From NCBI GenBank assembly GCA_043822305.1, contig JBDRBU010000106.1:1-18517 (forward strand): a stretch of 18,517 bases of DNA. Direction: 5' to 3'. A model generated the notes under the pieces. That model was not told the origin of the DNA. It saw only the letters and a program-made list of their open reading frames with translations, and did not search any database. How positions within the stretch are numbered: the stretch's first letter is position 1; every line of letters starts with the position of its first letter. Source of the DNA: Candidatus Firestoneibacteriota bacterium (GTDB lineage Bacteria; Oederibacteriota; D2-FULL-39-29; JBDRBU01). Both the position numbers and the translations under genes were made by a program. Positions 1 to 18,517 of this stretch are shown here, one piece after another.

Positions 1-1
1 T

Positions 2-76
2 CCTGAGGAATTCAAAAAAGAATATGGATTGTTACAACAAGTAGAAAAAAACAAATCGGTACAAAAAGGAGAATAA
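2..76 (+). CDS. 3' end of a gene entering from the left edge (PEEFKKEYGLLQQVEKNKSVQKGE*); possibly the C-terminus of an IS3/IS481-type transposase
   Basis: Open frame from position 2 to TAA at 74-76, convergent on the ars operon. PEEF resembles the 'TP.EF' tail of integrase-core transposases. Only 24 codons are visible. Confidence 0.3.
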   Translation, partial: PEEFKKEYGLLQQVEKNKSVQKGE

Positions 77-122
77 AATCTGTGAAACATTATATTCTAT
101 TAGCATTTTTATTCAAAAAACC

Positions 123-1037
123 TTATGGCAAAATTTCAAAATATATAATAATAAGTTTGACTTTCATCACATTTTTTAGTATTAAGAACTCGGGAAGCGA
201 AAGAGCAGTAACCGCCATCATAAAAGCCAGTGCCGTCCCCATCTGAACGCCTTTTTCCGTAAGTGCGCTCACAAGTGGCATTACTCCCGCTGCATTCGAA
301 TAAAGCGGCACTCCAATAAGTGCGGCGATAGGTACTGCAAAAATATTGCCTCTGCCTGCAACTTTAGCGATAAACTCTGCAGGGACATAGCCATGTATCC
401 ATGCACCAAGGCCTATCCCTATCATTACAAAAAGCCAGACCTTCTTTAAGATATCCAATGTATATCCTCTTGCATAAAGAATTCTGCTTTTAAAATCAGG
501 ATTCTCTACAGGACCCGAGCAATAATTGTTTTTAACATTTTTAAGTACAAAGTCTGCCAGAAGATTTTCTACTTTAAGCATGCCTATTACAATACCAGAA
601 ATAATAGCAATAATCAGGCCGCTGCCAATATATAACAGTGATATCTTCCAGCCAAAAAGCCCCCAGAGCATTACAAGCGCAACTTCATTAATCATAGGAG
701 ATGCCACAAGAAAAGTAAAGGTAACACCTAAAGGAATGCCTGCCTCAACAAAACCCAGAAAAAGAGGCACTGCACTACAGGAACAAAAAGGCGTAACTAT
801 ACCAAGCAAGGAAACAATTATATTACCGGTGTATTTCTTTTTACCGCCAAGTATCTGCCTTGTTTTTTCTGGTGGGAAGTAAGTCCTAATAAAAGAAACG
901 ATAAAAATGATCACAATAAGAAGAAGGAATATTTTAATAGTATCGTAAATAAAGAAATTTAACGCTTCCCCGATAAGCGATCCCGCTTTTAGTTTCAATA
1001 CTATATATACGAACCAATATGCGAAAGCATTCAACAA
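123..1037 (-). CDS. arsP: ArsP/DUF318-family permease, C-terminus possibly clipped
   Basis: Motifs TPFCSCSAVP, FLVASPMINE, GVPLYSN and ALSLPE; multiple TM helices; AGGAG RBS at 1049-1045 before TTG; ars operon context. Confidence 0.8.
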   Translation of the reverse strand: MLNAFAYWFVYIVLKLKAGSLIGEALNFFIYDTIKIFLLLIVIIFIVSFIRTYFPPEKTRQILGGKKKYTGNIIVSLLGIVTPFCSCSAVPLFLGFVEAGIPLGVTFTFLVASPMINEVALVMLWGLFGWKISLLYIGSGLIIAIISGIVIGMLKVENLLADFVLKNVKNNYCSGPVENPDFKSRILYARGYTLDILKKVWLFVMIGIGLGAWIHGYVPAEFIAKVAGRGNIFAVPIAALIGVPLYSNAAGVMPLVSALTEKGVQMGTALAFMMAVTALSLPEFLILKNVMKVKLIIIYFEILP

Positions 1038-1051
1038 AGTATCTCTCCTTT

Positions 1052-1273
1052 TTATTTATTTGTTTTTTTCCTGATCTTAACGAGAAGCACCTTTACATTT
1101 TTCTATCTCATCACTTACTTTCCTGAAAAACTCTATCGGCTGATTTTTAGGATCTGGTACATGCCACTCAATAAACTCCGCTGCCGGGTAAATAGGGCAA
1201 ACTCACCACAACCCATTCCAACCATATAATCAACCTGCTTGAATGGCAGGTCATTAGAACCTTTTGAAACATT
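1052..1273 (-). pseudogene. arsC: arsenate reductase (LMW-PTP type ArsC) C-terminal remnant with two frameshifts; N-terminal active-site loop missing
   Basis: Stitching three frames gives [22 protein letters not shown] / [34 protein letters not shown] / VKVLLVKIRKKTNK* (TAA 1054-1052). This matches the ArsC 'MGCGDxCP...W.ipDP...FR.vRDeI' pattern. Confidence 0.8.
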
Positions 1274-1791
1274 TAGAGTCGTTGTTTTAGAATAATCAGC
1301 ACCTACTCTCTTTCCCATAAAGAAACTTACTAAGAACATCACTACAAAGTATATAAGCAGTGGAACAGCTATTCGAAGGACATCCCCAGGTATCTTTATT
1401 ATCAGATTACCTTTAACACGATACAACGCGCCAAACCGATCAATATCAGCCCTGCCATATATTCCGGATAACATCTTAAAAATACTATTGCAAGAAGGAA
1501 CATCAAAACCGGACCTATCACCCAATTTTGCAGTAGAGAAAGACCTATCACCTTTTTATTTTTAAATACGTCCCCCATCTCCTCATATTTTACTTTGGCA
1601 AAAGGCGGATACATCATCAGGATTAGGCCTATCGCTATCGGAATATTTGTGGTCCCTACTGAAAAATTGTTTACGAATCTTTCAACACCAGAAATAAAGT
1701 AACCAGATAGGACACCTACAGCCATAGCAAGAAATATCCATAGGGTTAAATACCTGTCAAGAAAAGAAAGTTTCTTTGATATACCATCCAT
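1274..1791 (-). pseudogene. acr3: Acr3-family arsenite efflux transporter, internally deleted, frameshifted and 3'-truncated
   Basis: N-terminal [32 protein letters not shown] and GLARCI. At about 1416-1420 it jumps to a different frame encoding a later Acr3 segment, [27 protein letters not shown]...[10 protein letters not shown]. The SNNFELAIA/GPLVEVP region is absent. Confidence 0.88.
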
Positions 1792-1796
1792 TACTT

Positions 1797-2120
1797 CTAT
1801 CCTTTAATCAGTTTTATCCTTTTTCCCAGATTATGTTTGATTATTTCTTCAGCACATGAAAGAAAATTTAAAGCACATGGAATTTCAAGTTTATATATTA
1901 TTTTTTTTCCGTCTTTTCTAAAGCTTAATATTCCTGATCTATGTAGTATTGATAAATGCTTTGAAATACCTGTTCTTTCTGATTTTAGTGTTTGAACTAT
2001 TTCACAAACACACTTTTCGCCTTTGCTTAAAAAATCAACTATTTTTAACCTTACAGGATGCCCTAATGCTTGCAATATTTCCGCCTTTAACCTAAATATT
2101 TCATTTGTTTTTTCTGACAT
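1797..2120 (-). CDS. arsR: ArsR/SmtB-family transcriptional repressor
   Basis: [18 protein letters not shown] metal-binding motif, [20 protein letters not shown] wing; GAGGTG RBS; first gene of the ars operon. Confidence 0.9.
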
Positions 2121-2133
2121 ATTATCACCTCTT

Positions 2134-2170
2134 ATGTGAATATTATATCACATGTTCACTTGTTTGTCAA
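2134..2170 (-). promoter_or_regulatory. consensus sigma70 promoter of the ars operon with an overlapping inverted repeat (likely ArsR operator)
   Basis: Minus strand TTGACA (2170-2165), 17-nt spacer, TATAAT (2147-2142). Inverted repeat ATGTGA-N8-TCACAT (2134-2153) straddles the -10. Confidence 0.85.
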
Positions 2171-2274
2171 GATTTTTAAGATTTTTAAGTGCTAATTTAT
2201 GAATAATGCGGATCTATTGGGATATTGTGCAGTACAAAGGGTACCCGCATTGAGATGGATTCACTCTCTACGAC

Positions 2275-2313
2275 AGAAGCACCATCTCAAAAACTTCTTA
2301 AGATGGTGCTTCT
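2275..2313. repeat. perfect 13-bp inverted repeat (hairpin or collapsed pair of IS/MITE-like ends)
   Basis: AGAAGCACCATCT (2275-2287) pairs with AGATGGTGCTTCT (2301-2313); 13-nt loop; no clear U-tract on either strand. Confidence 0.6.
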
Positions 2314-2343
2314 TAATATAAAAAATTTGTCGTAAATAAGGTT

Positions 2344-2455
2344 TGTCATGCCCGAGTGTATTAATCGGGCATCCAGAGTCTTGTTTTATCAGTGTTTTTA
2401 AGACACTGGATTCCCTATCCCCGTTTTCACGATGACAAGTTCCGCGGGAATGACA
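2344..2455. repeat. bipartite palindromic repeat element of the GTCATxCCCG...CGGGxATCCAG type with a nested smaller repeat
   Basis: Left unit GTCATGCCCGA-N9-TCGGGCATCCAG (2345-2376). Inverted right unit CTGGATTCCC...CGCGGGAATGAC (2406-2454) is interrupted by a ~24-bp insert at 2416-2439. Confidence 0.7.
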
Positions 2456-2535
2456 CAAAAACCAACTATTTCAACAGCCTGAATGTCAAAAGATATGAAC
2501 AGATAGACTTGTAGCCAGGACGGGACTATCATTAA

Positions 2536-2712
2536 TTATTTTTTGATGTTGTATTTTTTAAAAATAATTTTTTCTGCCTCAAGCCAATCATGCAAGTCAC
2601 TGCCATGCTTGCCACCTTTTTTTACGAAAAGTTCATGTGCTTTTTCTCTTATTTCCTTTTCCACCTGCTCTTCATTTATTTTTTCAGTTTTCTTTTTGTC
2701 AATATTTAACAT
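2536..2712 (-). CDS. DUF2934-domain small protein, 58 aa (absent from the ORF track)
   Basis: Translates as MLNIDKKKTEKINEEQVEKEIREKAHELFVKKGGKHGSDLHDWLEAEKIIFKKYNIKK*, matching the DUF2934 pattern I..rAY.l...rG...G.d..DWl.AE. Strong AAGGAGG RBS upstream. Confidence 0.85.
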   Translation of the reverse strand: MLNIDKKKTEKINEEQVEKEIREKAHELFVKKGGKHGSDLHDWLEAEKIIFKKYNIKK

Positions 2713-2869
2713 ATAATTTGCCTCCTTTTATCGCTTCTATATAAAACTAACGGATGCGTTATAATCAGTTTCATATTAGAAAGTATTATCTTATCTGTCA
2801 TTTATTCCATGGACATTGTTTACTATCTTGTTTATTAAACCTGATGATTATCTAACTCAATATGATAAA

Positions 2870-4801
2870 TTAACTTACAATCTGTAAATCAATTTGTTTT
2901 TTGTCTAAATCAACCTTCATCACTTTTACTTTTACAGAATCACCCAATCTGTATCTTTTATTTTTACGTCTTCCAATAAATGTATATAATTTTTCATCGT
3001 AAATATAATAATCATCTACTAAATTACTTACATGAACTAATCCATCAATTTGTAAATCATCTATTTCAACAAATAATCCATAACTCTCTACTCCGCTTAT
3101 AATACCACTATATACCTTGCCCAGATTATTTCTGATCAATTGAATCTTTTTGATCTTTGTGATTTCTTCTTCAACTTTTTCTGCTAATCTTTCTGTTTCA
3201 GAACAATGCTTGGCTATCTTTGAAAGTGTTTTAGATTTAATTCGATTAAGTAAAATTCTATGTACAACCAAATCGGGATATCTCCTTATAGGTGATGTAA
3301 AATGTGTGTAATACTTTTTAGCCAGAGCAAAATGACATATGGGATTAGTTGAATAAATAGCTAATTTTAATGACCTTAAAGCCATTCGGTTTATAACACT
3401 CTCGTTAGATGTATCTTTACAACTTTTTAAAAGATTTTGCAAATCTTTAGAATGCAAATTTTTACTGATTTTAAAATTATAACCAAGTGCCTTAACAAAT
3501 TTACTAAAATTCACTATATCTTCATAATCAGGAACTTCATGAATCCTGTATATTGAAAGAGATTTACTTTTAAAAATATGCGTGGCTATAATTTCATTGG
3601 CCATAAGCATAAATTCTTCTATTATTCTCTGAGCCCAGTTACGAATTATTTTCACAACTCTAACAGGATAACCATCTTTATCCAAGACAACTTTTGTTTC
3701 TGGAAGATCAAAGTCTAAACTCCCATCTTTTACCCTTTTATTGTACAAAACCTTAGCCAGTTCGAACATCACATCTAATTCGAGTGTAACATCTTTATAC
3801 TGATTCCTTAATGTCTCATCTTTTTCTTCAACCATCTTGGCGACTAGATTGTATGTAAGTCTTCGTTTTGACCTTATGATACTTTTACATATCTTGTATG
3901 TCTTAACATGACCATCGTTATCTATATCCATTAAAACAGAAATAGTTAATCTATCTTCATTTGGTTTTAAACTACACATTTCATTTGATAGAACCTCTGG
4001 AAGCATAGGTATAACTTTATTTAAAAAATAAATACTATTACCTCTCTTTAATGCTTCTTCATCAATAGATGAATCTTCTTTTACATAATAACTTACATCA
4101 GCGATATGAACTCCTAATTTAAATTCGTTTTTCCCTATTTTACTTATTGAAACAGCATCATCAAAATCCTTGGCATCTTCACCATCTATAGTAAAAATAT
4201 TCTCTTCCCTGAAATCTTTTCTAAGACAAATTTCTTCTTCTAAAATAATTCCGTTTATTTTACCTGACTCTCTTATAACAGATTGAGGAAATTCTTCGGA
4301 AAGGTTATACTGCCTTATTAGTGCTTTTAAATCAACATCTGGAGCATTTTTATAACCTATTATTTCAATAATCTGACCTTCTGGATTATTTCCTTCCCTG
4401 GGCCATTCTGTTATTCTTACTACAACTTTTTGAGCATTCTTTGCGCCCATTGATAAACTTTTATGTATATAAATGTTATGCCATATTTTTTTATCATCAG
4501 GAATTACAAATCCAAAATGTTTACTTTCTTCAAATACACCAACTACATTTTCATTTGCTCTCTTTAAAATCCTTGTAATCTCTCCTTCTTTATTTTTACC
4601 CCTTAAAACTTTTACAATCCTGACAACTACCTTATCACCATGCATGGCTTCATTTATATTTGCGTTACTTATATAAACCTCATCATCGCTATCTTCCAAT
4701 TTCACAAAACCAAAACCTTTAGGATGACCTTGTAGTATTCCAACTGTTAAAGCCATTTCATATTTATCACCTTTAATTTTAATAATTTCTCCTTTTTTCA
4801 T
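2870..4801 (-). CDS. rnr: ribonuclease R (RNB family 3'-5' exoribonuclease)
   Basis: Cold-shock OB domains (HPKGFGFV, AMHGDKV), catalytic FTIDGEDAKDFDDA, YTHFTSPIRRYPDLVVHR, C-terminal S1 domain. Start moved to ATG 4801 because the track start at 4873 lies inside tRNA-Leu. Confidence 0.93.
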   Translation of the reverse strand: MKKGEIIKIKGDKYEMALTVGILQGHPKGFGFVKLEDSDDEVYISNANINEAMHGDKVVVRIVKVLRGKNKEGEITRILKRANENVVGVFEESKHFGFVIPDDKKIWHNIYIHKSLSMGAKNAQKVVVRITEWPREGNNPEGQIIEIIGYKNAPDVDLKALIRQYNLSEEFPQSVIRESGKINGIILEEEICLRKDFREENIFTIDGEDAKDFDDAVSISKIGKNEFKLGVHIADVSYYVKEDSSIDEEALKRGNSIYFLNKVIPMLPEVLSNEMCSLKPNEDRLTISVLMDIDNDGHVKTYKICKSIIRSKRRLTYNLVAKMVEEKDETLRNQYKDVTLELDVMFELAKVLYNKRVKDGSLDFDLPETKVVLDKDGYPVRVVKIIRNWAQRIIEEFMLMANEIIATHIFKSKSLSIYRIHEVPDYEDIVNFSKFVKALGYNFKISKNLHSKDLQNLLKSCKDTSNESVINRMALRSLKLAIYSTNPICHFALAKKYYTHFTSPIRRYPDLVVHRILLNRIKSKTLSKIAKHCSETERLAEKVEEEITKIKKIQLIRNNLGKVYSGIISGVESYGLFVEIDDLQIDGLVHVSNLVDDYYIYDEKLYTFIGRRKNKRYRLGDSVKVKVMKVDLDKKQIDLQIVS

Positions 4802-4841
4802 TTGTGCAATTCGTTCTTTTATTCGTGTAATTCGCTTTTTA

Positions 4842-4925
4842 TGCGGAAGGGGGGATTTGAACCCCCACTCCAATAAAGGAACTGGACCCTGAATCCAGCG
4901 CGTCTACCAGCTCCGCCACTTCCGC
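4842..4925 (-). tRNA. tRNA-Leu(CAG)
   Basis: Acceptor stem GCGGAAG/CTTCCGC plus A73, D-loop CTGGTAGAC, anticodon arm CTGGA-TTCAGGG-TCCAG, long variable arm, T-arm GGGGG-TTCAAAT-CCCCC. CCA is not encoded. Confidence 0.96.
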
Positions 4926-4967
4926 TTATTCTTTAGTAATTATTCAGTAAAAGTCATCTAATTTTTT

Positions 4968-4995
4968 AATATATTGAAAAATCTTTAGTAGTCAA
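4968..4995 (-). promoter_or_regulatory. putative sigma70 promoter for tRNA-Leu/rnr
   Basis: TTGACT (4995-4990), 16-nt spacer, TATATT (4973-4968). The AT-rich background lowers specificity. Confidence 0.45.
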
Positions 4996-5054
4996 AGGAA
5001 ATCATCAATATTAAAATAATATACTTTTTAATTTTATTATCTCATCCTTTTCAA

Positions 5055-5297
5055 TTATTTTAAATCCTTACTGCAATATCTACAAACTTTTGCTTCTTGC
5101 TTAATTATCTCAGCACAATAAGGACATTTTTTTAACTCTCCAGATTTCATTCTATTTTCATCAACTTTTTCCTGATTAGGTGGCAATAAAAAAGCAATCA
5201 AAACCCCAATCCAACCAAGCAGGAGTCCCAATACTTGACCATGGCCCTTTTGTCTACCTTTTCTTTTAAATATTTCTCCAGCCTTAAAAATTGGCAT
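5055..5297 (-). CDS. small membrane protein with C-terminal double zinc ribbon; probably N-terminally truncated
   Basis: TM segment VLGLLLGWIGVLIAFLL, then KKCPYCAEIIKQEAKVCRYC (two CxxC). The frame extends upstream as IVVLWI to a stop, with no obvious RBS. Confidence 0.7.
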   Translation of the reverse strand: MPIFKAGEIFKRKGRQKGHGQVLGLLLGWIGVLIAFLLPPNQEKVDENRMKSGELKKCPYCAEIIKQEAKVCRYCSKDLK

Positions 5298-5667
5298 TAT
5301 CCATAAAACAACAATTTATTATTTCATTTATAGTTTGTTGTGTTAAAGATTCTTTGTGTATTATTTGTTTTAATTCTAAAGAACGTTTTAGCAACTCAGC
5401 ACTATTAAATGCTTGAATATCAAAAAGTTTAATCCAGGTTTGTTTAGGAAATACTTTTTCTTTACCCCTTTCAATGACAAAGTAACCACTATTAGAATGG
5501 CAACTCAATGTCTGTGGCTTATTTTTAGATTGAGATGTAGTTAAAGCAAACAAAAATGGATCTTCTTTTTGAGGAGAATTAAGTAATATTAAAAACTTAT
5601 CTTGTGGTTGACCTCCATTTTTAAATGGAAAAGATTTATGCCAAATGACATCACCTTTTTGATACAT
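5284..5667 (-). CDS. putative toxin partner of the Panacea antitoxin, PemK/MazF-like
   Basis: N-terminal YQKGDVIW..FPFKNGG...KFLILL followed by LTTS resembles the PemK/MazF 'GDv..v.fPf.d....k.rp.lvl...plTs' pattern. Overlaps the 3' end of the antitoxin. ATG 5667 chosen over TTG 5670. Confidence 0.6.
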   Translation of the reverse strand: MYQKGDVIWHKSFPFKNGGQPQDKFLILLNSPQKEDPFLFALTTSQSKNKPQTLSCHSNSGYFVIERGKEKVFPKQTWIKLFDIQAFNSAELLKRSLELKQIIHKESLTQQTINEIINCCFMDNANF

Positions 5668-6232
5668 CAAAAAAAGTCCTAATTAATTTTCTATCTTCTT
5701 GTCTTTCTTGTATTTCTTCTATCGGTAATTTATTTTTAAAATATTCCTCTTTGAGTGATAAAATATAATCTATTTTTTGAAACATTCCCTTTGTTGTTTT
5801 TGTATAATCCCATGGACCTTCTGGGAAATGAGTTGCTTTCGTCATATCTTTGGCTCTCATATCTTTGTAAAAAAACGCTATTCGCTCCAATAGATCTAAT
5901 TCTCTTTGAGAAAAATATTTCTTATCAAACCTTACCTTATTCTTAATCTTTATTTCTCCGCCTAACCCACCATCTTCTTTGGGAATATAGACAATATACT
6001 TATCCAATTCTTTTTCACCATTCTTAATACATTTATAAACTTCTTCTGGAACTGGCCCATATTTATAAGTATAATATTCTTGACCAGTTACAGAAAACCT
6101 TGTTTGAACAAAATGTTCAAAATCTAAATAATAAAGTAATTTCATCAATTTTGTTAATCCACAATATTTAGTTTTTTTGACAAAATATATTATAGAATGA
6201 ATAATCTTTTCTTTTTGATGAGATATAATCAT
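5651..6232 (-). CDS. Panacea (DUF4065/SocA-like) antitoxin
   Basis: TKLMKLLYYLD, SVTGQEY...YGPVP and THFPEGPW are hallmark DUF4065 motifs; GAGGA RBS; first gene of a two-gene overlap. Confidence 0.88.
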   Translation of the reverse strand: MIISHQKEKIIHSIIYFVKKTKYCGLTKLMKLLYYLDFEHFVQTRFSVTGQEYYTYKYGPVPEEVYKCIKNGEKELDKYIVYIPKEDGGLGGEIKIKNKVRFDKKYFSQRELDLLERIAFFYKDMRAKDMTKATHFPEGPWDYTKTTKGMFQKIDYILSLKEEYFKNKLPIEEIQERQEDRKLIRTFFDVSKR

Positions 6233-6249
6233 TTTATCCTCTTTTGTAA

Positions 6250-6278
6250 AGTATATACAATTTTTACTTTATTGTCAA
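6250..6278 (-). promoter_or_regulatory. sigma70 promoter of the Panacea TA operon
   Basis: TTGACA (6278-6273), 17-nt spacer, TATACT (6255-6250). A TTGTA...TACAA inverted repeat (6243-6260) overlaps the -10. Confidence 0.75.
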
Positions 6279-6294
6279 TACTCATAATTACGAC

Positions 6295-7683
6295 TCAATA
6301 AGTACACACTTGATTTCTACCACTTTTTTTAGCGCGATACAATGCTTCATCGGCTCTTTTAATCAAATCTTGCGTTGTCTCAGCATCACGAGGAAAACCG
6401 GCTACACCAATACTAATAGTAATATTTATTTTCAGACTACCTATATCAAATAAGTGTTTTTCTGTAATAACTCGTATCCTGTCTGCATACATCTTTGCAC
6501 CTTCAAGTGATGTTTCTGTGGCTACAATAGCAAACTCTTCACCACCATACCTGGCTACTGAATCTGTGGCCCTACTTATCCCTCTAACTATTTCCACAAA
6601 CTCTACAAGTATCTTATCACCTGCTTGATGTCCGTATGTATCATTAACTTTCTTAAAATGATCTAAGTCTATCATCAGGAGGGAAATCCCTCCACCGTAT
6701 CTTTTTACTCTTTCAACCTCTTCTTCTAATCTAAATGTGAAATACCTTCTTAAATATGCCTTGGTTAAACCATCTGTAATAGATAATATATGTAAATAAG
6801 AACTTTCTAAGGCAACTGTGGCTATGTTTATTAAAGCAGACAAAAATTCTAAGTCACTATCCTGATAAGGTAAATATGCCTTTGAGGATCCTATGATTAA
6901 AATACCACTTAATCTTTCCTTAAACACTAAAGGCGCACAAATTTCACAGTTTAACTCTTCTAATTTTTTTATAGATTCTAGATCATTACAGTTTGTCTTA
7001 ATATTAGAAAATTTTTCCACTTTCTTGGATTTAATTAAATAATTACAAAAATTATCTTTAATATTAAAAGTAATATCTATCTTATTAGAATATCCTGTGG
7101 CTAAATTAAAATAAAGGGTTGTTTCTTCTTCATTAAGTAATAAAAATAAAATTGCCGAAGATGCATTAATATGTTCCTTGCTTGTATATAAAATAACACT
7201 TCCTATCCCTTCTATATCTAAACTAAAATTTAATTCTTTGGCCGAATTAAGTAATGTTGATATATCCCTTACTCTCCTTGTTAATTTAAACTGAGTTTCT
7301 TCCAAACCATCGACCATTTCATTAAAACTATCAGCAAGTTCTTTAATCTCATCATTACTTTTTAATAATACTCTATAATCTAATTTACCTTTGCCAAATA
7401 ATCCAACTGCTCTGGTTAATTCTTCCATAGGACGAACCATTAACTTAATTAAAATAAATGATATTAGAACAGTAATAAATGTTGCGACTATAGAGATTAA
7501 AAATATATCCTGGCTGATTTTTTTAACTGACTCTTCTGCTTCTTTTTTTGAAAAACCAATCTTTACTGCTTCTTCCAAGAAAACTTTAACATGATTAATG
7601 GTTAAAAAACTAACTAAGGCCATCATCATGGAAATTATAAGAAATACAAGAATAGATATTTTCGTTTTTATTGATATTTTCAT
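6295..7683 (-). CDS. membrane-anchored diguanylate cyclase (2 TM - HAMP - GAF - GGDEF)
   Basis: Two TM helices; HAMP (RPMEEL...DEIKELADSFNEM); GAF-like region; TDGLT, DLDHFKKVNDTYGHQAGD, RYGGEEF A-site; RATD I-site five residues upstream; ADEALYRAKKSGRN. Confidence 0.93.
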   Translation of the reverse strand: MKISIKTKISILVFLIISMMMALVSFLTINHVKVFLEEAVKIGFSKKEAEESVKKISQDIFLISIVATFITVLISFILIKLMVRPMEELTRAVGLFGKGKLDYRVLLKSNDEIKELADSFNEMVDGLEETQFKLTRRVRDISTLLNSAKELNFSLDIEGIGSVILYTSKEHINASSAILFLLLNEEETTLYFNLATGYSNKIDITFNIKDNFCNYLIKSKKVEKFSNIKTNCNDLESIKKLEELNCEICAPLVFKERLSGILIIGSSKAYLPYQDSDLEFLSALINIATVALESSYLHILSITDGLTKAYLRRYFTFRLEEEVERVKRYGGGISLLMIDLDHFKKVNDTYGHQAGDKILVEFVEIVRGISRATDSVARYGGEEFAIVATETSLEGAKMYADRIRVITEKHLFDIGSLKINITISIGVAGFPRDAETTQDLIKRADEALYRAKKSGRNQVCTY

Positions 7684-7686
7684 TTT

Positions 7687-7709
7687 AAATAGGGACAGAC
7701 ACTATATTT
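7687..7709. repeat. short GGGACAG-type palindromic element between the RBS and ATG of the DGC gene
   Basis: AAATAGGGACAGACACTATATTT with imperfect inverted arms. It separates AGGAG (7717-7713) from ATG (7683) by 29 nt. Confidence 0.45.
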
Positions 7710-7746
7710 TTACTCCTAAAAAACTTTCTTTTGTTTTTCTATTAAA

Positions 7747-7755
7747 ATTATATCA
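7747..7755 (-). promoter_or_regulatory. extended -10 promoter element upstream of the DGC gene
   Basis: Minus strand TG-A-TATAAT (7755-7747). The -35 position falls inside the 7759-7780 repeat. Confidence 0.5.
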
Positions 7756-7758
7756 AAT

Positions 7759-7780
7759 CTTGTCCTCGTGAAAACGAGGA
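7759..7780. repeat. 22-bp GAAA-loop hairpin repeat; second copy inverted at 2418-2439
   Basis: CTTGTCCTCGTGAAAACGAGGA versus the reverse complement of 2418-2439, CTTGTCATCGTGAAAACGGGGA (20/22 identical). Stem TCCTCGT-GAAA-ACGAGGA. Confidence 0.75.
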
Positions 7781-7792
7781 ATTGAATTTTTT

Positions 7793-7815
7793 GTAGTCGC
7801 AGGCTTTAGCCTGCG
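7793..7815 (+). repeat. GTAG-type REP element
   Basis: GTAG tetranucleotide, then T, then the palindrome CGCAGGC-TTTA-GCCTGCG, which is the canonical REP layout. Confidence 0.65.
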
Positions 7816-7852
7816 TAATTTATCAGGCTTTTTTGCCCAATGAATTGGACAA

Positions 7853-8131
7853 CTACAATATAGCAATCTTATCAAACTCTTCTACATCTATAGCCGGAAA
7901 AGTAGTAAATGAAATACCTGTTAATTTTGTAATAGCAATTGATGCTTTGATTACTTTTTGAATATTTGGAAGGTCAACCAAAAACACTAAATCATATGAC
8001 CCTAATAACACATACATTAAATTCACCTTACCCCCTGCTTTTTCAATAAGACTTACTACTTTCTCTGTCCTATCTGTAGAAATTTTTTGGACGGCATCTA
8101 ATGAATATTTTCCTAACATTAAAAATTTCAT
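7853..8131 (-). CDS. GYD-domain protein (92 aa)
   Basis: MKFLMLGKYS...IEKAGGKV..MYVLLGSYDLV pattern; GGGAGGTG RBS before ATG 8131. The track start at 8209 is inside tRNA-His. Confidence 0.85.
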   Translation of the reverse strand: MKFLMLGKYSLDAVQKISTDRTEKVVSLIEKAGGKVNLMYVLLGSYDLVFLVDLPNIQKVIKASIAITKLTGISFTTFPAIDVEEFDKIAIL

Positions 8132-8166
8132 TTTTCTCACCTCCCGTGAAAAAATGGTATTTTTTT

Positions 8167-8244
8167 TGGGGTGAGTGACGGGATTTGAACCCGCGACACC
8201 CAGGTCCACAACCTGGTACTCTAACCAGCTGAGCTACACTCACC
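8167..8244 (-). tRNA. tRNA-His(GTG)
   Basis: 8-bp acceptor GGTGAGTG/CACTCACC including G-1:C73; anticodon arm CCAGG-TTGTGGA-CCTGG; T-arm GCGGG-TTCAAAT-CCCGT; encoded CCA. Confidence 0.97.
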
Positions 8245-8254
8245 ATCTGAATTT

Positions 8255-8283
8255 ATTATATTAAATATATAGAATTAAATCAA
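8255..8283 (-). promoter_or_regulatory. sigma70 promoter for tRNA-His
   Basis: TTGATT (8283-8278, overlapping the upstream TGA stop), 17-nt spacer, TATAAT (8260-8255), 10 nt before the tRNA. Confidence 0.65.
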
Positions 8284-9272
8284 CTAATTTTACTCAATCT
8301 ACAGGTAAGAAATATTGAGATTATAAATACAAAAATATATAAAATCCCGGAAAAAAATTCATTTAATCTTATTAAAATATAACCTGTTATAGCCAAAAAT
8401 ATAGAAATGGAATATATTATAAACATAACCTGCTTTCTATTTAATCTTAGTTTTAACAATCTAAGAGGAAAATGATCCGAACTTCCAAAATACACAGGTT
8501 TACCCTGCTTCCACCTCACCCACATAACAAACAATGTATCAAATATGGGTACACCCAGAATAATAATTGGTGTCATAACAGCAAGATTATTGGTAAAACT
8601 ATAACTTTCTGTTATAGCGAGTGTGCCAAGCATAAAACCAATGAATAAACTTCCCGCATCTCCCATAAATATTCTTGCCGGTGGAAAATTATAAACCAAA
8701 AATCCAAGTATAGAACCGGCTAACGATAAAGAGGCTAAAGGACTAAATAATTTCCCGCCTTCCATACCAATTATAAAAAAAGTAATCAAGGCAATAAAAG
8801 CAACACCACCAGCAAGTCCATCCATTATATCTACAAAATTAAAAGCATTAGTAACTCCAACTATCCATAAAACAGTAATAATATTATTTGAAAACTCGTT
8901 TCCTAAAAAATTTATTTTTATATCACAAACAATTAAAATTACTGCTGATAAAATCTGGATAAAAAATTTAAACGGTATATTTAATTTCTTAATATCGTCA
9001 ACCAACCCTAATAAAAAAATAAGACTTGCCCCAATAATAATTCCAACAAGTCCTTTAATTGTGTGTGCCGTGGCCATTTCGTACACAAACAAAGCAATAA
9101 AAAAAGACAAAAATATAGCCACCCCACCCAAATAAGGAATTGGTTTCTTGTGCCTTTTTAGATTATCATCCGGCTTGTCTAAGATATTAAATCTTTTAGC
9201 TATTTTTATGCAAATTGGCACAGAAACCAAACTTAATAAAAACGAACTTGTAAAAATTAACAAATATTTCAT
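8280..9272 (-). CDS. WecA/TagO-like undecaprenyl-phosphate HexNAc-1-phosphate transferase (MraY/glycosyltransferase family 4)
   Basis: LDKP...RHKKPIPYLGG, GLVDD, NAFNFVDIMDGL, YNFPPARIFMGDAGS, PIFDT; polytopic membrane protein. Confidence 0.9.
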   Translation of the reverse strand: MKYLLIFTSSFLLSLVSVPICIKIAKRFNILDKPDDNLKRHKKPIPYLGGVAIFLSFFIALFVYEMATAHTIKGLVGIIIGASLIFLLGLVDDIKKLNIPFKFFIQILSAVILIVCDIKINFLGNEFSNNIITVLWIVGVTNAFNFVDIMDGLAGGVAFIALITFFIIGMEGGKLFSPLASLSLAGSILGFLVYNFPPARIFMGDAGSLFIGFMLGTLAITESYSFTNNLAVMTPIIILGVPIFDTLFVMWVRWKQGKPVYFGSSDHFPLRLLKLRLNRKQVMFIIYSISIFLAITGYILIRLNEFFSGILYIFVFIISIFLTCRLSKIS

Positions 9273-10231
9273 ATATTATCCTTCATTACTCTTTTACTGA
9301 ATATTATTTTTCTTTTTTGTAATATCTTCTTCCATAATTTAAATATATTAATTATACTAAGTCCAACTTTAATATCAAATATAATTATATATATCCAAAA
9401 TAAAAATTCGTAAATTAAGAAGTAATGTAAATGTGATAAGAATTCTTTTAAGGAACAATTTTTCAATAATACCAAATACCTGTTTAACAATATATGCTTA
9501 CGGATAAAAAATGGCTTTTTTGTAAATAAAAACCTCTTTGAAAAAAATCTGGTTTCATTTTTTGCATCACTACCTGATCTATAATGAAAAGCAACTGCTT
9601 TTGGTTCAAAATAAGCTTTCCAACCATATAAATTCGCACGCCAACCCAAATCGAAATCTTCATAATACATAAAAAAATCCTCATCAAAGTATTCATCATT
9701 TATCTTTATATCTTCAAGCATTTCTTTTTTATATAAACTTACCGCACCACATGATGAAAAAACATAACCCTCTTTAAATATATGCTTATCTAACTTCCCA
9801 TATCCCCTTTCTATTGGCTTTAAAAACCTGCTTATAAACTGCCCGGTAGAATCAATAACATTTTTATCAGTTAACCGTAATATTTTACCCGTGATAAGAC
9901 CAACATCGTTTTTTAAACTATTTAATTTATTTATTATTTTTTCTATAAAATCTTCTGCAAGAACTACATCCGAATTAAGAATTAATATATAATCGCCTGA
10001 AGAATTTCTAAGACCAAAATTAGCCGATTTGCAAAACCCTAAATTTTCCGTAATAAAATATATTTTTAAATCCGAATATTTCTTTTTTAAAAACTCCACA
10101 GAGCAATCTGTTGAAAAATTATCAACAACAATAATTTCGCAAACATTATATGTTTGATTTTTTACCGATTCTATACATTTTTCCAAAAATTTTTCACAAT
10201 TATAATTTACGATAACACATGAAATTTTCAT
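9269..10231 (-). CDS. family 2 glycosyltransferase
   Basis: ISCVIVNYN, VVDNFSTD, NLGF, LILNSD, FDEDFFMYYEDFDLGWR; overlaps both neighbours. Confidence 0.92.
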   Translation of the reverse strand: MKISCVIVNYNCEKFLEKCIESVKNQTYNVCEIIVVDNFSTDCSVEFLKKKYSDLKIYFITENLGFCKSANFGLRNSSGDYILILNSDVVLAEDFIEKIINKLNSLKNDVGLITGKILRLTDKNVIDSTGQFISRFLKPIERGYGKLDKHIFKEGYVFSSCGAVSLYKKEMLEDIKINDEYFDEDFFMYYEDFDLGWRANLYGWKAYFEPKAVAFHYRSGSDAKNETRFFSKRFLFTKKPFFIRKHILLNRYLVLLKNCSLKEFLSHLHYFLIYEFLFWIYIIIFDIKVGLSIINIFKLWKKILQKRKIIFSKRVMKDNI

Positions 10232-13200
10232 TATTTCGCTTTTATCTCTATTAAAAATTTTTCATAATTAATATTTGCTATGTTTTTATACTTATTATAA
10301 ATGTCCATGGCTTTATCATGTTCTAATTTTGAAGATTTAACATTACCTGTTCTCTTATAAACCTCGCTTAACAAAAGATGCGCCCTTGAAAAATTTGGCT
10401 CTAAAATTATTGAATCTTTAAGAATTTTTTCAGCAAGATTGTAACTTTTAACTAAATAATAAACATATCCGAGTTCATATCTTAATATAGCATCATTAGG
10501 GTATAAATTTATAGCTTTATTATACTCTTCAACAGTTTCCTGATATAACTTTGCATCATAATATAATAACGCAAGGTGTTTGTGATAAAATGCATTCATT
10601 TTATTTTTTAAAACAGCGGACTTAAAATACGCTTCTGAGATATTAAAAGTTTTTAAATCTTTAGTTAACTTATAATAATTTTGATAATGTTTACCTAAGA
10701 CATCGTAATATTTCCCCGACAAAGGATTTAAAAAAATAGCAGTTTTCATGCTTTTTTCAGCATCTTCCAAATTATGTTTTTTTGTATTATAAAAATAATT
10801 CATATAAAAATGTTCGGCTAGACTATTTTGAATAACGACTATAATTAAAATTAGAACAAGCAGTAATATATACATACGAAGTCTCTTCACCTTGTTCAAT
10901 TTTACAAAACAAGCATTGGTCTGGTTTAACGGCTTTGAAAAAATCACGGCTATCAACATAATAAAAATAATATTTATGGGCAGAAAATGTAGATTAAAAT
11001 CAACAGTAGCATGAATAAGTATGGATATTATAGCCAGAACACTACCCAGAATCAATTTAAGTTCAGATTCATTATTAGTATTTTTTATAAGTATATAACT
11101 TTGTTTAAGTATAATAATAATAAAGATAAACATTAACAGCATCCCGGCCATGCCCATTTCGGAAATTACCTGTAAATATTCATTGTGGGCAAACTCAGCC
11201 AATCTTGTAAATCTTCCGATATTTCCTTCTATCGGGAAAGTATACTTTGGAAAAACATCTGCAAATGTACCCAGACCATATCCCAGAAATGGTTTATCTA
11301 AAAACATCTTTAACGCACTCTTATATATGCCTACCCTGGCATATGCGGCTACATCATCTCCACCGATATTAACCATTCTACTCATGAGAGGATTTGGAAC
11401 TATTAAAAGCAACAAAATTATTATAAAAATTATAAGAGATATGCTAAGTCTAAATCTTTTTTTAATAACTTTCTTACTGGCTAAGATATTTAAAGATATT
11501 AAGAAAAGAATAATAACAAAAACAAAAGATAGCGCCGCTCCTCTTGACTGAGTTAGAACCAAACATATTATAGAACTAATTAAAGATGAACAATTTAAAA
11601 TATTTTTAAAAAGTCCTTTTGAGTTTATTAAGGACATAGAAACTAAGGAGATGTTTATAACTAAAAATCCACCTAATAAATTTGGATTTGGAAATAAACT
11701 TTCAGCCCTTAAATCACCCAGAAAGAAATACTGATAAATACCTATGACAGAAACTGCAAAAGAAACAAAAGTAATAGTTTCTATAACAAACATTATATTT
11801 TTCAAATTTCGCAAATAATTAACAGTTACATAAAAAAGAAAAATACAAGAAATTACTTTAAATATTTCATATAATGTTTTTTCTGTATTTACAGAAACCA
11901 ATAAAGATAAGAATGATAGTAAAATTAAACCAGTTCCAACATAGTCAATTGGTGTCTTAATTAATCTTTCTTTTTTGAAAATCGTTATTAAAAACAATAA
12001 TCCTGTCACAATAAATATAACAGTAAAATTTAAAAGATGAAATTTTGCCAGGAGCACCGATATGACCATGATGCAGACAATCCCTATTTCAAACACATAT
12101 CGTTTCAAAATATTTAACACACCAGAAAACATTGATTGAAGACTCGTGAATGAATGAATAGAAACCTTAAAATTAGTGACATAAAAAGATGATAAGATGC
12201 CCAGATTAGCAAACCACATCAAAGAATTCTGCCACATATTTGAATCTAGATCAACAAGATTATGGACTAAAAAAGATAGGACCGAAGAAAAAAAGCCTAT
12301 AAATAAAGCTTTATTTTCTTTAGAATCTTTCTTGCTTAAAAATAATAAACTTTCTTTTATTATGACTAATACCAAAAAAACCAAAGAAATAAATCCAACA
12401 ACTCCTAATTCACAAAAAACCTGAATATAGAAATTATGTGGATATTTAAGCGGCAAAGAAGTTAAATCTTGAAAAGAGTTTACTCCACTTCCTATTAATG
12501 GTGAAATTTTTATAATATTTATACAATCTTTCCAGTAATTTAGTCTTGATAAAATAGAATTATTAGGGTCACTAAAGTTAAATAAATCGGGTCTTGATAG
12601 TAATATTATGAACAAAGTTAAACCAAAAACAATTATACCTGATAAGACTACTTTCCCCTTGTCCTTAAAGATTAAATAAAAATAAATAAATAAAGATATA
12701 AATAATGTTAAAAAACTACCTACAGATTTTGTAAGATATAAAACAAAAATTAAACCAGTCATAAGTAACAAGACAAATATTTTTTTCAAACCTGATTTTA
12801 AAATCCATAATAAACTTAAACTAATAGGTATAATCATGACAATATAACCTGCAAAAACATTTGGATATAGAAAAGTAGCAAAAACTCGTTTTAAAGAAAC
12901 ATTCTTAACAATCTCTGCTGTAATCACTTTATCATAAATTATCCCGTGTTCAAAAATATATCTTAATATATCATCAAAACCTATATAGTATTGATGGATG
13001 GCAAACAATATCACCAAGGCCGAACTTAACAACACTGTCCAAATGAATTTTATCTTCCATTTTAAAGAATTAAAATTATTTATTATTAAGCTAAACAACA
13101 AAATATAAAATGCTAAATGTAAATTATTAAGATTAAAACTACTGTACTTTGAAAAAATATTAGATACAAAAGTAATTAAAAGAAGTGAAAATAATGGTAT

Positions 13201-13380
13201 GTTAATTTTAGTGTTTGTTAAAACTGATTCTTTTTTAAAAACATTCTGAAAAAACCACAATAAAAATATAAATATTATAGATACATAATAAAAATTTAAA
13301 AAAAAAGGATAAACTTCTGCAGAGAAAAGAGGAGTAAAAAACAATAATAATAAAACTAACCAATTAGTAACATTTTTCAC
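10231..13380 (-). CDS. tandem double O-antigen ligase/O-oligosaccharyltransferase-like (2x Wzy_C) membrane protein with C-terminal TPR repeats
   Basis: Module 1: RVFATFLYPN, LTKSVG, SRLNYW..PLIGSG, PHNFYIQVFCELG, HNLVD. Module 2: RAESLFPNPN, LTQSRG, ARVGIY..PFLGYG, AHNEYLQVISEMG, HATVDF. Followed by TPRs (YNKAINLYPNDA, SIILEPNFSRAH). Confidence 0.85.
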   Translation of the reverse strand: MKNVTNWLVLLLLFFTPLFSAEVYPFFLNFYYVSIIFIFLLWFFQNVFKKESVLTNTKINIPLFSLLLITFVSNIFSKYSSFNLNNLHLAFYILLFSLIINNFNSLKWKIKFIWTVLLSSALVILFAIHQYYIGFDDILRYIFEHGIIYDKVITAEIVKNVSLKRVFATFLYPNVFAGYIVMIIPISLSLLWILKSGLKKIFVLLLMTGLIFVLYLTKSVGSFLTLFISLFIYFYLIFKDKGKVVLSGIIVFGLTLFIILLSRPDLFNFSDPNNSILSRLNYWKDCINIIKISPLIGSGVNSFQDLTSLPLKYPHNFYIQVFCELGVVGFISLVFLVLVIIKESLLFLSKKDSKENKALFIGFFSSVLSFLVHNLVDLDSNMWQNSLMWFANLGILSSFYVTNFKVSIHSFTSLQSMFSGVLNILKRYVFEIGIVCIMVISVLLAKFHLLNFTVIFIVTGLLFLITIFKKERLIKTPIDYVGTGLILLSFLSLLVSVNTEKTLYEIFKVISCIFLFYVTVNYLRNLKNIMFVIETITFVSFAVSVIGIYQYFFLGDLRAESLFPNPNLLGGFLVINISLVSMSLINSKGLFKNILNCSSLISSIICLVLTQSRGAALSFVFVIILFLISLNILASKKVIKKRFRLSISLIIFIIILLLLIVPNPLMSRMVNIGGDDVAAYARVGIYKSALKMFLDKPFLGYGLGTFADVFPKYTFPIEGNIGRFTRLAEFAHNEYLQVISEMGMAGMLLMFIFIIIILKQSYILIKNTNNESELKLILGSVLAIISILIHATVDFNLHFLPINIIFIMLIAVIFSKPLNQTNACFVKLNKVKRLRMYILLLVLILIIVVIQNSLAEHFYMNYFYNTKKHNLEDAEKSMKTAIFLNPLSGKYYDVLGKHYQNYYKLTKDLKTFNISEAYFKSAVLKNKMNAFYHKHLALLYYDAKLYQETVEEYNKAINLYPNDAILRYELGYVYYLVKSYNLAEKILKDSIILEPNFSRAHLLLSEVYKRTGNVKSSKLEHDKAMDIYNKYKNIANINYEKFLIEIKAK

Positions 13381-13386
13381 TAAGAC

Positions 13387-13833
13387 TTACCTTTTTTTTA
13401 AGATACATATAGCAGCCTGTAAACCCAAAATGTAACTTTCCTTACCAAATCCATAAATTCCACCCACGGCAACCTGCGATATAAATGAATGAGATCTAAA
13501 CTCTTCTCTTTTGTATATATTTGAAAGGTGAACTTCAATAGTAGGAATCTTAACAGATGATATTGCTTCTCTAATGGCTAAACTCGTATGTGTATAGGCC
13601 GCAGGGTTAATAACTAAAACCTGAGCCCATTTTTCTCCATGTTTTTGAATAATATTGATTATTTCACCTTCTGAATTTGCCTGAAAAATTTTAACATTTA
13701 CTTTTTCCTTTTTTGCAAAATTTCTAATTTCTTTATCAATCTCTTTTAAGGTGAACCTTCCGTAAATTTCAGGTTCTCTTTTACCTAATAAATTTAAATT
13801 TGGGCCATGAATAACCAATATATTACCTCTCAT
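13387..13833 (-). CDS. aroQ: type II 3-dehydroquinate dehydratase
   Basis: IHGPNLNLLGKREPEIYG, INPAAYTHTS, IEVHLSNIYKREEFRSHS; GGAGG RBS supports ATG at 13833. Confidence 0.96.
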   Translation of the reverse strand: MRGNILVIHGPNLNLLGKREPEIYGRFTLKEIDKEIRNFAKKEKVNVKIFQANSEGEIINIIQKHGEKWAQVLVINPAAYTHTSLAIREAISSVKIPTIEVHLSNIYKREEFRSHSFISQVAVGGIYGFGKESYILGLQAAICILKKR

Positions 13834-13851
13834 TTTTACCTCCAATTTATT

Positions 13852-14622
13852 TTACTTCTCAATCCCTAATAATTTCGCTGCATTTAGATAAAAATATTTA
13901 TGTATATCTTCTTTTGAATAACCAAGTTTTTTTAATTTTTTCTTCCACCATATTTCATCTTTACCATAATTTTCTCCCATATTGTCAGTGCCATACATAA
14001 TTTGATCCAGATAAAGACTTTTTAAGCCAGGTAGTTCGTTTTTAAAAATCCATTTTCCCCATCCAGGACAGGTGTCTGCAAAAGCATTCTTTAACCTCGA
14101 TGTTAAAACAATTGTTTCCAAATATGTTGATGCTCCACCAAAATGTGCAAATATAAAATTAATATCCGGATGCCTTTTGGCTGGAATTTCAAAATGAAAT
14201 GGTGAAGCAGTTAATAAAGAAGTTTTTCTTGAAAACTTTATTGGTGCAATCCAACCACAATGAGAAAGACATAGTAATTTTCTTTTTTCAACTTCTTCCC
14301 AAACAGGTTCAAACTTATCATCATTAGGGTCATATCCAAAATTTGGAAAAAGTTTAATGGATTTAAAACCAAAATCTGAATATTTTTTTATTAAATCAAT
14401 ACATTTTTTTACTGGCATTCTAAAATCAACATAAACACTTCCATATAATTTCTTGGGATGTTTTTTTACTGCTTTTAAGATATCTAAATTCGTATCTACT
14501 TTTGTTATAGAACCATGAACAAGCGCTGCTACAACATCATGCTTATTCATAATTTCCACATATTTGTCCATATATGGGTCATCATTAACTGGATGAATAT
14601 GAATATCTATTTTTTTCATCAT
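13852..14622 (-). CDS. amidohydrolase-superfamily (Amidohydro_2-like) metal-dependent TIM-barrel enzyme, substrate unknown
   Basis: IDIHIH metal motif, IKLFP, SHCG, FAHFGG, MYGTD. Confidence 0.85.
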   Translation of the reverse strand: MMKKIDIHIHPVNDDPYMDKYVEIMNKHDVVAALVHGSITKVDTNLDILKAVKKHPKKLYGSVYVDFRMPVKKCIDLIKKYSDFGFKSIKLFPNFGYDPNDDKFEPVWEEVEKRKLLCLSHCGWIAPIKFSRKTSLLTASPFHFEIPAKRHPDINFIFAHFGGASTYLETIVLTSRLKNAFADTCPGWGKWIFKNELPGLKSLYLDQIMYGTDNMGENYGKDEIWWKKKLKKLGYSKEDIHKYFYLNAAKLLGIEK

Positions 14623-14633
14623 ACTTTTCTAAT

Positions 14634-15461
14634 TTAAACCTTTATGGCCGCAGGATATGAACCTAATATTTTTAAAAACAAACACTCTTTTTCTAACTCA
14701 TTTAAAGCCTTTGCAACTTTTTTATCCTCTAGATGACCTACAAAATCTATAAAGAAATAATAATCCGATGCTTTTCTTATTGAAGGACGAGATTCGATAT
14801 TAGATAAGTTTATTCCATGCTTTTTAAAAGGGATAAGCATTGTATCTAAAACACCCGTCTTATCCCTTATTGAAAATAGTATTGAAGTTTTGTCATCTCC
14901 CGTTTTTGGAACATACTTTTTACCAATAATTAAAAATCTTGTGTAATTATTAAAAATATCCTCTGTTGATAAAATTTCCGCACAAATACGCAAATCCGAA
15001 TCTATAAACATATCTAAGGCATGAGTAATGACACCCTCCGTAGAACTCTCTATAGGCATAACACCATAATCACATCTATTACTCTCTACCTCTGCAAAAA
15101 TATCACTTATACTTTTTACAGCAATATGTTTTACTGAGGAACCAAAATGCTGTAATGAGGCTAAATAAGTAAAAGTAGATTCCTGGTTCAAGTAGGCAAC
15201 CCTTAAAGACGCCTGCAGATCTCGTGAAGCAGAAATTATTTCTTTAAAAATAGATTTAACAGATTTATTCGGAAAAGGGCCTTTGTTGTTTTTTATCAAT
15301 AAATTATATATTTTTACTTCTCGATCAGGGACATAATAATCCTTGCTTTTACATTTTTTAAAATGTTTAACATTTAAGACAAGTTTTGCTCTTTCATTTA
15401 ACAAATTTAATATTCGATGGTCTATCTTATCTATTTGTTTTCTAATATTTTTTAAACTCAT
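14634..15461 (-). CDS. pheA: PheA-like chorismate mutase - internally deleted prephenate dehydratase - ACT protein
   Basis: AroQ-class chorismate mutase N-terminus (RKQIDKID..LLNERA..K...PDRE..SRDLQ), PDT elements (VAYL, PIESSTEG, NYTRF), DDKTS linker, ACT domain IESRP...FFIDFVGH...LGSYP. Only 275 aa. Confidence 0.88.
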   Translation of the reverse strand: MSLKNIRKQIDKIDHRILNLLNERAKLVLNVKHFKKCKSKDYYVPDREVKIYNLLIKNNKGPFPNKSVKSIFKEIISASRDLQASLRVAYLNQESTFTYLASLQHFGSSVKHIAVKSISDIFAEVESNRCDYGVMPIESSTEGVITHALDMFIDSDLRICAEILSTEDIFNNYTRFLIIGKKYVPKTGDDKTSILFSIRDKTGVLDTMLIPFKKHGINLSNIESRPSIRKASDYYFFIDFVGHLEDKKVAKALNELEKECLFLKILGSYPAAIKV

Positions 15462-15476
15462 TTAATACCACACTTT

Positions 15477-16274
15477 TCATTTAACTAAATCAGTTAATGT
15501 GCCCGTTTCAGTGAAAAACGAATCCGCCATTCTTTTATCAACTGCTCTTAATCTACGACATAAGGTTGCAATAAAAACCCATAGTAATTTTACGGCTAAT
15601 GAGTCATTTGAACTTAAAAGTTGTCTAAAATCCTCTCTCTTCATTACAAACATTTCTACATTATCAAATGCTACTGCACTTGCACATCTTTCAGACTCAT
15701 CAAGCAAAGCCATTTCACCAAAAAATTCACCTTCCCTGATTAAGACTAAAACTTCTTCTTTATTAGCTATAGATTTTTTTACAATCTTTACTCTACCAGA
15801 AATTACAATATAAAATGCATTACCTTCCATTCCATCCTCAAATATCTTTTGACCCTCACGATAAGATACTTCTTTACTTATTTTCCTGATATACCAACTT
15901 TCCTCATCTAAAAGGTCTTTAAACGGCTTTATTTTTCTTAGAAATATAACAGATTTAATATATTTGCTTATTTTCTCCTTCACCTCAACATTCGTATCAT
16001 CAAAGGCAATGGCAGAAAAAAATTTATCTTCTTCTTCCTTGGACCTTGTAACTTTACCCTCTATATTTTCAAATCTGCAGTCTTCTTGAAATTCAAATGT
16101 TAATGAAACTAAAGTACCTACCGGTAAAAAAGTATTTATAATCATTGATAAACCACTTCCACCAATATTAATCGTATTACCAACAAAAAATCTACCACCT
16201 AAATCTTTAACCATAACACCTACGGGAAGGGTTATATTAATTCTTTGATATTTTCTCCTTTCCTGATCATACAT
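15477..16274 (-). CDS. PilZ + cyclic nucleotide-binding domain protein (paralog 2)
   Basis: ERRKYQR (RxxxR), NIGGSG; cNMP domain IFEDG..G.AFYIVISGRV...GEFFGEMALLDESERCASA. AGGAGG RBS supports ATG 16274 rather than 16340. Confidence 0.87.
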   Translation of the reverse strand: MYDQERRKYQRINITLPVGVMVKDLGGRFFVGNTINIGGSGLSMIINTFLPVGTLVSLTFEFQEDCRFENIEGKVTRSKEEEDKFFSAIAFDDTNVEVKEKISKYIKSVIFLRKIKPFKDLLDEESWYIRKISKEVSYREGQKIFEDGMEGNAFYIVISGRVKIVKKSIANKEEVLVLIREGEFFGEMALLDESERCASAVAFDNVEMFVMKREDFRQLLSSNDSLAVKLLWVFIATLCRRLRAVDKRMADSFFTETGTLTDLVK

Positions 16275-16293
16275 CTTTCCTCCTAAACCATAC

Positions 16294-17097
16294 TTACTTT
16301 TTGTAATCTGACAATGATGCTTCACTAAAAAGTAAATCAACCATTTCCTGATTCATCGTTTTTAATCTTTTAGATAAAGTTCTAATAAATCCCAGGAGTA
16401 TTTTTATTACCAATTTATGATTACTTATCATCATTTTATTAAAATCATCAGCCGTTATTACAAAAAGAGAAGAATCAGTATGAGCCATAGCCCCGGCTGT
16501 TCTTTTACCCTCATCAAACAATGCCATTTCTCCAAAAAACTCCCCTTCTCTTATTAAGGCTAAAACTTCCTCATTGCTTTCTTCAATTTGCGATTTCTTT
16601 GTTATTTTAATTTTTCCAGAAATTACCGCATAAAAAGCATCCCCTTCAGAACCTTCTTCAAATATTACTTGATCTTCCTTAAAATTCACTTTTCTCCCTA
16701 TACTTTTCAAATAAAGTGCTTCATCATCGGCAAGACAAGAAAAGAGTTTTATTCTTTTTATAAAATAAATAGAGTTTGCTAAATTACTTATTTTTTCAAT
16801 ATTCTCCTGAGTCATATTTAAAAATTCAAGACCAAAAACGAACTTATCCTCAGCATCATTAACTCTCAAAATTTTCGTAGAAACATCTTCAATAACAATG
16901 TCATCGTGAATTTTAAATGAGAGAAGTAAATTTTTCCCTAAGGGTAAAAAAGAATCAAGTGAAATGGCAACACCTCCGGCACTAATATCTACAATATTGC
17001 CAACATATACTTTGTTTGTATTCTTTATGGTAACATTCATAGGAATGTTTAATCTTAATCTCTTATGCTTTCTTCTATTTTTCCATTCTTCTGACAT
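16294..17097 (-). CDS. PilZ + cyclic nucleotide-binding domain protein (paralog 1)
   Basis: NRRKHKR (RxxxR), DISAGG (DxSxxG), FGLEF; cNMP domain IFEEG..GDAFYAVISGKI...GEFFGEMALFDEGKRTAGA; GAGGAG RBS. Confidence 0.9.
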   Translation of the reverse strand: MSEEWKNRRKHKRLRLNIPMNVTIKNTNKVYVGNIVDISAGGVAISLDSFLPLGKNLLLSFKIHDDIVIEDVSTKILRVNDAEDKFVFGLEFLNMTQENIEKISNLANSIYFIKRIKLFSCLADDEALYLKSIGRKVNFKEDQVIFEEGSEGDAFYAVISGKIKITKKSQIEESNEEVLALIREGEFFGEMALFDEGKRTAGAMAHTDSSLFVITADDFNKMMISNHKLVIKILLGFIRTLSKRLKTMNQEMVDLLFSEASLSDYKK

Positions 17098-17639
17098 GTT
17101 TTTTCATCTCCTCTTAAATAGTTTAAAAGTTCTTCTACTCTGGGTAAATCCACCAAACTCTTTAAACCAAAATATCGTAAAAATTCTTGTGTTGTCCCAT
17201 AAAGTAACGGTCGGCCAATACACTCTTTTCTTCCCTTAATAGCAATTAAATTTCTCTCTAAAAGAGTCTCTAAAACACCTTCCGTACTAACTCCCCTAAT
17301 ACCTTCAATCTCAAGCCTGGTCACAGGTTGTTTATATGATACTATGGCTAATGTTTCTAATGCTGCTTTCGACAATCTGGTTACAATTCTTGCTTTATAT
17401 AATCTTTTTATCCAAACTGCAAACTGTGGTTTTGTAACAATTTGAAATCCTTCTGCTATTTCCACAATACTAAAAGGTCTACCTAAAGTCTCATATTCAA
17501 TTTGTAGCTCTGCCAGAAGTTTTCTAGCAACTTCCTCATCAAATTCTTCCAATACTTCGTTTATCCTCTTTACTGAAAGTGGTTTACCTGAGACAAAAAG
17601 CAAACATTCTATTATATCCTTTTTAAAAGATAAATCCAT
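17055..17639 (-). CDS. scpB: SMC-Scp complex subunit ScpB
   Basis: IECLLFVSGKPL, LSKAALETLAIVSYKQPVTRLEIEGIRGV, GRPLLYGTTQEFLRYFGL. Confidence 0.96.
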   Translation of the reverse strand: MDLSFKKDIIECLLFVSGKPLSVKRINEVLEEFDEEVARKLLAELQIEYETLGRPFSIVEIAEGFQIVTKPQFAVWIKRLYKARIVTRLSKAALETLAIVSYKQPVTRLEIEGIRGVSTEGVLETLLERNLIAIKGRKECIGRPLLYGTTQEFLRYFGLKSLVDLPRVEELLNYLRGDEKTCQKNGKIEESIRD

Positions 17640-17642
17640 ATA

Positions 17643-18308
17643 TTACTTCCTAAGTATATAAATTTCATGGGTTGTCATACTTTGTTTACAAATAATCAAT
17701 CCTAATTTTATCAACTCTAATATGGCTAAAAATGTTGTTATCACATGCTCCTTGGACAATTGTTTTTTTAAAAAATCTATAAATTGAATTTTTTCCTGCA
17801 AATCTAAAACATCTAAAATTTCGTTAATTTTCTGTTTAACTGTTACGCCTTCTCTGGCCATATTTACAACTTCATCCTTGGGCAGATACGCTAAAACACT
17901 TTTAAAAGCAAAGAGTAAATCATACAAAGTTGCTTCTTTAAATTCTTTCTCAACAAATTCAGAGAAGTCTTCCTCTTTATAAAAAAAGTCTCTTTGTTTT
18001 ATCTCCTTCGTTTCTAATTCCTTAGACACTTCTTTAAATTTCCTGTACTCTTGAAGTAATTTCTCCATATCTACATTTTCCTCAGTAGATTTAGTATCTT
18101 CAACATTAGGTAATAAAGATTCTGATTTTAAATATATCAAGTTTGCCATATATAATATAAATTCACTACCTTCATCTATATTGGTGAGCTCAAATCCTTT
18201 AACTATATCTAAAACTGTTACTTGACTCACATCAATCTCTTCTTCTTTAATTAAATCAAGAAGTATTTCAAAAGGTCCTTCATATTTTTTTGAAACTACA
18301 TTATACAT
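17643..18308 (-). CDS. scpA: segregation and condensation protein A (kleisin)
   Basis: YEGPFEILLDLI, EFILYMANLIYLKSESLLP, TFLAILELIK; directly upstream of scpB. Confidence 0.92.
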   Translation of the reverse strand: MYNVVSKKYEGPFEILLDLIKEEEIDVSQVTVLDIVKGFELTNIDEGSEFILYMANLIYLKSESLLPNVEDTKSTEENVDMEKLLQEYRKFKEVSKELETKEIKQRDFFYKEEDFSEFVEKEFKEATLYDLLFAFKSVLAYLPKDEVVNMAREGVTVKQKINEILDVLDLQEKIQFIDFLKKQLSKEHVITTFLAILELIKLGLIICKQSMTTHEIYILRK

Positions 18309-18330
18309 AACATACTCCGTTATAAGTATT

Positions 18331-18506
18331 CAGTGAACGCCGTTATTTTACATTACTTACCACCAAACACAACAATACTGGTTCTTCAGGTTTGATTGTA
18401 GAAAATTTATTTAATATTTCTACCTTTGCCTGAAGCCTCCTTTAATTTGAATTTATCCTAATTTAAGGTTAGGATATTGACCTTTTTACAGTTCAATTCT
18501 TCACTG
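18331..18506. ncRNA. candidate structured RNA (~176-nt fold-back, 6S-like size)
   Basis: Terminal stem CAGTGAA/TTCACTG, inner stems CTTCAGG/CCTGAAG and GTAGAAA/TTTCTAC, side hairpin TATCCTAA/TTAGGATA. No family motif could be confirmed. Confidence 0.25.
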
Positions 18507-18517
18507 TGTATTTTATC

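Follow-up and report, generated by a model that had tools for sequence, protein, structure and literature searches.

Tandem PilZ and cNMP-binding proteins in a conserved scpAB–pheA operon: candidate dual second-messenger adaptors

Two paralogous genes in a tight operon

The window (the whole 18,517-nt stretch of DNA that was analysed) carries on its minus strand a string of genes beginning with scpA (17643..18308; PF02616, 62.3 bits) and scpB (17055..17639; PF04079, 186 bits). Directly downstream of these lie two genes referred to here as PZC1 (16294..17097, minus strand) and PZC2 (15477..16274, minus strand), followed by pheA (14634..15461, minus strand), which encodes CM_2, truncated PDT and ACT domains and begins 15 nt past the PZC2 stop codon. 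The operon is tight, with genes that overlap or lie 15–19 nt apart; the 3' end of scpB overlaps the ATG of PZC1 by 43 nt, and no terminator-like site was found on the minus strand between positions 9000 and 18517. PZC1, supported by its open reading frame, translation and Pfam matches, encodes a protein of 267 aa. PZC2 encodes 265 aa from an ATG at 16274, and a ribosome-binding site, AGGAGG (16279..16284, minus strand), can be read in the sequence 4 nt before this codon. A longer PZC2 frame, starting from a TTG and reaching 16340, was considered and rejected on the alignment of PZC2-type starts, because all 17 PZC2-type sequences begin within a few residues of an ERRK motif.

The two proteins are paralogues (41% identity over 264 columns, E=7e-73) and have the block EEVL.LIREGEFFGEMAL in common. 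The first-pass annotation had described two proteins of about 265 aa, each with a PilZ domain, then a cNMP-binding domain and then a C-helix, and Pfam, AF2 models and Foldseek all agree with this layout. The absence of a helix-turn-helix (HTH) or enzyme domain, also part of that description, was confirmed by the Pfam scan, in which no other family matched either protein at E≤0.01. Among the NCBIfam profiles nothing exceeded its cut-off; the CRP profile reached 52.6 and 49.4 bits against a cut-off of 266, over the sensor part only. In the AF2 model of PZC1 the chain ends about 10 residues past the C-helix, and in the Pfam scan the PilZ domains begin at residue 5–7, leaving no room for a preceding PilZN or xPilZ domain, so the proteins are not of the YcgR-like PilZN-PilZ type. 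A search for longer, fused forms of the family returned eight longer matches, none with a PilZ domain. PZC1 and PZC2 are real and expressed-looking genes whose products have two ligand-sensing modules only and would act as small cytoplasmic adaptors. A search of sequencing runs gave one DNA run, with a small share of matching words, and no RNA run.

The two sensor domains and their ligand motifs

PilZ is a receptor fold for c-di-GMP. The PilZ domain of PZC1 (aa 7–106; 16780..17079, minus strand) scores 61.6 bits against PF07238, with a genome-level match at the same coordinates, and that of PZC2 (15954..16262, minus strand) scores 39.1 bits, both above the Pfam gathering cut-off of 22.5 bits, which bears out the PilZ assignment made at first pass. 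Compared with solved PilZ chains by sequence alone, the PilZ half gives weak matches (E 0.04–0.5), and the assignment is therefore carried by the fold match together with the Pfam score. The AF2 model of PZC1 (pLDDT 84, pTM 0.71) shows a PilZ domain of six strands followed by a helix (residues 97–115), and a model of the PZC2 PilZ domain alone (pLDDT 81.6) has six strands plus a helix. In Foldseek searches, the latter matched the PilZ domain of BcsA, MotI, YcgR, VCA0042, PP4397, Alg44 and MrkH (TMq 0.6–0.78); at E≤0.001 the PDB gave 31 matches, of which those listed were PilZ proteins.

The ligand motifs quoted at first pass are all present: RKHKR, DISAGG and R-T-A in PZC1, RKYQR, NIGGSG and R-C-A in PZC2, and the shared block. 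The c-di-GMP motif of PilZ proteins is defined as RxxxR plus [D/N]hSxxG in the available part of a PilZ review (10.1101/814665), and PZC1 fits this definition. Its first motif, R9-K-H-K-R13 (17059..17073, minus strand), aligns with RRNAFR of PP4397, RRQYVR of MotI and KRNSHR of the cellulose synthase PilZ domain, and its second, D37-I-S-A-G-G42 (16972..16989, minus strand), with DISATG, NISAGG and DLSMGG of solved PilZ proteins; these are the motifs that contact the ligand in the solved c-di-GMP complexes of PP4397, MotI and the cellulose synthase PilZ domain. The last Arg of RxxxR is invariant in a 24-sequence alignment of the family (R13 in PZC1, where R9 is found in at least 90% of the sequences), and S39 and G42 are invariant in 25/25 sequences of the PZC1 clade. 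In PZC2, the first motif, R7-K-Y-Q-R11 (16242..16256, minus strand), has both Arg residues in at least 90% of PZC2-type sequences, and N36 and G41 of the second motif, N36-I-G-G-S-G41 (16152..16169, minus strand), are also conserved. This second motif deviates in having a Gly in place of the canonical Ser, as in 11 of the 17 PZC2-type sequences (the window included); the Ser is kept in the PZC2-type sequences P0023, P0271, P0272 and P0273.

The hallmark of a cNMP-binding cassette, as known from PKA and CRP, is a conserved Gly-Glu and an Arg followed two residues later by an Ala. The cNMP-binding beta-barrels of PZC1 (aa 137–225; 16423..16689, minus strand) and PZC2 (15606..15869, minus strand) score 79.7 and 83.6 bits, respectively, against PF00027 (gathering cut-off 27.5 bits). 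The phosphate-binding cassette of PZC1, F188 to A201 (FGEMALFDEGKRTA; 16495..16536, minus strand), has G189, E190, R199 and A201 invariant in 25/25 sequences, and that of PZC2, F185 to A198 (FGEMALLDESERCA; 15681..15722, minus strand), has F185, G186, E187, R196 and A198 invariant in 17/17. The best Foldseek matches of the PZC1 domain are the CRP of M. tuberculosis and GlxR (about 150 columns, rmsd 2.2–2.9), in alignments that also cover the C-helix (aa 227–256 by DSSP; 16330..16419, minus strand), a putative CRP-like dimer helix. This helix is followed by a conserved tail, MNQEMVDLLFSEA, and Q250, E251, V253, D254, L255, L256 and F257 are invariant. Dimerisation through the C-helix may be proposed from the likeness to CRP-family structures only. 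CRP/FNR-type domains can also bind ligands other than cNMPs. PADLOC reported a weak, generic similarity (26–34 bits) of the cNMP domain to its models of Pycsar effectors and cyclases, which makes a pyrimidine cyclic nucleotide formally possible as ligand; a role in a defence system was rejected, as such neighbours are lacking and the genes sit in a conserved operon of housekeeping type.

The view that the ligand motifs of the two paralogues have diverged holds for the second PilZ motif, with Ser in 25/25 PZC1 and Gly in 11/17 PZC2 sequences, but the contrast between R-T and R-C in the cassette is partly lineage noise, since Cys follows the cassette Arg only in the PZC2 of the window and in P0023, the other PZC2-type sequences having Ser (R-S-A). 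PZC1 is the paralogue with every canonical ligand motif (25/25 sequences) and, on these motifs, looks dual. In PZC2, c-di-GMP binding is probably weaker than in PZC1 or absent, with cNMP binding kept; without the canonical Ser of motif 2, dual sensing may hold for PZC1 only. It is even possible, if somewhat doubtful, that each protein has a single live input and that one domain, or both, acts as a pseudo-receptor in PZC2 and in the extra copies of a family termed f2, so that no true two-messenger integrator exists. The Gly of PZC2 and the lower score of its PilZ domain (39 against 62 bits) fit this explanation, as does family f2, in which PZC1 has been independently re-duplicated and in which neither the Arg of the cassette nor the D/N of motif 2 survives in copies 2 and 3 (5/5 sequences; dN/dS 0.037–0.085). 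It is countered by the retention of RxxxR, N36 and G41 in PZC2, by close relatives that alternate between Ser and Gly, which suggests that this position is tolerant, and by the complete motif set of PZC1.

Conservation, copy number and the operon slot

Ten related genomes and two contigs from metagenomes have the string scpA-scpB-[PilZ-cNMP]-pheA, with zero to three copies of the PilZ-cNMP gene. Of the 12 other genomes from the same order or class, 10 have full-length copies, with the gene order kept. PZC1 and PZC2 are adjacent and in the same order in G000, G011, G012, G014 and the metagenome contig L144, whereas G015 and G016 have PZC1 only and G017 and the contig L143 a PZC2-like form only; the PZC2-type copy of G006 is frameshifted, and G008, a congener of the three-copy genomes, has scpA-scpB-pheA with no PilZ-cNMP copy at all, and the function is therefore dispensable. 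Conservation of the tandem pair had been proposed as a check at first pass: at least two adjacent intact copies occur in seven of the 11 genomes carrying the gene, in addition to the metagenome PZC1–PZC2 pair, and the tandem is conserved rather than a local accident. Every copy that was tested is under purifying selection, with dN/dS values of 0.037–0.093 in the seven of eight orthologue pairs for which they could be computed. The tree gives the PZC1 clade a support of 100/100 and puts the sole copy of family f4 in a group with distant representatives. A single PZC2-like copy may have entered the scpA-scpB-X-pheA slot in the ancestor of the class and then duplicated, within the taxonomic order concerned, to give PZC1, with copies subsequently lost, re-duplicated or degraded lineage by lineage.

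This distribution bears on the idea, raised at first pass, that the two proteins may form a heterodimer. As an obligate complex, PZC1 and PZC2 would pair via their C-helices, each with differently tuned ligand sites, to make up one two-messenger adaptor. Such an arrangement would agree with the five loci in which the two genes stand side by side, and with PZC1- and PZC2-type proteins whose longest listed contigs are equal in length (3568, 8891, 13410 and 67071 nt), a hint, though no proof, that they share contigs. It would also agree with the ligand-blind f2 copies kept under purifying selection beside a competent one, for which joint working is the simplest explanation. An obligate heterodimer is nevertheless unlikely, because of the single-copy loci of G015, G016, G017 and L143 and the zero-copy locus of G008; the frameshifted copy of G006 also speaks against it.

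The position of the pair directly behind scpAB was correctly described at first pass, these being the genes immediately upstream, but it says little about a functional tie, since it is one slot in a phylum-wide scpA-scpB-X-pheA string whose X position is taken by rluB in three other families that were examined (G027, G029, G036). The simplest explanation of the adjacency is that the gene was inserted into a long-standing operon, at a place occupied by rluB elsewhere. It seems highly improbable that PZC proteins modulate the SMC-ScpAB condensin through ScpB or ScpA, thereby linking c-di-GMP and cAMP to chromosome compaction or segregation, even though the first copy always has its start within scpB or just where scpB ends (the two genes overlap by 43 nt in the window and by about 8 or 70 nt in relatives) and this adjacency holds across lineages with 30% to 48% GC (10 genomes and contig L143). 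ScpB is also shorter in lineages with the gene (181–205 aa) than in 17 of 18 loci of other families (224–439 aa), and the longer forms have an acidic tail in the nine that were inspected. Set against this, the string predates the PilZ-cNMP gene, scpA-scpB-pheA persists in G008 with nothing in between, and the longer relatives of the family (in an Elusimicrobia MAG and a metagenome contig) lie in another conserved context, accA-pfk-inositol monophosphatase, without scpB. No PilZ or cNMP-binding protein is known to us as a regulator of condensin. A more elaborate version, in which PZC proteins would be coincidence detectors of c-di-GMP and cAMP signalling to SMC-ScpAB via ScpB, with the ligand-blind paralogues as pseudo-receptor subunits tuning the response, is likewise highly improbable; were it true, chromosome compaction or segregation would become a second-messenger output. 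The first copy is called translationally coupled with scpB in this version.

Many PilZ receptors control exopolysaccharide machines, and a polysaccharide module lies further down the same strand, comprising genes for a Wzy_C/TPR protein (10231-13380, minus strand), a GT2 (9269-10231, minus strand) and a GT4 (8280-9272, minus strand). That this module is the target of the PZC proteins is improbable. The Wzy_C/TPR gene follows aroQ in seven of nine relatives' loci, with GT2 next in G015, some of the best fold matches are to the PilZ domains of BcsA and Alg44, and a gene for a HAMP-GAF-GGDEF cyclase (6295-7683) lies 2.5 kb further down. However, three unrelated metabolic genes (pheA, an amidohydrolase gene and aroQ) separate the module from the pair, and the BcsA and Alg44 matches reflect the shared PilZ fold only.

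Dual sensing and comparison with known systems

Enzymes for both messenger classes are present in the organism, whose genome (96.8% complete) has nine GGDEF matches and two class III cyclase domains. The same genome has 10 PilZ matches and four cNMP-binding domains; no CRP-type HTH was found in it (PF13545, 0 matches), and none of the four cNMP-binding domains is joined to one. In the absence of a CRP-type regulator from this genome, output-less cNMP receptors may be its main route of cNMP signalling. The best solved relatives of its CHASE2-cyclase are adenylate cyclases (CyaB, 7e-47), which favours cAMP as the ligand, with cGMP as a possible alternative.

Architecture, folds, motifs, conservation, selection and synteny were observed directly, and ligand binding, dimerisation and an output through protein contacts are inferred. 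On the preferred reading, to which a probability of roughly 60% may be given, the PZC proteins are dimeric, output-less dual second-messenger adaptors that would act through protein contacts. The C-terminal helix of the PilZ domain runs straight into the N-terminal helices of a CRP-type cNMP domain ending in the C-helix, through which the proteins would dimerise in the manner of CRP. c-di-GMP would bind to the RxxxR tail and the beta-barrel of the PilZ domain, and cAMP to the Glu/Arg cassette of the second domain; either ligand may then shift the relative position of the domains and so alter the binding of a partner protein. Homodimers would be the ancestral form, with PZC1–PZC2 heterodimers possible and not required. 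If this is correct, a small protein combining PilZ and cNMP-binding domains would be a direct two-messenger receptor acting by protein contact, and the Firestonebacteria-type locus would provide a natural series, with zero, one, two or three copies, some with degraded sensor motifs and yet under selection.

The PilZ-cNMP architecture is spread over several phyla and is already in databases, and no study of such proteins was found in the literature. Among the 30 nearest ESM Atlas clusters, 13 are named "Cyclic nucleotide-binding/PilZ domain-containing protein" (248–283 aa, the same two Pfam domains), most commonly from Planctomycetota, Myxococcota and Acidobacteriota. In a library of 1.84 billion proteins, 14 full-length single-stretch representatives were found among the best 150, and all 13 that were scanned have PilZ followed by cNMP_binding. 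Contig scans with generic cNMP patterns, which say little about the true range, gave at least two (genome) and at least three (metagenome) full-length loci among the 80 listed in each. The database clusters have names only and no function. In other branches about 125 additional N-terminal residues match no Pfam family, or there are PilZN, Zn-ribbon or FHA domains, and the gene contexts differ; the pair in the window belongs to a Firestonebacteria-type branch of tandem paralogues in the scpAB-pheA operon. No description of a two-domain PilZ and cNMP-binding protein was found in the literature searched, which included a PilZ survey of M. xanthus (PMC8316039), although its figures and supplements might list one, and the architecture does not appear in the portion of the PilZ review available (10.1101/814665). 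In another paper, a PilZ protein serves only as a cytoplasmic label (PMC6606864).

The PZC proteins share features with several known receptors. Like MapZ (PA4608) of P. aeruginosa, chains of which (5xly, 5y4r) are among the fold matches of the PZC2 PilZ domain, they have a PilZ domain with RxxxR and, in PZC1, [D/N]hSxxG, and no output domain, MapZ acting through protein contacts. MapZ binds CheR1 when loaded with c-di-GMP. According to the available part of the review (10.1101/814665), the PilZ C-terminal helix has a role in the binding of partners, and in PZC proteins, unlike MapZ, this helix continues into a second sensor domain. That domain resembles CRP and GlxR in its beta-barrel, Glu/Arg cassette and long C-helix (25–26% identity to M. 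tuberculosis CRP and C. glutamicum GlxR), but no HTH follows the C-helix, and a PilZ domain stands at the N-terminus instead. The c-di-GMP and cAMP circuits are mostly investigated apart from each other, and where they are known to meet, an enzyme or a transcription factor joins them, as with Bd1971 and Clp. Bd1971 of Bdellovibrio bacteriovorus, a cNMP-binding and EAL phosphodiesterase protein, joins cAMP sensing and c-di-GMP signalling in one polypeptide (PMC6717892, as available in part), and its cNMP domain matches the family profile (E 5e-18); it degrades c-di-GMP, whereas PZC proteins, with no enzyme domain, would only bind it. Clp of Xanthomonas is a further case of a protein with a cNMP-type domain serving as a c-di-GMP receptor (PMC6637768, as available in part), but it binds DNA and takes up c-di-GMP at the CRP scaffold itself, whereas PZC proteins lack the HTH and have a separate PilZ domain as the putative sensor.

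A tandem pair of two-domain proteins

PZC1 (16294-17097, 267 aa) and PZC2 (15477-16274, 265 aa) are encoded on the minus strand directly behind scpA (17643-18308) and scpB (17055-17639), as described in the first-pass annotation, and are followed on the same strand by pheA (14634-15461), an Amidohydro_2 gene (13852-14622), aroQ (13387-13845) and a gene for a 1049-aa Wzy_C/TPR protein (10231-13380), all identified by ORF and Pfam scans. The ATG of PZC1 lies 43 nt within scpB, 19 nt separate the PZC1 stop from the PZC2 ATG, which is preceded by AGGAGG, and the pheA start is 15 nt from the PZC2 stop; no terminator-like sites were found on the minus strand between positions 9000 and 18517. The pheA product has 275 aa, versus about 355 aa in relatives, with an in-frame gap that corresponds to residues 165-247 of the orthologue in genome G014 and takes out the central part of the prephenate dehydratase domain; the CM_2 and ACT domains are intact, and the shortening could be a true deletion or an assembly artefact. 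Elsewhere on the minus strand, a gene for an antitoxin-like protein with a SocA/Panacea domain (5651-6232) overlaps an ORF at 5284-5670 whose 128-aa product matches no Pfam family, and the two may form a toxin-antitoxin pair. An SBF/Acr3-like arsenite carrier (1133-1791, minus strand), flanked by ArsR (1797-2120) and an ArsP permease (123-1037), seems to be split: one ORF of 129 aa matches only positions 1-76 of the 191 of the family and overlaps a 130-aa ORF with no match.

The two proteins are indeed same-strand tandem paralogues (41% identity, E=7e-73). Their N-terminal domains are recognized as PilZ (61.6 bits for PZC1 and 39.1 for PZC2; cut-off 22.5) and are followed by a cNMP-binding domain (79.7 and 83.6 bits; cut-off 27.5), and no other Pfam family scored above cut-off in either protein, consistent with the claimed lack of an output domain. 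The ligand motifs quoted in that annotation for each paralogue were all found in the translations. In an AlphaFold2 model of PZC1 based on a 24-sequence family alignment (pLDDT 84, pTM 0.71), residues 18-115 form six strands and a helix, followed by a cNMP-type barrel and, last, a 30-residue helix (227-256); 'six strands plus one helix' is the PilZ fold given, together with the PilZ motif definitions, in the review preprint 10.1101/814665. In Foldseek searches, the C-terminal half of PZC1 matched Mycobacterium tuberculosis CRP and Corynebacterium glutamicum GlxR over about 150 columns (rmsd 2.2-2.9). The PilZ half of PZC2, modelled alone (pLDDT 81.6), matched the PilZ domains of BcsA, MotI, YcgR, VCA0042, PP4397, Alg44, MrkH and MapZ (TMq 0.6-0.78), and, in a profile of the PilZ halves, RRKxxR lined up with RxxxR, and NxSxGG with [D/N]hSxxG, in PP4397, MotI and cellulose synthase PilZ, at weak E values (0.04-0.2). 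No PDB chain with both domains was present among the best 60 of 199 sequence matches, all 60 being cNMP-domain proteins.

Conservation and history of the paralogues

Among 99 genomes of the phylum, full-length matches were restricted to the window's genome and to 10 of 12 further genomes from its order or class; in the rest, the cNMP half alone matched ORFs of about 155-210 aa. Nine loci examined share the order scpA-scpB-[PilZ-cNMP]-pheA-(amidohydrolase)-aroQ-Wzy_C/TPR, although two of them yielded no scpA ORF and the G017 locus spans scpA to pheA only. Copy number varies from one (G015, G016, G017) to two (G011, G012, G014 and the window) or three (G007, G009); G006 has two intact copies and a frameshifted third, and the G010 contig stops after the first copy. 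The third copy in G006 (locus L024, 6800-7560) is PZC2-like, with at least two frameshifts or stops, and its neighbouring genes are intact. In G008, which belongs to the same genus as the three-copy genomes, scpA-scpB-pheA contains a gap of 89 nt and no copy, and none was found elsewhere in this genome (87% complete); neither a PilZ-cNMP gene nor scpB was found in G013 (80% complete). Two metagenome contigs extend the pattern: L143 (48% GC) carries trpS/tyrS-scpA-scpB-one PilZ-cNMP copy-pheA, and on L144 (44% GC) a gene of the PZC1 type, with 60% identity to PZC1, has a 4-nt overlap with a PZC2-type gene. With two copies also in G011, G012 and G014, and both types on L144, the pair is conserved and is not a local duplication; the original observation is real, conserved and correctly described.

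ScpB is present in 90 of the 99 genomes. It is short (181-205 aa) in the class with PilZ-cNMP genes, and its length is 224-439 aa in 17 of the 18 loci examined for context in other families, and 196 aa in G017. An Asp/Glu-rich low-complexity C-terminal tail of 50-250 aa was seen in nine long forms inspected from these families (loci L124-L142). In G027, G029 and G036, an RluB-like pseudouridine synthase gene (assigned by reading the sequence, not by HMM) lies between scpB and pheA. The PilZ-cNMP gene thus occupies a slot held by rluB in other families, and the scpA-scpB-X-pheA arrangement is older than this gene. Given this precedence and the lack of a copy in G008, a functional tie to condensin is possible but weakly supported.

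Maximum-likelihood analysis of 36 sequences, with four longer relatives as the root, placed the first copies from families f1, f2 and f3 in a PZC1 clade (support 100/100), with the second and third copies of f2 nested within its f2 part. The PZC2 clade has support of 84/94, and the single copy of f4 (G017) clusters with distant representatives, among them the L143 protein (P0129). On the simplest reading, a single PZC2-like gene behind scpB would be ancestral, PZC1 would have arisen by duplication in this order, and PZC2 would later have been lost (G015, G016) or have decayed (G006), with PZC1 re-duplicated in f2; this sequence of events is tentative, because of the rooting and the long branches. 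Nei-Gojobori dN/dS values for orthologue pairs (0.037-0.093) are alike for first, second and third copies, with dS saturated in one of the eight pairs and above 1.5 in several others.

Ligand motifs and second messengers

R13, S39, G42, G189, E190, R199 and A201 are invariant in the PZC1 clade (25 sequences). In the PZC2 clade (17 sequences), R7, R11 and N36 are each kept in at least 90%, and G41, the F-G-E of the phosphate-binding cassette and R196 are invariant; the Ser of motif 2 ([D/N]hSxxG of PilZ) is replaced by Gly in 11, including the NIGGSG of the window, and is kept in the four nearest database relatives of the window's PZC2. The residue following the cassette Arg may influence cGMP versus cAMP preference, as suggested by the PKG and CNG-channel literature. 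Of the R-T versus R-C contrast drawn initially, Thr does hold for most PZC1 sequences, whereas most PZC2 sequences have Ser, Cys being confined to the window and the database relative P0023. PZC1 looks competent for c-di-GMP and cNMP, and PZC2 looks competent for cNMP but doubtful for c-di-GMP. In f2 copies 2 and 3, the cassette Arg is changed to Ser with a one-residue deletion (5/5) and the D/N of motif 2 to Ser (5/5); these degraded copies are nevertheless under purifying selection.

The window's genome (2.15 Mb, 96.8% complete) has 10 PilZ matches, nine GGDEF matches (one in the window, at 6295-7683), two class III cyclase domains and four cNMP-binding domains, namely those of PZC1, PZC2 and two proteins (157 and 169 aa) in which the domain stands alone. 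The GGDEF protein in the window (minus strand, 462 aa) is a HAMP-GAF-GGDEF diguanylate cyclase encoded downstream of GT2, GT4 and GYD-domain genes. The stand-alone genes lie at L112 2260-2733 and L113 2183-2692 (contigs C6 and C78), one directly upstream of a T2SSE/PilT-type ATPase gene and the other overlapping an AI-2E transporter gene beside atpA. The nearest solved relatives of a 600-aa CHASE2-cyclase are adenylate cyclases (CyaB, 7e-47), and, with GGDEF and class III cyclases both present, production of c-di-GMP and cAMP by this cell is plausible. The PF13545 (HTH_Crp_2) query revealed no CRP-type regulator: it gave 0 matches in this genome and was positive in 14/14 control genomes.

Spread of the architecture and possible mode of action

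When 1.84 billion representative proteins were searched with a profile, 14 full-length, single-stretch matches were among the best 150, the others being multi-cNMP-domain proteins; all 13 scanned of these 14 have PilZ followed by cNMP_binding. Named relatives of PZC1 come from Candidatus Firestonebacteria MAGs. Of the 30 nearest ESM Atlas clusters, 13 bear the automatic name 'Cyclic nucleotide-binding/PilZ domain-containing protein', most commonly from Planctomycetota, Myxococcota and Acidobacteriota, and variants also carry PilZN, Zn-ribbon or FHA domains. Full-text literature searches returned no paper on a PilZ + cNMP-binding two-domain protein; such double sensors are known from databases and, as far as could be found, unstudied.

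In cNMP-binding domains, the helices that here form the junction with PilZ move when ligand is bound. Two sensor domains joined there, a CRP-like C-helix at the end and the absence of an output domain suggest that the PZC proteins are dimeric adaptors: c-di-GMP and a cyclic mononucleotide, probably cAMP, would set their shape and, through it, how tightly they bind a partner protein. That partly ligand-blind paralogues were repeatedly kept beside a competent copy is in line with mixed dimers or with competition for a shared partner, an elaboration rather than a requirement, since genomes with one copy or none exist. Gene order nominates ScpAB as a target, which is improbable, and the downstream Wzy_C/TPR-glycosyltransferase module, for which the odds are similarly long.

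Longer relatives (390 aa) have about 125 additional N-terminal residues with no Pfam match before PilZ and cNMP; their context (accA-pfk-inositol monophosphatase upstream, in an Elusimicrobia MAG, L031, and a metagenome contig, L145) differs from the scpAB-pheA slot of the window's pair and is conserved as well. In MapZ, according to 10.1101/814665, the C-terminal helix of PilZ is a partner-binding surface, whereas in the window's proteins this helix leads straight into the helices of the cNMP-binding domain.
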